A stretch of DNA of 64,000 nt from positions 6,966-70,965 of the forward strand of contig JAZRRE010000030.1 of the NCBI GenBank assembly GCA_045650505.1, read 5' to 3'. The notes under the pieces were generated by a model that ran no database searches, was not told the DNA's origin, and saw only the letters and a list, made by a program, of their open reading frames with translations. This DNA is from Clostridia bacterium (GTDB taxonomy: Bacteria; Bacillota; Clostridia; Christensenellales; UBA1242). Of this stretch, positions 1 to 64,000 are shown piece after piece. Made by a program: the position numbers and the translations under genes. The number at the start of each line of letters is the position of its first letter. Positions within the stretch are counted from its first letter, which is position 1.

Positions 1-1228
1 GTTCATTTCTAACAAAGCCTTTTCCCCCACCACCAAAGTTAGCTTCTAGCGCTCTGTGAATAGTGCTTGCACTTTCACCCGTTTGCTCTTCAAGGCGTTT
101 TGCAGCCCTGCCGGTTGGAGCCATAAGCATACATTTCTTTCTTGCATTTTTAAAGATTTTTAAAATGGCTTTAATAATTGTGGTTTTTCCTGTTCCCGGT
201 CCACCTGTAATCACCACCACGCTTTCAGACACACCAGCAAGCACAGCCTGTTTTTGCATTTCGTGAAGCGTGATTTTGTTAAGTTTTTCATATTGCGAAA
301 TATCGTTTTCATCACCAAGTTTTTGAACCACATTTCCTGCTGACAAGTTCAAAAGTTTGTGAGCAATAAAGTCTTCCATTGAGTAATATTTTGAAATCGC
401 AAGTGCTTCTTTTTCGTTGTGCTCAACTTTTTTGAGTGCCCCTGTGATTTCAAGGTCAACAATGGCGTCTTCAACACGCTCTAAATAATTTGAATCAAGT
501 TCCAAAACTTCAAGTGTTGCAGTTTTTAACTCTTCTGTGTATGCCACAGTTGAGCCGTGCTTTTCAGCAATTTCAGTGAGTGCAAAAAGAACGCCTGCTT
601 TGATTCGAATGTCACTATCAAACTCAACACCAATCTTGATTGCAATTTTATCGGCTGTTTTAAAGCCAATGCCTTCAATGTCTTCAATCAACTTATAAGG
701 GTTCTGCGAAATAATCTCTTCAGTGCGATATTTATATTTGTTAAAAATCTTAACCGACATATTGATTGAAATGTCATACTTTTGCAAGAACATAACAGCC
801 TCTTGCATTTTCTTTATGTCTTTGTAAGTGTTGTGGATTTCGTTTGCTTTCTTTTCACTGATTCCACGAATGCTCACAAGTTCTTTCGGGCTGTTTTCGA
901 TAATTTCAAGAGTTCTTTCTCCAAACTTTTTAACAATGTTTTTTGCAGTAACTTCTCCCACTCCTGAAATAAGCCCACAAGAAAGATATTTTTCAATCGC
1001 AAACACATCTGTTGGCTTTTCAACCTTAATTGATTCAGCCTCAAACTGTTCGCCATATTTTTTGTTAACTTTAAATTCACCTTCAAGTTCAAGATTTTCA
1101 CCCTTTCCAACAATCGGGAACTTTCCGGCAACAGTAATCATTTCTCCGGCACAGTAAAGGTCGAGAATGGTGTATCCATTCTCGCTGTTTCGATAAACTA
1201 TACTTTCAACAATGCCTTTAAGTATCAT
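1..1228 (-). CDS. recD2: RecD-like DNA helicase RecD2, N-terminal ~409 aa (C-terminus lies beyond the window start)
   Basis: Absent from the ORF track because it runs off the edge. My minus-strand translation from ATG at 1228 gives MILKGIVESIVYRNSENGYTILD... Near the edge it reads VVVITGGPGTGKTTIIKAI (Walker A) and LMAPTGRAAKRLEE..ASTIHRAL, the typical RecD2 pattern. Confidence 0.85.
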   Translation of the reverse strand, partial: MILKGIVESIVYRNSENGYTILDLYCAGEMITVAGKFPIVGKGENLELEGEFKVNKKYGEQFEAESIKVEKPTDVFAIEKYLSCGLISGVGEVTAKNIVKKFGERTLEIIENSPKELVSIRGISEKKANEIHNTYKDIKKMQEAVMFLQKYDISINMSVKIFNKYKYRTEEIISQNPYKLIEDIEGIGFKTADKIAIKIGVEFDSDIRIKAGVLFALTEIAEKHGSTVAYTEELKTATLEVLELDSNYLERVEDAIVDLEITGALKKVEHNEKEALAISKYYSMEDFIAHKLLNLSAGNVVQKLGDENDISQYEKLNKITLHEMQKQAVLAGVSESVVVITGGPGTGKTTIIKAILKIFKNARKKCMLMAPTGRAAKRLEEQTGESASTIHRALEANFGGGGKGFVRNE

Positions 1229-1234
1229 AACAAC

Positions 1235-1263
1235 ATAGTAACGCAAATTGAAATTAAAGTCAA
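1235..1263 (-). promoter_or_regulatory. sigma-A type promoter placing +1 on the recD2 ATG (leaderless geometry)
   Basis: TTGACT (1263-1258), 17 nt, TACTAT (1240-1235), 6 nt, ATG (1228). No purine-rich SD. Confidence 0.5.
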
Positions 1264-1338
1264 TTTTTGAAAAACGCAAAACTCAAAAGACCTGTCTTTT
1301 TATAAATAAATTTCAAACTTTTCACGCATAATAAAAAT

Positions 1339-2145
1339 ATGAAAAGAATATTTTTAATTTTAACAATACTTATGTTTTCGCTCTTTGCAACCTTTGCACC
1401 AAAAGCATTTAAAAACAATATAAAAACTAATGCCGCTTCAACCACTCCAAAAATAGCAATCGTGATTGATGACTTTGGAAGTTATGACCAAAGCGGGGTT
1501 GAAACGCTTTCAAAATGCACCGAAAAACTAACCTGTGCAGTGCTTCCAAATGTTGACAACTCAAAAGCCAACGCAAAGCAGTTTAAGGGCCTTGGGCACG
1601 AAATTATCTTGCATATGCCAATGGACGCTTATGTGCCACTTCCTGCAGATTGGTATGGCCCTGTTTATATCAAAAACACCGACAGCCCTGAAACTGCAAC
1701 CAAAAAACTTGAAACCTGTTTAAAAGAGTTTGAAGGTGTTAAAGGTTTCAACATTCACATTGGTTCTGGTGTCAGCCGAAACCAAACTTTAATGACAGCA
1801 ATTTACAACTTTGCAAAAGAGCATAACTTATACTTTTTAGACAGCCGAACCATTGAAACCAAAGCCACCGAAAACGCTTGCAAAAATACCGGCTCTGTTT
1901 ATCTTGGCAGAGATGTGTTTTTAGAAGCCGACAAAAACCGAACTTACTCTGGCGTGTGCAATCGCCTTTTAGAAACTGCAAACCTTGCAAAAGAAAAAGG
2001 CTATGCAATCGCAATCGGCCATGTGGGAGCAGAAGGTGGAGAAAACACAGCAAAAGCAATTATTGACACCCTTCCAAAAATCAAAGAAATGGGCATTCAA
2101 ATCGTTCCCCTTCACGAAATTTATGAAACTCTTAAAAATCAATAA
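1339..2145 (+). CDS. divergent polysaccharide deacetylase family protein (YibQ-like), N-terminal signal/anchor
   Basis: 268-aa ORF with a hydrophobic N-terminus. KIAIVIDDFG ... LPN ... HEIILHMPM motifs are typical of the family. Confidence 0.7.
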   Translation: MKRIFLILTILMFSLFATFAPKAFKNNIKTNAASTTPKIAIVIDDFGSYDQSGVETLSKCTEKLTCAVLPNVDNSKANAKQFKGLGHEIILHMPMDAYVPLPADWYGPVYIKNTDSPETATKKLETCLKEFEGVKGFNIHIGSGVSRNQTLMTAIYNFAKEHNLYFLDSRTIETKATENACKNTGSVYLGRDVFLEADKNRTYSGVCNRLLETANLAKEKGYAIAIGHVGAEGGENTAKAIIDTLPKIKEMGIQIVPLHEIYETLKNQ

Positions 2146-2233
2146 TTTGTCAAAATTTAACAAAAATAAAAATCATTTCAATTTGATTTCACATTTCTTT
2201 TCTAATTTGCTAAACTTGATTTAGGAGATTATT

Positions 2234-2920
2234 ATGAAAGGAATTATTATTTCAATCGAAGGCACTGATGGTGCTGGAAAACATACACAACAACAATTAT
2301 TAATGAAAGATTTAAAAGAGCAAGGCTATAGTGTTTTAGACCAAAGTTTCCCACATTATGATAGTGACTCTTCTGCCCCTGTTAAAATGTATCTTGCTGG
2401 TGAATTTGGAAAAGACTCAAACTCACTCAACGCTTATCAAGCCTCTGTGCTTTATGCAGTTGACAGAATGTGCACATATCAAAAAGATTTAAAAGCACAC
2501 TATGAAAATGGTGGCATACTATTGTTTGATAGATATGTTCAATCAAACTTCATTCACCAATGCTCAAAAATTGATGATATTGACGAAAAACTCAAATTCA
2601 TCAAATGGGAAGAAGAACTTGAATATGACACACTTGGGCTTCCACGACCAGACCTTATTTTCTTTATTGAAATGCCTGTTGAAAAGAGCATTGAACTTGC
2701 TCGTGCCCGTGCCGATTATAAAAACGGGCAAACCAAAGACATTCACGAAGAAGACACAGAATATCTTTCAAAGTCTTACAACAATGGCTTAACCCTTGCA
2801 AAAGAACTTGGCTGGAATCTTATTCACTGCGTTGATGAAAATAACAACATTAGAACCATTGAAGATATCCACGCAGAAATTATGGAAATTGCAACCAAAT
2901 TCCTTGAAAACCAAAAATAA
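2234..2920 (+). CDS. tmk: thymidylate (dTMP) kinase
   Basis: P-loop IEGTDGAGKHTQ, followed by FPHY...YLAGEFG as in TMPK-type kinases. SD AGGAG lies upstream. Confidence 0.75.
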   Translation: MKGIIISIEGTDGAGKHTQQQLLMKDLKEQGYSVLDQSFPHYDSDSSAPVKMYLAGEFGKDSNSLNAYQASVLYAVDRMCTYQKDLKAHYENGGILLFDRYVQSNFIHQCSKIDDIDEKLKFIKWEEELEYDTLGLPRPDLIFFIEMPVEKSIELARARADYKNGQTKDIHEEDTEYLSKSYNNGLTLAKELGWNLIHCVDENNNIRTIEDIHAEIMEIATKFLENQK

Positions 2921-2965
2921 AAAACGCAAAATCAAAGAAAAATACTTAAAAAATATATAAAAAAA

Positions 2966-2996
2966 CAAAAACACTCACAAATTGTGAGTGTTTTTT
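2966..2996. terminator. bidirectional intrinsic terminator between tmk and rubrerythrin
   Basis: A-run, 9-bp stem ACACTCACA/TGTGAGTGT (2971-2991), T-run. Confidence 0.75.
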
Positions 2997-3001
2997 GTTT
3001 A

Positions 3002-3547
3002 TTAATAATTAGTTGCATTAATTTCAAAGTAAGCCTTTGGGTGTGCACAAGTTGGGCAGATTTCTGGAGCCTTTTCACCAACATGAATGTGTCCACAATT
3101 TCTGCATTTCCAAATGTGAATGCCTGTGTCTTTTGTGAAAACTTTATTTTCTTTCACATTTTCTAAAAGTTTTAAATATCTTTCTTCGTGATGTTTTTCG
3201 ATTGCAGCAACCATTCTAAACTTTGCAGCAATTTCAACAAAACCTTCTTCTTCAGCAACTTTTGCAAATTCTGCATACATATCAGTCCATTCATAGTTTT
3301 CACCTTCAGCAGCCGCTTTAAGGTTTTCCATTGTTGACTTAACTTCGCCACCCTCTAAATATTTAAACCACATTTTTGCGTGTTCTTTTTCGTTTTCAGC
3401 AGTTTCTAAAAAGAGTGCTGCAATTTGTTCATAACCCTCTTTTTTTGCCTTGCTTGCAAAATAAGTATATTTATTTCTTGCTTGTGATTCACCAGCAAAT
3501 GCTGTGTGTAAATTTTGTTCGGTTTTTGAGCCTTTAAGTTCTTTCAT
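3002..3547 (-). CDS. rbr: rubrerythrin
   Basis: [26 protein letters not shown] ferritin-like domain, plus C-terminal CRNCG...CPTC rubredoxin-like motif. Confidence 0.9.
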
Positions 3548-3574
3548 AATTATTCTCCTTATGTATTAAATATT

Positions 3575-4156
3575 TTATTGTTCTTCATAATCTTTGGTGT
3601 CAATTTCTTTAACATTTTCACCTTCAACAAGATATGCCTTTTCAGCAAGTTTCATCATTGGCATATCACTTAACGAATCTGAATAAAATGCTTCAAGTTT
3701 TGCTTTTGGGTAAACCCTTTTAAACTCTTCAACTTTTGCTTCGCCATAACAGTTTTTGCCATAAATCTTGCCGGTTTTAACATTATAATTTGTTGCAATA
3801 TAATTTTTAATGTTAAGCATTTCAAGTACCGGTTTAATAATAAAACCAAGTGATGCTGAAACAATAATGTCTTCTTCATCTTTCTTTTGTGGAGGGTACC
3901 ACTTCATAATTTTGTTGGCATTTCTTGCCCAAAATTTGTCCACAATTTTGTCGATGTTTGAGTACAATGGAACAAAGAAAAACATACATTCTTTAAAGCG
4001 TTTTTTCTTAACAACTTTCATTCCATAAAGTGCAAAGACAATCAAAAAGTAAGGCGCAAATAAAAGCAAATAAGGCCTTGAAAAAATCATATAGAAAAAG
4101 AAGTCTGTTGAACTATCTCCCTTATAAATTGTCTTGTCAAAATCGTATCCTACCAT
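3575..4156 (-). CDS. HAD-IB family hydrolase
   Basis: DFDKT (DxDxT) near the N-terminus, later SAS and YSDSLSD motifs. SD GGAGA upstream. Confidence 0.6.
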   Translation of the reverse strand: MVGYDFDKTIYKGDSSTDFFFYMIFSRPYLLLFAPYFLIVFALYGMKVVKKKRFKECMFFFVPLYSNIDKIVDKFWARNANKIMKWYPPQKKDEEDIIVSASLGFIIKPVLEMLNIKNYIATNYNVKTGKIYGKNCYGEAKVEEFKRVYPKAKLEAFYSDSLSDMPMMKLAEKAYLVEGENVKEIDTKDYEEQ

Positions 4157-4179
4157 AATATCTCCACAAGTTTATTATA

Positions 4180-4216
4180 TAAAAAAGCCAAATGATTGTC
4201 AATTAATCACTTGGCT
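4180..4216 (-). terminator. intrinsic terminator closing the 4244-10772 operon
   Basis: Imperfect 11-bp stem AGCCAAATGATT/AATCACTTGGCT (4186-4216). On the minus strand it is followed by a U-run (A-run 4181-4186 on plus). Confidence 0.65.
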
Positions 4217-4243
4217 AAATTTATATTTAAAGAGATTTTTTTG

Positions 4244-4519
4244 TTATTTTCTTGCCATTTTATTTTCAGTTTTTATTCTTCGTTTGTTAAGAATAAAATA
4301 AACCAAAACTGCAGCAATTGCAAGAATGTTAAGCACACCAGCAAACACATTTAACCCCACAAAACCATCAAACAAATTCACTGAATTTCGCGAGATTTTC
4401 ACAAACTGAACGATGTCAAAAATAATCATAAACAAATCAAACAAAACAACAATCGAAATTAATGAAAATAGAATCAAAAACAACTTGTCATTTTTAAATT
4501 TATATATAAGTCTATTCAT
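4244..4519 (-). CDS. small membrane protein (2 predicted TM helices), last gene of the operon
   Basis: 91-aa ORF with two hydrophobic stretches. Its ATG overlaps the TAG of the upstream gene (ATGAATAG). Confidence 0.5.
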   Translation of the reverse strand: MNRLIYKFKNDKLFLILFSLISIVVLFDLFMIIFDIVQFVKISRNSVNLFDGFVGLNVFAGVLNILAIAAVLVYFILNKRRIKTENKMARK

Positions 4520-6593
4520 AAATTCTCACCTCACTAGGAATGTTGTTTATGTTGTCAACCTTAATAAAATATATTTCATCGTTTGCAATCATTTCAAATG
4601 AATAAGCAACTTCCGTTCCAAATACATCATAAACAGTTGTAAGTCTGCCATAGGCTGAAGCATCAATCGAACTTCCTGCAACATAATAATTTGATTCAAT
4701 ATAATTATAAGCTTCGCCAAGTTCAACTCTGCCCATAAATTGATAATAAATTCTTGAATTTCCAATAAAACCAGCAACTGCACCATAAGCCTTAATTATC
4801 TTCTCAACTTCTTGAGGCTTATTTTTAAATTCAACTTTTGAATAACAATTTTCAATCAATGCGTGATTATTTGCACCAACCACACCACCAACATAAGCTA
4901 TAACTTCATTTTCTTTTGTGCTGTTTGTATCCGCTTCGATTTCACCTTCAAATCCCGAATAAGTGATTTGTGTCTCATTAAAAGCAGCAACACCACCAGC
5001 ATAAACAGCTGACTTTTTGCTCTTTGCATAAACTTTTCCGGTTGATTTTGATTTCTTTATTTCACAAACAATAAACTTTCGTTCATATCCATTTTGAACT
5101 TGAACTTCATAAGAATAATTATCATCAACAACATTAAACGCAGCAATTCCACCAGCAAAAACAATTGAAATATCACCTTCTGCTACAATTTCTCCATAAT
5201 TATTTGAATTTAAAATCTTTTTATAATTATTGCAAACAATGCCGCCTGCATAAACGTGAAATTCTTGTTCTGCATCAGCAGTTTCTCTGGTTGATTTTGA
5301 GGTGATTTTTGCATTATTCACACAATTTTCAATCACAGCATAATTTTGCATTGAAATACCCGCACAGTTTGGGTGCCATTCTTTGTTTGAAATTTGATCA
5401 AGTTCTACATTATTTTCACAAGCAGAAATTGTTCCATAATTTTCTCCAGCAATTCCTGAAAGGTCAACAGTGTCAGCCTCAAATTTTGCTTCAAGTGTTT
5501 TTGAATTGGCAATTGTTCCTTTATTTACCCCAGCAATTCCTGAAAGATAAGCATTTGTTTCACCAAGATTAGTTATCACTGAATTCAACTCAACTTGAAC
5601 ATTATCAATAGTTCCTAAATTTTCTGTTGCTACACCAGAAACAAAAATATCTTTAATTTCTCCATCAATGTTTTCTGAATTAATTTTACCTTTTATAATG
5701 CCAGAAAAATCGCAATTTTGAATTATTCCTGTGTTATTTTCTGCTAAAATTGCAAAATTTTTCATAAATTCTCTATCTTTAAATTCAAATTCAAAATTAA
5801 CATTATCAATTATTCCTGATAAGTTTTTAATAAGAGAATCACTTTGCTCACCATTTATCACAATGGTTTTATCATTACCAACAATCGTTCCGGAAAACTC
5901 ATCAACTGAAAAATCATTTTCAAGCATAATGTCATTTTCAAGAACATAATATCTATAACCTTTTTTAAGTGCAAGTTCAAATTCACTTGCAGTTGAAATA
6001 TGCATTGGGTTATTTTCAGTTCCAACACCAAATAAATTTTTCATTACCACAACAGAAACAAACGATAACACCGACATCACAATTAAAATTGCAGCAGTTG
6101 TTCCAGCAATTAGTTTTTGTTTAAAATTGAATTTCTTTGCTTCGCATTCAAACTTTTCACGAGTTGCTGTTATTTGAATTTTATTATTTAAATTGTAAAT
6201 TTTATGAAGATTTTGCAAAATTTCTTCATTTTTAAATAAAAATTTATATTTTTGTTTAATGAGTTTTCTCTCATCTAAAATGCCAAGCATTTCAAGTGGA
6301 TAAACAATTTTATCACTGCAAGCATAAAGCCTGAGTGATTTTTTTGCACATCGTTTAAAGTCTTTATAAATTTGAAAATATTCCGGCACAACATCAAACT
6401 TATTTATCGGCATTAAATATTTTTCATATTTCAAAAGAATTTTATAAGACTTATATAAATAACAAAGAGATAAAATTGGAAACCTTCCAAAACAGATGTT
6501 AAGATCTGATTTAGACAGCATAAAAGAAGTGAACAATTTTTCATTGTCACTCTTTATTGCTTCATAAAGTTTTATCAGTTTTTCTCTTTCCAT
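4512..6593 (-). CDS. single-pass membrane protein: cytoplasmic N-domain, TM helix, extracellular beta-helix-like repeat region (GLUG-like)
   Basis: TM segment LIAGTTAAILIVMSVLSFVSVVVM. Recurring units YLSGIAGVNKGTI, DLSGIAGENYGTI, YAGGIVCNNY, FAGGIAAFN, YAGGVAAFN, YVGGVVGANN. Confidence 0.6.
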   Translation of the reverse strand: MEREKLIKLYEAIKSDNEKLFTSFMLSKSDLNICFGRFPILSLCYLYKSYKILLKYEKYLMPINKFDVVPEYFQIYKDFKRCAKKSLRLYACSDKIVYPLEMLGILDERKLIKQKYKFLFKNEEILQNLHKIYNLNNKIQITATREKFECEAKKFNFKQKLIAGTTAAILIVMSVLSFVSVVVMKNLFGVGTENNPMHISTASEFELALKKGYRYYVLENDIMLENDFSVDEFSGTIVGNDKTIVINGEQSDSLIKNLSGIIDNVNFEFEFKDREFMKNFAILAENNTGIIQNCDFSGIIKGKINSENIDGEIKDIFVSGVATENLGTIDNVQVELNSVITNLGETNAYLSGIAGVNKGTIANSKTLEAKFEADTVDLSGIAGENYGTISACENNVELDQISNKEWHPNCAGISMQNYAVIENCVNNAKITSKSTRETADAEQEFHVYAGGIVCNNYKKILNSNNYGEIVAEGDISIVFAGGIAAFNVVDDNYSYEVQVQNGYERKFIVCEIKKSKSTGKVYAKSKKSAVYAGGVAAFNETQITYSGFEGEIEADTNSTKENEVIAYVGGVVGANNHALIENCYSKVEFKNKPQEVEKIIKAYGAVAGFIGNSRIYYQFMGRVELGEAYNYIESNYYVAGSSIDASAYGRLTTVYDVFGTEVAYSFEMIANDEIYFIKVDNINNIPSEVRIYE

Positions 6594-6600
6594 TTATTAC

Positions 6601-7317
6601 CTATTTCTTTTTTGTTTTAACTTGTCTATCTTCTGCCCAACGATCTAAAATTTCAAAGATATATTCTTCATTGACATCTTGTTTTTCAACAATCTTTTTG
6701 AGAAGTTCATTTGAAGAGGCATAAGTTTCAGCAAGTGCGTCAATGCTCTTCTTTTCTTCTTCAAGGCGTTTTGCAATATTCTCATTGCCATCTTTGATTG
6801 ATTGAATTGACTTTGTGTTAGATACAATATTTTCAGCAACATCTCTATTGATAAAATCACCAACAGTTTGAAGGTTCGCATTATAAGCATCTAAACTTTT
6901 TTCAAGTTCTTTAATGTTATAATTTCTGCGTTTTTCTTCAAGCAAGGTATCAAGTCTTCCAATTTGTTCTTCTGCTCTTTTTTCAATGTCATTGATTGCA
7001 GTGAGCCTTCCCTCAACACTTTCAAATTTTGAAATAATGCTTTCAACACCTTCGGTATATTTTCCCGACATTCTCAAAAATTGATCAACTTTTCGAACAA
7101 GTTCTTCAGATTTTTCTGCTTGACTTGCAAGAAGTTTATAAATCTCTGAAAGTTTTGCTTGAACATCTCCAGAAAACGCTTCATCAAGTTTATCAACATC
7201 GTTTTTCATCGCAACATAAGTATTTAAAAATTCATGCATATCTGCTTGAATTGGAACAAGCATTTCACGATATCCAACAAACGCGTCAATAAGAGCATTA
7301 ACTTCATTATTGTCCAT
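6601..7317 (-). CDS. coiled-coil protein of unknown function
   Basis: 238-aa ORF with heptad-like charged sequence throughout. Its start overlaps the helicase stop by 1 nt. Confidence 0.55.
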   Translation of the reverse strand: MDNNEVNALIDAFVGYREMLVPIQADMHEFLNTYVAMKNDVDKLDEAFSGDVQAKLSEIYKLLASQAEKSEELVRKVDQFLRMSGKYTEGVESIISKFESVEGRLTAINDIEKRAEEQIGRLDTLLEEKRRNYNIKELEKSLDAYNANLQTVGDFINRDVAENIVSNTKSIQSIKDGNENIAKRLEEEKKSIDALAETYASSNELLKKIVEKQDVNEEYIFEILDRWAEDRQVKTKKK

Positions 7318-9773
7318 TATTTTTTCTCCTTAAATTTTTTATTTAATTCTTTGAATTTTTCTTTGATTATTCTGTGATTTTCTTGCATCTCTTTAAGGTC
7401 TGCTTTAACCACATCAACAATGAGTTTTTGTGCTTCATCATTGTCATCAAAATCAACATAAAACTTAACAATTTCAGCATCAAGTTTAGATTTGTTTTTA
7501 CCTTCTAAATTCTCTAAAAACTCAACAAGTTTTGTGTCTCCAGAAATTGCAAATTGTTCTTTTGCTTCATGAATAAGCCCAGCTTTCCAAAGTTTGATTC
7601 CGGCATCTTTGTTTCTACCTTTAAACACAAACTTTTCAAATGCTTCAATCTTCTCGTTTTGCTGAATCCTGATTTCATCATCTTCAAACTTATCGGCATA
7701 AAACCTTGCGTTGTCAAATTGACCAAGTTTAATAAATTCGGCAATACGCTCGAGTATTTCATCATCATCAATTTCTATCTTGCTGATAACTTCAGTGAAT
7801 TTCTTATAAGTTTCTTCACCGTTTAAATTTTCAAAATTATCTTTAAAGAAGTCACCAAAAAGTTTAATTTCATCATTTTCAAAAACAAACAAGTTGTGTT
7901 TAGCACGCGATACACCAACATAGAACAAGTTGAAATAATATCTAAACACAGAGTTTTCATCAGCTTGTTTATGATTGATGTTAAACTCTTCCAAAATCTT
8001 CCACTTATCTTTATTTGATGAAAGCACATTATAAAGCAGAACTGTGTCACGCTCAAGCCCCTTAACTTCACTTATTGTCAAAATTTCTTGCTTTCTGAAC
8101 AAATCACGAAGTTGTTGTTTTTGCTTTAAATCATTAACCAAAATTGTGAAGTTTTCAAACTTTTGATTTTTAAGTTTTTTAGCAAAACCCTCATCTGTTG
8201 AATAAACCACATTTGTAAGGGCATCTTCATCAACACTCTTTCCTGTTAAAACGAAACTGTGTGTTCCAAATTGCTTTGTGTTTAAATCACTCAAATCATC
8301 TAAAATCTCAACAATCTTTTTGTTATTTCTATAATTGCTTTCAAGTTCGGCAACGCTTGTTAAGTCTTCATCATACATAAGGCGTTTGAGATATGCAAAA
8401 CTGAAATATGATGGGTTTATCATTTGAAGTGCATCGCCAACAGCAAACATTTTGATTGAAATCTTTTTAAATAAATTCAAATTCACTTCAGTGAAATCTT
8501 GAACTTCATCAATAATTGAAAGTGAATATTTTTTAATTTTTTGACTATTTTCTAATAATTTTCGTGATATTTTGTTGTTGTCATAAAGATTTTGCGTTTT
8601 TTGATATTCAGCGTAAAGTTTCGCAATTCCATAAATCACTTCACACTCATTTGCTGAAAAACTATTTTCTCTTCTTCTTTTATATTCTTCAAGGTCTAAC
8701 ATTTGAGCAGTTTCATTTTCAGTCATCGCACCAAAAATTAAACCATAAACTTCTTTATAAATGATTGAATAAGATAAATTTTTAATTTTATCAAGCCTAC
8801 TTTTGAGTTGGTGATTGCTTACATTTTTCAAGAACTCTTTAACAAAAGTATCCTCATCAGCCATTTCAACTTGTTCTTCAAACTCTCTTTTGTAAAGGTC
8901 TTCAATCAAATAATAATCAACATTGTTTTCTAAAAATTGAACAACCTTATCAAGTTTTTTAAGAAGATTGGTTTCGTTGTCAACAATCAAAAATATTCCA
9001 AGCCTGTTTTCAATTGCTGTTTTATGATTTTTATCTAAAAACACAATTCGATTGTTTCGATAATCCTCAATAAACTGCTTGATATTATTTTTGAAAAGTT
9101 CAATCTTGTTTTTAGTATCAACCAAAAGTCCACGCGAAAATGTGGTGTATAAAATTTTTCCGGTATAGTTTCTGCAAGCAACAAAAATAATTTTGCTTAT
9201 GCAAATATTTGTTTTTCCACTTCCCGCAACACCTTGAACCAAAAGGTTTTTATTTTCAATTTCAACAAGTTCTTGTTGCTTAAAATTAAGCATTGGAAGA
9301 TTCACATATTCGGCATTTGAAACAAAATAAACTTTGTTAAAATCAAGTTCACTTGCATCAGTCACCCAATCTTTCAAAACCACTTTGAAAATTTTTGAAG
9401 CACGCACATATTGATTCAGTCTCTGGTCGTTAGATTTTAAATCTTCAAAGCCACTTTCATCAGCAAAGAAAACAATGTCATAAGGCGCTATATTTTCATT
9501 GTTTTTAATTTGGAAACCAAATTTGAATAAATAGCAAAAGTTCTTGTCATAGGTTTCAACTTTGAAGCAGTTTGTGTCATCAGTTTGCTTGTCATACTTT
9601 TCTTTGAGGTCGCGTGCAAAAGTTTGCAAGCTTTCAGATATCTTCAATATAAATTTATCAATGCCGGCGATTTTTTTTGTTTGATAAAAAAACCTTTCAG
9701 TCTTGTAAATCTTTGTTTCACTTGAAAGGATTTGCTTCGTGGTATTAACTTCAATGCTATATTCAATATCCAT
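7317..9773 (-). CDS. SF1 (UvrD/Rep-like) helicase with unknown ~170-aa N-domain and ~150-aa helical C-terminal extension
   Basis: Helicase motifs in order: VQGVAGSGKTN (Walker A), IIDEVQDF (Walker B), VGDALQMI, ESNYRNNKKIV, EVKGLERDTVLLY, YVGVSRAKHNLFVF. Confidence 0.8.
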   Translation of the reverse strand: MDIEYSIEVNTTKQILSSETKIYKTERFFYQTKKIAGIDKFILKISESLQTFARDLKEKYDKQTDDTNCFKVETYDKNFCYLFKFGFQIKNNENIAPYDIVFFADESGFEDLKSNDQRLNQYVRASKIFKVVLKDWVTDASELDFNKVYFVSNAEYVNLPMLNFKQQELVEIENKNLLVQGVAGSGKTNICISKIIFVACRNYTGKILYTTFSRGLLVDTKNKIELFKNNIKQFIEDYRNNRIVFLDKNHKTAIENRLGIFLIVDNETNLLKKLDKVVQFLENNVDYYLIEDLYKREFEEQVEMADEDTFVKEFLKNVSNHQLKSRLDKIKNLSYSIIYKEVYGLIFGAMTENETAQMLDLEEYKRRRENSFSANECEVIYGIAKLYAEYQKTQNLYDNNKISRKLLENSQKIKKYSLSIIDEVQDFTEVNLNLFKKISIKMFAVGDALQMINPSYFSFAYLKRLMYDEDLTSVAELESNYRNNKKIVEILDDLSDLNTKQFGTHSFVLTGKSVDEDALTNVVYSTDEGFAKKLKNQKFENFTILVNDLKQKQQLRDLFRKQEILTISEVKGLERDTVLLYNVLSSNKDKWKILEEFNINHKQADENSVFRYYFNLFYVGVSRAKHNLFVFENDEIKLFGDFFKDNFENLNGEETYKKFTEVISKIEIDDDEILERIAEFIKLGQFDNARFYADKFEDDEIRIQQNEKIEAFEKFVFKGRNKDAGIKLWKAGLIHEAKEQFAISGDTKLVEFLENLEGKNKSKLDAEIVKFYVDFDDNDEAQKLIVDVVKADLKEMQENHRIIKEKFKELNKKFKEKK

Positions 9774-10772
9774 TTACACTCTCAAATCACTTGATATAAT
9801 ATTTAAATTTCCTGATAAAATTTCTTTTAAACCATAATTCTTTTTTGTTCTGTTATCAACAACTTTGTTTCTATCAAAATCAAAAATCAACACAGGTGTA
9901 TCTGCAAAAATTGCATTTTTTAATGAATTTCTTTGATTTTTTATATTTTTTTCTCTATTTTCTTTAGATTTTTGCAGTATTTTTTCTTTAAGTGCCGCCA
10001 TTGCTTTCTCTTTATTTTTGCCCTGACTTCTTTCATCTTGACACTCTGCAGTGATTCCCGTTGGAAGATGAATAAGTTTCACAGCACTTTCAGTTTTGTT
10101 TATGTGCTGACCACCAGCACCACTAGATTTTGAAATTTCAATCGCAATATCTTCTTCACGAAGTTCAATTTCTTTTTCACTGTCTAAAAGCACAACCACA
10201 AGTGCAGTTGTTTCGCTTGTGTTCTCTATTTTTCGAATTGTTCCACCAATCGATTTCAAAACTTCAAACGAATTTTCACCTTCAACACAAATTGAAATTT
10301 GCGAATCGGTTTCACTAATCACTTCGGTTTCAAATTTATTTAAAGAAGCATAATTTAAAACCAAATCTTTTAGTTCAAGAACAAGTCCACCATTTCCTTG
10401 TTTTTGTGAGATTTCAATTTTTGTTTTTTGAACTTCTTTTGAACCTTCATCAAAATAAATCTCTTTCACTTTTTCAAAAAGTTCATTTGATTCTTTTTCA
10501 AGATTTGCAGATGAACTTAAATATTCTTGTCTTTGAGTTTCATCAGTTTCGGTATCTGCAAGTTCTTTAGAAAGCAAAAATTCTTCATTCTTATTTTTAT
10601 ATTCTTTAAAAGCTGACACAACCTTTTCAAGTTTTGCCTTTGCCTTTCGATAATATTCAAAAAGTTTATTGTCTGACATAATTTCAACAGAGCATAAAAG
10701 TTCAAAATATTCATCATATTTTGCCTCCAACTCACAAAATTTATCATAATACTTTTGATTCACATTATCCAT
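9774..10772 (-). CDS. class-I peptide chain release factor homologue (RF1-like) with intact GGQ domain but no PxT/SPF decoding motif
   Basis: SSGAGGQHINKTESAVKLIHLPTGI...CQDERSQGKNKEKA is a canonical GGQ domain. N- and C-terminal regions resemble RF1. The only prolines are in HLPTG and DTPVL, both at or after the GGQ domain. Confidence 0.75.
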   Translation of the reverse strand: MDNVNQKYYDKFCELEAKYDEYFELLCSVEIMSDNKLFEYYRKAKAKLEKVVSAFKEYKNKNEEFLLSKELADTETDETQRQEYLSSSANLEKESNELFEKVKEIYFDEGSKEVQKTKIEISQKQGNGGLVLELKDLVLNYASLNKFETEVISETDSQISICVEGENSFEVLKSIGGTIRKIENTSETTALVVVLLDSEKEIELREEDIAIEISKSSGAGGQHINKTESAVKLIHLPTGITAECQDERSQGKNKEKAMAALKEKILQKSKENREKNIKNQRNSLKNAIFADTPVLIFDFDRNKVVDNRTKKNYGLKEILSGNLNIISSDLRV

Positions 10773-10778
10773 AATAAC

Positions 10779-10807
10779 ATAATAACAAATATTTCTTTAT
10801 TTTTCAA
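10779..10807 (-). promoter_or_regulatory. sigma-A type promoter placing +1 on the ATG of the RF-like gene (leaderless geometry)
   Basis: TTGAAA (10807-10802), 17 nt, TATTAT (10784-10779), 6 nt, ATG (10772). No SD. Confidence 0.55.
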
Positions 10808-10918
10808 TTATTAACCACCTGAAAATTTTAAAAATCTAGCAAAATCACACAAAATAAGATTTTGTAACAAACATTTTTTGTGTTATTATATTGGTGTAGA
10901 AAACTACAAGGAGTATTT

Positions 10919-11881
10919 ATGAATTTTACAGTTCTTGGATGTGGGCGTTGGGGCTCATTTATCGCATGGTATTTAAACACAAATAATCATAATGTCACCG
11001 TTTGGGGCAGAGCCGGTCATCAAATTGTTGAAGACCTTATAAAAACAAGAAAAAATGAATATGTTGAATTTCCTGACAGCATTGAAATCACCAAAGATTT
11101 AGACTATGCACTTTCAAAAAGTGAATATATTATCATTTCAATCAGTGCACAAGGTGTTCGCGACCTTATGACTTATGTTAGTCAAAATGAAGACTTCAAA
11201 AATAAAAAATACATTCTCTGTATGAAAGGAATCGAAGATTCAACAGGTTCAAGATTGTCACAAATTTTGATTGAGTTTGGGGTTAACCAAAACAATATTG
11301 CTGTTTGGGTTGGTCCAGGACACATTCAATCATTCACAGCAAAAATCCCTAGTTGTATGGTAATTGATTCATATAATGAAGAATTGTCTATGTTTTTGGT
11401 TAACACATTAAAAACCGACCTCATTCGTTTTTATCAAGGCAAAGACATTGTTGGTTCTGAAATTGGCGCCGCTGCAAAAAATGTTATGGGTATTGCTGCG
11501 GGTCTTCTTGATGGAATGGGCTATTCAACCTTGAAAGGTGGTCTTATGGCTCGTGGCACAAGAGAAATTTCAAGACTCATCAAAGCCTGTGGTGGAAATG
11601 AATTTTCTGCTTATGGTCTTTGCCATCTTGGTGATTATGAAGCAACTCTTTTCTCACAATATTCTCACAACAGAATGTGGGGCGAAAAATTTGCAAAGGG
11701 TGAAGAATTCCCTAAACTTGCTGAAGGTGTTATGACATCTTCTGCCCTTTTAAAAATGGCTGAAAAAGTTGATGTTGAACTTCCAATCACTGAAATTGTT
11801 TATAATGTTATTAATAACAAAATCACAAAAGATGAAGCAATTAAACAACTTTTTGCAAGACAAATCACAACAGAGTTTTAA
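10919..11881 (+). CDS. gpsA: NAD(P)H-dependent glycerol-3-phosphate dehydrogenase
   Basis: MNFTVLGCGRWGSFIAWYL Rossmann start, GPGHIQSF and EIGAAAKNVMGIAAG motifs. I prefer ATG 10919 (SD AAGGAG 7 nt upstream) over the track start 10880. Confidence 0.85.
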   Translation: MNFTVLGCGRWGSFIAWYLNTNNHNVTVWGRAGHQIVEDLIKTRKNEYVEFPDSIEITKDLDYALSKSEYIIISISAQGVRDLMTYVSQNEDFKNKKYILCMKGIEDSTGSRLSQILIEFGVNQNNIAVWVGPGHIQSFTAKIPSCMVIDSYNEELSMFLVNTLKTDLIRFYQGKDIVGSEIGAAAKNVMGIAAGLLDGMGYSTLKGGLMARGTREISRLIKACGGNEFSAYGLCHLGDYEATLFSQYSHNRMWGEKFAKGEEFPKLAEGVMTSSALLKMAEKVDVELPITEIVYNVINNKITKDEAIKQLFARQITTEF

Positions 11882-11927
11882 AAAACTGCAAAAATATATG
11901 AAAAATAAGTGAAAAATGCGTAAAAAA

Positions 11928-11960
11928 TAAAAAGATATGGAAAATTCCATATCTTTTTTT
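11928..11960. terminator. bidirectional intrinsic terminator
   Basis: A-run, stem AGATATGG/CCATATCT (11933-11954), T-run. Confidence 0.75.
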
Positions 11961-12699
11961 ATTTTATTCTAAATTCTATAAGGTTATCTTTGTCTTGTTT
12001 TTCAACTCTAAAACTATCTCTGCACTTACATATTGCTTTATTTTGAACAAACTTTGAAAGTGTTTTCTTGTTTAACAGTTCATAAGTTTTTTCTTTAAAT
12101 TTCATAAACGCAAAACTCAAAAGCCAAGCAAGTGCCATATTGATATAATATTTATCTGTTTTAATATCTTCACACATTTTTAAAATTTGAACAATAAATT
12201 CTTTTTCTAAAAAGCAGGTCATCAAAACAACAATTCCAAACCTTGAAACAAACTCACTTGAGTCATAGCAAAGTGATAAATAAAAATCAAAATGTTTATT
12301 TTTTTCTTTTGAATTTTTAAGACCTTTCATTGTTGAAACAACAGTGTCACAAGTTGACCAATTATCAATTTTGTGAACCCATTTTTTGAAATAGTCTTTT
12401 TGCTTTTCCAAATCTTTAATTTCAGCAATCACCAAACCTTGAATCAAGGTTTCTTCATAAAACTCATCATAAAGCCCATTTGAAAGTGAAAGTTCTAAAA
12501 ATTTTTCATAACCTGCTTTAAAGATTTTTTTTGCAAACTTTCGAATAGTTGCCATTGAAATTGCAATCACATTTTGCTTTGTGTTTAAAATTTTTATATG
12601 TCTTTCGTGGTCTTCAACGGTTTCATTTTTTGAAACACTTTTTAGCGCCTCAAGCAAGGTTTTTAAATCTTCTTTTGATTCTATTTGAAAATCAAACAT
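11959..12699 (-). CDS. DNA alkylation repair-like HEAT-repeat protein
   Basis: All-helical 246-aa ORF. HKIDNWSTCDTV resembles the W..D.W...D signature of the DNA_alkylation family. Start overlaps the rel stop by 1 nt. Confidence 0.5.
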   Translation of the reverse strand: MFDFQIESKEDLKTLLEALKSVSKNETVEDHERHIKILNTKQNVIAISMATIRKFAKKIFKAGYEKFLELSLSNGLYDEFYEETLIQGLVIAEIKDLEKQKDYFKKWVHKIDNWSTCDTVVSTMKGLKNSKEKNKHFDFYLSLCYDSSEFVSRFGIVVLMTCFLEKEFIVQILKMCEDIKTDKYYINMALAWLLSFAFMKFKEKTYELLNKKTLSKFVQNKAICKCRDSFRVEKQDKDNLIEFRIK

Positions 12700-14798
12700 T
12701 ATTTAACCTCATAAACCGACTTTAAAGAAGCAAGTTTATTTTTAACAGTTGAAAGTTGATTTTTGTCGTGAACCAAAACACCAATTTTGATTAAAAGTTC
12801 ACCGTTTGCAGCTTCATTGGTGTTTATTGACTGAACTTTCACACCAACTTCACTTAAGGCATTTGTGAGTTCAACATAAACATTTCCACCACTCTTTGTT
12901 AAAATTTCAACAATAGATGTGAATGTATAATTTTCATCACCAGCAATATTCCAACCAACATTTATAAACCTTGAACTTTCAAGTTTTTCAATATTTTCAC
13001 AGAGTTTATTGTGAATAACAATACCTCTGCCCCTTGAAACATAACCAATAATCTCATCACCAGGAATTGGGTTACAACATTTGCAATAGTTTGTAAGCAT
13101 TCCTTCAGCACCAAGAATTTGGGCTTTATTTTCAATTTTAACAGGATTGCTTGTTGAAACCTGGTCTAAAATTGTTTTGCTCTTTTTTTCTTCAATAATC
13201 TTCGAACTAATAAGTGCATTAACAACCTTTTCAGCACCAATTGAGCCGCAGCCTACTGCTGCAAAGAGTTCTTCAACAGCCACAAGTGCGTGTCTTTTTA
13301 AAATTGGAGCAACCCACTCATCTTTCATAAGTGATGAAAGTGCAACTTCATTAGATTTTGCAACTTGTTCAAGCATAGACTTTCCAAGTTTGATATTTTC
13401 ATCTTTCATCTGCTTTTTGAAGAAACTATTGATTTTTTGTTTTGTTGAGTGAAGTTTTGCGTGTTTGAGCCAATCACGAGATGGACCTTTTGAGTTTGTT
13501 GCTGTCAAAATTTCAACCACATCACCGTTTGAAAGTGAAGATGTGAGTGGCACCATCAAGCCGTTAACTTTTGCACCCACACACTTGTTTCCAACATCAG
13601 AGTGAATTGCATAAGCAAAGTCAATCGGTGTTGCACTTTCAACAAGTTTAATAACTTTTCCAAGTGGGGTTTGAACAAAAATTTCACCAAGATAAACATC
13701 AGTTTTAAGTTCTTCTAAAAGTTCATTAGAAGAAACATTGTCTTTATTTTCAAGAAGTTTTCTAATAGATAAAAGTTTCTTGTCAACATTTGCAAGTGAA
13801 CGCTTATGTTCTTTATATAAAAAGTGCGCAGCAACACCGTATTCAGCAAAATCGTGCATATCATAAGTTCTAATTTGAACTTCGAAAAATTCATCTTGGA
13901 AATGCACGGTTGTGTGAAGCGATTGATAACCGTTTGGTTTTGGGCTTGCAATATAGTCTTTAAATCTGCCATCAACCGGAACAAAGTTTGAATGCACCAT
14001 TCCAAGCGCCATATAACATTCGCTGATATTCTCTACGAGAATTCTAACAGCAACAATATCATAAATATTTTTCACTGAAACTTTTTTGTTTGTGATTTTA
14101 TTATAAATGCTTGAAATGTGTTTGATTCTACCATAACAAGTGCAATCGATTCCATTTTTCTGCATTAACCCTTTAATGTTGTTAACCACCTTTGTAAGCA
14201 TATTTTTGTTTACACGGGTTTCTTTTTTAACTTCATCAACAAGTTTTCTGCACTCTTCAGGTTTATGGAATTGGAACGACAAGTCTTGAAGTTCAGATTT
14301 AATTTCACTTAAACCTAATCTTGCCGCAATTGGCGAATATATATCATCAATCGATTTAAAAATTCTAATCGCACGCTCATTGTTTATGTTTTGCACATTT
14401 TTTCTTGCAAAAACAAGAATTTGCGCCGACTTGATAATGATTACCCTGATGTCTTTAGTGATTGCAATAAGCATTTCTTTAAGACCTTCAGCATCAGTGT
14501 AAACCCTTGAATATTTTTCAACAGAAAGAAGCATTTCTAAAATTTTTGCAATCTCTTTGTTTGGAGCAAATTTTTCAATAGCTTCAGTGTGAAGTTTTGC
14601 GAAAGGAAAAATTATTGCAGCACAAGCACTGTTTGCATCAAGTTTTAATCTCACAACCACTTCTGTGATTTCTTCAGCATCAAGCGCAGCGTTGACATCT
14701 TCTGCGTAAGTCTTTTTCAAGTTTTCAAAAACTTGAATCAACACTTTTGCTTCTTCTTTTGAATATTTATCTTTTAAAAAGTTTTCGTTTATAATCAT
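12699..14798 (-). CDS. relA: long RelA/SpoT-homologue (p)ppGpp synthetase with TGS and ACT domains; hydrolase (HD) site apparently degenerate
   Basis: Synthetase motifs KDYIASPKPNGYQSLHTTV and EVQIRTYDMHDFAEYGVAAHFLYKE, plus a TGS region ...GNKCVGAKVNG... Where Rel has HD...ED and RLHN, this protein reads IIFPFAKL and AQILVFAR. Confidence 0.9.
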   Translation of the reverse strand: MIINENFLKDKYSKEEAKVLIQVFENLKKTYAEDVNAALDAEEITEVVVRLKLDANSACAAIIFPFAKLHTEAIEKFAPNKEIAKILEMLLSVEKYSRVYTDAEGLKEMLIAITKDIRVIIIKSAQILVFARKNVQNINNERAIRIFKSIDDIYSPIAARLGLSEIKSELQDLSFQFHKPEECRKLVDEVKKETRVNKNMLTKVVNNIKGLMQKNGIDCTCYGRIKHISSIYNKITNKKVSVKNIYDIVAVRILVENISECYMALGMVHSNFVPVDGRFKDYIASPKPNGYQSLHTTVHFQDEFFEVQIRTYDMHDFAEYGVAAHFLYKEHKRSLANVDKKLLSIRKLLENKDNVSSNELLEELKTDVYLGEIFVQTPLGKVIKLVESATPIDFAYAIHSDVGNKCVGAKVNGLMVPLTSSLSNGDVVEILTATNSKGPSRDWLKHAKLHSTKQKINSFFKKQMKDENIKLGKSMLEQVAKSNEVALSSLMKDEWVAPILKRHALVAVEELFAAVGCGSIGAEKVVNALISSKIIEEKKSKTILDQVSTSNPVKIENKAQILGAEGMLTNYCKCCNPIPGDEIIGYVSRGRGIVIHNKLCENIEKLESSRFINVGWNIAGDENYTFTSIVEILTKSGGNVYVELTNALSEVGVKVQSINTNEAANGELLIKIGVLVHDKNQLSTVKNKLASLKSVYEVK

Positions 14799-14829
14799 AG
14801 GAAATCCTCCTATTTTTATGATTTTTTAA

Positions 14830-16140
14830 TTAGTCTTCTTTATTTTCTAACAATTTTTCTTTTGCGTTTGAAAGCATAAGTTTAATACGGTTTTCTTGAT
14901 TGATTTTTGAAGCCGAAGCGTCATAGTCAATCGCAATAATATTTGCTTCAGGGTTGCGTTCACGAATTTCTTTCATCATACCCTTTCCAACAATGTGGTT
15001 TGGAAGACAACCGAATGGTTGTGTGCAAATAATGTTGCCAAAGCCACGCTCAACAAGTTCAATCATTTCAGCAGTGAGAAGCCAACCTTCGCCCATTTTA
15101 ACACCTTTGCTGATATAACCTTTTCTTGATTTGATTGTATCATCAAAGAGTGATGGTGGAACAAATTTTCCACTCTTTTTAACTGCATTAATGATGTCTT
15201 GTTCTTTTTTTAGCAAGAACTTATAAATAAGTTTTGAAACAACAGCTTTGATTTTCTTCATACCATAAAAGTCATAGTCAATGACATTGTTATAAATACA
15301 ATAAAGCATAAAGTCAAGAAGACCCGGAACATAAACTTCTGCACCTTCACGATATAAAAAGTCTTCAAGGTCATTGTTTCCAAGTGGAGAATATTTAACA
15401 AAAATTTCACCAACAATGCCAACCTTTGGTTTTGGAACAACATTGAGTTCAATTTTTGAGAAACTTTCAACAATAGGCTCAAAGTTTGCTTTAACATGCT
15501 TATATTTCAAATTCTTTTTGTCTTTAAATTCGTTTGAGAGTTTTTCAACCCAAAATTCAACAAGCCTGTCCGCTTCACCTTTGTTAACTTCATAAGGCAA
15601 ACATTGGTTTTTAAGAAGCATTAAAAGGTCACCATAAAGCAAGCATTTTGCAAGGTTATAAAACTGTGGAATTGTGAACCTGAAACCAGGTTGTGTGTCA
15701 AGCCCACTAAAGTTAAACGAAAGCACAGGAATATATGAAAGCCCTGCTTTCTTTAACGCTTTTTTGAGCAAGAACAAATAGTTTGATGCACGGCAACCAC
15801 CACCTGTTTGTGAGATTACAAGCGCAATTTTGTGTGTATCATACTTTCCTGAAAGCACAGCGTCCATAAGTTGACCAATAACAAGTGTTGCAGGATAGCA
15901 AGTATCGTTATGAACATATTTAAGACCTGTTTGAGCAACCTCCATACCCTTGCTCTCAAGAAGTTCAACACTATAACCAAATTCTTTAAGCATTTGCTTC
16001 AAAAGAGCAAAGTGAATAGGAAGCATTGTTGGAACTAAAAGTGTGTAATCTTTTTTATTTTCTTCCAAAAACAATGCATCACCATGCTCATCATAAGCAA
16101 CGCCATCAATAACTTTATAATTCATTTTTCTTTCTTTCAT
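14830..16140 (-). CDS. 2-hydroxyacyl-CoA dehydratase D-component-like protein (partner of the upstream activase)
   Basis: HNDTCYPA and QTGGGCRASNY motifs. Overlaps the upstream ORF by 26 nt in another frame. Confidence 0.6.
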   Translation of the reverse strand: MKERKMNYKVIDGVAYDEHGDALFLEENKKDYTLLVPTMLPIHFALLKQMLKEFGYSVELLESKGMEVAQTGLKYVHNDTCYPATLVIGQLMDAVLSGKYDTHKIALVISQTGGGCRASNYLFLLKKALKKAGLSYIPVLSFNFSGLDTQPGFRFTIPQFYNLAKCLLYGDLLMLLKNQCLPYEVNKGEADRLVEFWVEKLSNEFKDKKNLKYKHVKANFEPIVESFSKIELNVVPKPKVGIVGEIFVKYSPLGNNDLEDFLYREGAEVYVPGLLDFMLYCIYNNVIDYDFYGMKKIKAVVSKLIYKFLLKKEQDIINAVKKSGKFVPPSLFDDTIKSRKGYISKGVKMGEGWLLTAEMIELVERGFGNIICTQPFGCLPNHIVGKGMMKEIRERNPEANIIAIDYDASASKINQENRIKLMLSNAKEKLLENKED

Positions 16141-19096
16141 CTAAAACACCCTTTAAACTTCTTAATCTAATTTTAACAGCACCAAGGTTTGTGATTTCAT
16201 CAATCTTGATTTGTGTGTAAAGTTTATTATCATTTTCCATAATGCTTCTCATTTCATCTGAAGTGATAGCATCAATGCCACAGCCAAATGAAACAAGTTG
16301 AACAAGTTCAACACCATCATTTTCTGAAGCAAACTTTGCAGCATTATACATTCTTGCGTGGAATGTCCATTGGTTTAAAACATTCAAACTCTTTGCTTGT
16401 GCAAGGTTTGAAACGCTGTCTTCTGAAAGCACAACAAAGCCTAAACTTGTGACAAGTTTGTCAATACCGTGACTAATTTCTGGGTCAATATGGTAAGGAC
16501 GACCAGCCAAGATAAGTGCATATCTGCCGGTTTCTTTTGCAAACTCAAGTGCTTTCTTTCCTTCATATCTAATATCAAATTTCCACTTTTCATACTCAAT
16601 TTGTGCAGTTTTGATTGCTTTCTTTAATTGTTTCTTATCAATTTTTGCAAGTTTTGAAAGTGACTTATAAAGCCCCTTTTCAAGTTCTTTTGAGTTATTA
16701 ATATTAAGATAAGGATATAAAAATTCAACGGCTTTAAGTTCATCTAAATTGGTTCTTAAAAGCTCTGAATAATATGCAACAACAGGACAGTTATAGTTGT
16801 TATCACCAATTTTTTCATCAACATTATAAGTCAAACTTGGATAGAAGATTGCATCAACTTTTCTCTCAAGAAGCTCAATAATGTGACCGTGCATAACCTT
16901 TGCAGGATAGCAAACAGTGTCTGATGGAATTGTGTATTGACCTTTTGCGTAAAGTTTTTTGGTTGTGAAACCAGAAAGTTCTGTGTTGAAACCAAGTTCT
17001 TCGAAAAGAGTTTTCCAGAACACTGCAAGTTCATACATTCCAAGACTCATTGGAATACCGATTGTTTTTCTGCCTTCAACTCTTTCAGTTTTAAAGAGTG
17101 CTTCAAACTTATCTCTCTTATATTTAAACATATTAGGAATTTGAAGCATATCAGCATGGCTTTCACCAAGGCTTGCACCCTTTTCACATTGGTTGCCTGA
17201 AATGAATCTGTTTCCATCGTTAAATAAGTTGATTGTCAAGTTGCAGTGGTTTCCACAACCGTTGCAACGAACCATTTTTGATGTGTGAGTGAATCGTTTA
17301 AGGTCATCATAAGAAATGATTGCTGATTTTTCAATGCCTAAATTTTTAGCACGAAGTGCACAACCAAACGCACCCATAAGACCAGAAATAACAGGTCTAA
17401 TAACATTTCTTCCAAGTTCTCTTTCAAATGCACGAAGCACAGAATCGTTAAGGAAAGTTCCGCCTTGAACGATAATATTTTTTCCAAGTGCAGAAGCAGA
17501 TGCTTCACGAATAACTTTATAAATTGCGTTCTTCACAACCGAAATTGAAAGCCCTGCAGAAATATCACCAACATCTGCGCCATCTTTTTGCGCTTGTTTA
17601 ACTGATGAGTTCATAAACACGGTGCAACGTGAGCCAAGGTCAACCGGTTTTTTTGCAAAAATGCCAAGTGTTGAAAATTCTTTAATATCATAGCCAAGTG
17701 ATTTTGCAAATGTTTCAATAAACGAACCACAACCAGATGAGCAAGCCTCATTAAGGTTAATGCTGTCGATTGAATTTTTGCGAATCTTGAAGCATTTAAT
17801 ATCTTGACCACCAATGTCTAAAATATAGTCAACATTAGGGTTGAAATGTTTTGCAGCAGTGTAATGTGCAAGAGTTTCAACAAAGCCTTCATCAACAGAA
17901 AATGCTTTCTTGATAAGTTCTTCACCGTAACCTGTTACCACACTTCCAGCAATTTGAATTTTGTCTTCAAGAATTGAATAAATTGTTTCAAGTTGCTCTT
18001 TGATAATTTCAACAGGGTTGCCCTTGTTTGAACTGTAATATGAATATAAAATCTTGTCATCTTCACTTAAAAGCACAAGTTTTGTGGTTGTGCTTCCACA
18101 GTCAATTCCAAGATATGCCTTGCCCTTATATGACTTAACATCAATCTCTTCAACTGTTGCTTTTGAGTGGCGAATACAAAATTCTTCATACTCTTTTTCA
18201 GTTTCGAAAAGTGGCTCAAGTGTGTTTGTCACCTTTTTTGAAGTGTCAATTGATTTAACTTTTTCAATAAGTTCTTGAATTTTATAATGACTTCTTTGTT
18301 TTGAAGCAAAAATTGCTGAACCAATCGCAACCGAAACAGGAGCGTATTCTGGGAAGATTGCGTGTTCATCATCAAGATTTAAAGTTTCTTTAAATTGTCT
18401 GCGAAGACCTTTCAAAAAGTGAAGCGGTCCACCAAGGAACATAACTTTGCCTTCAATCTTTCTGCCTTGTGCAAGCCCAGAAATTGTTTGGTTAACAATA
18501 GCTTGATAAATGCTGGCTGCAATATCTTCTTTTCTTGCACCTTGGTTTAAAAGTGGTTGAATGTCAGTTTTTGCAAACACACCACATCTTGAAGCGATTG
18601 GATAAATCTTTTCACTTTTCAAACTTAACTCATCAAGCTCTGCTGTGTTAACATTCATAAGTGTTGACATTTGGTCGATAAAAGCACCTGTGCCACCTGC
18701 ACAAGTTCCGTTCATTCTTTCATCTGTTCCGTTATCAAAGAAGATAACCTTTGCATCTTCACCACCAAGTTCAACAACTGCGTTTGTATCTTTTTCAAGT
18801 GTTTTCACAAGTTCGCTGGTTGCAAAAACTTCTTGAACAAAAGGAAGCCCAAGTTCATTTGCAACACCAAGACCTGATGAACCAGAAAATGAAATGTAAA
18901 CATCATCATCTTCAATAAGTGGTTTAATTTTTTTGAGTTCTTCAAGCACCTTTGCCTTAATCATTGAAAGGTGTCTGTTATAACTGTGATAGATAAGTTC
19001 ATTATCTTTAAACAAGGCAAGTTTAACTGTTGTTGAGCCAACATCAATGCCAAGATAAGTTCCTGAATTTTTAAAAATTTGTTTGTTTAAGTTCAT
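16115..19096 (-). CDS. CoA-substrate-specific enzyme activase-related protein (two BcrAD/BadFG ATPase domains plus dehydratase-like C-terminal region)
   Basis: Two copies of the acetate/sugar-kinase-type start (LGIDVGSTTVKLAL and LGIDCGSTTTKLVL). Cys-rich CNGCGNHC, and later SDTVCYPAK. Confidence 0.75.
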   Translation of the reverse strand: MNLNKQIFKNSGTYLGIDVGSTTVKLALFKDNELIYHSYNRHLSMIKAKVLEELKKIKPLIEDDDVYISFSGSSGLGVANELGLPFVQEVFATSELVKTLEKDTNAVVELGGEDAKVIFFDNGTDERMNGTCAGGTGAFIDQMSTLMNVNTAELDELSLKSEKIYPIASRCGVFAKTDIQPLLNQGARKEDIAASIYQAIVNQTISGLAQGRKIEGKVMFLGGPLHFLKGLRRQFKETLNLDDEHAIFPEYAPVSVAIGSAIFASKQRSHYKIQELIEKVKSIDTSKKVTNTLEPLFETEKEYEEFCIRHSKATVEEIDVKSYKGKAYLGIDCGSTTTKLVLLSEDDKILYSYYSSNKGNPVEIIKEQLETIYSILEDKIQIAGSVVTGYGEELIKKAFSVDEGFVETLAHYTAAKHFNPNVDYILDIGGQDIKCFKIRKNSIDSINLNEACSSGCGSFIETFAKSLGYDIKEFSTLGIFAKKPVDLGSRCTVFMNSSVKQAQKDGADVGDISAGLSISVVKNAIYKVIREASASALGKNIIVQGGTFLNDSVLRAFERELGRNVIRPVISGLMGAFGCALRAKNLGIEKSAIISYDDLKRFTHTSKMVRCNGCGNHCNLTINLFNDGNRFISGNQCEKGASLGESHADMLQIPNMFKYKRDKFEALFKTERVEGRKTIGIPMSLGMYELAVFWKTLFEELGFNTELSGFTTKKLYAKGQYTIPSDTVCYPAKVMHGHIIELLERKVDAIFYPSLTYNVDEKIGDNNYNCPVVAYYSELLRTNLDELKAVEFLYPYLNINNSKELEKGLYKSLSKLAKIDKKQLKKAIKTAQIEYEKWKFDIRYEGKKALEFAKETGRYALILAGRPYHIDPEISHGIDKLVTSLGFVVLSEDSVSNLAQAKSLNVLNQWTFHARMYNAAKFASENDGVELVQLVSFGCGIDAITSDEMRSIMENDNKLYTQIKIDEITNLGAVKIRLRSLKGVLDERKKNEL

Positions 19097-19188
19097 TAGT
19101 AATTTTCCTATTTTTTAGATTTTTTCCTAACTATAATTATATATGATTTATGAATTTTTAGCAATAAATAAATATGTTTATTTTTAGT

Positions 19189-19217
19189 TTGAAATTTTTT
19201 GTGCAGTTTGCTATCAT
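19189..19217 (+). promoter_or_regulatory. sigma-A type promoter placing +1 on the ispH ATG (leaderless geometry)
   Basis: TTGAAA (19189-19194), 17 nt, TATCAT (19212-19217), 6 nt, ATG (19224). No SD. Confidence 0.55.
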
Positions 19218-19223
19218 AATGTT

Positions 19224-20114
19224 ATGGAAAATATCAAAATTGCAAAAATTTGTGGGCTTTGTGCTGGTTGCACAAGAGCAATAAACACAGCCGAAGAAGA
19301 ATTGAATCAAGGCAAAAAAGTCACCATTTTTAAAGAGATTGTTCACAATAAAAATGTAAACCAATCTTTAATTTCAAAAGGTGCTGTTTTTGCTGAAAGT
19401 TTAGAAGATTTAAAAAACGCCGAAACAGTCATTATTCGTGCACACGGCGAACCTCCTGAAACTTATGACTTTTTAAATGCAAACAACATTTCTTTTAAAG
19501 ACTGCACCTGCCCAAGAGTTGAAAAAATTCACGAAGAAGTGAAAAAATATGCTGACAATGGCTATTTCATTATCATTCTTGGCAAATTTCATAAAGCCCT
19601 TCACCCTGAAGTTTTAGGCACTTTGGGTTATGCAAATGGCAGAGCCATTCTTGTTGAAAATGAAGATGACTTTGCAAGAGTTGAAACTCTTAAGAACGAA
19701 AAAGTTTACCTTGTTTGCCAAACCACTTTTAACCAGAAAAAGGCAGATGAACTTATTGAAATTATCGAAATGATACTTTCAAAAAACAACTGTCACCTTG
19801 TGGTTAACAAATCAATTTGTGACGCTCAAAAGTTCATCAACCTTTCATCTGCAGAACTTGCAAGACAAGTTGACACAATGATTGTTGTTGGTGGCAAAAA
19901 TTCAAGCAACTCTCTTGAACTTTATAAAAATATGTCTTCAATCTGCCCAAGCATTTTCATTGAAGATATCAATAGTTACAAAGAAGCACTTGCTGAAAAT
20001 GGAATCTCTCTTTCAAAAGATTTAAAAATTGGCATCACTGCCGGCGCTTCAACAAACAAAGCTGAACTTGAAGAATTAAAACAACTTATCAAAAAAGATT
20101 TAGAGGAAATTTAA
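19224..20114 (+). CDS. ispH: 4-hydroxy-3-methylbut-2-enyl diphosphate reductase
   Basis: CGLCAGCTRAI, IVHNKNV, RAHGEPP, DCTCPRVEKIH and IVVGGKNSSNS motifs. Confidence 0.9.
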   Translation: MENIKIAKICGLCAGCTRAINTAEEELNQGKKVTIFKEIVHNKNVNQSLISKGAVFAESLEDLKNAETVIIRAHGEPPETYDFLNANNISFKDCTCPRVEKIHEEVKKYADNGYFIIILGKFHKALHPEVLGTLGYANGRAILVENEDDFARVETLKNEKVYLVCQTTFNQKKADELIEIIEMILSKNNCHLVVNKSICDAQKFINLSSAELARQVDTMIVVGGKNSSNSLELYKNMSSICPSIFIEDINSYKEALAENGISLSKDLKIGITAGASTNKAELEELKQLIKKDLEEI

Positions 20115-20115
20115 A

Positions 20116-20727
20116 ATGAACATAAAAATCAATACTCACAGTTCAATTCAAATTGATGATATTGCCTTTGACCCTTATGGCATAACAGAGCCAACATTCA
20201 CGGCAAAATATGTGTGCATAACACACACCCACTTCGACCACCTTGACATAGATTCAATCAAAAACCTTTCAAATGAAAACACAATCATTGTTGCACCTCT
20301 TGACGCAAAAGAAACACTCACGCAAAACTTTTCAAACAAAATTGTTTATGTTAAACCAAACGAAGTTTTGAATTTTGAAGACTTTACTCTTGAAACTTTT
20401 GCATCTTATAACATAAACAAACAATTCCACCCAAAAACAAATAATTGGGTTGGCTATAAACTTGTGAAAAACAACAAAACTTATGTGGTTGCTGGCGACA
20501 CCGATGTAACCCCTGAACTTGAAAATCTTTCAAACATCGATGTGTTATTACTTCCAATCGGTGGAACATACACAATGACAGCAACTGAAGCAGCAGAACT
20601 TGCAAACAAAGTAAAGCCTGCCCTTGTGATTCCTATGCACTATGGCTCTGTGGTTGGTTCAAAAGATAATGAAACAGAATTTATCAACCACTTAAACGCC
20701 GACATCAATTATGAAATTCTATTATAA
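20116..20727 (+). CDS. MBL-fold metallo-hydrolase
   Basis: ITHTHFDHLD (HxHxDH) motif. Translationally coupled to ispH. Confidence 0.7.
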   Translation: MNIKINTHSSIQIDDIAFDPYGITEPTFTAKYVCITHTHFDHLDIDSIKNLSNENTIIVAPLDAKETLTQNFSNKIVYVKPNEVLNFEDFTLETFASYNINKQFHPKTNNWVGYKLVKNNKTYVVAGDTDVTPELENLSNIDVLLLPIGGTYTMTATEAAELANKVKPALVIPMHYGSVVGSKDNETEFINHLNADINYEILL

Positions 20728-20737
20728 TTTAAAGCAC

Positions 20738-20770
20738 AAAAAAAGATATGCAAAACTGCATATCTTTTTA
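20738..20770. terminator. bidirectional intrinsic terminator
   Basis: A-run, stem AGATATGCA/TGCATATCT (20744-20765), T-run. Confidence 0.75.
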
Positions 20771-20772
20771 TT

Positions 20773-21777
20773 TTATTCTCTGCTCATAAGTTGTTCGGCT
20801 GAAAAATCATTCTTGATTCCTTCAAGTTCTTTCATAAGTTCTTCAAGTGGCATTTTTAAAACAAACTTTTTAGACTTTTTGTTATCAAGCCCATTGTCAA
20901 CCGCTCTTGAAAGTGCCCACGCAATCATTTGCGAAACGCAATCTGCATTCGGTTCATACTTTGCATTCCACGAACCATCTCTGCCAAGAATCGCAAGGCT
21001 GTGTTCATCACCTTGAACATTGTTTCTTAATTTTGAAGAATAAATATGAATAGCATCAAAAATTGCTTCAGATGTTGCAACACCAGACAAAAGTGGGTCA
21101 CCATATTTTTCATATTTCACTGCAACACCATTTAAATCATTATCTAAACACACATTTGTTTCATTGTTTTTCCACGCACTGTTGAGCATTTCATCTTGCT
21201 TTGTGTCAACAAAAAGTGCAGGAATCAACGAACTGAATGTAAGAGGTGCAAAAGACACTTCAAAAGTTGTCTGCATTAAAATGTCGCACTCTTCTCTAGA
21301 ATAGCCAAGCACTTTAAGTTCTTTATAAAACGCACGCATAATTTTATCAACTTCAAGATGACCTCTGCAAAAAGTGAAAAATGTAACCTGCGAAAGTCTT
21401 CTGCACGCTTCATTAAGTGGCACAAGTTCATCATTTTCATCTTGAAGCAATTTGATTAAAAACTTGTCAACAAAGTTGTTGGTATCTTCTTTTTCAAACT
21501 TGCCTTTTGCTGGATTGTCTGTTGTTGGGTAAACTGCACCAATGATATCAACATAGTCATAAACCTTGTTCATTGCACCCTTTTGAAACAAAAGTTGCAA
21601 ATAATTTTCAACAAACTTGCAAACACCATTTGCAGAATTTTCAACAACAGTTCCGTTTCCACCAATGCAAACAATCACCGGTTTATCTGGCACATATTTA
21701 TCTAAATTAAGCCTTTGCCAATGATTAACTTTATCTAAATTTCTCTTTCCCCAACTTGCTTCATTTCTATAAGCCAT
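20773..21777 (-). CDS. hypothetical protein
   Basis: 334-aa ORF with its own TATAAT box, SD (AAAGGGAG) and terminators on both sides. I recognise no family. Confidence 0.5.
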   Translation of the reverse strand: MAYRNEASWGKRNLDKVNHWQRLNLDKYVPDKPVIVCIGGNGTVVENSANGVCKFVENYLQLLFQKGAMNKVYDYVDIIGAVYPTTDNPAKGKFEKEDTNNFVDKFLIKLLQDENDELVPLNEACRRLSQVTFFTFCRGHLEVDKIMRAFYKELKVLGYSREECDILMQTTFEVSFAPLTFSSLIPALFVDTKQDEMLNSAWKNNETNVCLDNDLNGVAVKYEKYGDPLLSGVATSEAIFDAIHIYSSKLRNNVQGDEHSLAILGRDGSWNAKYEPNADCVSQMIAWALSRAVDNGLDNKKSKKFVLKMPLEELMKELEGIKNDFSAEQLMSRE

Positions 21778-21883
21778 ACTTCGCCTTTACTCCCTTTAAC
21801 ATTCACATTATAACACACAAAAAGTTACTTTTCAATAACTTTTTTAAAATATTTTTCTACACATTTAAGTTTATTTTCTGCAA

Positions 21884-21912
21884 CAAAAAAGTGGTGCTTA
21901 TCGCACCACTAA
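21884..21912 (-). terminator. intrinsic terminator
   Basis: Stem AGTGGTGC/GCACCACT (21890-21910). U-run on the minus strand (A-run 21884-21890 on plus). Confidence 0.7.
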
Positions 21913-21916
21913 AATT

Positions 21917-22951
21917 TTACATACAATAATAGCAAATTGCTGCAACAACTGCTGCAACTCCTAAAAACTTAACAAGTTTTTTGAAGAAGCTCCAAACAGT
22001 TCTTGGAGGTTTTCCAACAACTTTTCCGGTTGTTCCACTGATATAAGTTTTATAGGTTTTTCCACGATATTCATAAGTGTTCACATAAACAGGAACATAA
22101 GCAAAGTTAAAGAACACATCACCAACTTCAGCATCAACGGTGAGGTCTGAAACATCTTTGTGTCTTTTTAAAGCATATTTTTTTGTTTCAATAATCATTT
22201 CTGATTTTGCGTGCTCTGTGAAATTATAATAATGTTCGTGAATGTCTTTATCAATTGCATCAACTCTATAACCATAAGTATATTCAGGAAAATATGGCAC
22301 AAGCCCAGCATAATCATCTTCATCAAAAAGGTCTAAAAGAATATTCTTTTCATTAGAGCAAGCAAGCATATCATAAGAAGGCACTCTTTTATTCTTTTCA
22401 CCAAAAACAGGTTTTGTGATGTTATAAAATGAACCTGAAAAATCTTTCTTTATATCATTTGAATTTGCTGAATAAACTGAACTTACTGAATAAGTAAAAT
22501 TCCAAACAGGAACAAACACACCCATAAGTTTTTGATTTTGTGCGTGCTTTTTAAGCCCTGCTGGATAATCATGTTGTGTTTTCAAATATTTCGCAAATGC
22601 TTTTGCAGCTTCATCTTTGCTAATTTTAAATGGCAAAATTGCATCTGCACAATATCCATTATCTTCAACTTTTTCACAGTGGTTGTTTCCGCAATTTGGG
22701 CAACGCTTGGTTTTTTCTTCACTAGACATATAATAAACATTTCCACAGCCACCACACTTATAAGCAGAAAGTGCTTGATTTAGCTGATTTGGGTGAAATG
22801 CAGCGCTATATTGCCTAACCATAACGGCATCATCAGATTTTTTTGGCAAGAAATAATTTGTCTCACAATATTTACATGTAAGACAACCTTCCTTTGGGTT
22901 ATACCAAAGTTCACTACCACAATTTTTACATTTTGAAGCTATTGTATCCAT
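21917..22951 (-). CDS. zinc-ribbon protein with C-terminal membrane anchor
   Basis: Three CxxC...CxxC pairs (CKNCG..CKYC, CGGCG, CPNCG). C-terminal hydrophobic LVKFLGVAAVVAAICYYCM. Confidence 0.55.
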   Translation of the reverse strand: MDTIASKCKNCGSELWYNPKEGCLTCKYCETNYFLPKKSDDAVMVRQYSAAFHPNQLNQALSAYKCGGCGNVYYMSSEEKTKRCPNCGNNHCEKVEDNGYCADAILPFKISKDEAAKAFAKYLKTQHDYPAGLKKHAQNQKLMGVFVPVWNFTYSVSSVYSANSNDIKKDFSGSFYNITKPVFGEKNKRVPSYDMLACSNEKNILLDLFDEDDYAGLVPYFPEYTYGYRVDAIDKDIHEHYYNFTEHAKSEMIIETKKYALKRHKDVSDLTVDAEVGDVFFNFAYVPVYVNTYEYRGKTYKTYISGTTGKVVGKPPRTVWSFFKKLVKFLGVAAVVAAICYYCM

Positions 22952-22957
22952 AAATAC

Positions 22958-22986
22958 ATTTTATAATTTTTGTACATTTTATGCAA
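22958..22986 (-). promoter_or_regulatory. sigma-A type promoter placing +1 on the ATG (leaderless geometry)
   Basis: TTGCAT (22986-22981), 17 nt, TAAAAT (22963-22958), 6 nt, ATG (22951). No SD. Confidence 0.5.
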
Positions 22987-23020
22987 CAAAAAATACACTA
23001 AAAATAATAAATAATAAAAA

Positions 23021-23048
23021 TAAAAACCCTGCAATAAATATTGCAGAG
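23021..23048 (-). terminator. intrinsic terminator after the ABC exporter pair
   Basis: Stem CTGCAAT/ATTGCAG (23029-23046) preceded on plus by an A-run. Confidence 0.6.
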
Positions 23049-23058
23049 TTTTATATGC

Positions 23059-24894
23059 TTATGAAATAAGGTCTGTGCCTTCAAGTGAAAACTGACTGTT
23101 ATAAAGTTCGGCATAAAAACCCTTCTTTTTGATAAGTTCTTTATGGTTGCCTTGTTCAATAACATCACCATCTTTAAGCACTAAAATCAAATCAGCATTC
23201 TTGATTGTTGAAAGACGATGCGCAATAACAAAACTTGTTTTTTCTTCAGTGAGTTTATCCATTGCTTTTTGAATAAGTTCTTCTGTTCTTGTGTCAACAT
23301 TACTTGTTGCCTCATCTAAAATAAGCATTGGTGTGTTTTGAATCATTGCCCTTGCAATGGTTAAGAGTTGTTTTTGACCAACTGAAACATTGGTTTCATC
23401 TGAAAGCACTGTGTCGAATCCGTTTGGAAGGGTTTTGATAAAGTGGTCAAGACCACAGGCTTTTGTTGCTTCTTCAAGCATTTCATCAGTAATTCCTTCT
23501 TTGTTATAGATAAGGTTTTCACGAATTGTGCCTTCAAAAAGCCAAGTGTCTTGAAGCACCATCGAAAAGATTTCACGAAGTTGAGTTCTTGTCATCTTTT
23601 TGATTGAAATTCCATCAATTTTAACATCACCTTTATCCATTTCATAAAAACGCATTAAAAGGTTAACAATGGTGGTTTTTCCAGCGCCTGTTGGTCCAAC
23701 AATAGCAACCTTTTGCCCAGCCTTGATGCTAGCTGATAAGTCATTGATAATAACCCTGCCCTCATCATAACTAAACTGAACATTTTTGATTTCAACATCA
23801 CCTTTAATTGTTTCAGGAATCTTCACATTTTTTTGAGATTCATCTTCAATTTCTGGCTCTTCCAAAAGGTCAAAAACTCTTTCACTTGCAGCAGCAGATT
23901 GTTGCAAACTTGTCATCGCTTGTGCAATTTGTGTGAGCGGTCTTGTGAATAATCTAATATAAATCATAAAGGCTGTAATAACACCAAAAGTAATCTTGCC
24001 TTTAATAAAGAGCATTGAACCAATCACACACACAATAACATATCCAAGGTTTCCAATAAAACCCATTATTGGGTGCATAGTTCCAGAAGTGAATTGTGCT
24101 CTCCAACCACTTTGATAAAGTTTTCCATTTGCCTTTTCAAACTTTTCTTTAAATTCATCTTTTGCATTATATGTTTTAATCACAGTTTGACCAGCATAAC
24201 TTTCTTCAATAATACCATTGAGTTCACCAAGTCTATTTTGTTGTTCAACAAAATATTTTTGTGACTTTTTCATAATAAAAGACATAAGTGCAAAGCCAAC
24301 AATTGTTGAACATAAAGCAGCAAGTGCCATAATCCAATTTGTAACAAGCATCATAATAAATGAGCCTGCACACATAACAATCGCACTAACAAGAGTTGGC
24401 AAGCTGTTGAGCAGTGTATCACCAACAAGGTCAACATCGTTTGAAACGGTGCTTAAAACATTTCCATAAGGTGTTCTATCAAGTTTTTTAAGTGGAAGTC
24501 TGTTGATTTTGCCAGAAATTTCACTACGAAGTTTTTGACTAGTTTTAAAGCAGGCTCTTGCAATCAAAATATTTGCAATATATGTAAACAAAGAGCCCAA
24601 AACATAAAGAATGATTAAAAGTTTTGCAATATCCCAAATTTGCGACATTTCAAAACTTTGACCCGCTCCAATCATCTCACCAGAACCTCCAAAAATTGGA
24701 AGTGCTTTTTGCAAAATGTCTGTAATTTTTGAAATTTGATTTGGTCCAACAATAACAAACACTGTGTTGAGAGCAAAAAGCAAAAGTGAAATAATGATTG
24801 CTGGAGCATACGATTTTAGATATTTAGCAAGTCTTAAAAGAGACTTTTTTATATTAACTTTCTTTGAAGAATATTGTGGCATTGGTTTAGGCAT
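23059..24894 (-). CDS. ABC exporter, fused permease/ATPase subunit (heterodimer partner 2)
   Basis: 6-TM N-half. GPTGAGKTT Walker A, VSVGQKQLL signature, LILDEATS Walker B. Confidence 0.9.
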   Translation of the reverse strand: MPKPMPQYSSKKVNIKKSLLRLAKYLKSYAPAIIISLLLFALNTVFVIVGPNQISKITDILQKALPIFGGSGEMIGAGQSFEMSQIWDIAKLLIILYVLGSLFTYIANILIARACFKTSQKLRSEISGKINRLPLKKLDRTPYGNVLSTVSNDVDLVGDTLLNSLPTLVSAIVMCAGSFIMMLVTNWIMALAALCSTIVGFALMSFIMKKSQKYFVEQQNRLGELNGIIEESYAGQTVIKTYNAKDEFKEKFEKANGKLYQSGWRAQFTSGTMHPIMGFIGNLGYVIVCVIGSMLFIKGKITFGVITAFMIYIRLFTRPLTQIAQAMTSLQQSAAASERVFDLLEEPEIEDESQKNVKIPETIKGDVEIKNVQFSYDEGRVIINDLSASIKAGQKVAIVGPTGAGKTTIVNLLMRFYEMDKGDVKIDGISIKKMTRTQLREIFSMVLQDTWLFEGTIRENLIYNKEGITDEMLEEATKACGLDHFIKTLPNGFDTVLSDETNVSVGQKQLLTIARAMIQNTPMLILDEATSNVDTRTEELIQKAMDKLTEEKTSFVIAHRLSTIKNADLILVLKDGDVIEQGNHKELIKKKGFYAELYNSQFSLEGTDLIS

Positions 24895-26641
24895 TTTTGA
24901 GTTCCTCCTTTGAAAGTTGTGAAAGTGCTATTTCTTTGTAAATCGCACAATTTTCCATAAGTTCATCGTGAGTTCCCTCACCAACCATTGTGCCCTTGTC
25001 AAGCACAATAATCTTGTCAGCGTTTTTAATTGTTCCAATACGCTGTGCAACAATCAAGCAGGTTGTGTCTTTTGCTTTTTCACGAAGTGCAGAGCGAAGT
25101 GCTTTGTCTGTCTTATAATCAAGTGCAGAAAAACTATCATCAAAAATCAAGATTTCAGGATTTCTTGCAAGCGCACGCGCAATTGAAATTCTTTGTTTTT
25201 GACCACCAGAAACATTCTTTCCGCCTTGGTCGATTCTTGAATAAACCCCTTCAGGAAGGTTATAAACAAAACCTGATTGTGAGATTTCAATTGCCTTTTC
25301 AACATTTGCTTCGGTTGGTTTTTCATTTTCTTTGAAACCCATAGTGATATTATCTTTCACAGTTCCAGAAAATAGCACTGCCTTTTGAGCAATATAACCA
25401 ATTTTATCGTTAAGTTGCTCTATGGTGTAATCTTTAACATTCACACCGTCAACAATAACTTGACCTTCTGTTGCATCATAAATTCTTGGAACAAGGTTGA
25501 TAAGTGTGCTTTTTCCACTTCCGGTTGAACCAATAAAAGCAACTGTTTCACCTTGCTTAACTTTAAAGTTGATATCACGAAGCACATACTCTTCAGCATC
25601 AGGATATTTAAATCCAACATTAACAAATTGAATTTCACCTGTTTTGATTGGTTTATCAGTTCCATTTCCATCAACAATTGCACTCTTTGCTTCAAGCACT
25701 TCTTTGATACGCCTTGCAGAAACTTGCGCTCTTGGAAGATTCATAAAAATCATAATAAGAGCAATAAAACTCATGATAATTTGAATTGCGTATGTGCTAA
25801 ACACAATCATATTTTCAAAAATAAACAACTTATCAAAAACTGAAGCATCGTGCATTAAAATTGCACCAATAATATAAATTGAAAGTGGAAGACCATTCAT
25901 AACAATTGTCATTGTTGGGTCGATAAGCGACATAACCCTTGAAATAAACAAATGATTTCCTGCAATTTCAGAGTTTGCTTTTTCAAACTTTTCTGTTTGA
26001 TATTCTTCAGCATTAAATGCACGCACAACTCTTGCACCGGTGAGCCCCTCACGGGTGACTCTTGTGAGATTATCAGTGAGAATTTGCACTCTTTTAAATC
26101 TTGGAATTGCAACAAACACAATAACTAAAAGTGTGATTAAAATGAGAAGCACTGCACCAGCAGTTGCAAGTGACCAAGCAACATTAATGCTGATAATTTT
26201 TGTGATTGCCATAATAGACATAACAGGTGCTTTAACAAGAAGTGTCATACCCATTGCAACAACATTTTGAATTTGAGTAACATCGTTTGTTGTTCTTGTG
26301 ATTAAACTTGCAGTTGAGAAATGTTTAATTTCAGCATCTGAAAAATCAATAACTTTTCCATAAACTTCAGAACGAATTTTTCTTCCAAGCCCCATAGCAA
26401 CTTTTGAAGAAAAGAACTTTGCAATCACAATCGAACAAACAGATGCCACAGCAAAGCCAAGCATATAAAGCCCGTTTATTAGCACATCTCCAACAGTTCC
26501 GTTTTTAACAATTATGTTTGTGATTTTAGACATAACTTCTGGAATTTCAAGTTCACAATAAACATTAACAACAATAAATAAACAGCTTACTATTGCGAGT
26601 ATCCAATCTTTTCGACTTAAATATTTCAATAATTTTAACAT
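24887..26641 (-). CDS. ABC exporter, fused permease/ATPase subunit (heterodimer partner 1)
   Basis: GSTGSGKST, VSGGQKQRISIARA and LIFDDSFS motifs. I prefer ATG 26641 (MLKLLKY, SD AGGAG upstream) over the track start 26722. 8-nt overlap with the partner gene. Confidence 0.9.
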   Translation of the reverse strand: MLKLLKYLSRKDWILAIVSCLFIVVNVYCELEIPEVMSKITNIIVKNGTVGDVLINGLYMLGFAVASVCSIVIAKFFSSKVAMGLGRKIRSEVYGKVIDFSDAEIKHFSTASLITRTTNDVTQIQNVVAMGMTLLVKAPVMSIMAITKIISINVAWSLATAGAVLLILITLLVIVFVAIPRFKRVQILTDNLTRVTREGLTGARVVRAFNAEEYQTEKFEKANSEIAGNHLFISRVMSLIDPTMTIVMNGLPLSIYIIGAILMHDASVFDKLFIFENMIVFSTYAIQIIMSFIALIMIFMNLPRAQVSARRIKEVLEAKSAIVDGNGTDKPIKTGEIQFVNVGFKYPDAEEYVLRDINFKVKQGETVAFIGSTGSGKSTLINLVPRIYDATEGQVIVDGVNVKDYTIEQLNDKIGYIAQKAVLFSGTVKDNITMGFKENEKPTEANVEKAIEISQSGFVYNLPEGVYSRIDQGGKNVSGGQKQRISIARALARNPEILIFDDSFSALDYKTDKALRSALREKAKDTTCLIVAQRIGTIKNADKIIVLDKGTMVGEGTHDELMENCAIYKEIALSQLSKEELKNA

Positions 26642-26798
26642 AAAAATCTCCTCTATAAATAACATTATAATTATATATGTAATTATCAAAATATGCAACA
26701 ACAAAATAAAAAAGACCAGCATTTAATTTAATTTTATTGAACGCAAAATCTCATTGTGTTATAATTGATTCATAATGTAATGAAAAAAGAGGAAAAAT

Positions 26799-27695
26799 AT
26801 GAAACTTCGTGATAAAAACACACCTTCATTTATGAAGCGTGAGATGCTAAACACAGAAACAAAAACACCAGCAAAAACAAAGACTGCCAAACCAAAAACT
26901 AAAAATGTGCATACCGGTCATAGAGAAAGACTCAAAAAACAATACACATTGAACGGAATTAATTCAATGACTGACATTCAACAACTTGAGCTCTTGCTAT
27001 TTTATGCCATTCCTCAAAAAGACACCAACCCTATTGCACATAAACTTTTAGAAAAATTTGGAAATATCAAAAATGTTTTAAACGCAAGTGTTCGTGACCT
27101 TTGCACTGTTGAAGGAATCAAAGAAAGCTCTGCCACCTTTTTGAAAATTGTTTCAAATATGACCAATGTAATGAGTCAACCAACAGAAGGTGCGCTCATC
27201 AACAGCACCAAACTTGCAAGAGAATATTGCGAAAAGTTTTATGTTGGTGTTAACCTTGAGCAATTTCACGTGGTTTGTCTTTCAAAAAACAATAAAGTGA
27301 TTGGAACAAAAATGATAAAATCAGGCACAATTGATGAAATTAAAGTTGAAATTCGTGACATCACAGAATTTGCCATTTCAATCAATTGCAACCGAATCAT
27401 CGTTTCACACAATCACCCACAAGGAAATGGAGAAATGTCTGATGAAGATTTCAGATTCACTTACTCTCTTGTTTGCAGTTGTATGTTAAATGATATTGAA
27501 ATTCTTGACCACATTATTGTTGGAACAGACAAAAATTATTCTTTTTCTGAACACGGCATAATGAAAAAGTTGAAAGATAAAGCAAATGACAAAGTATTAA
27601 TTCCAAAAGAAAGACAAATCTTTCTTTCAAATATCAGCGAAAAATATGAAATCAGTGAATCTTATGAAACAAACATTTCAACTGATAACTTATAA
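26799..27695 (+). CDS. radC: RadC-like JAB-domain protein with Lys-rich N-terminal extension
   Basis: HTGHRERLKK start of the RadC core and the HNHPQGNGEMSDEDFRFT JAB motif. Confidence 0.8.
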   Translation: MKLRDKNTPSFMKREMLNTETKTPAKTKTAKPKTKNVHTGHRERLKKQYTLNGINSMTDIQQLELLLFYAIPQKDTNPIAHKLLEKFGNIKNVLNASVRDLCTVEGIKESSATFLKIVSNMTNVMSQPTEGALINSTKLAREYCEKFYVGVNLEQFHVVCLSKNNKVIGTKMIKSGTIDEIKVEIRDITEFAISINCNRIIVSHNHPQGNGEMSDEDFRFTYSLVCSCMLNDIEILDHIIVGTDKNYSFSEHGIMKKLKDKANDKVLIPKERQIFLSNISEKYEISESYETNISTDNL

Positions 27696-27697
27696 AA

Positions 27698-27729
27698 CAA
27701 AAAGTGCTAACAAGTTTAGCATTTTTTTA
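27698..27729 (+). terminator. intrinsic terminator
   Basis: Stem TGCTAA/TTAGCA (27705-27721) followed by a T-run. Confidence 0.65.
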
Positions 27730-27773
27730 TTGCCCGTTTAATATATTTTATTATAAATTCAAGGAGATTCGCT

Positions 27774-30386
27774 TTGGCATTTTATAATAAAGATTTAAAC
27801 GAAATATATAAAGAACTAAACTCTAACCCTAACGGACTCACCACCGCATCAGCAAATACCAACCTTTCGAGGTTTGGAAAAAATGAACTTGAAAAGCCAA
27901 AAAAACAGAGTTTTTTGAAAAAGTTTTTGCTTCAATTTAAAAACATAATGATTATCATTTTGCTCTGTTCCGCCATAATTTCAGGAATCACTGCCATTAT
28001 GGAAAAATCTCCCGAAAACATTTTTGAAGGTCTTTTGATTTTAGTGATTGTAATCATCAATGCAATTGTTGGAGTCATTCAAGAACAAAAAGCAGAAAAT
28101 GCTCTTGAAAGCCTTATTTCTTCAACAAAACCATTTGCAAAAGTCTTTCGAAACGGAACTCTCACCAAAATATCCACCACCGAAATTGTTGTTGGAGACA
28201 TCGTTGAACTCAAAACCGGTGATAATATTCCCGCTGACATTCGCCTTATTAGTTCTTATGGTTTAGAAGTTGATGAAAGTTCTCTCACCGGAGAAAGTCA
28301 CTCTGTTTCAAAAAACTCTCACCCCATTTTAAAACAAAACTTAACCCTTTCAAGTCAAACCAACATCTGCTTTTCAGGAACAAGTGTAACTTCTGGTCAC
28401 GCAACAGGAATAGTTTTTGCAACCGGCAAAAATACTGAAATTGGAAAGATTGCAAAATCTCTTAACTCAACAATAAAAGAGAAAACTCCACTTGAAAAAA
28501 ATATTGATAAGATTGGCAAAATTTTAACATTTTCCATTCTTGCAATTGTTTTAGTTGTGTTTTTTGTTCAAGTAATTTTCAACAAAAACATAACACTTAT
28601 GGACGCACTTTTAACCGCCGTTGCTCTTGCAGTTGCAGCCATTCCCGAAAGTCTGCCCGCAGTAATCACAATAATAATGGCTCTTGGGGTTCAAAGACTT
28701 GCAAAGCAAAATGCAATTGTCAAAAAACTTTCAGCAGTCGAAACTCTTGGCTGTTGCAACATTATCTGTTCAGACAAAACCGGAACTCTTACCAAAAATC
28801 AAATGACAGTTTGCCATACATTTGAAAATAATAAACTAATTTCCGCATCTGCATTTTCAAATAACGCTTCCAAAATTATTGAAATTGCGTGCTTTTGCAA
28901 CAATGCAATTATTGACAAAAACAGCATAACTGCTGATGCCACCGAAACCGCAATTGTTAAGTTTTTGCAAGAAAAAAATATTGATATTTTAAAGGTCAAA
29001 GAAACACTCAAAAAAGAGCGTGAATACGAATTTAACTCAACCACAAAATCAATGACCACTGTTTATAAAAAAGACAGCTCACAAACTTCTTATGTTTACA
29101 CCAAAGGAGCCATTGATTATGTGCTCAAAAATTGCAGTCAAGTGCTTGTTGGTGACAAAATTGAACCGCTAACTGAAAAACACAAATCTATTATTTTTAA
29201 GGCAAATGAAACCGTTTGCAAAAATGGAGAAAGGGTTATTGCTTTTTGTTTTAAAACAAAAAACTCCTCAACTGAAAGTGACACAGACAACTTAATTTTT
29301 GCAGGTTTTATGAGTCTTATTGACCCACCGCGAAACGAAGCAATTTCCGCAATAAAAAAATGTAAAAAAGCCGGGCTTAAAACTCTTATGATAACCGGTG
29401 ACCACGAAACCACCGCCCTTGCTATTGCTAAAAAGCTGGGCATCGCAGTCACCAAAGCCGAAGTGATTACAGGTGCAGACCTTTCACATTTAACCACCCA
29501 AGAACTTGCAAAAATCATAAACTCATACACCGTGTTTGCAAGAGTCACACCCGAACATAAACTTATGATTGTAAACGCTTTAAAACAAAACGGAAACATT
29601 GTTGCAATGACCGGTGATGGAATCAACGATGCTCCAAGCATTATGTCTGCAAATATTGGTGCGTGTATGGGCATCACTGGAACCGATGTCACCAAAGAAG
29701 CCGCTGATATCATTCTGCTTGATGATAATTTTTCAACTCTTGTAACTTCAATCAAAGAAGGCAGAACCATTTATCAAAACATTTCAAAAACCATTTTATT
29801 TTTGCTTTCAACCAACCTTGTTGAAGTTCTTGGAATTTTTATAACTTCACTAGTTATGCCAAATGCAATTTTCTTACTTCCCGTTCAAATATTGTTTATC
29901 AATCTTGTAACCGACAGCTTGCCCGCATTTGCTCTTGGAATCGAACCTGCTGAACCAAATATTATGAACACCCCACCGCGAAATCCAAATAAAACTCTGT
30001 TTTCTGGAAGTGTCGGCTCATCAATAATTTATCAAGGCTTTGTTCAAACATTAATCGTTCTTGTTATGTTTGTTTTTGCAAATCATTACTACGGTGCAAG
30101 TGTAGCTTCAACAATGTCTTTTTTAACAATCTGCTTGATGCAAATTATTCACTCTATTAACTGCAAAACCGAAAAAAGCATTTTCAAAATAAACATCTTG
30201 AAAAACAAGGCTTTCAATTTAAGCTTTATCATTTTGCTTTCACTCATTTTATCGGTTTATTTCATTCCCTTCCTTTCTTCAATTTTTGGTCTTGTTCAAA
30301 TTTCACTCACTTGCTGGCTTATTGTTATCATCACCAGCCTTTCAATCATTCCACTTGTTGAAGTGGGAAAACTTTTCATAAAATAG
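27774..30386 (+). CDS. P-type cation-transporting ATPase (Ca2+-type, P2A-like)
   Basis: CSDKTGTLT phosphorylation site, TGDHETTA, MTGDGINDAPS. TTG start with SD AAGGAG. Ends in TAG. Confidence 0.9.
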   Translation: MAFYNKDLNEIYKELNSNPNGLTTASANTNLSRFGKNELEKPKKQSFLKKFLLQFKNIMIIILLCSAIISGITAIMEKSPENIFEGLLILVIVIINAIVGVIQEQKAENALESLISSTKPFAKVFRNGTLTKISTTEIVVGDIVELKTGDNIPADIRLISSYGLEVDESSLTGESHSVSKNSHPILKQNLTLSSQTNICFSGTSVTSGHATGIVFATGKNTEIGKIAKSLNSTIKEKTPLEKNIDKIGKILTFSILAIVLVVFFVQVIFNKNITLMDALLTAVALAVAAIPESLPAVITIIMALGVQRLAKQNAIVKKLSAVETLGCCNIICSDKTGTLTKNQMTVCHTFENNKLISASAFSNNASKIIEIACFCNNAIIDKNSITADATETAIVKFLQEKNIDILKVKETLKKEREYEFNSTTKSMTTVYKKDSSQTSYVYTKGAIDYVLKNCSQVLVGDKIEPLTEKHKSIIFKANETVCKNGERVIAFCFKTKNSSTESDTDNLIFAGFMSLIDPPRNEAISAIKKCKKAGLKTLMITGDHETTALAIAKKLGIAVTKAEVITGADLSHLTTQELAKIINSYTVFARVTPEHKLMIVNALKQNGNIVAMTGDGINDAPSIMSANIGACMGITGTDVTKEAADIILLDDNFSTLVTSIKEGRTIYQNISKTILFLLSTNLVEVLGIFITSLVMPNAIFLLPVQILFINLVTDSLPAFALGIEPAEPNIMNTPPRNPNKTLFSGSVGSSIIYQGFVQTLIVLVMFVFANHYYGASVASTMSFLTICLMQIIHSINCKTEKSIFKINILKNKAFNLSFIILLSLILSVYFIPFLSSIFGLVQISLTCWLIVIITSLSIIPLVEVGKLFIK

Positions 30387-30419
30387 ATTATTGCCGTAAT
30401 CAAAATTTATCAACGCAAC

Positions 30420-30456
30420 AAAAAAACAACCCTTGTTTAGGGTTGTTTTGCTTTTT
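30420..30456. terminator. bidirectional intrinsic terminator
   Basis: A-run, stem ACAACCCT/AGGGTTGT (30426-30446), T-rich tail. Confidence 0.7.
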
Positions 30457-30458
30457 CT

Positions 30459-31382
30459 TTAAAACACAGGAGCTGGTTGAATTATAGGGTTAACCACAAC
30501 ACCGCTTTGTTTCTTTTGTGTGCCTATTTCATCAACAAATTTAAAATCGCCAAGGGTTTCAATTCCACTAACAATAACGTTTCCAAGCTCGTTTGTGAAT
30601 TTGTGAATATTCATTGATTCGGCTTCTGGAAAAATGAAATCTATCAAAAGATTGATTAAAATTTCACTTTGTTTCTCTGACCTTCCATTAATTGCAATTG
30701 TACCTGAAGCATCAACAATTGCACTTTCATTTGATTGCTTATTTAAATCAATATCATAAGCAACCTCAAAATAAAGCACTTCTGGAATAATCATATTTAA
30801 AAGGAATAGCGGTGTATCCATTTGTTCTGCAATTTGTTCACAAATATCAGTTGTATTTATTTTCATAATAGATGAAACGTGTGCTTTTGTGTAAACTGTG
30901 CCGTCAAAAGAATCTTTATCAGGAGTAACAATAATTTCAAGAAGTGTGATATTAATAATGTTCAAATAATTCAAATCAGGAAGAGCATCAACCAAAATAC
31001 CATCACTTAAAAACTTGTTGCACACCGAAGCAAGTTCACGGTCAGTCAAAATAACCGATTCTGTTCCTCTAAACAAGTTAAAGTCTGTTTCTTGCATCGA
31101 ACCATCATTGTTCATTTTATAGCTTGCATTTTGAAGTTTTGAAACAGCATTTGAAAAATCTGTTTGAGTGAAACCATTGGTTACAATCTTCGACTCATTA
31201 GGGCTTTTATAAAGTGAAGCCACAACGCCCACAAGGTCAGGAATTCCATAAATTCCATATTTACCAAAATATTTTGGAACTATTTTTTTATCAAGAAAAA
31301 GATAGCCACCTGTGAAAATGGCTAAAATTAGAGTTAATGATATACAAATTTTTAAAATAAACCCTGTTTTTTTCTTTTTCAT
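30459..31382 (-). CDS. membrane-anchored hypothetical protein
   Basis: 307-aa ORF with an N-terminal TM helix (ILKICISLTLILAIFTGGYLF). No recognisable family. Confidence 0.5.
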   Translation of the reverse strand: MKKKKTGFILKICISLTLILAIFTGGYLFLDKKIVPKYFGKYGIYGIPDLVGVVASLYKSPNESKIVTNGFTQTDFSNAVSKLQNASYKMNNDGSMQETDFNLFRGTESVILTDRELASVCNKFLSDGILVDALPDLNYLNIINITLLEIIVTPDKDSFDGTVYTKAHVSSIMKINTTDICEQIAEQMDTPLFLLNMIIPEVLYFEVAYDIDLNKQSNESAIVDASGTIAINGRSEKQSEILINLLIDFIFPEAESMNIHKFTNELGNVIVSGIETLGDFKFVDEIGTQKKQSGVVVNPIIQPAPVF

Positions 31383-31489
31383 TAGACTATGCTACCTGTT
31401 ATTGATGCTTTAAAAACAAATGCAACCACAACAACAGCAAGCACAACCAATCCAATCAATTTAAAAATGCTGAACCTTTTTTTAAACAT
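31382..31489 (-). CDS. candidate 35-aa single-TM micro-protein
   Basis: Not in the ORF track. Translates to MFKKRFSIFKLIGLVVLAVVVVAFVFKASITGSIV. Preceded by TTGACA...TATAAT and SD GGGAGA. Its TAA overlaps the next ATG (TAATG). Confidence 0.35.
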   Translation of the reverse strand: MFKKRFSIFKLIGLVVLAVVVVAFVFKASITGSIV

Positions 31490-31545
31490 CTGCACTTCTC
31501 CCTGCTAAAATTATAGATGAATAACTGTATCTTTGTCAACCAATA

Positions 31546-32874
31546 TTATTTTGAATAAAAAGTAATCTTCACAATCTGGTCAGTATTTCCATCAATTTTA
31601 ACATTTTCGCTAACATCAAGACCCGCAACAACCAAAACTTGATTTTGAACAACCAAAAGCGGAATCATATCACGAACATCAACATCAACTTTTTTATCAG
31701 TAAAATAATCATTGAGTTTTTTAGAACCTGAACCAAGTTTTGCAAAAACATCACCAAGTCTTCTAGTTCTCCAAATTGCATTTGTTGAAAGCTTCGACAA
31801 ACACACATAAAGCGAATCTTCACCATAAACCACATCACTTGGTTCAACAATTTTTGTTTCAATTGTTCCTATGCCTTTAAACTCAACTTTTCCAATCACA
31901 AATTCAAATTCTTCTGTTGTTTGAATCTTTTCTTTTGCGATTGCAATTTTGATTCCACCATAAGTTTTTTTAAGCACCAAATTATGTGGAAAATTAAGCA
32001 TTGAATTCACATCAGCTTCAAACAAGTTTGTTGCAAGCTCATAGTGTTTAGCCTCAATATCAGCAAACACCCCAAGCTTTGAAAATGCCATTTTTAAGTA
32101 TTCTCTAACCAAAATTTTGTGAGTGTGAAACACTGCAGACTTTACCAAAATTTCGCCATTAAATTCTTCAATATAATCTTTGTTAAGCTGGCTTTCAATA
32201 AACCCTTGAACATCTTTGCATTTTTCACCAAAAGCAAAAATTGAATCAACCGCACTTGGATAAATCTTTTCAATTTCAGGAATAACCACATTTCTCAAAT
32301 AATTTCTTGTGGCATCATTTTGCTGATTTGTTGAGTCTTCAACAAACTTAATGCCTGCATCTTTGCAAATGCTCAAAATTTCAGCTTTTTTGAAATTTAA
32401 AAGTGGTCTAAAAATAACACCATCTTGTTTAATTCCACACGCCCCGTGAACACCTGCACCACGAAGAATATTCATAAGTATTGTTTCAACTTGGTCATTC
32501 TTATGATGTGCTAAAAACAACTTGTTAAGTTTTTCCTTTTTCATAATTTTAGCAAACGCCATATAACGAAGTTTTCTTGCAGACTCTTCAAGTGTAAGCT
32601 TTTCTTGTGCTTTTGTTTTCTTAACTTCAACACTAACTATCTCATAAGGAATTTTCTTCTTTTCACAAAAGGTTTTAACAAAAAGTGAATCTCTATCACT
32701 CTCTGCCCCACGCAAATTATGATTCACATTAATAACTTTCAAATAAAACTTGCCTTTCTTTTGAAGGTCTAAAAGCGACCATAATAAAAGCATTGAATCA
32801 GCACCACCGCTAACCCCAACCGCAATTCTGTCAGTTTCTTTGATACCTGAATCTTTAACTAAATGTTCTAACAT
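31546..32874 (-). CDS. tilS: tRNA(Ile)-lysidine synthetase
   Basis: PP-loop VGVSGGADSMLLL and overall TilS length. Adjacent to spoIIE, as in other Bacillota. Confidence 0.85.
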   Translation of the reverse strand: MLEHLVKDSGIKETDRIAVGVSGGADSMLLLWSLLDLQKKGKFYLKVINVNHNLRGAESDRDSLFVKTFCEKKKIPYEIVSVEVKKTKAQEKLTLEESARKLRYMAFAKIMKKEKLNKLFLAHHKNDQVETILMNILRGAGVHGACGIKQDGVIFRPLLNFKKAEILSICKDAGIKFVEDSTNQQNDATRNYLRNVVIPEIEKIYPSAVDSIFAFGEKCKDVQGFIESQLNKDYIEEFNGEILVKSAVFHTHKILVREYLKMAFSKLGVFADIEAKHYELATNLFEADVNSMLNFPHNLVLKKTYGGIKIAIAKEKIQTTEEFEFVIGKVEFKGIGTIETKIVEPSDVVYGEDSLYVCLSKLSTNAIWRTRRLGDVFAKLGSGSKKLNDYFTDKKVDVDVRDMIPLLVVQNQVLVVAGLDVSENVKIDGNTDQIVKITFYSK

Positions 32875-32923
32875 AGCCCACCTAAATTTATAATATTACT
32901 AATATTATAATAGACTATTTATT

Positions 32924-35227
32924 TTAATTTTTCAATAAATTTACACCTATAATGGTCATATCATCAAGATGTTTTTGATTCAAGCTTTCAGCATCAAACA
33001 GAACATTATCTAAAAACTTTTGCATATTATAAATTTTCGCATCATTGATAAATGTTGCAAATGATGCCACTGATGAAAATGAATCAACCACACCATCACT
33101 TGCAAGAAAAATTTTATCACCTGCAAAAAATTGCTTTCGAATGATTGTTGGCTTTGCATTTTCAATAATTCCAATAGGCAAACTATCGCACTTTATTAAT
33201 TCGCTAGTATTTTGATGTTTTAACACAGAAACACTTGCTCCAAGTTTAATAAATAAACATTCATTTAAATCAAGGTCAATAACCACAGCATCAAGGGTGG
33301 TGAAACTGTCAAGCCCCGCAGGAATCAAGAGTTTGTTAACCGATTCTAAAACTAGCCTTGAATCAAGCCCCACTTCAAACATAGACTTAATTAAATCAAG
33401 CACCATTTTAGACATTCGGCTGGCCTTTTCACCATGCCCCATTCCATCGGCAATTGCCACAAAATAACGATTTTCTTTTAATTTGCAAATCACAGCATTG
33501 TCACCATTTTTCTGTTCTTTTGCTTTTGATGCAATCGAAAACTGCACATCGATTTTTGATTTTATGGTGAATGATGCCAAACTCAAACCCGATTGCTCTA
33601 AATGATAAATCTTGTTGAGCTTAACCGAATTTTTTGCCACCTTTGAAACATTAAACGCCATTTCTTTTTTCAGAATTTCAACATTCGGTGCAATAATATT
33701 AATCTCCTCAATTCCACTTTGATTTTCAAAAATCATACACTCTTTCGCATCAATGAGTGAATTAATTAAGCTTTCTTTGAGTTTTTTTGATAATTTTTTA
33801 TTGATTTTTGCATTATTTTTTATATTATTTGCAAAATTTTTAAATATGTCTGCAAAATTCCCAATCTCACTTGAAATGATAAGTTTGCTTTCATCTTCGT
33901 TTTTTGTTGCTTTTTCATACTTCAAAAACAACCTTGCCATTTGATTGATTTCAGTTGCAATAATGCCTGATTTTGAACAATAAGTTTGAATTCCACTCAT
34001 CATATCACCCGCATCAATTTCTTGTTTTTGAATGGCTTTAAGAAGCATATTTTCAAACATTTCTTTTTTATTAATATTTTCCAAAAAACAATGCCTATAG
34101 TTTTCACAATTTGCACAACACTTATTAATCACATCAATCGCAAGTTCTTTACTTGCCTTGTTTCTATCAAGCTTGCCAATCAGCAAATCTTTAAAACAGC
34201 TTTGCATTTTAGTTAGAATTGATGACATATAAAATAATCTATTTTTTAATTCAAACACTTTTCTGTCTTGATGATTTTGAATAATGATATTTGAAGCATC
34301 ATTTTCAAAAAGCCCAGAAAATTTATCAACGAACTTATTTGGAAATAAAATATAAATAAAAAACGCAAAAAACACAGAAATAGTATTAAAAATATTGAAA
34401 TTTTTAAAAATTAATAATAAAAGTAACGAAATGGTAAAATTAAAAAATGCAAACAACCATTTATTTAAATCTTTAATTAGCACACAAGCCAGCCCAAAAA
34501 CAATTCCAAAAATAAATAAAAATCCATCAGCTGAAACAAAAATTTCACCAAGCAACACAACAATTAAGCCAATTAAAAATCTATCAATTGGCAAAATTTT
34601 AACCCCGAAAATTATAAATAAAACAATCAAAAATAGACCCAAATATTTCTCAATAAAACCAAATGAAAATATTCCAAGGGCTAGAAGCATTACCATTATC
34701 GAAAAAATAAAATAATCATTTTTGCTAAACTTATAAAAAATTAGTTTGTTTTTATATGTTTTTTTAAATTTATAAAAATACAAAAACACAATTGCTTGAA
34801 TAACAAAATTTATTAAAAATGCCACAATATTTTCAATTGAATCAATTGAAAAATAAAGTCTCAAAACATTAGATAAACACACAAAAACTTCTGCAACCAA
34901 AAGTTTTTTCTTTGGCTTTAAATATTCATTTGCAAAACAATAAAGTGATAAAAAGACAATTTCATAACCCAGAATAAACATATCTTTAAATGTGTTAAAA
35001 GTGTAAATTTTCGACAAGGCATAAAACAAGGAAACAAGAATAATATTTCCACCAAAATAAACTTTATAAAAAGCAAAAGCAAGCCCCACAGGACTCAAAA
35101 AACCAAATAAATTAATCTTTGAAAAAATCATCTGCAAAACAAAATGCAGATAAATTTTCATAATCACTTTCAACTTTTGCTTGTTCATATACTTCATAAT
35201 AAACAAAAGCAAATTCAAGTCTTTCAC
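32924..35227 (-). CDS. spoIIE: stage II sporulation protein E-like: polytopic membrane domain plus PP2C phosphatase
   Basis: About 10 hydrophobic segments in the N-half. C-terminal PP2C motifs IADGMGHGEKAS and LASDGV. The track start is GTG; the true start is uncertain and may be an internal ATG. Confidence 0.7.
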   Translation of the reverse strand: MKDLNLLLFIMKYMNKQKLKVIMKIYLHFVLQMIFSKINLFGFLSPVGLAFAFYKVYFGGNIILVSLFYALSKIYTFNTFKDMFILGYEIVFLSLYCFANEYLKPKKKLLVAEVFVCLSNVLRLYFSIDSIENIVAFLINFVIQAIVFLYFYKFKKTYKNKLIFYKFSKNDYFIFSIMVMLLALGIFSFGFIEKYLGLFLIVLFIIFGVKILPIDRFLIGLIVVLLGEIFVSADGFLFIFGIVFGLACVLIKDLNKWLFAFFNFTISLLLLLIFKNFNIFNTISVFFAFFIYILFPNKFVDKFSGLFENDASNIIIQNHQDRKVFELKNRLFYMSSILTKMQSCFKDLLIGKLDRNKASKELAIDVINKCCANCENYRHCFLENINKKEMFENMLLKAIQKQEIDAGDMMSGIQTYCSKSGIIATEINQMARLFLKYEKATKNEDESKLIISSEIGNFADIFKNFANNIKNNAKINKKLSKKLKESLINSLIDAKECMIFENQSGIEEINIIAPNVEILKKEMAFNVSKVAKNSVKLNKIYHLEQSGLSLASFTIKSKIDVQFSIASKAKEQKNGDNAVICKLKENRYFVAIADGMGHGEKASRMSKMVLDLIKSMFEVGLDSRLVLESVNKLLIPAGLDSFTTLDAVVIDLDLNECLFIKLGASVSVLKHQNTSELIKCDSLPIGIIENAKPTIIRKQFFAGDKIFLASDGVVDSFSSVASFATFINDAKIYNMQKFLDNVLFDAESLNQKHLDDMTIIGVNLLKN

Positions 35228-35305
35228 ATAAAAACAAGGTTTTATTTTTAATTTTGTCTAACATTGTCAAAATTAGTAAAGTCAAAATTTTTGCCAATTT
35301 ACGCA

Positions 35306-35338
35306 TAAAAAAACACACCGCGTTTACGGTGTGTTTTA
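35306..35338 (-). terminator. intrinsic terminator
   Basis: Stem ACACACCG/CGGTGTGT (35313-35334). A-run on plus equals a U-run on minus. Confidence 0.7.
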
Positions 35339-35341
35339 AAA

Positions 35342-36289
35342 CTACATATCTTTCAAAATTTCTTCACGCTTTTTGTCATACTCTTCTTGAGAGATTAAGT
35401 TTTTATCAAGCATATTTTTAAGTGATTCAAGTTTTTCTTCTGGCTTTTGAATAACTTGAACTTCAACCTCTTGATTTTCTTCAACTTTTTTCTCTGCTTT
35501 ATCACCAAGCATTTCTTTTACAGTCCTTTGCTTTTCAGCTTTTCTTGTTCCATCAATGTTATAGTTATCATGAGCAGCCATAATAAGTCGTTTTGCTTCT
35601 TGTTTTTTCATAATTGCACTTGAAATTGCCATGTAAAGAATTGAAATAACAAACATAACAACCATAAACTTATTGCCAAGAATTTTTGCTTTTTCTGATA
35701 AGTCCACACCCTTGTTTGTTATTGACAAACAACCCAAGAAGAATGTGGTGTAAAAATCAAAAAATAAATTACTTAAATAAGTGATTGCTTGAAACACAAT
35801 CATTTTCTTTTTGTAACGAATGATTGTTTCAGCAACAAGTGAAGCCATTAAAAATTGCAATGAAATGATAAGTGTTATTTTCACAAAGTTAAGAGGAGTA
35901 ACCAAACTCTTAAGTTCAAAGCCATCAATTTTTGATTTATTATAAATGCCAATAAACATATAAACACAAATGAGCCACAAAATTGCACAAGCAAGTATTA
36001 ACGCCATAAACACAAATGCCACTTTTTTGCTTTCACCATTTCCAAGTCTTCTAACCCAAGGAAGAAGCAAAAAGCAGGCGATTGAAAGCACCGCAATGGT
36101 TGCAACGATTCCAAAAATAAACGAATTCATTTTAAAAATTTTGAATATTCCCAAAACCAAAATAGCAACCGAAGCAAACACTCCAATTATTGCTACATTC
36201 GAAACAAGTTTATATAAACCGTTTTCATCATCACCATTTTGAATATCTTTTTGTTTCTTTCTATTTAAAAACCTTGTAAGCGCAGTCAT
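35342..36289 (-). CDS. polytopic membrane protein with C-terminal SHOCT-like motif
   Basis: Several TM segments. The C-terminus LISQEEYDKKREEIL matches the SHOCT pattern. Ends in TAG. Confidence 0.55.
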   Translation of the reverse strand: MTALTRFLNRKKQKDIQNGDDENGLYKLVSNVAIIGVFASVAILVLGIFKIFKMNSFIFGIVATIAVLSIACFLLLPWVRRLGNGESKKVAFVFMALILACAILWLICVYMFIGIYNKSKIDGFELKSLVTPLNFVKITLIISLQFLMASLVAETIIRYKKKMIVFQAITYLSNLFFDFYTTFFLGCLSITNKGVDLSEKAKILGNKFMVVMFVISILYMAISSAIMKKQEAKRLIMAAHDNYNIDGTRKAEKQRTVKEMLGDKAEKKVEENQEVEVQVIQKPEEKLESLKNMLDKNLISQEEYDKKREEILKDM

Positions 36290-36364
36290 AATAACCCCTC
36301 CTTCGTTCTTATAAGCTCATTTTAACACTAAATAATACCTATTATCAAACAAATTTAATATTTT

Positions 36365-37318
36365 TTAATATTTTAAAATAAGATTTTTAGCAATCTCAAC
36401 AGCATTATAAGCCGCACCTCTACGAAGATTATCAGCCATCACAAAAAACTCAAGCTCATTTTTATTTTTTTGCCTTAACCTGCAAACATAGGTAAGATTT
36501 GTTTCACGAATTTCTTGAAGATACACCACATCTTCACAAACTACAATATGCTTACAATCTAACACTGAAAGTGCATCAATGATATTCACTTCATTTTTAA
36601 ACTTAACATAAACACTTTCTGCGTGCCCCACCGTTGTTGGAACACGAACAGCAGAAGCAGAAACATCTAGCTTTTTATCTAATATTTTTGAAAGTTCAAA
36701 CATAATCTTATTTTCTTCTAATGAACACCCGTTTTCTTTAATTTCACCAATTTTTGCAATTATTTCATTATTTATGCCATATTTAAAAACATTTTTTGCG
36801 TTTTTTTCTAAATCTAAAATAGCCTTTCTTCCCGCACCACTAACTGACTGATAAGTGCTAACCACCACCTTTTCAACCTCTCCAAGCAAACAAAGTTTTT
36901 GCATAACCACCGCAAGTTGAATTGTTGAACAATTCGGATTTGAAATTAACTTTGTTTGTTTGGTAATTTTATCAAAATTAATTTCAGGAACAACCAATGG
37001 AATAGTTTCTTCACCCCTAAATGCATTTGTATTATCAATCACAACAGCACCCGTTTCTGCAAATCTTTTTGCCCAAATCAAACTCACTTCACTTCCCGCA
37101 GAAAAAAACACTAAATCAAACTTTTGTTTTAATGCAAGCTCATCAAGTTTTAACAGTCTAAAAACTCTGCCATTAAATAAAAATTCTTTACCTGCCGACC
37201 TTGAAGAAACATACAAAGTTATGTCATAACCAAAAAACAAATTTTCTTCATAAAGCACCTTTAAAATGGTATTTCCAACAAGCCCCGTTGCACCAACTAT
37301 TGCTATCTTTTTTTTCAT
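36365..37318 (-). CDS. asd: aspartate-semialdehyde dehydrogenase
   Basis: KIAIVGATGLVG Rossmann motif, NPNCSTI active-site Cys motif, SGAGRKA. Confidence 0.85.
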   Translation of the reverse strand: MKKKIAIVGATGLVGNTILKVLYEENLFFGYDITLYVSSRSAGKEFLFNGRVFRLLKLDELALKQKFDLVFFSAGSEVSLIWAKRFAETGAVVIDNTNAFRGEETIPLVVPEINFDKITKQTKLISNPNCSTIQLAVVMQKLCLLGEVEKVVVSTYQSVSGAGRKAILDLEKNAKNVFKYGINNEIIAKIGEIKENGCSLEENKIMFELSKILDKKLDVSASAVRVPTTVGHAESVYVKFKNEVNIIDALSVLDCKHIVVCEDVVYLQEIRETNLTYVCRLRQKNKNELEFFVMADNLRRGAAYNAVEIAKNLILKY

Positions 37319-37395
37319 TCAAAATCCTCCTATATATTTTATTCAAATGAAAAACAATGTAGCACCTTAAAACTTTGCTTCACATAAAATAAAAT

Positions 37396-38352
37396 ATGAG
37401 AATTTTAAAATTTGGCGGAAAGAGTTTATATTCTCCAGAAAAAACGCAAAATATATGCAAAAATATAAGGAAAATATATAAAAAAGAGAAAAATATTGTT
37501 ATTGTGGTCAGTGCAATAGGAAATTCAACAAACACACTTTTGTCCCTTGCTGAAAAATACGCACCTGGAACACAGCAAAAAAATGAACTTGCAAAATTGA
37601 TTTCAACAGGTGAAATTATTTCAAGTTCACTCTTTTCAATGATGTTAAACAAAATCGGGATTCCTGCAAAAAGTTTCTCTGCTTATGAACTTGAAATTAA
37701 AACTTTTGGAGACCCACTTGATAGCAGAATTGCATACATAAACAAATCAAAACTAAATGAATGTTTAAATTCTGGCACAGTTGCAGTTGTTGCAGGTTTT
37801 CAAGGTGTAAACAATAATAATGAAATCACTACACTTGGACGTGGAGGTTCAGACACCACAGCTGCTGCAATCGGTGCAGTTTTAAACTGCCCTGTTGAAA
37901 TTTATTCTGATTTCAATGGAATATTTTCTGGTGACCCAAGAGTTTTAAATTTTAAAAAAATAAGACAAGTAAACTATAACATTATGCTAAAAATGGCAAA
38001 AGCTGGAGCAAAAGTTTTGCATCACAGAGCAGTTGACCTTGCAAAAAAATATAATACTAAAATAATTTCAAAATCATCAACAGAGTTTAATTTGTGCGGA
38101 ACAGATATTTCTAACATTGAAAGTGATGTTATTGCAATCAGTGAAATTTCACCACTTTCTAAAATCACTATCAATTTTTCAAATCAAAATAAATTAAATT
38201 TTATTATTAAAAGTGTATTATCTTGCATTAATAATGATAAATTTTACAATTTAACCATAAATAATGATGAAATTAGTTTTATAATTGAATCACATAAAAA
38301 GTTAAATGTTATAAACGAAATTTCAAAAAAATTAAATATTTTAACAAAATAA
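37396..38352 (+). CDS. aspartate kinase-like amino-acid kinase (short, 318 aa)
   Basis: ILKFGGKSL start, VVVSAIGNSTNTL, LGRGGSDTTAAAIG. The C-terminal regulatory region is short and divergent. Divergently placed from asd. Confidence 0.65.
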   Translation: MRILKFGGKSLYSPEKTQNICKNIRKIYKKEKNIVIVVSAIGNSTNTLLSLAEKYAPGTQQKNELAKLISTGEIISSSLFSMMLNKIGIPAKSFSAYELEIKTFGDPLDSRIAYINKSKLNECLNSGTVAVVAGFQGVNNNNEITTLGRGGSDTTAAAIGAVLNCPVEIYSDFNGIFSGDPRVLNFKKIRQVNYNIMLKMAKAGAKVLHHRAVDLAKKYNTKIISKSSTEFNLCGTDISNIESDVIAISEISPLSKITINFSNQNKLNFIIKSVLSCINNDKFYNLTINNDEISFIIESHKKLNVINEISKKLNILTK

Positions 38353-38380
38353 AAAACCACCAAAATTGGTGGTTTTTATT
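38350..38380. terminator. bidirectional intrinsic terminator
   Basis: A-run, stem AACCACCA/TGGTGGTT (38355-38374), T-run. Confidence 0.75.
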
Positions 38381-38381
38381 T

Positions 38382-40379
38382 TTACCCAAAAACATTATTT
38401 CGATAAACAAATTCAATTACTTCTTGTTTTTTGAAAAATTCATAAACATAGTTTTTAAACTCATCAAGAGTTGTTTTGGGCTCATCGTTAATTTGAACAA
38501 TATCTATCATATCTTCAGTGTAATAATCTTCATTATATATTCCATGCTTAAATGAAACAAACACACTCTTTTTAATTTCACTTGGTCTAAAAATTGACCT
38601 TCCTTGAACCAGCTCTGTGTTATAACCAAAATCAAACAAATCACAAATAGTTGGAAAAATGTCATAAGTGTTACAATAAATTGATGACTTTCTTGCAGCT
38701 AAATCATCATTATAAATAATCATTGGAATATTGTTAACTTTAATGTTTGTAAAGTCACTTGTATCTGTGCCCCTAATCTCACCATTCAAATCGTTATAGA
38801 AACAATGATGGTCAGAGAACAAAACAAGTGTTGTGTTTTCTAAAATCTTTTGTTCTTCAAGAGTTTTAAAAATCAAAGCAATCATTAAATCAGTATCCAT
38901 AAGAGCTTTCTTATAATTTTTAAGCTCATTTTGAGTTTTCTCATCAGTTGGATAAACCAAACCTTCATCTTTCAAAAACTTTTTATAGTTTTCTAAATTA
39001 TTGTTATAACTATCTTCATATTTATCAAATCTGTCATTTTTTCCATCATAAGGTCCGTGAGTAGAAACAGTTGCATAATAGCTAAAAAATGACTGTCCGG
39101 TTGGAATAAACTTATCAAGCATCGAAGCAATATATTCACTATCAAGAACCCAATCACCAAACTTTTCAGATTTGTTATCCATATTAGAATCTTCAATTCC
39201 GTAAACGTGGTCAAACCCTAATGCTGAATAAACTTCATCACGGTGGTAATATTCTTTTGAAAAAGCGTGGAAATAATTTACACTTTGTGTTCCAGAATTT
39301 TTAAATAAATTTGGCAAGCTATAAGGCATTGTTATGCCTTCTGCTTTATAATATTGTTCATAAGATTTTCTTTCAGTTGTATGACCTGTAAGGCTGATAT
39401 ATTCACTATTGTTGGTGTAATTCAAACCATAGAAAGATTCGAAATTATAACCCCATTTAACACTCTTGTGCGCATTTTCTGAATCTTTTCCATAAGCAAG
39501 CTTATAAAGATTTGGAGTGTTATATGGGTCAATTGAAAACTCATCAAAGCTTTCAAGTAAAATCATTATAAGGTTGTTTCCTTTTGCATAGTCAAAATCA
39601 TCAATATCATCAGTATAAGATTTTTCAAGTTCTGCTTTTTTTACAGCAACCTCTTCGGCTGATGCTTTCTTTGAAGATTCAACAAGGCAAGTTAAATCGT
39701 GAAAATAAAATCCAAAAGTTCCCATTGTTCGAAGTGTCGCATTTTTAAAATAAACACCATTTCCAAAACAATCTCCGCCATCTGCAGCAAACGCATAGGC
39801 ATTTTTCTGTACATTTCTTCTAACCGCTTCACCAATAAACACAAATGACGAACCAACAGCAATAAGAGAAATCACACAACCTAGCCACAAACTAAACCTC
39901 TTTGAAAACTTAAACTCAAAACCATTTTTCAATTTTTTGTTTAAAATCAACATTGTGGTTAAAAATGCTGCAAAAATCAAAACATATAAAAGTATAAGCC
40001 AGAAATTAATCATATCAGGAATAAGACTTGTTGCAGCATTTCCCGCACTTAACATCAAATTCCAATGAAAAACTAATCCTGTGTTTTTAATCAAAGTAAC
40101 ATTCACAAGGTTTATTAAAATTTGAATCCCAACAAGCACCGCTTCAACAATAATTCTTGCCACATTTTTAGGAATCAAAAATAACAATCCACAAACTACA
40201 AACCAAAATGCAAAATCAAAAAGCATATTTTTTGGAAATACACCAAACCCAAGAGAGATAAAATTTATCATTTCTAAAATCAAAGAAACAACGAAATAAC
40301 TTCCAATAAAAATCACGCCTTTAAGCAACGAATCATTTTGAACAAACTTTTTCTTTTTTTGTTTTTTCTTAACTGCCAT
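38382..40379 (-). CDS. ltaS: LTA synthase family protein (5-TM N-domain plus sulfatase-like domain)
   Basis: N-terminal TM bundle. LLESFDEF and STHGPY sulfatase-family motifs. I prefer ATG 40379 (SD GGAGA) over the TTG at 40391. Confidence 0.7.
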   Translation of the reverse strand: MAVKKKQKKKKFVQNDSLLKGVIFIGSYFVVSLILEMINFISLGFGVFPKNMLFDFAFWFVVCGLLFLIPKNVARIIVEAVLVGIQILINLVNVTLIKNTGLVFHWNLMLSAGNAATSLIPDMINFWLILLYVLIFAAFLTTMLILNKKLKNGFEFKFSKRFSLWLGCVISLIAVGSSFVFIGEAVRRNVQKNAYAFAADGGDCFGNGVYFKNATLRTMGTFGFYFHDLTCLVESSKKASAEEVAVKKAELEKSYTDDIDDFDYAKGNNLIMILLESFDEFSIDPYNTPNLYKLAYGKDSENAHKSVKWGYNFESFYGLNYTNNSEYISLTGHTTERKSYEQYYKAEGITMPYSLPNLFKNSGTQSVNYFHAFSKEYYHRDEVYSALGFDHVYGIEDSNMDNKSEKFGDWVLDSEYIASMLDKFIPTGQSFFSYYATVSTHGPYDGKNDRFDKYEDSYNNNLENYKKFLKDEGLVYPTDEKTQNELKNYKKALMDTDLMIALIFKTLEEQKILENTTLVLFSDHHCFYNDLNGEIRGTDTSDFTNIKVNNIPMIIYNDDLAARKSSIYCNTYDIFPTICDLFDFGYNTELVQGRSIFRPSEIKKSVFVSFKHGIYNEDYYTEDMIDIVQINDEPKTTLDEFKNYVYEFFKKQEVIEFVYRNNVFG

Positions 40380-40441
40380 TATAATCTCCAATTACACTTA
40401 TTTTATAATAAGTGAATTTATTTTTCAAGACCTTCACAAAT

Positions 40442-41125
40442 TTAATCAATATAATCTAATATTTTTTCGAAATTTGTTACATCTTTAAGCACACACGCCC
40501 ACTTTTCAGCATCATCTTCGTCAGCGTCAACCGGGTTAACACAAATGGTTTTTGCACCTGCTCTGTAAGCAAACTTATCATTTTCACCATTGCCAACAAA
40601 GCAAATTTCTTCAGGAAGAACCCCAAGTTCTTTTATCACCTTTTCAATAAACTTTGGCTTGCAGTCATAATCAAACTCTGTTGCCACCAAATGCGAAAGC
40701 GTGCCATCTTCATTAAAATGAACTTCATTTGCTGAAATTTCAGTGAAAAGTTCTGCAAGTTTTCCAAGTGTTTTTTGAATTGCATAAACGAAGTTTCCAC
40801 TGAGAACATAAAGTTTAACACCATTTTCGTGAAGTGTTTTAAGAGTTTTTTCAAGACCTTTAATAAGTTTAATGTTTTCAGTCACGCTGTCAAAAATTTC
40901 TTTTGTGAGCCCACCATTTCTAAAATCTTCTTCATTAATTTGAACCCACTGCTTATAATCAATTTTGAAATTAACAAAATCAACATAGTCTTGATAATAA
41001 GCCGAATTTCTGTCAGTTGCATAACCAAGCACACGATAAAGCGATTTAAAAATATTATTATAATCACCAAAAGTGAGTGTGCCGTCATAATCAAAAACAA
41101 CTGCTTTCGTTTTAAAATTTTTCAT
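40442..41125 (-). CDS. HAD-family phosphatase
   Basis: VVFDYDGTL (DxDxT), VLSGN, GNGENDKFA. I prefer ATG 41125 (SD AAGGA) over the track start 41173. Confidence 0.65.
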   Translation of the reverse strand: MKNFKTKAVVFDYDGTLTFGDYNNIFKSLYRVLGYATDRNSAYYQDYVDFVNFKIDYKQWVQINEEDFRNGGLTKEIFDSVTENIKLIKGLEKTLKTLHENGVKLYVLSGNFVYAIQKTLGKLAELFTEISANEVHFNEDGTLSHLVATEFDYDCKPKFIEKVIKELGVLPEEICFVGNGENDKFAYRAGAKTICVNPVDADEDDAEKWACVLKDVTNFEKILDYID

Positions 41126-41231
41126 TTGAATATCCTTGTCTATTAAAATCAAACACATTATAACACAAAACAAACCAAAACCAAAGTTAAAAACAAAAGG
41201 TTCAAAAATTTATCGAAATTGAGTATAATTA

Positions 41232-41260
41232 TTGACAAATAACCAAAAATGTTATATTAT
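41232..41260 (+). promoter_or_regulatory. sigma-A promoter of the tRNA gene
   Basis: TTGACA (41232-41237), 17 nt, TATTAT (41255-41260). Confidence 0.7.
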
Positions 41261-41273
41261 ACTTGTTGTTAAT

Positions 41274-41350
41274 GCACCCGTAGCTCAGCTGGATAGAGTA
41301 CTCGGCTACGAACCGAATGGTCGGGAGTTCGAATCTCTCCGGGTGCACCA
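41274..41350 (+). tRNA. tRNA-Arg (anticodon ACG), CCA encoded
   Basis: 77 nt: GCACCCGTAGCTCAGCTGGATAGAGTACTCGGCTACGAACCGAATGGTCGGGAGTTCGAATCTCTCCGGGTGCACCA. Folds as a cloverleaf and is near-identical to the canonical bacterial tRNA-Arg(ACG). Confidence 0.92.
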
Positions 41351-41358
41351 AACAAATT

Positions 41359-41397
41359 CCGGTTAACACCACATTTTATGGTTTAACCGGATTTTTA
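41359..41397 (+). terminator. intrinsic terminator after the tRNA
   Basis: Stem CCGGTTAA/TTAACCGG (41359-41390) followed by ATTTTTATTT. Confidence 0.7.
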
Positions 41398-41436
41398 TTT
41401 AAATAAATAATTACCCAACAAAAATGGAGTCATATT

Positions 41437-41760
41437 ATGTTTAAAAAGAAAAAGAAAACAGAACAAAGAGAATTAACACCAGAAGAAAAGAAAGCCATTC
41501 AAGAAGCAGAAAAACAGGCTGAAAGAAAACAACTTTTGCTTGCTGTTTTTTCAGGCTCACTAATTTATACTCTTGTAGGCATTCTTCTCTACTTTGAATG
41601 GGGCATATTTGCAACAATTTGTGGAATCGCACTTATCATATATTCAGTTATTCAATTTATCTGGGTTTTTGCACATAAAAACTTATCAAGTTTTGAAAAA
41701 AACTTCTTTGCAATTGTTAACTTTGTTCCATATTGTATATTCTGCTTAACAACTTATTAA
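41437..41760 (+). CDS. small membrane protein
   Basis: 107-aa ORF with SD GGAG, a Lys/Glu-rich N-terminus and 3 hydrophobic segments. Confidence 0.45.
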   Translation: MFKKKKKTEQRELTPEEKKAIQEAEKQAERKQLLLAVFSGSLIYTLVGILLYFEWGIFATICGIALIIYSVIQFIWVFAHKNLSSFEKNFFAIVNFVPYCIFCLTTY

Positions 41761-41793
41761 AAAAAGGAACCGCTAAAATGGTTCCTTTTTTTC
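41761..41793 (+). terminator. intrinsic terminator
   Basis: Stem AGGAACC/GGTTCCT (41765-41786) followed by a T-run. Confidence 0.7.
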
Positions 41794-41846
41794 TTTCAAT
41801 TTATTTTTATTTTTTTGTATTTTATTTTTTTATTTGGGCATTTTTT

Positions 41847-41875
41847 TTGACATTTTTATGCGTTCAAGTTATCAT
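41847..41875 (+). promoter_or_regulatory. sigma-A promoter of glgB with long T-tract UP-like region upstream (41798-41846)
   Basis: TTGACA (41847-41852), 17 nt, TATCAT (41870-41875). Confidence 0.6.
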
Positions 41876-41949
41876 TATAATGTTATAGAATTTGGCAAAA
41901 AATTTTCAACATTTTGCCTTTATTAAAACCGACTTTTTAAGGAGATTTT

Positions 41950-44310
41950 ATGTATCGTATTTTTGATTATAATCCACAATTAAAAGATTTTTGGGGCGAC
42001 ATTGAATATCGTATGCACCTTTATCATCACACAAAGTGGAGACTTCTTCAAGGTGAAAAAACTTTAAACGAGTTTGCAAACGGTCACGATTATTTCGGGT
42101 TTCATCACGAAAATGGCTATTGGGTTTATCGTGAATGGGCACCAAGTGCTTATCAACTTTACCTCACCGGTGACTTTAACAATTGGCATTGGCTTGACCA
42201 CCCTTTAACCAAACTTGAAAATGGAATTTGGGAACTCAAACTTGAAGGTGACAACGCATTATGGGAGGGCTGCCGTGTAAAAACTATTGTTGATGCAAAT
42301 ATGACACGAACAGAACACATTCCACTTTATGCAAAACGAGTTATTCAAGACCCTGCAACTTATGTTTGGTGCGGCGAAATTGTTGATAACAGAAAAACTT
42401 TTGAATGGACTGACCAAAACTTTAAGCCTGAAGATTCGGTTTATATTTACGAAGCCCATGTGGGAATGGCTCAAGAACACGGCCATGTTGGAACATACCG
42501 TGAATTTGCCGACTATACCCTTCCATACATCAAAGATTGTGGCTATAACACCATTCAACTTATGGCAATTATGGAACACCCATATTATGGCAGTTTCGGT
42601 TATCAAGTTTCAAGTTTCTATGCGGCTTCATCTTGGTTTGGAAAGCCTGAAGATTTGAAATATTTGGTAAACAAAGCGCACGAACTTGGTCTTCGAGTTC
42701 TTCTTGATGTTGTTCACTCACACGCTGTTAAAAACACCACTGAAGGAATCAATATGTTCGATGGAACAACCTGGCAATTCTTCCACGATGGCGATAAAGG
42801 CGAACACCCAGCATGGGACACAAAGTGTTTCAACTATGGCAAAGATGAAGTTATTCACTTCCTCTTGTCAAACCTTAAATTTTGGCTCACTGAATATCAT
42901 TTTGATGGTTTCCGTTTTGATGGTGTAACTTCAATGCTTTATCACGACCACGGTCTTGGAGAAGCATTTGACAACAACAAAAAATATTTCTCAACCAACA
43001 CAAACACCGAAGCAATCACTTACCTTCAACTTGCGAACGAACTTATTCGTGAAGTTAAACCAAACGCAATCACAATTAGTGAAGATATGTCTGGAATGCC
43101 GGGAATGTGCCTTCCAATTAACGAAGGTGGCATTGGCTTTAACTATCGCCTTTCAATGGGGCTTCCTGATATGTGGATAAAGACCATTAAAGAGCAAAAA
43201 GATGAATGGTGGAATATTGAAAAAATGTGGGGCGAAATGTGTTTAAGAAGACCAGGAGAAAACTCTGTTGCTTATGTTGAAAGCCACGACCAAGCCCTTG
43301 TTGGTGACAAAACTGTTATCTTCCGTTTGGCAGATGCAGTTATGTATAGCGATATGGATAAAATCTGCCACAACCCTGTTATTGACAGAGCAATTGCGCT
43401 TCATAAAATGATTCGACTTTTCACACTTGCTGGTGGTGGCGAAGCATATCTTAACTTTATGGGCAACGAATTTGGTCACCCTGAATGGATAGACTTCCCT
43501 CGTGAAGGCAATGGTTGGAGTTTCCATTATTGCAGAAGACAATGGAGTCTTCGTTATAATGGATACTTGAAATATGAATGGCTTGGTGAATTTGACCGAG
43601 ATATGATTAAAGTCACCAAAGAACACAATATGTTCAATCAACAAATGGCAGACCTCTTGCTTATGAAAAACCCAGAACAAACCATTGTGTTTTACAGACA
43701 TGGGCTTATCTTTGCATTTAACTTCAGCCCATCAAATTCACTTTCAAATGTGCTTGTTCCTGTGTTTGAAGAAAAAGATTATGAAGTTGCTCTTTGCACT
43801 GATGACTTTAAATATGGCGGAAACGGTCTTGTTCATCACATAACCTATCCATCAAAGAAATTTAATGGTCAAAACTTTATTGAGCTTTATCTTCCAGCAA
43901 GAACAGCAATTGTTTTGAAAGAGGTTAAAAAAGAAGAACCTAAAAAAGTTGAAGAAGTTAAACCTAAAAAAGAAACAAAAACTAAAACTTCAAAAACAAC
44001 TAAATCGAAGGCTGAATCTAAACAGACAAAAACTGCTAAAGAAAAAGCCGAGCCTAAACAATCAAAAACTAAAACTGTTAAAGAAAAGTCTAAAACAAAA
44101 ATAGAAAAAGAAAATGTGGCAAAAGAAACAAAAGTTTCTAACCTCCCAAAAACAAAACTTGCTGAAACAAAAATTGCAAAAACAACAATAACAAAACTGC
44201 TTAAAAAAATTAAATCTAACACTGAAATAAAAAAGACAATAAAATCAAACAAAAGAAAAATCAAAAAAGCAATAAAATCAGTAAAGACTTCAAACAAAAA
44301 ATATAAATAA
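41950..44310 (+). CDS. glgB: 1,4-alpha-glucan branching enzyme (GH13, eukaryote-like subtype) with ~127-aa Lys-rich C-terminal tail
   Basis: GH13 regions VLLDVVHSHA, FDGFRFDGVTSM, ISEDMSG, YVESHDQALVGDK. The tail from aa 660 (43927-44307) is K/T/E-rich low complexity. Confidence 0.85.
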   Translation: MYRIFDYNPQLKDFWGDIEYRMHLYHHTKWRLLQGEKTLNEFANGHDYFGFHHENGYWVYREWAPSAYQLYLTGDFNNWHWLDHPLTKLENGIWELKLEGDNALWEGCRVKTIVDANMTRTEHIPLYAKRVIQDPATYVWCGEIVDNRKTFEWTDQNFKPEDSVYIYEAHVGMAQEHGHVGTYREFADYTLPYIKDCGYNTIQLMAIMEHPYYGSFGYQVSSFYAASSWFGKPEDLKYLVNKAHELGLRVLLDVVHSHAVKNTTEGINMFDGTTWQFFHDGDKGEHPAWDTKCFNYGKDEVIHFLLSNLKFWLTEYHFDGFRFDGVTSMLYHDHGLGEAFDNNKKYFSTNTNTEAITYLQLANELIREVKPNAITISEDMSGMPGMCLPINEGGIGFNYRLSMGLPDMWIKTIKEQKDEWWNIEKMWGEMCLRRPGENSVAYVESHDQALVGDKTVIFRLADAVMYSDMDKICHNPVIDRAIALHKMIRLFTLAGGGEAYLNFMGNEFGHPEWIDFPREGNGWSFHYCRRQWSLRYNGYLKYEWLGEFDRDMIKVTKEHNMFNQQMADLLLMKNPEQTIVFYRHGLIFAFNFSPSNSLSNVLVPVFEEKDYEVALCTDDFKYGGNGLVHHITYPSKKFNGQNFIELYLPARTAIVLKEVKKEEPKKVEEVKPKKETKTKTSKTTKSKAESKQTKTAKEKAEPKQSKTKTVKEKSKTKIEKENVAKETKVSNLPKTKLAETKIAKTTITKLLKKIKSNTEIKKTIKSNKRKIKKAIKSVKTSNKKYK

Positions 44311-44314
44311 GCAA

Positions 44315-44350
44315 CAAAAAAACACTTATCAGTTTGATAAGTGTTTTTCT
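44315..44350. terminator. bidirectional intrinsic terminator (CACTTATC palindrome family)
   Basis: A-run, stem ACACTTATC/GATAAGTGT (44322-44344), T-run. Confidence 0.75.
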
Positions 44351-44363
44351 TTGATTAAATTTA

Positions 44364-45398
44364 TTAGTCAATATTTAAATATGTTTCCATTGGATAAGCC
44401 ATATACTTAATTTCTTCAAGTTGGTCACAAGTTACATAACCTGCTGGAGCACGAAGAAGCGATGGAATTCTGTTAACCATTGTTGCGCAAGTGTGTTCAA
44501 CAGTTGCTGGTTTTTCAACCTTAAATTTAACATTTGGTTCACCTTCGATTTCCCAATCGCAAAGGTCGCCATCTTCTGGACCATAAACTTTACCAATTGT
44601 TTGTTCTTCAATTGTGATACCTTGATATGTTTCAATAGTAACAACTGAAGCCATACCAATAACTCTTCCAGCTTTGATATCTTTTCCAAGTGTTTCAGAA
44701 TAAATATCTTTATCTGAAGTGTATGGCACATTTTCTTGCTTAATTGACTTAACTGTTAAGCCAAGTTTTGAGCAAATTGCTTCTGAAGCATTCCAAGCGT
44801 AAGATGGAATAACTTCTTCTGGATGAGCAAGTGTTTTTTCAAACTCATCAAGAGTAAGGTCACAACCGTGAACTTTTGCAAGTGCCAAACCATACTCATC
44901 AACATTATATGAATAAGCACCTTTAATTTTCTTGATAGAGTTGCAACCACCTGCAACCATACCAACAAAGTTAATCCAATAAATATCTTGCATACCACTG
45001 CCTGTAACTGTGCAGCCTGTTTCTTTTGCAAGAGCATCAAGTTTGTTTGTATATTCTGCTGCTGTTGTGTTAGGGTAAATTGCTTCTTCACAAGTTGTGA
45101 TAACATTGATTCCTCTAGATACACATTTTTCAACGTGTGGATAAATTTCTTCCATAAGTGAGAAGAGTGTAACGATTGCAACATCAGCGTCGCAGTTATC
45201 TAAAACCTCATCAGCATTGCTTGAAATTTTAACTCCAAGTTTAACTCCAAGTTCAGCATAATCACCAACATCCATACCAACAATTTCTGGATTGATGTCA
45301 ATAGCACCAACAATTTCAGCGCCGTGTTCGTGTAAATATCTTAAAATCCATTTAGACATTTTACCACAACCATATTGTACAACTTTAATTTTTCTCAT
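44364..45398 (-). CDS. DapB-like NAD(P)-dependent oxidoreductase (amine dehydrogenase / 2,4-diaminopentanoate dehydrogenase-like family, tentative)
   Basis: N-terminal Rossmann [12 protein letters not shown]. The overall pattern resembles the DapB-like amine dehydrogenases by eye only. Confidence 0.45.
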
Positions 45399-45485
45399 TT
45401 AAATAAATCTCCTTTTTTATTTTAGTTGCTAAATTAATTATAGACTATTTTATTTTTTTTTGACAATCAAATAAGCAAATTTTTC

Positions 45486-45525
45486 AAAAATAAAAGCACT
45501 TATCAACCTAGATAAGTGCTTTTTG
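45486..45525 (-). terminator. intrinsic terminator (CACTTATC palindrome family)
   Basis: Stem AGCACTTATC/GATAAGTGCT (45495-45520) flanked by A- and T-runs. Confidence 0.7.
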
Positions 45526-45526
45526 T

Positions 45527-46270
45527 TTATTTCTTTCTTAAAATTTTGTCTTTGATAACTTTCAAGTGAGCTTTTATTTCATTTTTTTCATTGTTAACAA
45601 TGGTTTGTTTCTTTATTTCTTTTTCTCTTTTTTGTTCTATTAACCTTTCTTCAAACTCTTCTTCTAGTTTTTTAACCTTTAATTCCGTTTTAGTCAATTC
45701 TGGTTCTTTTTCTTTTGTAATTTTCTTTGCAATAGCTTCAATCGGTGCATCAATAATTTTTAACGCAGCCCCTTTAACGCCTCCTAACTCACTTGCTTTA
45801 AATACAATGCTGAAATCATCTTGAACTGCAATCATAAACATATTGACATAATTTTCAATAAATATTCTTAACAATTCAACTATAACTTGAACTAATAAAG
45901 ATATTGCTGAAACAATTAACAATATTTTGGATAAATCACTCACAGGATAAATTATCATATTTATCACATTAACGACAAGCATTGTTCCATTAACAATATA
46001 TTTTAATACTCTTAAAAATCTTTTAAATCTTTTTATCCTTGTTGTTGTTTTTGAATAAGTTAATAAATAGTTTACAAATGTTATAACTGCAATAGAGAAC
46101 AACAATGAATAAGTTATTAAGAATATAAAATTATCAACATTAATGTAAATTGAATAACCATAAAATCCAAAGAATATCAACGAAACTATAATTGTTGTCC
46201 AAAATAAAATCTTTTTTACATCTTCAACAAGTTTTAATCCAACTGCTCTTGTGCTTCCTAAAATTGCCAT
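45527..46270 (-). CDS. membrane protein with C-terminal charged coiled-coil tail
   Basis: 247-aa ORF with SD AAGGAGA, 4 hydrophobic segments and a K/E-rich C-terminus. Confidence 0.45.
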   Translation of the reverse strand: MAILGSTRAVGLKLVEDVKKILFWTTIIVSLIFFGFYGYSIYINVDNFIFLITYSLLFSIAVITFVNYLLTYSKTTTRIKRFKRFLRVLKYIVNGTMLVVNVINMIIYPVSDLSKILLIVSAISLLVQVIVELLRIFIENYVNMFMIAVQDDFSIVFKASELGGVKGAALKIIDAPIEAIAKKITKEKEPELTKTELKVKKLEEEFEERLIEQKREKEIKKQTIVNNEKNEIKAHLKVIKDKILRKK

Positions 46271-46349
46271 AAAATATTTCTCCTTTTGTTTTATTTAAGC
46301 ATAATTATGCTTCATTAAATAAATTGTAAATCTCGCGAATAACTCACAA

Positions 46350-47513
46350 CTAGGTTTTACCCACCATTTCGCAATTTTCATCTTTAATTCTAAACAAATA
46401 TTTTTTGCACCATTTAATTTTTGAAAGTAACCAAATTATCAAAACACTTCCAGCAAATGAAATTAATTCCAAAACAAAGAATTGACCTATTGGTGTGAAT
46501 GTTGCAAGCCAAGTTTTTGCATTCCAATAAATTGGGTCCATAATCACGATATGAACAAAATAAATTGCAAATGATATTTTTGAAATATAAGTCACAGGTT
46601 TGCGTTCTTTAACTCTTTCACCAAGTCTTCTCAAAAGTTCAAACAAAACTGCAGAAACAATCAATATTCCCACAAAATCATAAGAAATAACATAATTTGC
46701 AGCTTTACTATAAGCAAAAAATTGATAACCAACCATAGCAGACAAACCTAAAACAAAGAATGTTATAACTGCCCATAAAGGGATTTTTTTCAACCAACCT
46801 TCGTGAATAAAATATCCAACAAATACATATAAAAAATGCACAGGAATTAAATAGCCAGGCAAAACTGAATATAAGTCACTTGACCCATTTAACACCGTAA
46901 CAAAATCATTTAAATTTCCAACAAGCATTCCAGAAAATAACACAACAAGCAATATTGGAATAAACGCTTTTAAAGACATTTTATTTTTAACTAAAACAAT
47001 GAACGGTATCAACAAATATACACAAAGTATCATTGGCATATACCACATACTATTAAATGAAACTTGGTCAATAAATAACATCGTTTTTAACAAATCTTTA
47101 ATAATAACCCAAACCGATGTGGTTTTTGTCACTGCAAAGTTAGTTGGATTTACTAAAATAAGAACCCAATACATAATAAAGTACCAGATAAGTGTAGTTG
47201 TTAAAAGTGAAAGCACATTATGTTTATAAAATCGTTTCACATCTTTTTCATCTTCGATTTTCTTATTTAAAAGCAATGCACCTGTTATCATTAAAAATAA
47301 GGGCACGCCGAAATGACTAACAACCGTAACAAGGGCTTTAAATAAATTTTCAAAAACTGAAAGCTCTAAAAACTCAAAATATTGCGCCCCATAACCACCA
47401 TAATTAACAAAACTTCTATTTATCGCATGGTTTGCAGAGATTAAAATTACTGCAATAAATCTTGCAATATCAAGATAATAAATTCTTTTTCTTTCCGTTA
47501 ATAAATTTCCCAT
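46350..47513 (-). CDS. acyltransferase family 3 membrane protein
   Basis: About 10 TM segments. N-terminal YLDIARFIAVILISANH is typical of Acyl_transf_3. Ends in TAG. Confidence 0.65.
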   Translation of the reverse strand: MGNLLTERKRIYYLDIARFIAVILISANHAINRSFVNYGGYGAQYFEFLELSVFENLFKALVTVVSHFGVPLFLMITGALLLNKKIEDEKDVKRFYKHNVLSLLTTTLIWYFIMYWVLILVNPTNFAVTKTTSVWVIIKDLLKTMLFIDQVSFNSMWYMPMILCVYLLIPFIVLVKNKMSLKAFIPILLVVLFSGMLVGNLNDFVTVLNGSSDLYSVLPGYLIPVHFLYVFVGYFIHEGWLKKIPLWAVITFFVLGLSAMVGYQFFAYSKAANYVISYDFVGILIVSAVLFELLRRLGERVKERKPVTYISKISFAIYFVHIVIMDPIYWNAKTWLATFTPIGQFFVLELISFAGSVLIIWLLSKIKWCKKYLFRIKDENCEMVGKT

Positions 47514-47638
47514 AAAGACCTCTTAAAAATGATGCATATTCTATATACATCACTTATTATACTAATTGTTGAAAATATATTTTGTCAAATATTTTATTAT
47601 TATTTATATATGTGCTATAATGTTTTCAGGAGAAAAAT

Positions 47639-48703
47639 ATGAGCAATTATTTAAATGGTTTAGACCCGTTAAGAAAACAATATTTTGAAATTTTATCCCC
47701 TGAATTTCCAGAGTGGATTTTGCCTTATGTTGACACTGCAGAAATGCAAAGACTTTCAGGAATCAGTATGCTTTGTGGCACTGACTATTCAGGCATATAT
47801 AAATACCCTTCATTCAACTCAACCCTTGACCACAGTGTTGGCGTTGCACTTATGATTTGGAATTTCACCAAAGACAAAAAGCAAACCCTTGCAGGGCTTT
47901 TTCACGATATTGCAACCCCGACATTCAAACATTGTATTGACTTTATGAACGGAGATTCCGAGCATCAAGAATCAACCGAAGAACGCACTGAACAAATCAT
48001 TCGTGGTTCACAAAAAATTATGTCACTTCTTGAAAAAGACAACATTTCTGTCGGGGAAATTTGTGACTATCACATTTACCCAATTGCCGACAACGACACA
48101 CCAAGATTAAGTGCTGACAGATTTGAATACACTTTTTCAAACAGTTTGTTTTTATATGCTGCATTCACACTTGCAGATATTAAGCGTTTTTATGAAGACA
48201 TTGTGGTTTTGAAAAACGAAGACGATGAAGACGAACTCTCTTTCAAAACCCCTGAAATTTGCAAAGACTTTCTGCTTCAAACCCTTCCGGTTTTTGCAAT
48301 TTATGATAGTGACCCAAACCGAACCATTATGCAGTTTTACGCTGACCTTATGAAAAGTTTAAGTATTAAAAATTTAATCACAGTTGATGACCTTTACATT
48401 ATGTCCGAAGCCGATGTCAATAACCTCATCTTAAATTCTGGTGATAATTATTTAATCACTGCTTTTAAAAACTTTCAAAACGCAACTTCTGTTTTTGGAA
48501 GTGAAGAACATGTTTCAAATAAATACTGCATAAGTGTTAAAGGCAAAAAAAGATACATTGTGCCTCTTGCAAAACACGAAAACGGGGTTTCAAGAATAAC
48601 AGAAATCGACGAAGATTGCAAAAACGCAGTTGAGAAATATAAAGTTTTAAAGCGCTCAAAATACACCGGTTTTGATTTTGATTTCAAACCTTATGAAAAT
48701 TAA
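47639..48703 (+). CDS. HD-domain protein
   Basis: LDHSVGVA ... GLFHDIATPTFKH (H...HD) motifs. SD AGGAG upstream. Confidence 0.6.
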   Translation: MSNYLNGLDPLRKQYFEILSPEFPEWILPYVDTAEMQRLSGISMLCGTDYSGIYKYPSFNSTLDHSVGVALMIWNFTKDKKQTLAGLFHDIATPTFKHCIDFMNGDSEHQESTEERTEQIIRGSQKIMSLLEKDNISVGEICDYHIYPIADNDTPRLSADRFEYTFSNSLFLYAAFTLADIKRFYEDIVVLKNEDDEDELSFKTPEICKDFLLQTLPVFAIYDSDPNRTIMQFYADLMKSLSIKNLITVDDLYIMSEADVNNLILNSGDNYLITAFKNFQNATSVFGSEEHVSNKYCISVKGKKRYIVPLAKHENGVSRITEIDEDCKNAVEKYKVLKRSKYTGFDFDFKPYEN

Positions 48704-48739
48704 TCACAAAAAAAAGACTTGGAAATTTCCAAGTCTTTT
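48703..48739. repeat. copy 1 of duplicated terminator hairpin flanking the SDR gene
   Basis: ATCACAAAAAAAAGACTTGGAAATTTCCAAGTCTTTT. It also acts as an A-run/hairpin/T-run terminator. Confidence 0.8.
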
Positions 48740-48743
48740 TTTA

Positions 48744-49493
48744 TTATGCTCTTGCACAGCCATCAACTGAAAGAATTTCACCTGTAACATAAGAAGCCAT
48801 ATCACTTGCAAGATAAACAAATGCATACGCAACATCTTCAGGTTCGCCAATTCTGCCAAGAGGAATAGTTTTGCAAATGCCTTCTCTCATTGCTTCAGGA
48901 AGATTTGCAACCATATCAGTGTTTGTAACACCAGGAGCAACAGCATTAACACGAATGTGGTCAGGAGCAAGTTCTCTTGCAAGTGACTTTGTTAAACCGT
49001 TAACAGCAAATTTTGAAGCAGGGTAAGCACAACCAGCAGGTTGACCATAAATTGAAACCATTGAAGAAGTGTTGATAATCACACCACCACCATTTGCTTT
49101 CATAATAGGAGCAACTGCTTTGGTTGCATAAAACACAGCATTAACATTAAGAGCAATAACATTATCAAAATCTTCAACTTTATAGTCATAAATGCTTTCT
49201 CTTGCAGAAACACCTGCATTGTTAACCAAAATGTCAATCTTGCCATATTTTTTAGCAACATAGTTGATTGCTTCTTCAACTGATTTATAATCTGTGAGAT
49301 TTGGATAAATTCCTTCAACCTTAAATTTTGAATTTGTTTTCTTTAAACTTTCAACAGCCTTGTCTGCAGATTCTTTTCTTGAACCACACAAAACAACAGT
49401 TGCACCATTTTTAAGATATTCTTCAACAATTGAGTAACCAATACCTCTTGTGCCACCGGTAACAACTGCAACCTTTCCTTTTAATAATTCCAT
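48744..49493 (-). CDS. fabG: short-chain dehydrogenase/reductase, 3-oxoacyl-ACP reductase-like
   Basis: TGGTRGIG cofactor motif, NNAG, and YPASK (YxxxK) catalytic motif. Confidence 0.8.
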   Translation of the reverse strand: MELLKGKVAVVTGGTRGIGYSIVEEYLKNGATVVLCGSRKESADKAVESLKKTNSKFKVEGIYPNLTDYKSVEEAINYVAKKYGKIDILVNNAGVSARESIYDYKVEDFDNVIALNVNAVFYATKAVAPIMKANGGGVIINTSSMVSIYGQPAGCAYPASKFAVNGLTKSLARELAPDHIRVNAVAPGVTNTDMVANLPEAMREGICKTIPLGRIGEPEDVAYAFVYLASDMASYVTGEILSVDGCARA

Positions 49494-49591
49494 AATATTC
49501 TCCTTTTTTATTGTTTGGTATATTCACCTAAAACCATCATAACATAACGAAAAGCAATAATCAAAATATATAAACAACCTTCCTTAATTTT

Positions 49592-49627
49592 ATCACAAAA
49601 AAAGACTTGGAAATTTCCAAGTCTTTT
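49592..49627. repeat. copy 2 of duplicated terminator hairpin flanking the SDR gene
   Basis: ATCACAAAAAAAGACTTGGAAATTTCCAAGTCTTTT. Identical to copy 1 except for one fewer A. Confidence 0.8.
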
Positions 49628-49646
49628 AAAATAATCTTTTAACTAA

Positions 49647-52562
49647 TTAGTCAAATCTACCAACTTTTTCATTTTTGATGTTAGTATTTGTTTTAGCAGT
49701 AATGTTTTTACCTGATTCATTCCATGTTACAGTAACTCTTGTTGCAGTGCAACTTGTGCAAGAAGCAACATTGTCTAAACAACCAATTAATTGACCTGCA
49801 TCTCTGTCAGCATCAACTGTGCAATCTGTTGCTTTGCAACCAGAAATTGAAGCAGTTGCAGAAGCATTGTTTGTTCTAGCAAATTGTCCAACAATGATAC
49901 CAACTTTATCACCAGATTCATCAGCATCTAAATATACACAACTTGCAGAAGCATTTTTAACTTCTGCTTTTGAAATGTTTGAGTTAAGTGAGAAACCAAC
50001 AACAACACCAACATAGTGGTTGCCATCAACTTCAGCACCATTAACTTTAACATTCTTAATTTCAGCAGAAACAATGTGACCAAATAAACCAACACCTGTT
50101 GCAGCATTTGCGTTAGCAGCACCACCAACAAAAGTTGTTACCTTAAGGTTATAAACTGTTTTGCCATTACCATCAAATGTTCCACGGAAAGAAGCACCAA
50201 ATTGAATAACTTCAGAGAAGTTGCTGTAACCATAGCCGATTGGAGTCCATTCAATGTTGTCTAAATCAATATCTTTAGCAAGTTTGATTGTGTAACCATC
50301 AAATGTGTTGCCAGCATTAACTGCTGCAGCAAATGCTGCAAATTCATCAGCTGTGTTGATTGTGATTACATTATTAACAGCGGTTGGAAGAGTTCCAACT
50401 GTTCCTTTCCATAAACTGATTGTTGCAGAATCTCTACCAAGAACTTCGTTCTTAATATTTTCACCTGTGCTTGTTCCGTTTGCAGAAACAAGAACAGCTA
50501 CAGCAGAAACATTTCTTAAAGTTGTTGAACCTGCAGCGCAACCTACAACTTGACCAGCATCTCTTCCTGCTTTTACTCTTGAAGAACTAGCAGAAATTCC
50601 ATTTGCATTAACGTGTGCAGCATAACCAATAAGAGCACCCGCTTTGTCGCCATCTTCATCTTCATTGAAGTGTGTGCAATTAATTGTTGCATTCACAACT
50701 GAACAATTTTCAACTGTTGTTTTTGATGCCCAACCAATAAGAGCACCAACAAAGTGGTTACCATCAACTCTTGCACTATCAATTTTTACATTTTTGATAA
50801 CTGCTGGATCGTTTGTGCAACCAAATAAACCAACACCTTTTGCTGCTTTAGCTGCAGGAGCACCACCAATAAAGTTTGTGATTTTAAGATTTGAAATTGT
50901 AAAATTCTTTCCATCAAATGTTCCAGCAAAATAGTGTGTGGTTGTGTTTGCACCAGAACCATAACCAATTGGTGTCCATTCAATGTTGTTTAAATCAATA
51001 TCATTTGCAAGTTCAATAGTTTTTCCAGCAAATGTGTTGCCTTCGTTAACAGCTTTTGCAAAAGCAGCAAGTTCATTAGCTGTTGAAATAACAATTACAT
51101 TTTCTGTTACTTCAGCAGGAAGTTCACCTGTTCTGCCAAGCCATAAATCTTTGCCTAAAACTCTTCTATTTGCACCACATTCGTTGCAAGAACTATCACT
51201 ATCATTTGAATATGTGTGATTGTGATATGCTTCAGCGTTTTCAAAACTCATTGCACTGTAACCACTAGCACTTTCTAAAATTGCATCATCAACAATATTA
51301 ACAAATGCATAACTGATTCTGTCAGCAGCATTTTTATATGTGCTGAATTCTTCAATAGCGTGTTTTGATTTACTAACAAATCTGCCACCAGAAATATCAA
51401 CTGTTAAAGCCTTTTGATAACCAGCAGCTGGAACTGTGTTATAACCAACACATGAATCAACGATTAAAGCAGAACCTGTTGGATAGAATCCACTTCCATT
51501 ATGGTCTTTTTCAAAAGTATCATCACCAACTGCTTTTACTGTGCAGTTTGTGAAGTAATGGTGACCACTCTTTGCATAATAACCTGTGAAACCTTCAAAA
51601 TAACAATTTTCATAAGAATAAATAACTTTTCCTGAAGCTAAATATACACCAGCAGAAACATCATCATAAGTTGGACCTACAACTTTTGTTCCAATAAATT
51701 TGCAATCTTTAGCGTTAACAGTTGTGCTACTTGAATAGTTTCCGTTTGAAGCAAGAGAACCCCAATAACCTTTAAATGTTACATTTTCGAAATCAATATC
51801 ATAAATATTGTTTGTTTTAAGAACAACTGTGTAATCGGTTTCATTGTTAGCAAAACCAACAATTGATTCAGCATTTGATGAGTTGAAAATTGAAAGTTTA
51901 ACAGTTTTGTCTGTTGTGAATGTTCCATTTGGTTTTTGAGTTCCAAGACCATAATAAGCACCTGAAACAGGGAATTGAGAAAGGTCACTTGCAATCAAGA
52001 TATATGAATTGATGTCATAACCATTAAGGTCGATTGCAATATCTTTGTCTTCATCTTTTGGGAAGATAAGAACTGGAGCAACCTTATTTCCGTTTGTTGT
52101 GTCTCTAACCATTTCGATATTGCCATCAAGTGTAATCACATGGTTTTTGTCAGTCACTTGAATTGCACTGTTGAGTGCAGCAAAATTTTTAACCGAAATT
52201 GGTGCTCTTTTAATTTCGAATGTTGTTGTGAATTCGAGATTAGCAGCAAGCACATCACTATCTGCGTTAGACTTAACAACAACTGTTGCAATACCTGCAT
52301 CAACATTGTTAAGATATTCAACAGTATAGTTATCACTTGTGACAATTTCATCATCATAAGTTAAAGTTACTGATGGTTCTTTTTCTGTGCCATCATAAAC
52401 AGTGCTTTCATAAGCAAGTGTAATGTTTTCTGATGCCATTGTGCTTTGCTTTGTTGCTTCATTTGATGGGTCTTTTTCACCATTGTCACAAGCAGCTAAA
52501 GAAAATGCCATTGGAAAAATCATACAAATTGCTACGAATAGACTTAAGATTTTCTTTTTCAT
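49647..52562 (-). CDS. large surface lipoprotein: MBG-like (YDG) domain, beta-helix region, two tandem GLUG-like modules
   Basis: Lipobox FSLAAC after a signal peptide. TVYDGTEKEPSV near the N-terminus. Two ~245-aa internal repeats. Confidence 0.7.
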   Translation of the reverse strand: MKKKILSLFVAICMIFPMAFSLAACDNGEKDPSNEATKQSTMASENITLAYESTVYDGTEKEPSVTLTYDDEIVTSDNYTVEYLNNVDAGIATVVVKSNADSDVLAANLEFTTTFEIKRAPISVKNFAALNSAIQVTDKNHVITLDGNIEMVRDTTNGNKVAPVLIFPKDEDKDIAIDLNGYDINSYILIASDLSQFPVSGAYYGLGTQKPNGTFTTDKTVKLSIFNSSNAESIVGFANNETDYTVVLKTNNIYDIDFENVTFKGYWGSLASNGNYSSSTTVNAKDCKFIGTKVVGPTYDDVSAGVYLASGKVIYSYENCYFEGFTGYYAKSGHHYFTNCTVKAVGDDTFEKDHNGSGFYPTGSALIVDSCVGYNTVPAAGYQKALTVDISGGRFVSKSKHAIEEFSTYKNAADRISYAFVNIVDDAILESASGYSAMSFENAEAYHNHTYSNDSDSSCNECGANRRVLGKDLWLGRTGELPAEVTENVIVISTANELAAFAKAVNEGNTFAGKTIELANDIDLNNIEWTPIGYGSGANTTTHYFAGTFDGKNFTISNLKITNFIGGAPAAKAAKGVGLFGCTNDPAVIKNVKIDSARVDGNHFVGALIGWASKTTVENCSVVNATINCTHFNEDEDGDKAGALIGYAAHVNANGISASSSRVKAGRDAGQVVGCAAGSTTLRNVSAVAVLVSANGTSTGENIKNEVLGRDSATISLWKGTVGTLPTAVNNVITINTADEFAAFAAAVNAGNTFDGYTIKLAKDIDLDNIEWTPIGYGYSNFSEVIQFGASFRGTFDGNGKTVYNLKVTTFVGGAANANAATGVGLFGHIVSAEIKNVKVNGAEVDGNHYVGVVVGFSLNSNISKAEVKNASASCVYLDADESGDKVGIIVGQFARTNNASATASISGCKATDCTVDADRDAGQLIGCLDNVASCTSCTATRVTVTWNESGKNITAKTNTNIKNEKVGRFD
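49650..51146 (-). repeat. in-frame tandem duplication inside the lipoprotein gene (unit A 50415-51146, unit B 49650-50414)
   Basis: Unit A: LWLGRTGELPAEV..NELAAFAKAVNEGNTFAGKTIELANDIDLNNIEWTPIGYG ... IKNEVLGRD. Unit B: LWKGTVGTLPTAV..DEFAAFAAAVNAGNTFDGYTIKLAKDIDLDNIEWTPIGYG ... IKNEKVGRFD. Confidence 0.8.
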
Positions 52563-52700
52563 TTTGTTTCTCCTTTTTGTTTTTCATAACCCATAACATA
52601 ATATGCTTGATTTAGTTAAAAGATTAAAAAACTTGCCCAATAAAAATGCCTACTCCCTTTTCTTTTATTGCGGCATATTAAAAAGATTATGTACACTTAC

Positions 52701-52729
52701 ATTATACCCCCTTAAAAAAATGATGTCAA
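52701..52729 (-). promoter_or_regulatory. consensus sigma-A promoter of the lipoprotein gene
   Basis: Minus strand TTGACA (52729-52724), 17 nt, TATAAT (52706-52701). Phased A-tracts (52742-52790) lie upstream of the -35. Confidence 0.65.
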
Positions 52730-52921
52730 CCCCCATTTTTGAATTTTATTTTTATTTTTTTTCGTATTTTTTCGACATTTTTCGACACTTGAAATTATCA
52801 GCATTTACACGCTTTATATAAATATATATTATAATGTAAAGTATATTTTAAATCATTAATATAACACACCATAAATTTTAAGGTGGTTTTAACCCCTTCA
52901 AAAAGAAAAATTAATAAAAGG

Positions 52922-52950
52922 TTGACAGTTATGAAATAATATGTTATAAT
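52922..52950 (+). promoter_or_regulatory. consensus sigma-A promoter of the aspS-gatCAB leader
   Basis: TTGACA (52922-52927), 17 nt, TATAAT (52945-52950). Confidence 0.7.
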
Positions 52951-52995
52951 AGTGGCAGTTTAGAGATAAACTAACTAAAAAAAGGAATATATGCA

Positions 52996-53052
52996 ATGAT
53001 TAGAATTATCGATAATAATAACAATAATAATTGCGTAAGCGTCACAAAATAG
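52996..53052 (+). CDS. candidate leader peptide MIRIIDNNNNNNCVSVTK (six consecutive Asn codons)
   Basis: Not in the ORF track. SD AGGA (52983-52986) lies 9 nt before the ATG. Asn codons AAT AAT AAC AAT AAT AAT at 53014-53031, TAG at 53050-53052. Confidence 0.55.
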   Translation: MIRIIDNNNNNNCVSVTK

Positions 53053-53104
53053 TGGGGTTCCTTTTATATTGTTAGTTAACAGATAATTAAAGAAAAAGTT
53101 GATT

Positions 53105-53140
53105 AGCGAAGTGGAAATCCCACTTCGCTTTATTTTTTGC
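53105..53140 (+). terminator. intrinsic terminator (attenuator) between the leader ORF and aspS
   Basis: 10-bp stem AGCGAAGTGG (53105-53114) / CCACTTCGCT (53120-53129), 5-nt loop, then TTATTTTTT. Confidence 0.75.
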
Positions 53141-53165
53141 ACAAAATATTTTAAGGAGAATAGCT

Positions 53166-53225
53166 ATGGTTTATAAACTCGGTAATGCCCTAGCAGGCGA
53201 ATATATAATGACAGACGCCAGATAG
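53166..53225 (+). CDS. candidate 19-aa micro-ORF MVYKLGNALAGEYIMTDAR
   Basis: Strong SD AAGGAG (53153-53158) lies 7 nt before the ATG. The TAG sits in the loop of hairpin GACGCC/GGCGTC (53214-53231). Confidence 0.3.
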   Translation: MVYKLGNALAGEYIMTDAR

Positions 53226-53336
53226 GGCGTCATAAATCAAATAAACACAATCAAAACATACTAAAAATTAAACAACAAACTAAATCGTTTGATTTTTGAA
53301 AACAAAATAAATAAACTTAAAATGGAGAAATGTATT

Positions 53337-54635
53337 ATGAAAACAGAAATTAAGAGTATTGAACTCGAAAAAGAATGTGAAATCTCTGGTTTTATTGAAA
53401 CCACAAGAGAACAAAAAACAATGTTATTTATCGTGCTTCGTGACAGAAGCGGCAAAATTCAAGTGGCTATTGAAAAAGCAAAAATGCCAGAAGTTGCAGC
53501 AAAAGTTGCAAGTCTTTTAAAAGACAGCGTTATTCGTGTTAAAGGTCACGCTGTTTCTGCACCAAACGTAACACTTGGTGGAATCGAGTTTGTTCCAAGT
53601 GAAATTGAAATTGAAAGTGAAGCAGAAAACCTTCCTATCACTGCAGAAAGTTCAATCGACCTTCGTCAAGACTATCGTTGGATTGACCTTCGTGATGAAA
53701 AACGCAGACACATTTTTGAAATCCGTTCATTTGTTGAATCAAAAATGAGAGAGTTCTTTGTGTCTAAAGGTTTCATTGAAATCCACACACCAAAAATCTC
53801 TGCACAATGCAGTGAAGGTGGCGCAGAAGTGTTTGGCATTGACTATTATGGTCAAAAAGCATACCTCACACAAAGCCCACAATTCTATAAACAAATGGCT
53901 ATTGCTTCAGGTTTTGAAAAAGTTTTTGAAATCGGTGCACAATATAGAGCAGAAAAATCTTTCACAGCAAGACACGCAGCAGAAAGCGTTGCCCTTGACT
54001 TTGAAATTGCTGATGTTAAATCACACCACGAAGTTTGTGACACAGAAGAAGAAATGCTTGTCTTTGTGCTTAAAGCAATCAAAGAAAAATATGGTGATTT
54101 AATCGAAAAAGAATTTGGCGTTCCTGTTTTAGTTCCAACAGGCAGAGTTCCAAGATTCAAACTTAAAGAAGTTTTTGAAATTTTTGAAAAAGAATACGGA
54201 ATCAAAACACCAGAAGCTAAAAAGCTTGACCTTGACCCAGATGCTGAAAAACTTATCTGCAAATATGCAGCAGAAAAACTTGGCAGCGAACTTGTGTTCA
54301 TCACTGACTACCCTGCTGAAGCTCGTGCATTCTATTCAAAGAAAGTGAGTGAAGACTCGCTTGATTGTATGTCACTTGACCTTCTCTATCGTGGTTGGGA
54401 AATGAACAGTGGCGCTGTTCGTGAACACAGATATGAAGTTCTTAAAAAACAAATTGAAGAAAAAGGAATCAAAGCAGACCTTATGGCTGACTACCTTGAA
54501 TTCTTCAAATATGGTTGCCCTCCACATGGTGGAATCGGTCTTGGAATCGACAGATTTGTTGCTAAACTTCTTGACCTTCCTAGCATAAAAGAAAGCATTT
54601 TAGTTTTCCGTGGTCCAAGCAGACTTAAACCATAA
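53337..54635 (+). CDS. aspS: aspartyl-tRNA synthetase, archaeal/type-2 form (probably non-discriminating)
   Basis: LTQSPQFYKQ and QYRAEKSFTARHAAE (motif 2), GGIGLGIDRF (motif 3), C-terminal FRGPSRLKP. I prefer ATG 53337 (SD GGAGA 8 nt upstream) over the TTG at 53289. gatCAB follows. Confidence 0.85.
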   Translation: MKTEIKSIELEKECEISGFIETTREQKTMLFIVLRDRSGKIQVAIEKAKMPEVAAKVASLLKDSVIRVKGHAVSAPNVTLGGIEFVPSEIEIESEAENLPITAESSIDLRQDYRWIDLRDEKRRHIFEIRSFVESKMREFFVSKGFIEIHTPKISAQCSEGGAEVFGIDYYGQKAYLTQSPQFYKQMAIASGFEKVFEIGAQYRAEKSFTARHAAESVALDFEIADVKSHHEVCDTEEEMLVFVLKAIKEKYGDLIEKEFGVPVLVPTGRVPRFKLKEVFEIFEKEYGIKTPEAKKLDLDPDAEKLICKYAAEKLGSELVFITDYPAEARAFYSKKVSEDSLDCMSLDLLYRGWEMNSGAVREHRYEVLKKQIEEKGIKADLMADYLEFFKYGCPPHGGIGLGIDRFVAKLLDLPSIKESILVFRGPSRLKP

Positions 54636-54726
54636 AAACGCAAAATCAACTGAAAATTATATAAAAAATATATAAAAAATCGCAAAAAATATAAAAATAA
54701 TGCAAAAAAATCAAAAGGAGAGAATT

Positions 54727-54999
54727 ATGGAAGACATTGCGCATTTAGAATATTTAAGCAAACTTAAATTCGAAGACGCAGAAAGAGCAGCCTTTGAAAG
54801 CGAGTTCAAAAACATTATTTCTTTCGTTGATGAAATTGCAAATCTTGAACTTGAAGACCAACTTGATTTAGACAAGGCAATTTCAATTAGCGACTTAAGA
54901 GCAGATGAAGCGCACACTAGCATTTCGCAAGAAGAAGCACTTCAAAATGCACCAATACAAAAGGACGGATGTTATGTAACTCCGCTGGTGATTGACTAA
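54727..54999 (+). CDS. gatC: Asp/Glu-tRNA amidotransferase subunit C
   Basis: Size, position before gatA/gatB, and the LSKLKF..EE...F...I..FVDEI pattern. ATG 54727 with SD AAGGAGAG. Confidence 0.85.
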   Translation: MEDIAHLEYLSKLKFEDAERAAFESEFKNIISFVDEIANLELEDQLDLDKAISISDLRADEAHTSISQEEALQNAPIQKDGCYVTPLVID

Positions 55000-56414
55000 T
55001 GGATTATTCAAAACTTACACTTATCGAAATTAAAGAAGGCATTTTGTCAGGAAAGTTCACAAGTGAAGAAGTGACAAAACACTTCATTTCAGTTTGCGAG
55101 GCAAAAAAAGACCTCAACGCAATGATTGAAGTTTTTGATGATGCCATCAAACAAGCAAAAGCTGTTGATGAAAAAATCAAAAATAAAGAAAAGGTCGGCA
55201 AACTTGCAGGCGTGCCTATTGCAATTAAAGACAACATTTTATATAAAGGCAAACACGCAGGTTGTGCAAGCAAGTTTATGCAAGACTTTATTGCACCATA
55301 TAACGCAACCGTTGTTGAAAAACTTCTTGCTGAAGATGCAGTTATTCTTGGCAGAACTAATATGGATGAATTTGCTATGGGTGGAAGCACTGAAAAATCT
55401 TTCTATGGTGCTTGCCACAACGCACACGCATTTGACCGTGTTGCTGGTGGTTCATCTGGTGGAAGCGCTGTTGCTGTTGCTGCAGGAATGGTTCCTTGCG
55501 CACTTGGAACAGACACCGGTGGTTCAATTCGCCAACCATCATCATATAACGGCACAGTTGGAATCAAACCAACTTATGGAACAGTTTCAAGATTTGGAAT
55601 CGTTGCATTTGCATCATCACTTGACCAATGCTCACCTATCACAAAAACTGTTGAAGACCTTGAATATGTGCTTCGAATCATCGCTTCAAAAGATGAACAC
55701 GATGGCACAACAATCACCAACTTTATGGTGAGAAGCCCTAAACAAAAATATACCCTTGGCATTTGCAAAGAAATGCTTGCAAAATTCAAAACAATGCCAG
55801 GCTATAAACCATTCACAGAGGCTCTTGAAAAATTAAAATCTACTTTTGATTTTGTTGAGGTTTCAATCCCTCATATTGCAAACTCACTTGCAACATATTA
55901 CATCATTTCACCAGCCGAAGTTGCTTCAAACCTTGCAAGATTTGATGGTGTGAAATACACAAAGCGTTTCGGCTCTGCAAAAGACCTTGAAAGTGTTTAT
56001 GTTGAAAGCAGAAGCGAAGGATTTGGCAAAGAAGTTAAACGCAGAATAATGCTTGGAAACTTCGTTCTTTCAAGTGGTTATTTTGATGCATATTACAACA
56101 AAGCAAAAAAAGTTCAAAAACTTATCAAGAAAGAATTTAAGGCTGCATTTGAAAAATGTGATGCACTTATTCTTCCAACAACCACAGGTGAAGCATTCAA
56201 GATTGGTGAAAAAATGAGTGACCCTGTTTCAATGTATCTTGAAGACCTTTTCACCGTTCCTGCAAACATTTCAGGAATGCCAGCACTTGTTGTGCCTTAT
56301 GCAACCGGCGAAAACAACCTTCCTCTTGGAATGCAATTTATGGCTGATGAATGCGCAGAAGGCAACCTTTTTGATATCGCAAAAATCTTTGAATATACTA
56401 TGGAGGTGAAATAA
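54999..56414 (+). CDS. gatA: Asp/Glu-tRNA amidotransferase subunit A
   Basis: Amidase signature GGSSGGSAVAVAAG and GTDTGGSIRQP. ATG overlaps the gatC TAA. Confidence 0.95.
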   Translation: MDYSKLTLIEIKEGILSGKFTSEEVTKHFISVCEAKKDLNAMIEVFDDAIKQAKAVDEKIKNKEKVGKLAGVPIAIKDNILYKGKHAGCASKFMQDFIAPYNATVVEKLLAEDAVILGRTNMDEFAMGGSTEKSFYGACHNAHAFDRVAGGSSGGSAVAVAAGMVPCALGTDTGGSIRQPSSYNGTVGIKPTYGTVSRFGIVAFASSLDQCSPITKTVEDLEYVLRIIASKDEHDGTTITNFMVRSPKQKYTLGICKEMLAKFKTMPGYKPFTEALEKLKSTFDFVEVSIPHIANSLATYYIISPAEVASNLARFDGVKYTKRFGSAKDLESVYVESRSEGFGKEVKRRIMLGNFVLSSGYFDAYYNKAKKVQKLIKKEFKAAFEKCDALILPTTTGEAFKIGEKMSDPVSMYLEDLFTVPANISGMPALVVPYATGENNLPLGMQFMADECAEGNLFDIAKIFEYTMEVK

Positions 56415-57841
56415 TGGATTATTTAGATAACTTTGACCTTGTCATTGGTCTTGAAATCCACGCAGAACTTAACACAAACACAAAAGTTTTCTGTTCTTGC
56501 AAAAATGAATTCGGTTCACTTCCAAACACAAACACCTGCCCTGTTTGCACAGGTATGCCAGGCGCACTTCCAATTTTAAACAGACGTGCTGTTGAACTTG
56601 CAATCAAATCAGGCTTAAGCTTTGGTTCAAAAATCAACAACTATTCAGTTTTTGAAAGAAAGAATTATTTTTACCCAGATTTAAGCAAGGCTTATCAAAT
56701 CAGCCAACTTGTTTATCCACTCTGCCTTTCAGGTGGCGTTAAACTTGACAACGGAAAATTTGTTCGTTTAAACCGTATTCACCTTGAAGAAGATGCTGGA
56801 AAACTCACTCACATCAGCAAAGCTGTTGGAACATTCGTTGACTATAACCGTGGTGGAACTCCACTTATCGAAATGGTCACTGAACCAGATATTTCTTCAG
56901 CAGAAGAAGCTGTTGACTTTTTAAAGAAAGTTCGTGAAACACTTGTGTTTGAAAACATTGCTAACTGCAAAATGGAAGAAGGTGGAATGCGTTGCGACGT
57001 TAACCTTTCCTTGAAACCAAAAGGCAGCCTTGTTTATGGCACAAGAACTGAAATGAAAAACTTAAACTCATTTAAGAGTGTTCAAAGAGCCATTGAATAT
57101 GAAGCAAAACGCCAAGCAGAAGTTTTGGTTTCTGGCGGAATCATTCTTCAAGAAACCAGAAAATGGGACGACGACAAAGGCAAGAGTTCTTCAATGAGAA
57201 GCAAAGAACACGCTCAAGATTATCGTTATTTCCCAGACCCAGACCTTCTTCCAATTTCAGTATCTTATGAAGACATTTCAAAAATTAAAGAAGAAATGGT
57301 TATGCTTCCTGCAGAGCGTAGAGAAAGATATGTTAAAGAGTTTGGCATTCCTGAATACGATGCTAGCATTTTAACAACATCAAAATATATTTCAGACTAC
57401 TACGAAACTTGCGTTAAAATTTACAACAACCCTAAGAAGCTCAGCAACTGGATTATGGTTGACCTTTTAAAACTTGTTAAAGACCAAGAAGAATTTGTTT
57501 TCCCTGTAACTGAAGAACATTTAACAACAATCGTTAAAATGGTTGAAGACAGAGTGATTAACAAAACAATCGCACTTGAACTTTTAGACAAAGTTATTGA
57601 AACAAAGAAAGACCCAATGGTTCTTGCAAAAGAAATGAATCTTTTAGTTACAATCAGTGATGAAGAAATTTTGAACCTTTTGAAAAAACTCAAAGCAGAA
57701 AATGAAAAAGTTCAAGCAGACTATAAGCAAGACCCTGAAAAGATTTCAAAATTTATTATCGGCTATGTTATGAAAAACACTGCCGGCAAAGCAAATTCAG
57801 GAAAAGTTATTGCGCTTATTCCAACCGTTTTTGAAAAATAA
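56414..57841 (+). CDS. gatB: Asp/Glu-tRNA amidotransferase subunit B
   Basis: VIGLEIHAELNT..KVFCSC, NYFYPDL, IHLEEDAGK, MRSKEHAQDYRYFPDPDL. Confidence 0.95.
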   Translation: MDYLDNFDLVIGLEIHAELNTNTKVFCSCKNEFGSLPNTNTCPVCTGMPGALPILNRRAVELAIKSGLSFGSKINNYSVFERKNYFYPDLSKAYQISQLVYPLCLSGGVKLDNGKFVRLNRIHLEEDAGKLTHISKAVGTFVDYNRGGTPLIEMVTEPDISSAEEAVDFLKKVRETLVFENIANCKMEEGGMRCDVNLSLKPKGSLVYGTRTEMKNLNSFKSVQRAIEYEAKRQAEVLVSGGIILQETRKWDDDKGKSSSMRSKEHAQDYRYFPDPDLLPISVSYEDISKIKEEMVMLPAERRERYVKEFGIPEYDASILTTSKYISDYYETCVKIYNNPKKLSNWIMVDLLKLVKDQEEFVFPVTEEHLTTIVKMVEDRVINKTIALELLDKVIETKKDPMVLAKEMNLLVTISDEEILNLLKKLKAENEKVQADYKQDPEKISKFIIGYVMKNTAGKANSGKVIALIPTVFEK

Positions 57842-57859
57842 AGTTAAAGTGAGAAAGTT

Positions 57860-58114
57860 ATGGAAGAAATTAAACCAGGAATCTACAAACATTTTAAAGG
57901 CAAATTCTGTGATGTTATTTGCACAGCAAAACATTCAGACAGAGATGAAGTTTTAGTGATTTACAGAGGCGTGAACGACGGTGGTCACTTTGCAAGACCA
58001 GCCGAATCTTTTCTTGGAACAGCAACCGATAAAGATGGCAACACCGTTCCTAGATTCACCCCTGCAACAAAAGCAGAACTTGAAAGCCTTAATGAACAAG
58101 GGTTAATCAAATAA
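57860..58114 (+). CDS. DUF1653-like small protein
   Basis: GIYKHFKGKFCDV...VIYRG pattern. Last gene of the aspS-gatCAB transcription unit. Confidence 0.55.
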   Translation: MEEIKPGIYKHFKGKFCDVICTAKHSDRDEVLVIYRGVNDGGHFARPAESFLGTATDKDGNTVPRFTPATKAELESLNEQGLIK

Positions 58115-58123
58115 ACTAAACAT

Positions 58124-58154
58124 AAAAGCCACCAACAATGGTGGTTTTTATTTT
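58124..58154 (+). terminator. intrinsic terminator ending the aspS-gatCAB unit
   Basis: Stem CCACCA/TGGTGG (58129-58144) followed by a T-run. Confidence 0.7.
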
Positions 58155-58158
58155 GCTC

Positions 58159-58187
58159 TTGAAAACTAATTCATTTTGTGTTAAACT
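58159..58187 (+). promoter_or_regulatory. sigma-A type promoter placing +1 on the ATG at 58194 (leaderless geometry)
   Basis: TTGAAA (58159-58164), 17 nt, TAAACT (58182-58187), 6 nt, ATG. No SD. Confidence 0.5.
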
Positions 58188-58193
58188 GCGTTT

Positions 58194-58730
58194 ATGAAAG
58201 TTTATAGATATTTATCACAAACTGAATTAGATAATTTTTTAAATGGCAACCTTGCTGAAGTTGGCTCAACTTACAGACCCACAGATGGATACAAACGCAT
58301 TAATAATCACAGATATAAAGAAGGCGTTAAATATCTTCACTTCTTTAAACATAAAGAAGACTGCAGGCGTGTTAAGTTTAACAGCGAAGGCAAGTTTGTT
58401 GACTTTTATGTTGCAGAATTTGATGTTCCAATCACAGTGCTTGCACTTCATATGGGTTCTGGCAGATACAACGCAAGTGGCTACATCACTGACATTGAAA
58501 GCGTTCGTGAATTTGCTGTTCCAGCATCAAAAATCAAAGCAAGATATTTGCTTTCTTACACCCGTGATGAAGCACACCACAGTGCAATGGAAGAAGTTGA
58601 GTCACTTCGAAAAATGATTTTTAAAACCAAAGATGTTTTTAAAAACTCAACCCTTCCCGAACTTCAAAAACGCACACCAAAAACAGAAGAATCTTCAACA
58701 AGTGAAACCGATTCTTTTCAGCCAAATTAA
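58194..58730 (+). CDS. hypothetical protein
   Basis: 178-aa ORF with its own promoter and terminator. No family recognised. Confidence 0.45.
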   Translation: MKVYRYLSQTELDNFLNGNLAEVGSTYRPTDGYKRINNHRYKEGVKYLHFFKHKEDCRRVKFNSEGKFVDFYVAEFDVPITVLALHMGSGRYNASGYITDIESVREFAVPASKIKARYLLSYTRDEAHHSAMEEVESLRKMIFKTKDVFKNSTLPELQKRTPKTEESSTSETDSFQPN

Positions 58731-58742
58731 TTTGATTTCAAA

Positions 58743-58771
58743 CAAAAAACACGGAAAATTCCGTGTTTTTA
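58743..58771. terminator. bidirectional intrinsic terminator
   Basis: A-run, stem ACACGGA/TCCGTGT (58749-58766), T-run. Confidence 0.75.
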
Positions 58772-58819
58772 TTATTTTTTCATTATTTTTACGCTATTTT
58801 ATTTTCATTTTTGCGTTTT

Positions 58820-60157
58820 TTATTCTGGCTTAACATTTCCCTTAACCATTGCTTGATAGTTCGCCAAATCTTCTTCATTTTTCTTTTCAATTCGTTTAGA
58901 AATATCTGATTTAGGGTTTTCCATATCATTAACACCAGCAAGCATTGTTTCAGGAACAAGCCCTTCTTTAACCAATTCTTTCACAAGGTCTGCCATTTCA
59001 AGTCTTGCAACATTTTTAAAATTGAGTCTTGTGTCTTCAACTTGATGGTTCTCATAAGAAGCATCATATTCAGCAGGAAGTTTCATAACTGTGCGTGCTT
59101 GAACTCTCCATTCGTTATAATAAATTGCCGAAATCTTTTCAAGTTCTTCAAATGTAAAAATCTTCTTGCCTTGAAGTGCTTTAAGTGTTTTTTGTTTCAC
59201 AATTTCTTTAAATGCCGCTGTTCTTTGTGTGATTTCAGCATCTTTTTCTGCAGCAATAAATTTTGTTTTTTCAATATTTTCAAGAATCTCTTGCTTGAGC
59301 CCATCATCATCTACAAATTCTTCAAGTGCAGATTTAAGTGCTCTTTTAACGATATCTCTGTTTCTGTCAAAAATATTCGACTTAAATGAAAGCCCCTGAA
59401 GCACTGTCATAATTTGGTCAGTGTCTTTATTTTGTTCATCAACACCCAACAATTCATAAGGCACATAAAGTCTTGGGTCTGCCCAAGAAGCCTCACGCTG
59501 CATCCATTCAATATGAACATCATGCGACATTTTTTCAAGGTCCCCATAAACTTTTTGAGGGTCACCTTGAAGTGCACCTTGTGGAAGTGATGTTTTGATA
59601 AGTGCAATAGCAAACTTTGCTGCTTCAAGATTTGCATCTTTCCATTTTTGAGTCAGGTTTTCAAACTGAACTCTTATAAGGTCAAACTGAACTTCTTCAT
59701 AATCTTCAATAACTTCTTTTTTTGTTCCATCAGGTTGTTCTTGCTGAACTTTTCTTTGTTTTGGAACAATTTTAAACAAAGGAACCATATCTTCTTTTTT
59801 CAAAGTTTCTAAATCTTGACCGGTAAATTTCGCGTAAAGTTCAGGAGTTAAGTTTAAATATATATCACGATGAGCAAGCACGTGCTCTGTGAACTTATCA
59901 TCTTTCACAGGTCTAAAGTGTTGATAATCCTCTCCTTTTTCACTTATTAAATTTTGTTTCCAATCTTCATGAAGACCCTGACTCATTAAATTTGCAAGTT
60001 TTGTGAGTTTTCTTGGCGCTGTTTCAGGGTGTCCTTCAGCAAGTGCTTTTTCATAAGCTTCTTTTTCAACCAGATAAAACCCATCTGATTCAGTATGCCC
60101 AATGTAATATGGTTTATTATTAATATTCAATGCTCTAAAAACATAAGAACTGCTCAT
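58820..60157 (-). CDS. hypothetical protein with RyR-like repeats (by eye)
   Basis: Repeated pattern LANLMSQGLHEDWKQ..., MSHDVHIEWMQ...YVPYELLGVDEQNKDTDQI, ISAIYYNEWRVQ... SD GAGGTGAG upstream. Confidence 0.45.
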   Translation of the reverse strand: MSSSYVFRALNINNKPYYIGHTESDGFYLVEKEAYEKALAEGHPETAPRKLTKLANLMSQGLHEDWKQNLISEKGEDYQHFRPVKDDKFTEHVLAHRDIYLNLTPELYAKFTGQDLETLKKEDMVPLFKIVPKQRKVQQEQPDGTKKEVIEDYEEVQFDLIRVQFENLTQKWKDANLEAAKFAIALIKTSLPQGALQGDPQKVYGDLEKMSHDVHIEWMQREASWADPRLYVPYELLGVDEQNKDTDQIMTVLQGLSFKSNIFDRNRDIVKRALKSALEEFVDDDGLKQEILENIEKTKFIAAEKDAEITQRTAAFKEIVKQKTLKALQGKKIFTFEELEKISAIYYNEWRVQARTVMKLPAEYDASYENHQVEDTRLNFKNVARLEMADLVKELVKEGLVPETMLAGVNDMENPKSDISKRIEKKNEEDLANYQAMVKGNVKPE

Positions 60158-60213
60158 CTTCTCACCTCTAAATCAATCTTAACAAATTATTATTAATATG
60201 TAAATCTTAAAAC

Positions 60214-60245
60214 AAAAAAATCACTGAAAGTCAGTGATTTTTTTA
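60214..60245 (-). terminator. intrinsic terminator after tyrS
   Basis: A-run, stem ATCACTGA/TCAGTGAT (60220-60238), T-run. Confidence 0.75.
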
Positions 60246-61493
60246 TTATTTTAAAACTACTTTGATAAATGTTTTCTTTCCTTTTTTGAGAAGAATTGAA
60301 CCATCTTCAAAATCTGCTTCTTTGATAACAAGATTAACATCGGCAACTTTTTCGCCTTTAGCAGAAATGCCACCGTTATCAATCATCTTTCTTGATTCGC
60401 CTTTGCTTGAGCAAAGTTTGGTTTTAACAAGAAGGTCTAAAATGCTGATTCCTTCACCAAGTTCTGCTTTTGAAAGTTCAAATTCAGGAGCATCATTTCC
60501 ACCATCAGTGAAAAGATTTTCACTCATATTTCTAGCAAGAATTGCATCTTCTTCGCCGCGAACAAACTTTGTGATTTCATAGCAAAGTCTCTTTTTAGCA
60601 TTAACAATGTTTTCAGCAATAAGTTCATCAATTTCTTTCATTGGAACGTCTGTGAAAAGCGCAAACATCATTCTAACGCAAGCGTCTGGTGTTTGATAGA
60701 TTCCTTGATAGAAATCATAAGCAGAAATTTTGTCTTTATCAAGCCAAATAGCACCCTTTTCAGTTTTGCCCATCTTTTTGCCTTCTGGAGTCAAAAGAAG
60801 TGGGTTTGTTGCACCAATTAAGGTTGTGTTTGTGCCATTTGCAAAGTTTAATTTTCTTTGAAGTTCAACACCTGCTGCAATATTTCCCCATTGGTCTGCA
60901 CCACCATATTGAAGTTGGCAACCATATTCTTTTGCAAGGTGAACAAAGTCATAAGCTTGCATTGGCATATAACCAAGTTCGAAAAGTGTGAGTCCACCTT
61001 CGTTGATTCTGTTTGCATAAATTTCGTTAGAGAGCATTTTGTTGATGTTAAAATGAACGCCAATTTCTCTCATAAAATCAATATAGTTCAAGTTCTTAAA
61101 CCAATCAGCATTGTTAACAATAACAGCCTTGTTTTCGCCTTCAAAATCTAAAAAGATTGAAAGTGTGCTTTTGATTTTTTCAATATTTGCTTGAACTTCT
61201 TCGTAAGAGAGCATTTTTCTCATTTCGGTTTTGCCTGATGGGTCACCAATTGAAGCAGTTGCACCACCCATTAAAACCAAAACTTTGTGACCTGCTTTTT
61301 GGAATCTGCGAAGAATTGTGTAAGGCACGCAGTGACCAATATGCAAACTGTCTGCTGTTGGGTCGGTTCCTTCATAAAGTGTGATTGGTGTGCCAGATTC
61401 AAGCATTTTTTTCAAGGCTTCTTCATCTGTGCATTGATATAAAAGACCTCTCTCTTTTAATTCGTTATATAAATTTTTATCTACTTTTGTCAT
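60246..61493 (-). CDS. tyrS: tyrosyl-tRNA synthetase
   Basis: GTDPTADSLHIGH (HIGH), KMGKTE (KMSKS-like), C-terminal S4-like domain. I prefer ATG 61493 (SD GAGGAAAGGA) over the track start 61571. Confidence 0.9.
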   Translation of the reverse strand: MTKVDKNLYNELKERGLLYQCTDEEALKKMLESGTPITLYEGTDPTADSLHIGHCVPYTILRRFQKAGHKVLVLMGGATASIGDPSGKTEMRKMLSYEEVQANIEKIKSTLSIFLDFEGENKAVIVNNADWFKNLNYIDFMREIGVHFNINKMLSNEIYANRINEGGLTLFELGYMPMQAYDFVHLAKEYGCQLQYGGADQWGNIAAGVELQRKLNFANGTNTTLIGATNPLLLTPEGKKMGKTEKGAIWLDKDKISAYDFYQGIYQTPDACVRMMFALFTDVPMKEIDELIAENIVNAKKRLCYEITKFVRGEEDAILARNMSENLFTDGGNDAPEFELSKAELGEGISILDLLVKTKLCSSKGESRKMIDNGGISAKGEKVADVNLVIKEADFEDGSILLKKGKKTFIKVVLK

Positions 61494-61631
61494 AATAATT
61501 TTCCTTTCCTCTATATTTTTTGTTTGAAATTTCACCAAAAGTGATTTAACATTACTTGCCCCAAAGGGCATAAGTTTTAATAACTAACAATGATTGTACC
61601 ATACTTTTCTCCAAAAATAAACATTTTTGAC

Positions 61632-61664
61632 AAATAAAAAATTCTGCCTATTTTTATGGCAGAA
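61632..61664 (-). terminator. intrinsic terminator (attenuator) in the tyrS leader
   Basis: Minus strand TTCTGCC (61664-61658) / GGCAGAA (61648-61642), 9-nt loop, then TTTTTTATTT (61641-61632). Confidence 0.65.
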
Positions 61665-61748
61665 ATTAAAAAAACTGCCATAAGCTTTTTTGCTATATGT
61701 CAGTTTCAAGTTTTTATTATTTATCCACACAAAACTCTACATATAGCC

Positions 61749-61796
61749 TTATATGCAGTAGTAATAATATGCAAAAACTGAATTTAAAACTTTCAT
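61749..61796 (-). CDS. candidate leader peptide MKVLNSVFAYYYYCI (four consecutive Tyr codons)
   Basis: Not in the ORF track. SD-like AAGG (61808-61805) lies 8 nt before the ATG. TAT TAT TAC TAC at 61769-61758, TAA at 61751-61749. Confidence 0.55.
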   Translation of the reverse strand: MKVLNSVFAYYYYCI

Positions 61797-61828
61797 AATC
61801 TTCGCCTTTTATTTTGTGTTATAAACTA

Positions 61829-61856
61829 ATGATACCACCAAAACCATATATGTCAA
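61829..61856 (-). promoter_or_regulatory. sigma-A promoter of the tyrS leader
   Basis: Minus strand TTGACA (61856-61851), 16 nt, TATCAT (61834-61829). Confidence 0.55.
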
Positions 61857-61967
61857 TATTTTTCCAGCAACTTTTTTCAAAAAATTTTAAAAACTTTAAA
61901 AACCTGCAATTTGCTTTGACTAAAAACCACATTTAAACATATAATATATGAAGCAAGCGGAGATTTT

Positions 61968-62507
61968 ATGAACACATTTTTGTTTTTGTTTTTAGCATTT
62001 ATTCTTGCAGTGGTCACCCCAACGGTTTTAGTGTTTGCTTTAAAAAAGCACCCTAAAGCACTCAAAATCACAGCCATTATTTTTGCGTGCATTTATTTTG
62101 TGTGTTTGTTTATTGGGACAACTGCAAAGCTTGAAATCTCTGCCGACAAAGTGACTGCTTCTTTCAACTTCACAGAGCCTTGGTTTTCAATCGACTTTTT
62201 GTTTTTAGACTTTTCACTTAAAAATATGTTTGTTAACCTTGTAATGATGTTTCCACTTGGTTTCATTGTTTATGTTTTTACAAACAAAAAGCCATTTCTT
62301 AAAACCGTCATCTTTGCACTCTGTTTAAGTTTGTTTATCGAACTTTATCAGTTCATTTTGCCGATTTACAGGAACACTGAAATCACAGATATCATTTATA
62401 ATGTTTTAAGCGGAGTTGCTTCTGCCATTTATTGCCAAATTTTAAAAATGTATGGAGCGTTTACCCATCACAATATAAACTCATCAAACGACAAGCCACT
62501 TGAATAA
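61968..62507 (+). CDS. VanZ-like membrane protein
   Basis: 4-5 TM segments. ELYQFILPIYRNTEITDIIYNVLSG matches the VanZ family pattern. Confidence 0.65.
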   Translation: MNTFLFLFLAFILAVVTPTVLVFALKKHPKALKITAIIFACIYFVCLFIGTTAKLEISADKVTASFNFTEPWFSIDFLFLDFSLKNMFVNLVMMFPLGFIVYVFTNKKPFLKTVIFALCLSLFIELYQFILPIYRNTEITDIIYNVLSGVASAIYCQILKMYGAFTHHNINSSNDKPLE

Positions 62508-62587
62508 AGTGGCTTTTTTGTTGCAATCAACTCTCTTAAATTGACAAACCAAACTCAATATTATACACTTTAAAGTAGGAGATTATT

Positions 62588-63454
62588 ATGAATAACTTGA
62601 TTCAAACAATAAAACTAAACTCAAAAATCGCAGGCATTTCTAGTGATGAAGTAAACCTCGCAAAAAGCCTTGTTGAAAACAAATGCAAAGACAGACGCCT
62701 TTTTGTTTGCGAAGGTCTTTGGGCAGTTGAAAAGCTTATTGAGAAAAACATTAAAGTAACACACTTTTTCTATAACGGTGACAAACTTGAAGCGGGAAAA
62801 GTTGCTGAAAAAGATATTGAAAAAATTGCAAAGATGACAAAGTATGCAAAATCTAGCTACGCAATTTCTGAAAAAGCATGCAAGAAAATTTCAGACCGTG
62901 ATGGCTATGATGAATATTTCATTGTTGCCGAAGCAATAATTTATACATTTGCAGACATTGAAAAACTTATCGCTGGCAAAGACAACATTCTTGCAATCGT
63001 TATGGACGGGCTTGAACAACCAGGAAACATTGGCGCTATTCTTCGTTCATTTGACTGCGCTGGTGGTGACTTTGCAATCGTGACTAACAAACAAGCAAAA
63101 CTTGGAAACAGCCGCCTTGTTCGTTCAAGCCTTGGTGCAAGTTTTATGCTTCCGGTGCTAGAAGCCGAAATTGATGAAACTCAAGAGTGGCTTGAAAACA
63201 ATGGTTTTAAATGCGTTGTGACCGACCTTCAAGCAAAAAAGAGTTATCGTGAAATTGATTATTCTAAACGAATTGCAATCATTTCAGGAAACGAACACAC
63301 CGGCATTTCTGATTCGTGGAGAAAACTTCCACACGCAGAAAGCATTATTATTCCAATGCTTGGTTCAGTTGAATCATTAAATGTTGGTTTTGCTTCAACC
63401 CTTGTATCTTATGAAGCAGGGCTTCAAAAATTTGGAAACCACAAAAATAAATAA
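62588..63454 (+). CDS. TrmH/SpoU-family RNA 2'-O-methyltransferase
   Basis: EQPGNIGAILRSFDCAGG, ISGNEHTGIS and IPMLGSVESLNVGFA SPOUT motifs. Confidence 0.8.
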   Translation: MNNLIQTIKLNSKIAGISSDEVNLAKSLVENKCKDRRLFVCEGLWAVEKLIEKNIKVTHFFYNGDKLEAGKVAEKDIEKIAKMTKYAKSSYAISEKACKKISDRDGYDEYFIVAEAIIYTFADIEKLIAGKDNILAIVMDGLEQPGNIGAILRSFDCAGGDFAIVTNKQAKLGNSRLVRSSLGASFMLPVLEAEIDETQEWLENNGFKCVVTDLQAKKSYREIDYSKRIAIISGNEHTGISDSWRKLPHAESIIIPMLGSVESLNVGFASTLVSYEAGLQKFGNHKNK

Positions 63455-63482
63455 CCAAACGAATTTTTAAGGAGTTAAGTTT

Positions 63483-64000
63483 ATGAATATCACTCAAAAA
63501 ACTTTAAACTATTTTAAATCACTCACTGCTGAAACAATTTCAAATGCTGGTTCTGGCCACACCGGTTCTGCAATCGGTGCAAGTTCAATTATGCTTGCCC
63601 TTTTCAAAAACCACTTGAAATTTAACCCTGCAAATCCAAACTTTTTGAACCGTGACAGATTTGTGCTTTCTGCCGGTCACGCAAGTGCGATGTATTATTC
63701 ACTTCTTCATTTGTTTGGCTATGATGTTTCGATTGAAGATTTAAAAAACTTTAGAAAATCACATTCAAAAACACCAGGTCACCCTGAAAAACACGTTGTT
63801 CCTGGTGTTGAAACTTCAACCGGACCACTTGGTCAAGGCATTGCAAACGCTGTTGGTCTTGCGATTGCTGAAAGCATATTTGAAGCAAAATTCAACACAC
63901 CAAAATATGGCGTTTTCAACAACTACACTTATTGCTATGCCGGTGATGGTTGCTTGATGGAAGGCGTTGCTGTTGAAGCCTGCTCACTTGCAGGAACTCT
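63483..64000 (+). CDS. tkt: transketolase, N-terminal part (continues beyond window end)
   Basis: Not in the ORF track (no stop in window). My translation reads MNITQKTL...NAGSGHTGSAIG...RDRFVLSAGHASAMYYSLLHLFGY...TPGHPE...TGPLGQGIANAVG...GDGCLMEG. SD AAGGAG upstream. Confidence 0.9.
   Translation, partial: MNITQKTLNYFKSLTAETISNAGSGHTGSAIGASSIMLALFKNHLKFNPANPNFLNRDRFVLSAGHASAMYYSLLHLFGYDVSIEDLKNFRKSHSKTPGHPEKHVVPGVETSTGPLGQGIANAVGLAIAESIFEAKFNTPKYGVFNNYTYCYAGDGCLMEGVAVEACSLAGT

Follow-up and report, generated by a model that had tools for sequence, protein, structure and literature searches.

In the window analyzed here, that is, the whole stretch of 64,000 nt, ORF calling places five tightly packed genes on the minus strand from 10772 to 4244. 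They encode a release-factor homologue (RF-like), a helicase, a helical protein (CC), a large membrane protein (BIG), and a small membrane protein (SML), and are arranged with their flanking signals as follows.

10779..10807, minus strand: promoter-like site of sigma-70 type (TTGAAA, 17 nt, TG-extended TATTAT; 10/12 match)
9774-10772, minus strand: RF-like, 332 aa, PCRF and RF-1 domains (Pfam)
7317-9773, minus strand: helicase, 818 aa, UvrD-helicase, AAA_19, and UvrD_C_2 (Pfam)
6601-7317, minus strand: CC, 238 aa, only generic coiled-coil matches (Pfam, PDB)
4512-6593, minus strand: BIG, 693 aa, Glug motif (Pfam) and beta-helix in the AF2 model
4244-4519, minus strand: SML, 91 aa, two TM segments, 8-nt overlap with BIG
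4186..4216, minus strand: terminator-like hairpin of intrinsic type (12-bp stem, 7-nt loop, T-run)
4202-4174: promoter of the next gene (HAD), perfect 12/12 match, upstream of HAD

The TAA stop codon of the RF-like gene is followed directly by the helicase ATG (9776-9771), the helicase and CC genes overlap by 1 nt at 7317, a gap of 7 nt (6594-6600) separates CC from BIG, and the BIG and SML genes overlap by 8 nt (ATGAATAG, 4512-4519). These junctions indicate translational coupling between the genes of the block. All of them are confirmed by the ORF coordinates, in agreement with the near-zero intergenic space described in the first-pass annotation, whose view of one compact operon is further strengthened by the recurrence of the block in relatives (see below). 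The GC content of the operon is in line with that of its surroundings, and no compositional island is seen by this comparison.

The promoter (10779-10807) and terminator previously placed upstream and downstream of the operon are both present, as promoter-like and terminator-like sites by sequence. Because the -10 box ends only 6 nt 5' of the RF-like ATG and no Shine-Dalgarno sequence precedes that ATG, the RF-like gene is probably carried on a leaderless mRNA. Promoter-like sites number 49 in the AT-rich DNA here against 37 expected, so that a lone match means little; eight relatives share the -35/-10 layout ending 6-7 nt 5' of the ATG (loci L001, L003, L004, L006, L008, L011, L018, and L019). 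The terminator-like hairpin begins 27 nt past the last stop codon of the operon, and the perfect promoter before HAD sets the operon end at 4244.

From its profile matches, RF-like is classed as a full-length class-I release-factor (RF1) paralogue; it scores 104.5 bits with Pfam RF-1 and 36.7 bits with PCRF, and its best matches are prfA models over the full length, with 160.8 bits for NCBIfam prfA against a cut-off of 400. Aligned with RF1 of T. maritima and T. thermophilus, RF-like has ENT in place of PxT and a 6-aa deletion at GGRIHT. The earlier reading that GGQ is kept and the codon-reading elements are lost holds family-wide: GGQ is present in all of the 77 RF-like sequences, whereas GRIHTS/SPF/IRTYNF are found in 0/77 and GTGGxEA in 0/81. 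Residues G220, G221, Q222, N225, R248, S249, and N253 are invariant, and the mean top-residue frequency in the segment 211-255 is ~0.78 versus ~0.3-0.5 elsewhere. The decoding region lacks the PxT and GRIHTS loops as well as the GTGGxEA helix tip and is hypervariable, with many indels among orthologues. Outside the GGQ domain RF-like evolves fast (median 23% identity in distant members), being the fastest-evolving protein of the block, which could alternatively be read as dispensability. Since all three stop codons (TAA, TAG, and TGA) are in use in genomes of the order, RF-like cannot be their terminator; no other RF gene is found in the 64-kb window or the fetched loci, which cover ~20 kb per genome and say little on the rest.

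The second protein is, by its motifs, an SF1 (UvrD/PcrA-type) helicase/ATPase, composed of an orphan alpha/beta N-terminal domain (~1-150), a core (~160-640), and a helical C-terminal domain (~650-818). Among 82 orthologues, 129 positions are at least 95% conserved, and all the SF1 ATPase motifs reach this level (Walker A GSGKT 184-188, DExQD 422-426, GDALQ 446-450, and motifs V/VI). Foldseek matches of the AF2 model (pLDDT 73.7) are generic SF1 proteins with UvrD/PcrA at the top, and Upf1, IGHMBP2, and SETX at similar weak scores; a PDB profile search gives weak matches to PcrA, UvrD, and HelD, and the closest solved relatives show TM ~0.2, 11-13% identity, and a profile E of 1e-5. The search returned no homologue of the N-terminal domain and only weak TPR matches for the C-terminal domain, so the former description of an SF1/UvrD-type helicase with unassigned terminal domains stands, its type now supported by Pfam and its tail weakly TPR-like.

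CC is all-helical, either coiled-coil or helical-bundle, with 21 positions at least 95% conserved, an N-terminal motif (L9 F13 Y16 R17 P22), and a C-terminal motif (Y219 D225 W227 A228 R231) followed by a basic tail. The family is confined to 77 clusters among 1.84 billion representatives, and the protein is probably an adaptor. BIG comprises a helical N-terminal domain (1-137) carrying an invariant GRFP motif at 36-39, a TM helix (157-188), and a right-handed beta-helix with GLUG-type rungs (~197-690); Pfam Glug scores 22.3 bits against a cut-off of 20.5, and the top Foldseek matches are the beta-helix of the S. pneumoniae IgA1 protease and BACOVA_03286 (E 7e-3, prob 1.0). The AF2 model (pLDDT 92.8) predicts with high confidence a single-pass protein with the N-terminus inside, a cytosolic N-terminal domain, and an extracellular beta-helix, lending support to the beta-helix membrane protein recognized earlier; the suggestion of a membrane effector is not supported, as BIG looks like a beta-helix displayed at the surface and joined to a docking domain in the cytosol, neither a pore nor a toxin. 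An SML-like hydrophobic ORF (68-119 aa) overlaps or abuts the end of BIG in 48 of the 74 testable loci and is missing from a set of more distant ones (most of L040-L072); SML is an accessory part of the block.

Of at least 230 species-representative genomes with matches, the best 80 contain the block of RF-like, helicase, CC, and BIG; the labels are all Christensenellales, Clostridia, or similar MAG names. The helicase is present in 89/89 loci, CC in 85, RF-like in 80, and BIG in 79, RF-like adjoining the helicase in 80 of the 89; the median intergenic distances along the block are -4, -4, and +7 nt (80-89 independent loci). The clustering is beyond chance, given the identical gene order in 80-89 independent loci with flanks conserved only in the closest sublineage, the flanking genes varying across the order while the block stays constant. 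Lack of co-localization elsewhere had been named as what would speak against the operon; the opposite was found, co-localization across the entire order. The pairwise-identity matrices of the four proteins correlate (rho 0.48-0.71, 68 genomes). In four loci with sufficient upstream sequence (L020, L023, L087, and L089), RF-like is absent beside the helicase, so the other three proteins can occur without it as a neighbor. As far as seen in these best 80 genomes, the block is one locus per genome, and its chromosomal position is syntenic within the sublineage. The neighbors include relA, gpsA, tmk, gatAB, and a gene for an aminoacyl-tRNA synthetase, all of housekeeping type, in keeping with the earlier caution that the flanks are no defence island. 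No block member was found in the phage collection or viral contigs, and plasmids yielded only remote, core-only helicase relatives. The operon looks Christensenellales-specific and vertically inherited, and this gut-bacterial order keeps a termination-factor paralogue, a helicase, an adaptor, and a membrane protein together in one operon.

Our preferred reading, which we hold tentatively and at somewhat less than an even chance, is a vertically inherited, membrane-associated module for stop-codon-free release of nascent chains from ribosomes, coupled to an ATP-driven helicase. Since the decoding elements are lost and GGQ is retained, RF-like should hydrolyze peptidyl-tRNA without a stop codon, its GGQ domain entering the peptidyl-transferase center; with no codon-based choice of substrate, its recruitment or activation must come from partners. 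The helicase may bind or clear the nucleic acid of the target ribosome, most likely mRNA, or may license RF-like in an ATP-dependent manner, with CC and the repeat tail of the helicase serving as adaptors. We infer that the proteins form one complex, which the cytosolic domain of BIG would keep at the membrane, the beta-helix acting outside the cell as an anchor or sensor and SML, with its two TM segments, helping BIG. Nascent chains would thereby be freed without a stop codon, and with ATP-driven remodeling, from stalled or selected ribosomes at membrane sites. Against this reading, the nearest relatives of the helicase, although weak ones, are the DNA helicases UvrD/PcrA, and an extracellular beta-helix of ~500 aa is not obviously needed for rescue. 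Within the surveillance, rescue, or abortive response suggested in the first-pass annotation, the ribosome-directed part is well grounded in the conserved GGQ/PTC-binding domain, whereas the abortive or defence part is disfavored by the vertical inheritance, the sublineage-syntenic chromosomal context, and the absence from phage, plasmid, and viral collections.

Indeed, an anti-phage, abortive-infection, or other conflict system appears unlikely. Under this reading, attaching phage or damage to the envelope would be sensed by the beta-helix, the codon-blind RF would be released on that signal to abort translation throughout the cell, and foreign nucleic acid would be attacked or sensed by the helicase. 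Such a system would agree with the weak PADLOC matches (best E 9e-13) between the helicase and UvrD models of GajB type, the fast evolution of RF-like and the extracellular part of BIG (~30% mean pairwise identity), the pairing of a membrane protein with a small TM protein, a frequent effector layout, and the remote helicase-core relatives on Shigella/E. coli plasmids beside mobile-element genes. However, PADLOC gives no system-level match and none of any kind for RF-like, BIG, or SML, and Pfam and NCBIfam reveal no nuclease, pore, or toxin domain, the lack of nuclease and toxin having been noted at the outset. The single locus per genome (as far as seen) in a sublineage-conserved position, the absence from phage and viral collections, and the unexceptional composition also point away from defence, as does the conservation level of the helicase and CC, which is commoner for housekeeping than for defence genes. 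We likewise give little credence to an outside-in signaling or regulatory module, in which a ligand outside the cell, such as a glycan of the cell wall or host, is bound by the beta-helix and the cytosolic domain sequesters the helicase/CC/RF-like complex, freeing it on signal so that translation or transcription is reprogrammed or paused. In its layout BIG does recall single-pass anti-sigma or sensor proteins, with the GRFP-bearing N-terminal domain in the cytosol, a lone TM helix, and an extensive, variable part outside the cell, and the helicase has a weakly TPR-like tail of protein-interaction repeats; yet the operon contains no DNA-binding, sigma, or kinase domain by Pfam and NCBIfam, a GGQ factor is without known precedent as a signaling output, and this reading overlaps with the preferred one to an extent that sequence alone cannot separate.

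Also quite unlikely is that helicase, CC, and BIG constitute a DNA-directed machine (for repair, resolution of replication-transcription conflicts, or chromosome-membrane attachment) with RF-like riding along as a decaying prfA duplicate. Among solved structures the helicase is nearest to PcrA and UvrD, both DNA helicases, and to HelD, which associates with RNA polymerase, and both the four loci without RF-like beside the helicase and its fastest evolution in the block could be explained in this way, but the invariant GGQ and near-invariant 45-residue catalytic core across the order are unlike a decaying duplicate, and the RF-like and helicase genes overlap or abut in most loci (61/79 gaps of 20 nt or less). 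Finally, it is highly improbable that RF-like is the divergent but functional RF1 of the lineage, with functionally unrelated neighbors. Its full-length prfA matches and the failure to find a second RF gene in the window and fetched loci, which at ~20 kb per genome says little, would fit, but its prfA score lies far below the cut-off, the order uses both TAG and TGA, and the loss of all three codon-reading elements from a hypervariable, indel-rich region is incompatible with reading a fixed codon.

The operon is worth comparing with known systems. In PADLOC, NCBIfam, the phage, plasmid, and viral collections, and the literature searched, no known system with this combination was found, bearing out the earlier remark that it matches no nameable operon or defence system; the joining of a codon-blind RF with an ATP-driven helicase, a helical protein as adaptor, and a membrane protein exposed at the surface has no counterpart among described systems. 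In PrfH, likewise an RF paralogue, GGQ is intact and the recognition domain is non-canonical; its gene shares a conserved operon with that of the nucleic-acid enzyme RtcB, and PrfH acts on ribosomes without a normal stop-codon signal (PMC6514570, PMC9304027). RF-like too is a GGQ-intact paralogue in a conserved operon with a nucleic-acid enzyme, and PrfH-RtcB had been singled out before as the nearest precedent, with a ligase instead of the SF1 helicase. However, PrfH lacks RF domain 1, which RF-like retains (PCRF match), and RF-like scores 86.7 bits with the NCBIfam PrfH model, below the cut-off of 166.65; PrfH-RtcB is sporadic, horizontally spread, and devoid of membrane components, whereas the present block is order-conserved, looks vertically inherited, and includes BIG and SML.

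The non-stop rescue systems ArfB (YaeJ)/ICT1, ArfA-RF2, and BrfA-RF2 share GGQ-domain peptidyl-tRNA hydrolysis without a stop codon, and in the latter two a full-length RF is activated by a partner standing in for the codon, as is proposed here for RF-like, which is full-length but codon-blind. ArfB, reported missing in Firmicutes (PMC6514570), consists of a GGQ domain on its own plus a basic C-terminal tail; RF-like, in contrast, comprises the full set of RF domains without a tail of that kind and matches ArfB over 36 residues only; ArfA and BrfA employ the normal RF2 of the cell rather than a dedicated paralogue, and none of these systems has a helicase or membrane partner. Vertebrate mitochondrial mtRF1 arose by RF1-type duplication, with changed PxT and helix-tip regions and GGQ kept (PMC3418547). 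RF-like is similarly an RF1 paralogue with altered decoding motifs and GGQ. In mtRF1 the changed motifs are themselves conserved and were later connected with the reading of non-standard stop signals, whereas the decoding loops of RF-like are shortened and not conserved among orthologues, which argues against any fixed new codon.

Conceptual parallels, offered as an idea and not a finding, may be drawn with eRF1-Upf1 (SURF complex, NMD), which pairs an SF1 helicase with a protein of termination-factor fold, and with Vms1/ANKZF1 (eukaryotic RQC), a peptidyl-tRNA hydrolase that carries repeat/coiled-coil modules and partners with an ATPase at a membrane; eRF1 and Vms1, however, have the unrelated archaeo-eukaryotic RF fold without homology to RF-like, and the present helicase is nearer SF1A (UvrD/PcrA) than Upf1. 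The helicase shares the UvrD-helicase Pfam domain and all SF1 motifs with UvrD/PcrA/Rep, HelD, and GajB, but is distinguished by its unique N-terminal domain and repeat tail, and no GajA (OLD nuclease) lies beside it as in Gabija. The closest annotated relatives of its core (27% identity, E 7e-28) are ANK-/TPR-tailed UvrD-type proteins of Shigella/E. coli plasmids and Cetobacterium, which share IDEVQD, GDAxQ..PS.FS, NYRN, and C-terminal repeat scaffolds, but are distinct, stand-alone proteins of 953-970 aa without RF-like, CC, or beta-helix neighbors. The BIG ectodomain is predicted to be a right-handed GLUG beta-helix of the same type as in the streptococcal IgA1 protease and BACOVA_03286, but BIG lacks the M26 protease domain and LPXTG motif and, unlike these proteins, would anchor its beta-helix, by way of the N-terminal TM helix, to a domain in the cytosol.

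The five minus-strand genes at 10772–4244, encoding a paralogue of release factor RF1 (RF-like), an SF1 helicase, a helical protein (CC), a large membrane protein (BIG), and a small membrane protein (SML), form one compact transcription unit that is co-conserved throughout the order. ORF calling recovered all five where the first-pass annotation had placed them, and the junctions are also as described there: the TAA of the RF-like gene is directly followed by the helicase ATG (9776–9771), the helicase and CC genes overlap by 1 nt (at 7317), 7 nt separate CC from BIG, and BIG and SML overlap by 8 nt (ATGAATAG). The features are as follows.

10807–10779, minus strand: promoter-like site upstream of the RF-like gene
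9774–10772, minus strand: RF-like, ORF of 332 aa
7317–9773, minus strand: helicase, ORF of 818 aa
6601–7317, minus strand: CC, ORF of 238 aa
4512–6593, minus strand: BIG, ORF of 693 aa
4244–4519, minus strand: SML, ORF of 91 aa
4216–4186, minus strand: terminator-like hairpin with a 12-bp stem and a T-run
4174–4202, minus strand: perfect 12/12 sigma-70 consensus promoter (TTGACA-17-TATAAT) directly 5′ of a HAD-family gene

Because promoter-like matches are common in AT-rich DNA (49 were found in the AT-rich window versus 37 expected in shuffles), the call at 10807–10779 is weak taken alone; it is supported by the retention of the −35/−10 layout upstream of the RF-like gene in eight relatives (loci L001, L003, L004, L006, L008, L011, L018, and L019), whose RF-like proteins are merely 30–70% identical. 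The −10 box ends 6–7 nt 5′ of the ATG with no Shine–Dalgarno sequence (10772–10807, minus strand), an arrangement suggesting that the mRNA may be leaderless at RF-like, the first gene of the operon. The window genes starting at 1339, 19224, 21917, and 37396 have a similar leaderless-like look, and a clear Shine–Dalgarno sequence is present in 26 of the 46 genes of the window. Since the consensus promoter at 4202–4174 serves the next gene (HAD), the operon ends with SML; this promoter overlaps the terminator hairpin of the operon in a compact terminator–promoter arrangement. The GC content of the operon is uniform with that of its surroundings, no regulatory RNA within it was matched in Rfam, and its only repeats are the β-helix rung repeats of BIG.

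Around RF-like homologues of 70%, 50%, and ~43% identity, context look-ups showed all five genes in unchanged order between the same flanks (relA, a DNA-alkylation-repair gene, and divergent gpsA before the block; HAD, rubrerythrin, and tmk after it). In a scan of one genome per GTDB species with the helicase alignment, at least 230 species-representative genomes matched; the best 80 of these, at 37–98% identity, are all metagenome-assembled and labeled Christensenellales, Christensenella, Catabacter, Clostridia, or similar. Block content was then scored in 89 helicase-carrying loci using HMMs built for the proteins of the block. RF-like adjoins the helicase in 80 of the 89, lying directly upstream in 79 and divergently in L039, so that the operon proposed from the single sequence is borne out by orthologue co-localization across the taxonomic order. 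Loci lacking an adjoining RF-like are mostly contig ends; four (L020, L023, L087, and L089) have enough upstream sequence, yet no RF-like gene 5′ of the helicase, and they contain CC and BIG wherever the sequence reaches far enough. No substitute for RF-like was found upstream in these four, where an MBG-domain protein, ABC transporters, a PadR regulator, and alanine dehydrogenase are encoded. Together with L039, they are natural variants useful for asking whether RF-like is dispensable or relocated. Downstream of the helicase, CC is present in 85 and BIG in 79 of the 89 loci, with median intergenic distances within the block of −4, −4, and +7 nt. A small hydrophobic ORF lies 3′ of BIG in 48 of 74 testable loci, and a small two-TM ORF was not found there in most of L040–L072, a set of more distant loci.

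The block itself is the conserved unit. Flanking genes are common only to the closest sublineage; no extra neighbor is conserved order-wide, and elsewhere no flank family occurs in more than 8 loci, the largest cluster being ABC transporters (8 loci). Pairwise identities of four block proteins correlate across 68 genomes (rho 0.48–0.71), consistent with the block having been inherited as a unit. The module is lineage-restricted, since a search of 1.84 billion representative proteins with the single CC protein of the window found no more than 77 clusters of this family.

RF-like passes the Pfam cut-offs for both PCRF and RF-1 and has a full-length architecture that includes domain 1 (PCRF, residues 15–178), and it falls short of every specific release-factor model. 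Its full-length scores against the prfA equivalogs (TIGR00019 / NF001859) are 160.8 bits (cut-off 400) and 152.4 bits (cut-off 423.25); it scores 125 bits against prfB (cut-off 370) and 86.7 bits against PrfH (TIGR03072; cut-off 166.65), and only residues 199–234 match the ArfB model (45.3 bits versus 100), additional RF domains being present. The ranking of the prfA model above prfB, prfH, and arfB was the same in all 26 diverse members scanned. The GGQ motif at 220–222 is invariant in 77 of 77 non-identical orthologues, and its domain aligns almost residue for residue with that of Thermotoga maritima and Thermus thermophilus RF1. A 45-residue core (S216, G218–Q222, N225, H235, P237–G239, C244, D246–Q250, N253, and A257) is 85–100% conserved in the 77 orthologues; in domains 1, 2, and 4 the mean top-residue frequency is 0.34–0.38. 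Relative to the decoding hairpin of the same two RF1 proteins, the PxT tripeptide is replaced (PVT by ENT), and a 6-residue deletion removes GGRIHT of T. maritima RF1. The motifs GRIHTS, SPF, IRTYNF, and YNFPQ occur in none of the 77 orthologues, and GTGGxEA, the tip of helix α5 that reads the first base of the stop codon, in none of 81 sequences. The PxT/GRIHTS region is hypervariable, differing among orthologues in length and sequence with indels; as any new fixed codon would require conserved decoding loops, RF-like probably reads none. Judged from these alignments, RF-like is predicted to be a catalytically intact but codon-blind release factor.

That RF-like might nevertheless be a divergent but genuine RF1 is scarcely credible: apart from the missed equivalog cut-offs, the decoding elements are missing and their region is hypervariable. 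RF2 was rejected on the absence of SPF and the prfB score, and ArfB/ICT1 because RF-like is not a stand-alone GGQ domain with a linker and a basic C-terminal helix. PrfH lacks RF domain 1 and has rtcB as its neighbor, whereas RF-like has domain 1 and a helicase neighbor and scores below the PrfH cut-off; no RtcB was found in the homologue contexts with Pfam gene tables. The 46 ORFs of the window end in 41 TAA, 5 TAG, and 0 TGA. Stop-codon recoding with loss of RF2 was considered for the missing TGA and rejected, as TGA stops occur in relatives both close and distant, and the zero count is most likely a low-GC rarity. With TAA, TAG, and TGA all used in the order, canonical RF1 and RF2 functions must come from other genes of these genomes, as we infer; no second RF gene (canonical prfA or prfB) lies within the window or the relatives' loci, the regions covered, and a look-up with the exact RF-like protein of the window returned no record.

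The helicase contains PF00580 (SF1 helicase, UvrD/Rep-like; 37.9 bits versus a gathering threshold of 23). In 82 orthologues, 129 positions are ≥95% conserved, among them those of Walker A (GSGKT), DEVQD, GDALQ, NYR, KGLER, and YVxxxRA with the motif VI arginine, and the protein is probably an active ATPase under strong constraint. Its median identity to the window protein in distant genomes is 44%, versus 23% for RF-like. The AlphaFold2 model reached medium quality (pLDDT 73.7), its α/β N-terminal domain being confident. Foldseek returned generic SF1 proteins, UvrD and PcrA first (11–13% identity), then RecB and HelD; the RNA helicases IGHMBP2, SETX, and Upf1 were matched too, and the TM-score was ~0.2 throughout. 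Profile searches of the PDB gave weak matches to PcrA, UvrD, and HelD (best E 1e-5 over ~85 residues). HelD, an RNA-polymerase-recycling, helicase IV-like protein, was matched over 47 residues at E 0.0016; it carries an N-terminal secondary-channel coiled-coil arm, in contrast to the α/β domain predicted here. The helicase belongs to the SF1 UvrD-like superfamily only at the domain level; assignment to UvrD/PcrA/Rep proper, the SF1A helicases of DNA repair and replication, would call for resemblance along the whole chain, 1B/2B domains included. The claim that its terminal domains are of no assigned family holds: neither a relative nor a PDB match could be detected for the N-terminal 160 residues, and the last 180 residues are helical, with weak TPR matches in a few members. 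Among annotated proteins, the core is closest to stand-alone 950–970-aa UvrD-type proteins from Shigella and E. coli plasmids and Cetobacterium whose C-terminal part consists of ankyrin or TPR repeats (27% identity, E 7e-28), which points to a possible wider SF1 subfamily carrying repeat scaffolds. Two such remote relatives lie at 5233–8145 of L090 (E. coli plasmid NZ_CP010123.1), next to inovirus-type Gp2 and AlpA genes, and at 5179–8040 of L091 (Cetobacterium); others occur on more than 100 Shigella plasmids and are common on those of the virulence type.

CC is all-helical and gave only generic coiled-coil or helical-bundle matches; its conservation equals that of the helicase, the motifs at its two termini are fixed, and it has a short basic tail. 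BIG was correctly described as a membrane protein with a β-helix: its AlphaFold2 model (pLDDT 92.8) comprises a helical cytosolic domain (1–137), one TM helix (157–188) with the N-terminus inside, and outside a right-handed β-helix of regular three-strand rungs that reaches the C-terminus. Pfam Glug matches at 22.3 bits, above the 20.5 bits set for this GLUG/IgA1-protease-type β-helix, and the best Foldseek hits (6xja, 3n6z, and 6xjb) are the GLUG β-helix of pneumococcal IgA1 protease and BACOVA_03286. The cytosolic domain carries an invariant GRFP motif; the mean pairwise identity of the whole protein is ~30%, and the ectodomain seems to evolve fast. A resemblance of GRFPLLSL to the ankyrin GxTPLHxA was not substantiated, and an ankyrin-repeat cytosolic domain is not supported: hhalign against a consensus designed ankyrin protein gave a probability of 0.07, Pfam Ank_2 matched in 1 of 26 members (E 0.016), and no ankyrin protein ranked above position 36 in Foldseek, where all had E above 1. 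SML contains two TM segments and is basic at its ends. New families are defined by three of the five proteins, namely by the helicase N-terminal domain, CC, and the BIG cytosolic domain.

Stop-codon-independent release in bacteria has been described for tmRNA, ArfA or BrfA with RF2, ArfB, and PrfH–RtcB. The closest functional precedent for the block is PrfH–RtcB, followed by ArfA/BrfA–RF2 and ArfB, although RF-like fails the defining features of each. A 2019 survey of release-factor diversity lists RF1, RF2, ArfB, and PrfH as the only bacterial families (PMC6514570). No published account of the RF-like family or the operon was found in the literature searched, and a release-factor paralogue, a helicase, and membrane proteins are combined in no described system. 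The block is, as judged from its genes, a new kind of system assembled from known superfamilies, with a predicted function.

Our tentative, plausible reading is that the block is a codon-blind, membrane-placed, helicase-coupled module for nascent-chain release. Because its conserved residues are those of canonical release factors, the GGQ domain of RF-like would still target the ribosomal peptidyl-transferase center, which would allow RF-like to release nascent chains independently of stop codons. The substrate may then be chosen by its partners, as ArfA or BrfA do for RF2. The helicase may bind or clear mRNA in an ATP-driven manner or license RF-like, and CC together with the helicase repeat tail may form a link to BIG through its cytosolic domain, so that release would take place at the membrane. 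A speculative rationale for this location is that the RNase Y degradosome of Firmicutes and membrane-bound ribosomes are both found there, where cleavage generates non-stop complexes. The role of the large BIG ectodomain, as anchor or sensor, is left unexplained by the release-module reading. Rather doubtful is the wider proposal that a fifth bacterial family of class-I RF paralogues provides the catalysis in a complex for translation surveillance that is tethered to the membrane and driven by the helicase; it would release nascent chains when ribosomes stall on damaged or membrane-associated mRNAs, perhaps under the control of an extracellular cue read by the β-helix. Such a complex would be a convergent counterpart of eukaryotic NMD and RQC, in which a termination-factor fold is paired with an SF1 helicase or ATPase.

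Other functions have to be weighed against nascent-chain release. A defence or abortive-infection system could be read from the fast-evolving surface domain of BIG and from matches to GajB; these matches are weak and partial, PADLOC returned nothing else but coiled-coil noise, and Gabija (GajA–GajB) was rejected, no GajA-type OLD or ATPase-nuclease gene being found in the operon or its conserved flanks. The first-pass statement that no known defence system matches was upheld in that run. A mobile or defence island was also rejected, with no phage matches and no members in viral contigs, and the plasmid collection held only remote, core-only relatives of the helicase. Vertical inheritance, a chromosomal position syntenic in the sublineage, the lack of an island signature and of a toxin or nuclease, and this absence from mobile-element collections make defence improbable. 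An outside-in signaling module, a reading that overlaps with nascent-chain release, fits the sensor-like architecture, but RF-like is the only recognizable output domain, and we regard signaling as unlikely. It is likewise quite improbable that the operon encodes a DNA-directed helicase machine with RF-like as a decaying passenger: the PcrA/UvrD affinity of the helicase and the four loci without an adjoining RF-like speak for it, but decay is hard to reconcile with a GGQ core that hardly varies and with the close coupling of RF-like to the helicase.

A full-length release factor without a decoding head and with a strongly constrained catalytic core would rescue or control ribosomes in a new way, and it would be the first case in bacteria of a termination-factor paralogue linked to a helicase. 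RF-like is tied through the history of the whole order to an SF1 helicase predicted to be active and to a membrane protein exposed at the surface, and a fifth RF-paralogue family fixed order-wide beside a helicase would surprise translation specialists. The release hypothesis can be put to a direct test in vitro. In the gut microbiota of humans and ruminants, Christensenellales are prominent and heritable, and a conserved, order-specific translation module could serve as a lineage marker and a physiological handle for them.

Elsewhere in the window, the ORF at 49647–52562 (minus strand) encodes 971 aa behind a good Shine–Dalgarno sequence and has no Pfam match at E ≤ 1e-5. The ORF at 32924–35227 (minus strand) encodes a SpoIIE-like protein with SpoIIE_N and PP2C phosphatase domains, in a lineage usually described as non-sporulating.

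Follow-up and report, generated by a model that had tools for sequence, protein, structure and literature searches.

An apparent asparagine-specific leader-peptide attenuator upstream of aspS-gatCAB in uncultured gut Clostridia

T-boxes usually control the aminoacyl-tRNA synthetase (aaRS) genes of Bacillota, and in E. coli pheST is controlled by the pheM leader attenuator. The classical leader attenuators of Proteobacteria (trpL, hisL, pheL, leuL, thrL and ilvL) comprise a promoter, a short ORF led by a Shine–Dalgarno (SD) sequence and carrying a run of cognate codons, four RNA regions that pair as 1:2, 2:3 or 3:4, and an intrinsic terminator; a stalled ribosome senses the charged tRNA. The locus described here resembles them in layout, and a stalled ribosome would be its sensor too. 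It differs in its amino acid (Asn, sometimes mixed with Asp), in its host (uncultured gut Clostridia) and in its target, which is the tRNA-dependent route (ND-AspRS plus GatCAB) and not free-amino-acid biosynthesis; nor does it resemble those leaders in sequence or match their Rfam models. Outside Proteobacteria, trp, leu and ilv leaders occur in Actinobacteria (PMC1262725), and His-codon leader peptides are found upstream of a hisS paralogue/hisZ in bacilli (Naville & Gautheret 2010, PMC2965389); for hisS, replacement of the T-box of a Firmicute aaRS gene by a leader peptide is documented (PMC2965389). With pheM/pheST and the bacilli hisS leaders the present locus shares an aaRS gene placed under a cognate-codon leader peptide, and with the latter also a Firmicute host and a leader peptide where relatives have a T-box; amino acid and operon differ, and here Asn-tRNA(Asn) is the product of two co-encoded successive enzymes. 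The closest counterpart by operon is an Asn-specifier T-box upstream of aspS-gatCAB in Clostridium acetobutylicum (Saad et al. 2012, as cited in PMC4206432). Operon, position, signal family (tRNA(Asn) charging) and output (the choice between terminator and antiterminator) are the same, but a T-box works independently of translation, by direct contact with uncharged tRNA, and our sequence is without T-box features. The sequence-only reading of this DNA knew of no described Asn-run leader on aspS-gatCAB, and no published Asn leader peptide was found in the literature searched. An earlier prediction is possible in Lopatovskaya et al. 2010, who reportedly surveyed attenuators that act on amino-acid and aaRS operons.

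The window (the whole stretch of DNA that was analysed, 64 kb) comes from an uncultured gut Clostridia MAG, and the related organisms are likewise uncultured gut MAGs. Judged from sequence and comparison, the locus (Table 1) is very probably a classical ribosome-mediated transcription attenuator specific for asparagine, which would sense Asn-tRNA(Asn). A perfect TTGACA-17-TATAAT promoter, an SD with an 18-codon leader ORF, six consecutive Asn codons at 53014-53031 and a 10-bp-stem intrinsic terminator with a U-run had all been reported before, and each was recovered at its reported position. The promoter scores 12/12, with a TG at 52942-43 that makes it an extended -10, and transcription would start near 52957; the Asn run is directly preceded by an Asp codon. 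Several hallmarks of an attenuator are thus present: a short ORF with a start codon and a ribosome-binding site between promoter and operon, a run of codons cognate to the operon's own amino acid, and, past the leader ORF but ahead of the first structural gene, an intrinsic terminator. When both strands of the 64-kb window were searched, this 6-codon run was the only AAY run of at least 5 codons. Compared with 200 dinucleotide shuffles, the leader has a folding z of -5.5, and its features are far beyond chance.

Table 1. Positions of the leader elements and of the downstream operon in the window
Feature	Position	Strand	Details
Promoter	52922-52950	+	-35 TTGACA 52922-52927; 17-nt spacer; -10 TATAAT 52945-52950
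SD-like AGGAA	52983-52987	+	AGGA 52983-86; 9 nt 5' of leader ATG
Leader sORF	52996-53052	+	ATG 52996; 18 codons; TAG 53050-52; peptide MIRIIDNNNNNNCVSVTK
Regulatory codons	53011-53031	+	GAT (Asp), then AAT AAT AAC AAT AAT AAT
Helix 1:2 (anti-antiterminator hairpin)	53038-53059	+	53038-53045 x 53052-53059; just 3' of the Asn run
Region 2	53052-53080	+	GUGGGGUUCCUUUUAUAUUGUUAGUUAAC; carries the family-wide GGGUU(CC)UUUU motif; begins directly after the stop codon
Region 3	53098-53122	+	terminator 5' arm, loop and top of 3' arm; pairs with region 2
Intrinsic terminator (3:4)	53105-53138	+	10-bp stem 53105-53114 / 53120-53129; loop AAATC; U-tract 53130-38
Second uORF	53153-53225	+	SD AAGGAG 53153-58; ATG 53166; TAG 53223-25; MVYKLGNALAGEYIMTDAR
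Asn-codon/hairpin module	53184-53199	+	in-frame AAT, then small GC hairpin GCC CUAGCA GGC
Operon	53337-58151	+	aspS 53337-54635; gatC 54700-54999; gatA 54999-56414; gatB 56414-57841
Operon end		+	DUF1653 gene 57860-58114; terminator 58122-58151

The first gene of the operon encodes an aspartate--tRNA(Asn) ligase (NF003483, 427 bits, cutoff 353), i.e. a non-discriminating archaeal-type AspRS. The downstream genes had been identified correctly as aspS, gatC, gatA and gatB, although aspS starts at 53337 and not at 53338. This gene order is kept in every leader-bearing locus for which downstream sequence is present. Neither AsnRS, AsnA nor a second AspRS paralogue was found in the 64-kb window. 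Other relatives have, in the same position before aspS, a T-box with an AAC (Asn) specifier (93-149 bits), as seen upstream of aspS-gatCAB in L040, L042, L046, L047, L050, L051, L053 and L059. RF00230 has no match in the window, and the T-box sequence (AGGGUGGNACCGCG) is absent upstream in every leader-bearing locus. Both Asn sensors, leader and T-box, occur solely at aspS-gatCAB operons or at loci truncated right after aspS; among the related loci, aspS genes demonstrably without gatCAB have neither. AspRS lineages with the leader peptide neighbour lineages with the T-box, and in one MAG an aspS with an Asp T-box seems to coexist with an aspS-gatCAB operon preceded by the Asn leader.

Alignment of orthologous upstream regions had been proposed as a check on conservation. 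The comparison covered 80 related loci (522 kb, both strands) and yielded 14 AAY runs of at least 5 codons, every one of them on the coding strand shortly before aspS. Asn run, reading frame and terminator are found again in 19 loci that represent about 12 sequence clades; their AspRS are 98% down to 48% identical, and in each an sORF with an Asn run, sometimes Asn/Asp-mixed, stands upstream of aspS. These sORFs are 12-29 codons long and contain either 5-9 Asn codons or a mix of Asn and Asp codons; in 19/19 loci the start codon and the run share one frame, the stop codon lies at or just past region 2, and a GGGUU(CC)UUUU element and an intrinsic terminator follow in each. A -35/-10 pair of at least 10/12 is found at the same relative position in 17 of the 19 loci, and is likewise present in L015 once the sORF start is re-assigned. 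Most loci have an SD-like motif 9-16 nt before the sORF start, a long spacing in several of them, and the motif is weak or distant in some; L018 is without an SD and would need leaderless initiation. Outside the Asn/Asp run the leader peptides diverge across clades. Within it, the substitutions either exchange T and C at the third codon position or replace A by G at the first (Asn to Asp), and changes to AAA or ATA were never seen in the related loci; such codon periodicity is as expected for translated regulatory codons. The mixed Asn/Asp leaders (L016, with NNNDNNNDN, L017, L018 and L020) fit an enzyme with both tRNAs as substrates. In a close relative (L010), no leader was seen in the 370 nt of upstream sequence present. 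A scan of metagenomes with AATAAYAAYAAYAAYN{10,40}GGGTTYYTTT gave matches in at least 120 stretches, all of them attributed to chance: among the matches listed, none had AspRS/GatCAB nearby and none had an in-frame sORF followed by a terminator. The scan therefore teaches nothing on wider distribution or on an Asn regulon.

The terminator stem has 6 GC among its 10 bp (hairpin dG -16.2 kcal/mol) and is followed by TTATTTTTT; the related loci provide 14 sequence-distinct terminators, all with perfect 8-14 bp stems and T-runs. Since region 2 begins directly after the stop codon, it would lie beneath a ribosome that is terminating. In alignment A1 its GGGTT and the T-rich columns 3' of this show no variation, and because the motif falls within the sORF in other loci (..MGSF..), it is conserved as RNA and not as protein. 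The antiterminator put forward in the sequence-only reading paired 53051-61 (AGTGGGGTTCC) with 53113-24 (GGAAATCCCACT); this complementarity exists (10-11 bp, one bulge), but it forms only the apical portion of a more extended antiterminator helix that spans 53053-53080 x 53098-53122 (about 24 bp, -19.2 kcal/mol) and also takes up the terminator 5' arm. The 2:3 pairing is centred on the terminator loop in every locus. Covariation in the helices, another check proposed earlier, was found both for 2:3 and for 1:2. Across 12 clades, duplexes between region 2 and the cognate terminator have a mean energy of -18.1 kcal/mol versus -12.9 +/- 1.1 for permuted partners (0/20000), and by this comparison region 2 co-varies with its own terminator. 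Helix 1:2, which locks up the GUGGGGUU start of region 2 and whose 5' strand is reachable by a ribosome stalled on the last Asn codons, is paired in 93.5% of cells of a 16-locus alignment (A2) versus 26-46% when slid; it shows compensatory changes in 3 pairs, with a covariation score of 0.32 versus 0.165 for shuffled alignments (0/500). Helices 1:2, 2:3 and 3:4 are mutually exclusive, a further attenuator hallmark, and have comparative support. A third helix (52969-88 x 53057-77), also suggested earlier, does occur in the MFE fold of the window leader, but the best-supported competitor for region 2 is instead the small conserved hairpin 53038-45 x 53052-59. The third helix, in which the SD pairs with UCCUUU, is predicted in about 8 of the 19 MFE folds of related loci and is a possible extra sequestering helix, which covariation cannot test because both of its strands are constrained for other reasons.

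Terminator/antiterminator alternatives would exist whatever the sensor, and an Asn run is also a triplet repeat, like TRAP sites. An oligomeric RNA-binding protein (TRAP-, PyrR- or HutP-like) might then bind the AAY triplets and mediate attenuation, with the sORF being incidental. We consider this very unlikely: all 19 runs are in frame with a start codon, most with an SD and with a stop at or just past region 2; they vary only by synonymous change (AAT/AAC) or from Asn to Asp; the operon makes Asn-tRNA and its equivalent in relatives is a tRNA(Asn)-sensing T-box; and no candidate binding-protein gene is linked to the locus. Translation-dependent control could also sense general translation stress or an antibiotic, not Asn-tRNA(Asn), as in leaders of the ermC/bmrCD/vmlR type, which likewise combine an sORF, alternative hairpins and a terminator (PMC4191407). 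This is highly improbable given that the features of arrest-peptide leaders (ermC, bmrCD, vmlR, msrD type) are missing: there is no conserved arrest peptide, only the Asn/Asp run being common across clades, the downstream genes are aspS-gatCAB and not resistance genes, and relatives use an Asn-specifier T-box at the same place.

For the attenuator reading, folding with constraints for ribosome positions had been recommended, and its outcome was divided. Ribosome placement was modelled by a +/-15-nt footprint, the size of which is an assumption. When masks stood in for the ribosome, equilibrium folding gave the terminator as the MFE structure in almost every simulated state. The switch would thus have to be a kinetic one, like that of classical attenuators, and since thermodynamics alone cannot demonstrate it, we relied on folds of truncated transcripts and on covariation. 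With the terminator 3' arm still missing and a ribosome on the Asn run, 12-20 nt of the terminator 5' arm/loop are paired with region 2 in most loci; with the ribosome on the stop codon, this pairing is lost or redirected in most core-clade loci. In the corresponding fold of the window, with a stop-codon ribosome, 11 nt of the terminator 5' arm are still paired upstream, and that ribosome blocks just the apical GGGGUUC part of the antiterminator. By the geometry of the +/-15-nt model, a ribosome on the stop codon masks region 2 in most core-clade loci, where one on the regulatory codons leaves it free, and the masking is partial in the window, L016, L017 and L020. In the last three, which form a distant clade, region 2 sits 8-37 nt beyond the stop codon; masking by a terminating ribosome would thus be only partial, and termination there would rely on 1:2 re-forming. 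A ribosome stalled on the first Asn codons would fall short of region 1.

The 19-locus comparison, the 2:3 covariation and the Asn T-box in relatives support the ribosome-mediated attenuation first read from this DNA, which may operate as follows. From a promoter predicted to be strong and constitutive, a leader RNA of about 180 nt would be made, with a ribosome translating the 18-codon sORF behind RNA polymerase. When Asn-tRNA(Asn) is plentiful, the ribosome would reach the stop codon and cover region 1 together with GUGGGGUUCC, where region 2 starts; had the ribosome already left, hairpin 1:2 would re-form. Region 2 being unable to pair downstream, the 3:4 terminator would form and transcription would end near 53138. 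When Asn-tRNA(Asn) is scarce, the ribosome would stall in the Asn run, its front edge keeping region 1 (53038-45) open and region 2 free to pair with the emerging terminator 5' arm and loop (53053-80 x 53098-122), so that the terminator could not close and polymerase would read into aspS-gatCAB. By its established mechanism a T-box reads the tRNA 3' end sterically, so that Asp-tRNA(Asn) and Asn-tRNA(Asn) are alike to it. A ribosome engaged in translation should be able to separate the two through EF-Tu, which discriminates against Asp-tRNA(Asn) (PMC1904265). With Asp-tRNA(Asn) rejected by EF-Tu, the ribosome would report only the finished amidated product and so integrate both enzymatic steps encoded by the operon.

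Absent from the earlier description of the leader region is a second conserved uORF 3' of the terminator. An ORF of 15-35 codons with a strong SD, 25-70 nt after the terminator stem, is present in 13/13 core-clade loci and was found in that clade only. It carries a small hairpin, GCCC-n4-6-GGGC in relatives, that abuts an in-frame Asn codon; in L007 there are three tandem 30-nt copies of this module. In 586 kb the Asn-codon/hairpin motif is confined to these leaders, bar one match in L021 that lies inside a gene on the opposite strand and was put down to chance. Rfam has no family for the second uORF up to E = 10. Sequestration of the aspS SD by its hairpin was seen in L003 only and was discarded as inconsistent across loci, as were frameshift or alternative-frame readings of AAUGCCC, which are not conserved, AAC variants being without the +1 AUG. 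As a tentative possibility, which we hold to be rather doubtful, the locus could be a two-tier Asn-tRNA(Asn) sensor that joins the leader attenuator, responding to the amidated product, to the second uORF as a post-termination module. In the first tier, the ribosome would accept only Asn-tRNA(Asn) that EF-Tu can deliver and thereby monitor the amidated end product of AspRS and GatCAB; such end-product sensing is beyond the reach of a T-box and may explain the exchange of the T-box. In the second, pausing of a ribosome at the Asn codon of the second uORF against the GC hairpin would alter the fate of the mRNA, for example by shielding the transcript from 5'-to-3' decay or Rho, or by remodelling the spacer before aspS. 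If real, this tier would be an undescribed kind of module.

In the core clade, about 200 nt and the second uORF separate the terminator from aspS, and a weak promoter-like match (10/12) occurs at 53296-53323. The promoter-to-terminator unit might then be an independent gene for a small RNA or a small protein, with aspS transcribed from its own promoter, a reading that we find just as improbable as a sensor of stress or antibiotics. In every case the unit directly precedes aspS-gatCAB and shares its strand, it is found nowhere else in the 586 kb, distant-clade terminators end just 16-47 nt before the aspS start, and the 53296 site would start transcription downstream of the aspS SD; moreover, the peptide is unconserved outside the Asn run, and covariation between region 2 and the terminator would be purposeless in a stand-alone gene. 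A translation-independent riboswitch (T-box-like tRNA binding or a metabolite aptamer) might be expected where Bacillota aaRS genes, relatives of this operon included, are usually T-box controlled, but it is scarcely credible here: no Rfam family matches, whether at its gathering threshold or with E relaxed to 10, every leader-bearing locus lacks the T-box sequence upstream, and the leader is AT-rich and poorly conserved outside short helices. The Rfam leader families (His_leader, Trp_leader, Leu_leader, Thr_leader, leu/phe leader and others) likewise have no match at gathering score in the window, nor is there any relevant match up to E = 10 in 52880-53345.

If the Asn attenuator reading is true, asparagine joins the short list of amino acids sensed by leader-peptide attenuation, and a leader attenuator is placed in Clostridia, where T-boxes dominate aaRS control. 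The locus would also offer a clean natural example of T-box/leader-peptide interchange on one operon. It raises the question whether a ribosome sensor, unlike a T-box, can separate mischarged Asp-tRNA(Asn) from mature Asn-tRNA(Asn); such discrimination, if true, would regulate the amidotransferase step of indirect aminoacylation. For these abundant uncultured gut Clostridia, the practical use is an annotation rule for the conserved sORF and leader, alongside which the second uORF-hairpin module is flagged.

The element upstream of aspS-gatCAB is very probably an Asn-specific ribosome-mediated transcription attenuator of this operon, a view that we base on sequence, folding and comparative inference. 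Promoter, SD-like motif, Asn-run short ORF (sORF), terminator stem with its tail and the downstream genes for an archaeal-type AspRS and GatCAB were all found as the sequence-only reading had described them, the sole correction being the start of aspS. The DUF1653 gene, 19 nt past gatB and ahead of the operon terminator, is apparently co-transcribed. A mini-ORF (ATG CAA TGA, 52991-52999; ATGCAATGA), out of frame with the leader sORF and overlapping its ATG, sits at a distance of only 4 nt from the AGGA and is probably unused.

Features of the leader and of the aspS-gatCAB operon (window positions)
Feature	Position	Details
Promoter TTGACA-17-TATAAT	52922-52950	perfect match; TG at 52942-43 (extended -10)
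SD-like AGGA	52983-86	9 nt before ATG 52996
Leader sORF MIRIIDNNNNNNCVSVTK	ATG 52996 to TAG 53050-52	six Asn codons, 53014-31
Intrinsic terminator	53105-14 / 53120-29	10-bp stem, AAATC loop, TTATTTTTT tail
Second uORF MVYKLGNALAGEYIMTDAR	53166-53225	19 codons; SD AAGGAG 53153-58
aspS, aspartate--tRNA(Asn) ligase	start 53337	NF003483, 427 bits (cutoff 353); 432 aa, short archaeal-type architecture
gatC, gatA, gatB		downstream of aspS
DUF1653 gene	57860-58114	19 nt after gatB, before the operon terminator
Operon terminator	58122-51	after the DUF1653 gene

Comparison with 80 related loci (522 kb), retrieved using the AspRS protein, bears out the conservation of the Asn run: 19 of them carry an Asn-run sORF upstream of aspS (L001-L009, L011-L013, L015-L018, L020 and L029/L030). 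All 19 come from uncultured gut Clostridia MAGs, with AspRS identities to that of the window from 98% down to 48%. The leader peptides are highly divergent (e.g. MFSFVTVNNNNNNNNNTLNLMGSFCVVD, MSKLFVLVNNNNNNFNTL.. and MMHVNNNDNNDF). The AAY run and a start codon in frame with it are conserved, variation in the run being limited to T/C at the third codon position or to A-to-G changes that give Asp codons; a TTGACA/TATAAT-type promoter is kept in at least 17 loci and an SD-like motif in most. Conservation extends to an RNA element, GGGUU(CC)UUUU(A)UUAUUGUU, and to the terminator, the 14 sequence-distinct versions of which all have perfect stems of 8-14 bp (dG -10 to -19) and T-runs. Since the GGGUUCC element lies past the stop codon in the window and within the ORF, coding MGSF, in other clades, it is selected as RNA and not as protein. 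In L018 (2850-2931), the Asn/Asp sORF (MIFEINNDNNNLFNTL) begins 6 nt past a perfect -10 box, without SD, and the mRNA is probably leaderless. The Asn run is the only AAY run of at least five triplets on either strand of the 64-kb window (33% GC), and all 14 such runs in the related loci (both strands) occur on the coding strand, a short way ahead of aspS. The folding z-score of the leader RNA, relative to dinucleotide shuffles, is -5.5.

The sequence-only reading had paired 53051-61 with 53113-24, as an antiterminator, and 52969-88 with 53057-77. Both complementarities are real, but the first is the apical third of a longer helix (2:3), in which region 2 (53053-80) pairs over ~24 bp with 53098-53122, a span made up of the nucleotides immediately before the terminator, the 5' arm and loop, and the upper part of the 3' arm (-19.2 kcal/mol; terminator hairpin, helix 3:4, -16.2). 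The strongest duplex that the post-run segment can form with the terminator is centred, in all loci, on the terminator loop; these loops, GGAACCC-like in the core clade (13 leader loci) and CAAUAAAAACCC in L016, are exact complements of region 2 of the same locus. When pairings were shuffled among 12 clade representatives, cognate region 2/terminator duplexes averaged -18.1 kcal/mol versus -12.9 +/- 1.1 for permuted ones (0/20000 as good). RNAalifold adds a small hairpin between the Asn run and region 2 (helix 1:2; 53038-45 x 53052-59 in the window) of the form RAC-n-CAYY / loop / RRUG-G-GUU, the 5' strand of which starts with the last Asn codon in several clades. In a 16-locus alignment, 93.5% of its cells are paired versus 26-46% with slid partners, compensatory changes occur at three pairs, and its covariation score is 0.32 versus 0.165 in shuffles (0/500). 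The covariation check favours attenuation for helices 1:2 and 2:3, and the terminator stems stay paired. Without a ribosome, region 2 is predicted to pair alternatively with the SD region, the third helix of the sequence-only reading, or with the Asn run (AACAAUAA:UUAUUGUU).

In the proposed switch, region 1 would be kept unpaired by a ribosome that has stalled at the last Asn codons, leaving region 2 free to capture the emerging 5' arm and loop of the terminator. A ribosome at the stop codon would cover region 1 together with the first part of region 2, and the terminator would close, as it would after ribosome release through re-formation of 1:2. In the distant clade (L016, L017 and L020), termination would hinge on this re-formation because region 2 is out of reach of the terminating ribosome. 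When transcripts ending ahead of the terminator 3' arm are folded under ribosome constraints, most loci behave as attenuation predicts: region 2 pairs with 12-20 nt of the 5' arm and loop if the ribosome is on the run, and placing it on the stop codon abolishes or diverts this pairing in most of the core clade; in the window the block is only partial. Full-length equilibrium folds retain the terminator in nearly every ribosome state, so that the switch would have to be kinetic, like those of trp and his. The comparative evidence supports ribosome-mediated attenuation as first proposed, with a longer antiterminator and the addition of helix 1:2.

All 13 core-clade loci have a second uORF, which is preceded by a strong SD and begins 25-70 nt past the terminator stem. 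The one conserved feature of this uORF is an in-frame Asn codon abutting a GC hairpin (AAY-GCCC-n4-6-GGGC-R; 53184-99), of which the outer pair is C-G, U-G or U-A; loops and flanking peptide are variable. L007 has three tandem 30-nt copies of this module, and elsewhere in 586 kb the motif has one chance match only. No consistent partner of the hairpin and no consistent effect on the aspS ribosome-binding site were found across loci. In the window and L001 only, a perfect 6-bp GC hairpin (GACGCC-agatag-GGCGTC, 53214-53231) overlaps the uORF stop, and its GACGCC arm could instead pair with GGCG of the upstream hairpin. The spacer before aspS (53232-53295; cataaatcaaataaacacaatcaaaacatactaaaaattaaacaacaaac) is C-containing and nearly G-free, as in L001 and L007; this rut-like composition makes a Rho-dependent layer conceivable. 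On the other side of the leader promoter, a second perfect TTGACA-17-TATAAT promoter points in the opposite direction (52701-52729, minus strand), upstream of a 971-aa ORF (49647-52562, minus strand) without Pfam or NCBIfam match. Three tandem ~10-nt repeats between the two promoters (TTTTTCGTA / TTTTTCGACA / TTTTTCGACA; 52758-52787) could be a regulator-binding site.

Among the 80 loci, each gatCAB-linked aspS has either an Asn leader or an Asn T-box, except L010, L074 and L080. Asn T-boxes (RF00230, 119-147 bits; specifier GAAAgAACA = AAC) precede aspS in L040, L042, L046, L047, L051, L053 and L059; L050, which ends just after aspS, has one by sequence motif only. Where gatCAB is missing, aspS has neither; some such genes have GAC (Asp) T-boxes and some lie behind another T-box-led gene. 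Of the aspS-gatCAB relatives in which no leader is visible, L010 (1-382) is the nearest: its 370 nt of upstream sequence, up to the contig end, are non-coding, relatively GC-rich and repeat-containing, and a leader may lie further upstream or have been displaced by insertion. In MAG RGIG4256, where aspS alone has a GAC T-box (L055 2688-2907) and aspS-gatCAB an Asn leader (L029 2821-2950; L029/L030), both sensor types appear to coexist and to divide Asp from Asn control, MAG binning being a caveat. In a rough NJ tree built from AspRS, leader loci form the core clade and a second group beside the Asn-T-box clade; hairpin 1:2 and the GGGUU motif occur in both, so the leader is homologous in the two groups and at least one T-box/leader exchange took place. 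Such T-box to leader-peptide swaps are documented for hisS in Firmicutes (PMC2965389), and a passage of PMC4206432, citing Saad et al. 2012, places aspS-gatCAB of C. acetobutylicum under T-box control.

The leader has a counterpart for each feature of classical leader-peptide attenuators and no match among Rfam leader families. No Asn-codon leader peptide was found in the literature searched; a prediction in the survey by Lopatovskaya et al. 2010 is possible. Asp codons are interleaved with Asn codons in L016 (NNNDNNNDN), L017 (NNNDNND), L018 (NNDNNN) and L020 (NDNDNNNDD), a pattern suggesting that both Asp-tRNA(Asp) and Asn-tRNA(Asn) are sensed in cases where one AspRS may supply the two tRNAs, and one that would fit an enzyme charging both. 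The read-out of a T-box is limited to the acylation state of the tRNA 3' end. Asp-tRNA(Asn) is rejected by EF-Tu, as stated in a passage of PMC1904265. From these two properties we infer that the amidated end product of the pathway would be sensed by the leader and not by a T-box.

Follow-up and report, generated by a model that had tools for sequence, protein, structure and literature searches.

The minus strand of the window (the whole 64,000-nt stretch analysed here) carries tyrS at 60246..61493, which encodes a tyrosyl-tRNA synthetase (TyrRS) of 415 aa with the Pfam domains PF00579 and PF22421; its homologues are named tyrosine--tRNA ligase. The gene neighbouring its leader region is divergent (61968-62507, plus strand). 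All features of the tyrS leader described below lie on the minus strand. The putative promoter P1 (61829..61856), TTGACA-16-TGgTATCAT, has a score of 11/12, carries a TG before the -10 element (i.e. an extended -10), and was the top-scoring site of the region in a promoter scan. About 25 nt past its -10 element starts a short ORF, uORF1 (61749..61796), whose 15 codons read MKVLNSVFAYYYYCI and are followed by a stop (ATG at 61796, TAA at 61751-61749). The SD-like AAGG (61805..61808), read from the sequence 8 nt ahead of this ATG, is weak. Codons 10-13 of uORF1 are the Tyr codons TAT TAT TAC TAC (61758..61769), and an ATG-started frame with at least four consecutive Tyr codons occurred in 32 of 100,000 dinucleotide shuffles of the 366-nt leader (3.2e-4). 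Among the ATG-started, sense ORFs located just 5′ of a gene in the window, only the tyrS and aspS leaders match the downstream gene. A preliminary description of this DNA had reported the promoter, SD, 15-codon ORF and Tyr run of the tyrS leader, and all four were confirmed at the coordinates given here.

The leader RNA (61825-61625) folds with -50 kcal/mol, compared with -31.6 ± 3.6 kcal/mol for shuffled sequences (z = -5.1), and contains a chain of segments that can each pair with more than one partner. Segment A (CUGCAUAUA, 61750..61758) extends from the final base of the Tyr run through the Cys and Ile codons into the stop codon. Segment B (GCUAUAUGUAG, 61737..61747) can pair either with A, giving a pause or protector hairpin, or with segment C (AAACUGACAUAUAGC, 61692..61706), giving an antiterminator that in the window is a perfect helix of 9 bp; segment C can alternatively pair with segment D (GCUUAUGGCAG, 61668..61685, including a U7 tract). 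As read from the sequence, the antiterminator thus has bases in common with both the terminator and the protector, and the protector reaches into the end of the ORF. The B:C antiterminator has 8-9 AU-rich bp only. Because the hairpin at 61706-61672 (AAACUGACAUAUAGC / GCUUAUGGCAGUUU) runs directly into U7 at 61674-61668, it is itself an intrinsic terminator, T1 (C:D plus U7, 61706-61668). A second, tandem terminator, T2 (61636..61664), also lies between uORF1 and tyrS; it is built from arms E and F (UUCUGCC / GGCAGAA) with U6, and its arm E is complementary to D. Neither T1 nor T2 was listed by a simple terminator scan, whose GC or loop rules exclude their stems.

The helices of the preliminary description were found where it had drawn them (H1, 61758-50/61745-37; H2, 61747-39/61700-692; H3, 61683-75/61662-54), as was its hairpin 61664-58/61648-42 followed by U6, but their wiring had to be revised. 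The hairpin 61664-61642 had been taken for the main terminator, whereas the conserved terminator is C:D (61706-61672 plus U7) and 61664-61642 is T2. H3, proposed as the antiterminator, stands as a D:E pairing that prolongs the chain and would keep T2 under control. The suggested 1:2 / 2:3 / 3:4 scheme is retained as A:B / B:C / C:D, while the A:D pairing that went with it is unneeded. A long-range helix around uORF1, CACAAAA (61818-12) / UUUUGUG (61734-28), was seen in most minimum-energy folds; it lacked covariation support, 287 of 500 shuffles were as good, and we rejected it.

Conservation and covariation of the leader

The close relatives comprised 14 loci with TyrRS 82-95% identical, all of them metagenome-assembled sequences. 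Twelve of the 14 have kept the leader with its SD, ATG, ORF length, Tyr run and hairpin chain, so that the Tyr run, whose conservation the preliminary description had proposed to check, is indeed kept in orthologous leaders; two loci lack the leader. MAGs with the leader include GCA_965337915.1, GCA_949448435.1, JAZNYK01 and JAZOTD01. Conservation of the leader in these 12 relatives extends to TyrRS identities as low as 82%, whereas the intergenic DNA on either side of it diverges. Within P1, TTGAC is invariant across the 12 aligned leaders, the sixth base is A in 11, and the extended -10 TGnTA is kept. By eye, all 12 orthologous leaders have a purine-rich, SD-like stretch ∼3-9 nt 5′ of the ATG. 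uORF1 has 15 codons in 11 leaders and 17 in the remaining one, L002. The Tyr run consists of 4-5 Tyr near codons 10-14 (at 12-15 in L002; three Tyr at 11-13 in L004), and its spacing of two codons from the last Tyr to the stop is conserved. Third-base changes inside the Tyr codons of the 12 leaders are TAT<->TAC and hence synonymous, and the substitutions seen in the run are Ser (TCT) for the first Tyr in L004 and a Cys within the run of L169. The peptide varies in its N-terminal half but keeps the Tyr run and the final two codons.

The RNA pairings are conserved likewise. Minimum-energy folding gives the A:B hairpin in 11 of the 12 leaders, L002 being the one whose corresponding bases find other partners; 98% of the A:B alignment cells are paired, and for B:C the figure over the 12 sequences is 88.6%. 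Eleven of the 12 leaders have C:D with a U-run behind it; four pairs of this helix changed on both sides, a covariation reached by none of 500 shuffles. For the terminator conformation as a whole, 93.9% of alignment cells are paired and five pairs changed on both sides (again matched by 0/500 shuffles), compared with only 16-54% pairing in shifted registers. In L002, the compensatory changes UUGGUGUG with CACACCAA fit A:B, B:C and C:D simultaneously. Because the relatives are close, the covariation is thin and largely carried by L002. T2 is found in seven of the 12 leaders, the other five having the four-segment core only; in all seven, the D:E duplex reaches -9.3 to -13.7 kcal/mol, versus a mean of -3 to -4.5 kcal/mol with shuffled E.

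Downstream of the terminators lies a predicted second promoter, P2, an extended -10 (TGGTACAAT, 61593..61601) whose TG, T-12, A-11 and T-7 do not vary in any of the 12 leaders, three of which have no uORF2. This invariance supports the earlier proposal that the extended -10 gives basal tyrS transcription, and with P2 present, part of tyrS transcription would bypass the attenuator. The second short ORF, uORF2 (MVQSLLVIKTYALWGK, 61552..61612), has GGAG at 61612-09, a 6-nt spacer, an ATG at 61602 and its stop at 61554-52; its single Tyr codon (61572-70) abuts the GC hairpin UGCCC-UUUG-GGGCA (61570-61557). uORF2 is present in nine of the 12 tyrS leaders, and in every case the Tyr codon is in frame and immediately precedes the hairpin. 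A programmed frameshift from uORF2 into tyrS was ruled out, because relatives differ in how the two frames relate and in which stretches are open; an in-frame extension of 441 codons that begins with the ATG at 61571 is confined to leaders with TAT as the Tyr codon. Among the leaders compared, no conserved structure hiding the tyrS SD was found 3′ of uORF2, where the GC hairpin alone recurs.

The leader appears confined to tyrS. A covariance model built from the 12 leaders and run over 445 kb returned only the known tyrS leaders, and in ∼250 kb of the relatives' loci runs of at least four identical residues in intergenic short ORFs preceded by an SD occurred only in the tyrS-Tyr and aspS-Asn leaders. 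A JGI/ENA metagenome scan for closer relatives yielded a best match of 77% identity and no further leaders.

Masked folding and the proposed switch

We modelled a stalled ribosome by placing its A site on the last Tyr codon, masking about 12 nt and ending the transcript before D. Under these conditions B:C is predicted to form in 11 of 11 evaluable leaders, with -7 to -19 kcal/mol; L002 also forms B:C when its full-length sequence is folded with the mask. Moving the A site to the stop codon puts B under the mask and leaves C free in the model. Equilibrium folding did not serve as proof of the switch: masked folding gave the full switch at equilibrium in only 4 of 12 leaders, as opposed to 11 of 11 evaluable leaders in the co-transcriptional version. 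Even with A masked, 8 of 12 leaders still have the terminator as their minimum-energy structure, so the switch would have to be kinetic, as in trp.

On the strength of sequence conservation and modelled folding, we consider it highly probable that the leader is a ribosome-mediated transcription attenuator, with charged tRNA(Tyr) as the signal sensed and P1-derived tyrS transcription as the target. P1 transcripts would start ∼25 nt ahead of the 15-codon ORF. When Tyr-tRNA is ample, the ribosome would reach the stop with its footprint over B, leaving C to pair with D, and C:D with U7 would terminate transcription, T2 acting as a back-up terminator. An untranslated leader would terminate too, by forming A:B and C:D (plus E:F). 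When Tyr-tRNA is scarce, the ribosome would stall at the last Tyr codons and cover A only, so that B pairs with the emerging C; the free D would then pair with E, both T1 and T2 would be blocked, and RNA polymerase would read into tyrS. P2 would supply attenuator-independent, basal expression of the essential tyrS. The core of the preliminary description, a Tyr-codon attenuator with mutually exclusive hairpins and P2, is thus upheld by conservation, covariation and masked folding; its wiring and its statements on aspS and on the lineage needed correction.

Other explanations for the same features were weighed. Short ORFs and palindromes are plentiful in AT-rich genomes, and promoter-like sites in the region overall are unenriched (10 found versus 10.0 expected), as would be expected if the Tyr run were a chance ORF in an AT-rich spacer and the hairpins ended an upstream or antisense transcript as non-regulatory tandem terminators. 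The rarity of the Tyr run in shuffled leaders and the folding z-score speak against this, no upstream minus-strand gene is there to need a terminator, the neighbour being divergent, and the conservation of the element in 12 relatives with diverging flanks effectively refutes it; its probability is negligible. The strong promoter and the terminators could instead belong to an independent small gene, encoding a hydrophobic micropeptide or a trans-acting sRNA of ∼150-190 nt ended at T1 or T2, and would then lie next to tyrS by coincidence; tyrS has its own P2, and trans-acting attenuator RNAs and leader peptides are known, for example, rnTrpL and peTrpL of Sinorhizobium (PMC7298713). What is conserved, however, are the Tyr codons and the RNA pairings and not the N-terminal half of the peptide; the unit occurs only directly 5′ of tyrS; the overlap of antiterminator and terminator makes sense only for conditional read-through; and the D:E complementarity that places T2 under the same control would be pointless in a stand-alone unit. 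We regard a separate gene as very improbable, although the peptide or the RNA may have a trans role in addition to attenuation.

It is likewise very improbable that the hairpins are switched by a trans-acting factor and not by the ribosome, be it a TRAP- or PyrR-like protein, TyrRS, or uncharged tRNA(Tyr) bound to UAY repeats, with the ORF as a by-product. The four contiguous UAY triplets could be a repeat binding site, protein- or tRNA-mediated attenuation is common in Firmicutes, and the antiterminator needs help in equilibrium folds. Yet such a factor would account neither for the conserved SD, ATG, exact ORF length and two-codon spacing from Tyr to stop, a spacing that shifts the ribosome footprint from A only to A plus B, nor for the synonymous character of the third-base changes. 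In addition, the T-box-like acceptor-binding motif is absent from the leader and the window according to Rfam, and the Spirochaetia leader described below and the aspS leaders follow the same ORF logic with unrelated sequences.

The proposed ribosome-mediated attenuator has precedents among aminoacyl-tRNA synthetase (aaRS) genes. The pheST attenuator of E. coli, with the pheM leader peptide, shows the same architecture. In Streptomyces, trpS2 and leuS lie behind short ORFs rich in cognate codons with antiterminator and terminator hairpins (PMC1262725). The window leader shares with these three an aaRS gene, a cognate-codon short ORF and both kinds of hairpin; it differs in its specificity for Tyr and tyrS, its low-GC Clostridia host, and the second promoter and second uORF past the terminator, and shows no sequence similarity to them (of the Rfam leader families, only Phe_leader RF01859 was listed, at 17.8 bits versus a gathering threshold of 55, E = 3.7). 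In the his attenuator of Salmonella and E. coli, segments A-F terminate transcription as A:B, C:D and E:F and allow read-through as B:C and D:E. Exactly this six-segment chain recurs in the window and six relatives. Unlike in his, C:D here has its own U tract, which makes the window chain two tandem terminators, and five relatives have only a four-segment, trp-like core.

Replacement of a T-box and a second codon-hairpin module

tyrS is the founding example of T-box control. The window leader would share with the tyrS T-box of the Bacillus subtilis type (RF00230) the regulated gene, the tRNA-Tyr charging signal and the antitermination output, but here a translating ribosome would read Tyr codons, whereas the T-box binds uncharged tRNA directly. 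Rfam searches for RF00230 gave nothing at E ≤ 10 in 61300-62100 and nothing at E ≤ 0.01 in the whole window, which bears out the earlier observation, made by eye, that a T-box is absent. Likewise, no T-box sequence (GGUGGUACCGCG-like, up to two mismatches) was found 5′ of tyrS in L001, L002, L004 and L005, nor by eye in the window and the remaining leader-bearing sequences; the motif is present in T-box-bearing relatives.

Nine relatives with TyrRS 68-83% identical carry Tyr T-boxes 5′ of tyrS, which the same tool does detect (60-88 bits, E 1e-10 to 1e-17); in L006 and L009, intervening sequence separates the T-box from tyrS. A TyrRS tree unites the leader-bearing loci in a single clade, nested among loci with a T-box. 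On these comparisons, the leader is a clade-specific replacement of an ancestral Tyr T-box that arose once in a narrow clade of uncultured gut Clostridia, and the two close relatives without it are secondary losses. The preliminary description had envisaged a lineage-wide alternative to T-boxes on the basis of two aaRS loci; given Tyr T-boxes at the same place in relatives at 68-83% identity, and 2 of 14 close relatives without the leader, such a rule is not supported. Outside the clade, a Spirochaetia MAG has a leader with Tyr x5 and a textbook antiterminator and terminator before its own tyrS, which is an independent recurrence. Short YYY ORFs 5′ of more distant tyrS genes (L030, L042, L048, L076, L089) lay in coding sequence or had no terminator and were dismissed as chance.

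Leader peptides have taken the place of T-boxes before: the Bacillus cereus group has His leader peptides 5′ of a hisS paralogue and hisZ (Naville and Gautheret 2010, PMC2965389), and His attenuators occur in some Firmicutes (PMC9413887). As in these cases, a leader-peptide attenuator would stand here where relatives use a T-box, i.e. the same evolutionary swap; the His leaders concern histidine and paralogous or biosynthetic genes, whereas here a single housekeeping tyrS is involved and the swap can be assigned to a single small clade. Neither a Tyr-specific leader-peptide attenuator nor such control of tyrS was found in the literature searched or in Rfam.

The second aaRS leader, that of aspS, had been described as a cognate-codon leader as well. 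Its leader ORF stands, but its codons are not Asp-cognate: it contains 6-7 Asn codons and a single Asp that is not conserved. Since this leader precedes a non-discriminating AspRS-gatCAB operon, its codons are cognate to the product of the pathway. The sequence GUGGGGUU 3′ of the stop can pair with the terminator loop and 3′ arm, and masked folding gave a switch in one of four aspS leaders. In Clostridium acetobutylicum, an operon for AspRS and GatCAB is under the control of an Asn T-box. This Asn-specific T-box has been linked to tRNA-dependent asparagine formation (Saad et al. 2012, J Biol Chem 287:20382, as cited in PMC4206432). By analogy, the AspRS-GatCAB pathway behind the aspS leader would likewise be regulated by asparagine (tRNA-Asn) and not aspartate, with an Asn x6-7 leader peptide as the sensor in place of the T-box.

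The tyrS and aspS leaders also share a module, (AAA ACN)-X-GCC-loop-GGC, present in one or more copies in a second ORF with a strong SD past the terminator; its single codon X is in frame and borders immediately on the 5′ side of a GC-rich hairpin. All nine uORF2-bearing tyrS leaders have Tyr as X, and in five aspS-gatCAB leaders X is Asn in six and Asp in three modules; X is thus Tyr (tyrS) or Asn/Asp (aspS-gatCAB) in 18 of 18 modules. We tentatively raise the possibility, which we hold to be doubtful, that the attenuator is the first of two cognate-codon sensors, and that the module is a previously undescribed, modular ribosome-stalling sensor with a post-transcriptional output. With X in the A site, it is exactly the hairpin's 5′ arm that would lie in the ribosome's mRNA channel; when stalled, such a ribosome might shield an RNase site just 5′ of the hairpin or stabilize the downstream mRNA. 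If this were true, the module could be retargeted to another aaRS by one codon change; if functional, it would be a new and readily tested regulatory part.

With T-box-bearing sisters, two losses and a reinvention in a spirochaete known, the swap from T-box to leader peptide can be placed on one branch of the gene tree, which makes tyrS a concrete example of RNA sensors for one signal replacing each other. It also carries a warning for annotation, i.e. that a Clostridia gene without a T-box need not be unregulated.

A tyrosine-codon leader with tandem terminators upstream of tyrS

Direct reading of the sequence recovered, on the minus strand, every element listed in the preliminary description. 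The promoter P1 (TTGACA-16-TATCAT, 61856-61829), in which TG precedes the −10 hexamer, scores 11/12, the highest in the region. An SD-like AAGG (61808-61805) lies 8 nt 5′ of the ATG (61796) of a 15-codon leader ORF, uORF1 (MKVLNSVFAYYYYCI; stop codon 61751-61749), which holds four Tyr codons (61769-61758). Of 100 000 shuffles of the 366-nt leader, 32 contained a frame that begins with ATG and includes four or more Tyr codons in a row. Folding of the 201-nt segment 61825-61625 gave −50 kcal/mol, compared with −31.6 ± 3.6 kcal/mol for dinucleotide shuffles (z = −5.1). The tyrS product (61493-60246, minus strand) matches Pfam PF00579 and PF22421, and its homologues are named tyrosine--tRNA ligase. 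An ORF finder gave a 441-aa TyrRS from an ATG at 61571 (61571-60246, minus strand). This ATG arises from the Tyr codon of a second short ORF, uORF2 (U-AUG-CC); it has no SD and is lost in relatives carrying UAC, and we therefore rejected it in favour of a start at 61493.

The window (33% G+C) has its nearest relatives among MAGs of uncultured Clostridia from gut and rumen. We compared orthologous tyrS loci, all metagenome-derived, from a genome collection, a metagenome scan and contigs encoding close TyrRS homologues. The same device was present in 12 of the 14 loci whose TyrRS is 82-95% identical to that of the window, with peptides such as MKIVNFSVSYYYYCI, MMMTKLFNAFSYYYYCS, MKNTLFTLASYYYCI, MKFVKTFVSYYYYYI, MNVLSSVFAYYYYCI, MKNFNILTAYYYYCI, MKKSFNAVSYYYYYI and MKTLNFAASYYYCYI, so the Tyr run is kept in orthologous leaders. 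Eleven of the 12 leader ORFs are 15 codons long, and the run lies at about codons 10-14 with four or five Tyr residues (three in the relative L004, which has Ser at the first position; L169 has Cys within the run). Third-base differences inside Tyr codons are exchanges of TAT and TAC, and the N-terminal half of the peptide varies freely without stops or frameshifts. In a scan of ∼250 kb of relatives' loci, intergenic short ORFs that follow an SD and contain one residue four or more times in succession were confined to Tyr before tyrS and Asn before aspS, a specificity control that backs the conservation. A looser scan of the window returned other residue runs too; only the Tyr and Asn leaders were sense, just upstream and matched to the gene's amino acid.

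We designated the arms of the leader RNA A to F. Minimum-energy folds contain the pause/protector hairpin A:B (CUGCAUAUA, 61758-61750, with UAUAUGUAG, 61745-61737) and the hairpin C:D (61706-61692 with 61685-61672) in 11/12 leaders; in the relative L002 the segments pair otherwise, yet the sequence is compatible with the same chain. A U run directly follows C:D in 11/12 leaders (U7 at 61674-61668 in the window), which argues that C:D is a conserved intrinsic terminator, T1, missed in the preliminary description. B (61747-61739) pairs perfectly with C (61700-61692) over 9 bp and is predicted to form the antiterminator. Because B is shared by A:B and B:C, and C by B:C and C:D, the core is a classical 1:2 / 2:3 / 3:4 arrangement; such a scheme had been anticipated, but without T1, and it is carried by A:B / B:C / C:D. 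The terminator originally described (61664-61642 plus U6) is real, but it is a second, tandem one (T2), found in 7/12 leaders. In all seven, the 5′ arm of T2, termed E, shows complementarity to D (−9.3 to −13.7 kcal/mol; shuffled E, approximately −3 to −4.5 kcal/mol), and the D/E sequences vary among leaders (UUAUGGCAG/CUGCCAUAA in the window, CUAUGGCAG/CUGCCAUAG in L164 and UUUGGCAGA/UCUGCCAAA in L005). Once B:C has formed, D would pair with E, and T2 would be silenced too; D:E, first taken for the antiterminator, is a genuine pairing but the second link in the chain.

In the 12-sequence alignment, the terminator conformation is 93.9% paired, with five pairs changed on both sides; none of 500 shuffles equalled this value, and shifted registers were 16-54% paired. 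The antiterminator is 88.6% paired, with two compensatory pairs. Most of the covariation comes from L002, in which A, B, C and D are all altered in a mutually consistent manner. As the sequences are close relatives, covariation is supportive of the chain rather than overwhelming. The 5′ CACAAAA (61818-61812) can also pair with UUUUGUG (61734-61728) right after segment B, around the whole leader ORF; this helix occurs in most minimum-energy folds and has no covariation support. A comparable pairing is available in the aspS leader, between its SD, AAAAGGAA, and GGUUCCUUUU past the stop codon.

Ribosome positions were modelled by masking the mRNA as far as 12 nt past the A-site codon's first base. 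A ribosome with the last Tyr codon in its A site masks A and leaves B free; once it has moved two codons (9 nt) on to the stop codon, it masks B as well. In the stalled state, before D is made, B:C formed in 11/11 evaluable leaders (−7 to −19 kcal/mol), and in L002, outside this set, it was present in the full-length masked fold; with the ribosome at the stop, C was unpaired in the pre-D transcript. With D present, the equilibrium switched in only 4/12 leaders, C:D remaining the minimum in the others. The decision would therefore have to be kinetic, as in the trp attenuator.

Downstream of the terminators, the extended −10 element P2 (TGGTACAAT, 61601-61593, minus strand) has its TG, T-12, A-11 and T-7 positions unchanged in 12/12 leaders, which supports the earlier proposal that P2 may provide basal, attenuator-independent transcription of tyrS.

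Probable replacement of a T-box

As previously claimed, no T-box was evident: Rfam gave no match in the leader at E ≤ 10, and the whole-window scan at E ≤ 0.01 gave one tRNA and nothing else. The same tool found T-boxes upstream of tyrS in nine relatives (L006, L009, L010, L011, L013, L015, L017, L020 and L022; TyrRS 68-83% identical) at 60-88 bits (E = 1e-10 to 1e-17), with a UAC specifier context (GAAUUACA) in those whose upstream sequence was read. Default scans leave them unreported because these scores lie just below the gathering score of 93 bits, and gathering-threshold scans alone are an unreliable guide to T-box absence in this group.

Neighbour joining of TyrRS sequences placed the leader-bearing loci in a single clade, whose sister is the T-box-bearing L015 and which sits among T-box-bearing lineages. 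One replacement of the T-box by the leader peptide would be the simplest history. The two close relatives without the leader, L003 and L166, are nested within the clade, which points to secondary loss. L166 (∼1880-2000) retains a P2-like extended −10 promoter alone. In L003 (∼2900-2975) the promoter differs, and an unrelated uORF of 24 codons (MDTLFNVIGAIILVPLSYITIGLL) is accompanied by its own hairpin. The relative L008 lacks a T-box; a palindromic GCAUAUG..CAUAUGC hairpin with U7 (∼2930-2985) lies right before its tyrS SD and is traversed by a short ORF (MLKGICFF). This arrangement could represent a further type of leader.

The aspS leader and a second codon-hairpin module

On the plus strand, the window encodes a 432-aa non-discriminating AspRS (53337-54635), whose homologues are named aspartate--tRNA(Asn) ligase; gatCAB follows aspS. 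The leader comprises a promoter (TTGACA-17-TATAAT, within 52922-53138), uORF1 (MIRIIDNNNNNNCVSVTK, 52996-53052) and a terminator (AGCGAAGUGG-AAAUC-CCACUUCGCU plus a U tract, 53105-53138); modelling yielded no convincing antiterminator. A codon-run leader had been proposed here as cognate to aspS. The run is indeed conserved, but as Asn, in relatives whose AspRS is as little as 68% identical (MIRIIDNNNNNN.., MLMLINNNNNNN.., MIRFINNNNNN..), whereas the Asp codon is not kept; it is thus an Asn leader, in keeping with a pathway producing Asn-tRNA(Asn). From these two aaRS loci of the lineage, we regard leader peptides as a lineage-wide pattern as a hypothesis.

Nine of the 12 tyrS leaders (the window, L001, L002, L004, L162, L163, L164, L167 and L168) carry uORF2 (MVQSLLVIKTYALWGK; 61612-61552, minus strand, in the window) behind a strong SD (GGAG, 61612-61609, 6 nt before the ATG at 61602). 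Its single Tyr codon (61572-61570) is followed at once by GCC, which opens a GC-rich hairpin, UGCCC-UUUG-GGGCA (UAU GCC CUU UGG GGC in the window); the pattern is ..K-T-Y-A-x-x-G.., with Tyr always in frame. The same module follows the terminator in aspS leaders (53153-53234, plus strand, in the window; L170 ∼24-150, L171 1310-1441, L172 ∼1382-1438, L173 ∼1411-1467), where uORF2 also starts at an ATG with a strong SD and contains between one and three Asn-GCC-hairpin or Asp-GCC-hairpin units. The window has AAU GCC CUA GCA GGC at 53184 and GAC GCC AGA UAG GGC at 53214 (..GNALAGE..MTDAR*); others encode SNALAGE..NDAHAGR, TNALAGE..TNALVGD..NDAQIGQ, INALLGE and TNAHGGA. The in-frame codon before the hairpin is cognate in 18/18 modules (nine Tyr at tyrS; six Asn and three Asp at aspS), many share the 5′ context AAA ACN, and one tyrS and one aspS module differ across 17 nt solely at the sensor codon's first base. 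GC-rich hairpins are rare in this AT-rich DNA, and across the 7.2 kb of intergenic sequence in the window, GCC..GGC hairpins are confined to these two leaders and one terminator.

All 18 sensor codons are NAY, and NAY codons are read by tRNAs usually carrying queuosine; this may be coincidental, as just two genes were available. When the sensor codon occupies the A site, the stretch held by the ribosome would be precisely the 5′ arm of the hairpin. Neither a frameshift link from uORF2 nor an SD-sequestering structure downstream of it was found in the tyrS leaders; as for the output, we can only guess at protection of a nuclease site, stabilization of the mRNA or an effect on Rho.

Relation to known attenuators

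Leader-peptide attenuation controls the aminoacyl-tRNA synthetase genes pheST in enterobacteria. It is also established or predicted for trpS2 and leuS in Streptomyces (PMC1262725) and for a hisS paralogue and hisZ in the Bacillus cereus group, the latter explicitly noted as a T-box replacement in Firmicutes (PMC2965389), and His attenuators are predicted in some Clostridia and Erysipelotrichales (PMC9413887). The mechanism is thus of a known kind, and the A-F chain with D:E has the six-segment logic of the his attenuator. No Rfam family matches the tyrS leader, and the literature searched held no report of a Tyr-codon leader or attenuation at tyrS. A Spirochaetia MAG (OY764216.1; locus L044, 2798-2912) encodes a peptide with five Tyr residues (MKIINVNSYYYYYSSTNQGLSAR) directly upstream of a tyrS whose product is 48% identical to that of the window. 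The locus also has a GC-rich terminator, and masked folding gave its antiterminator in the stalled state only. This leader has no sequence similarity to the Clostridia leader and arose independently of it. What is new here is the amino acid (Tyr), the gene (tyrS) and the clade, and the dated exchange of a T-box together with the second-tier module gives the system added interest.
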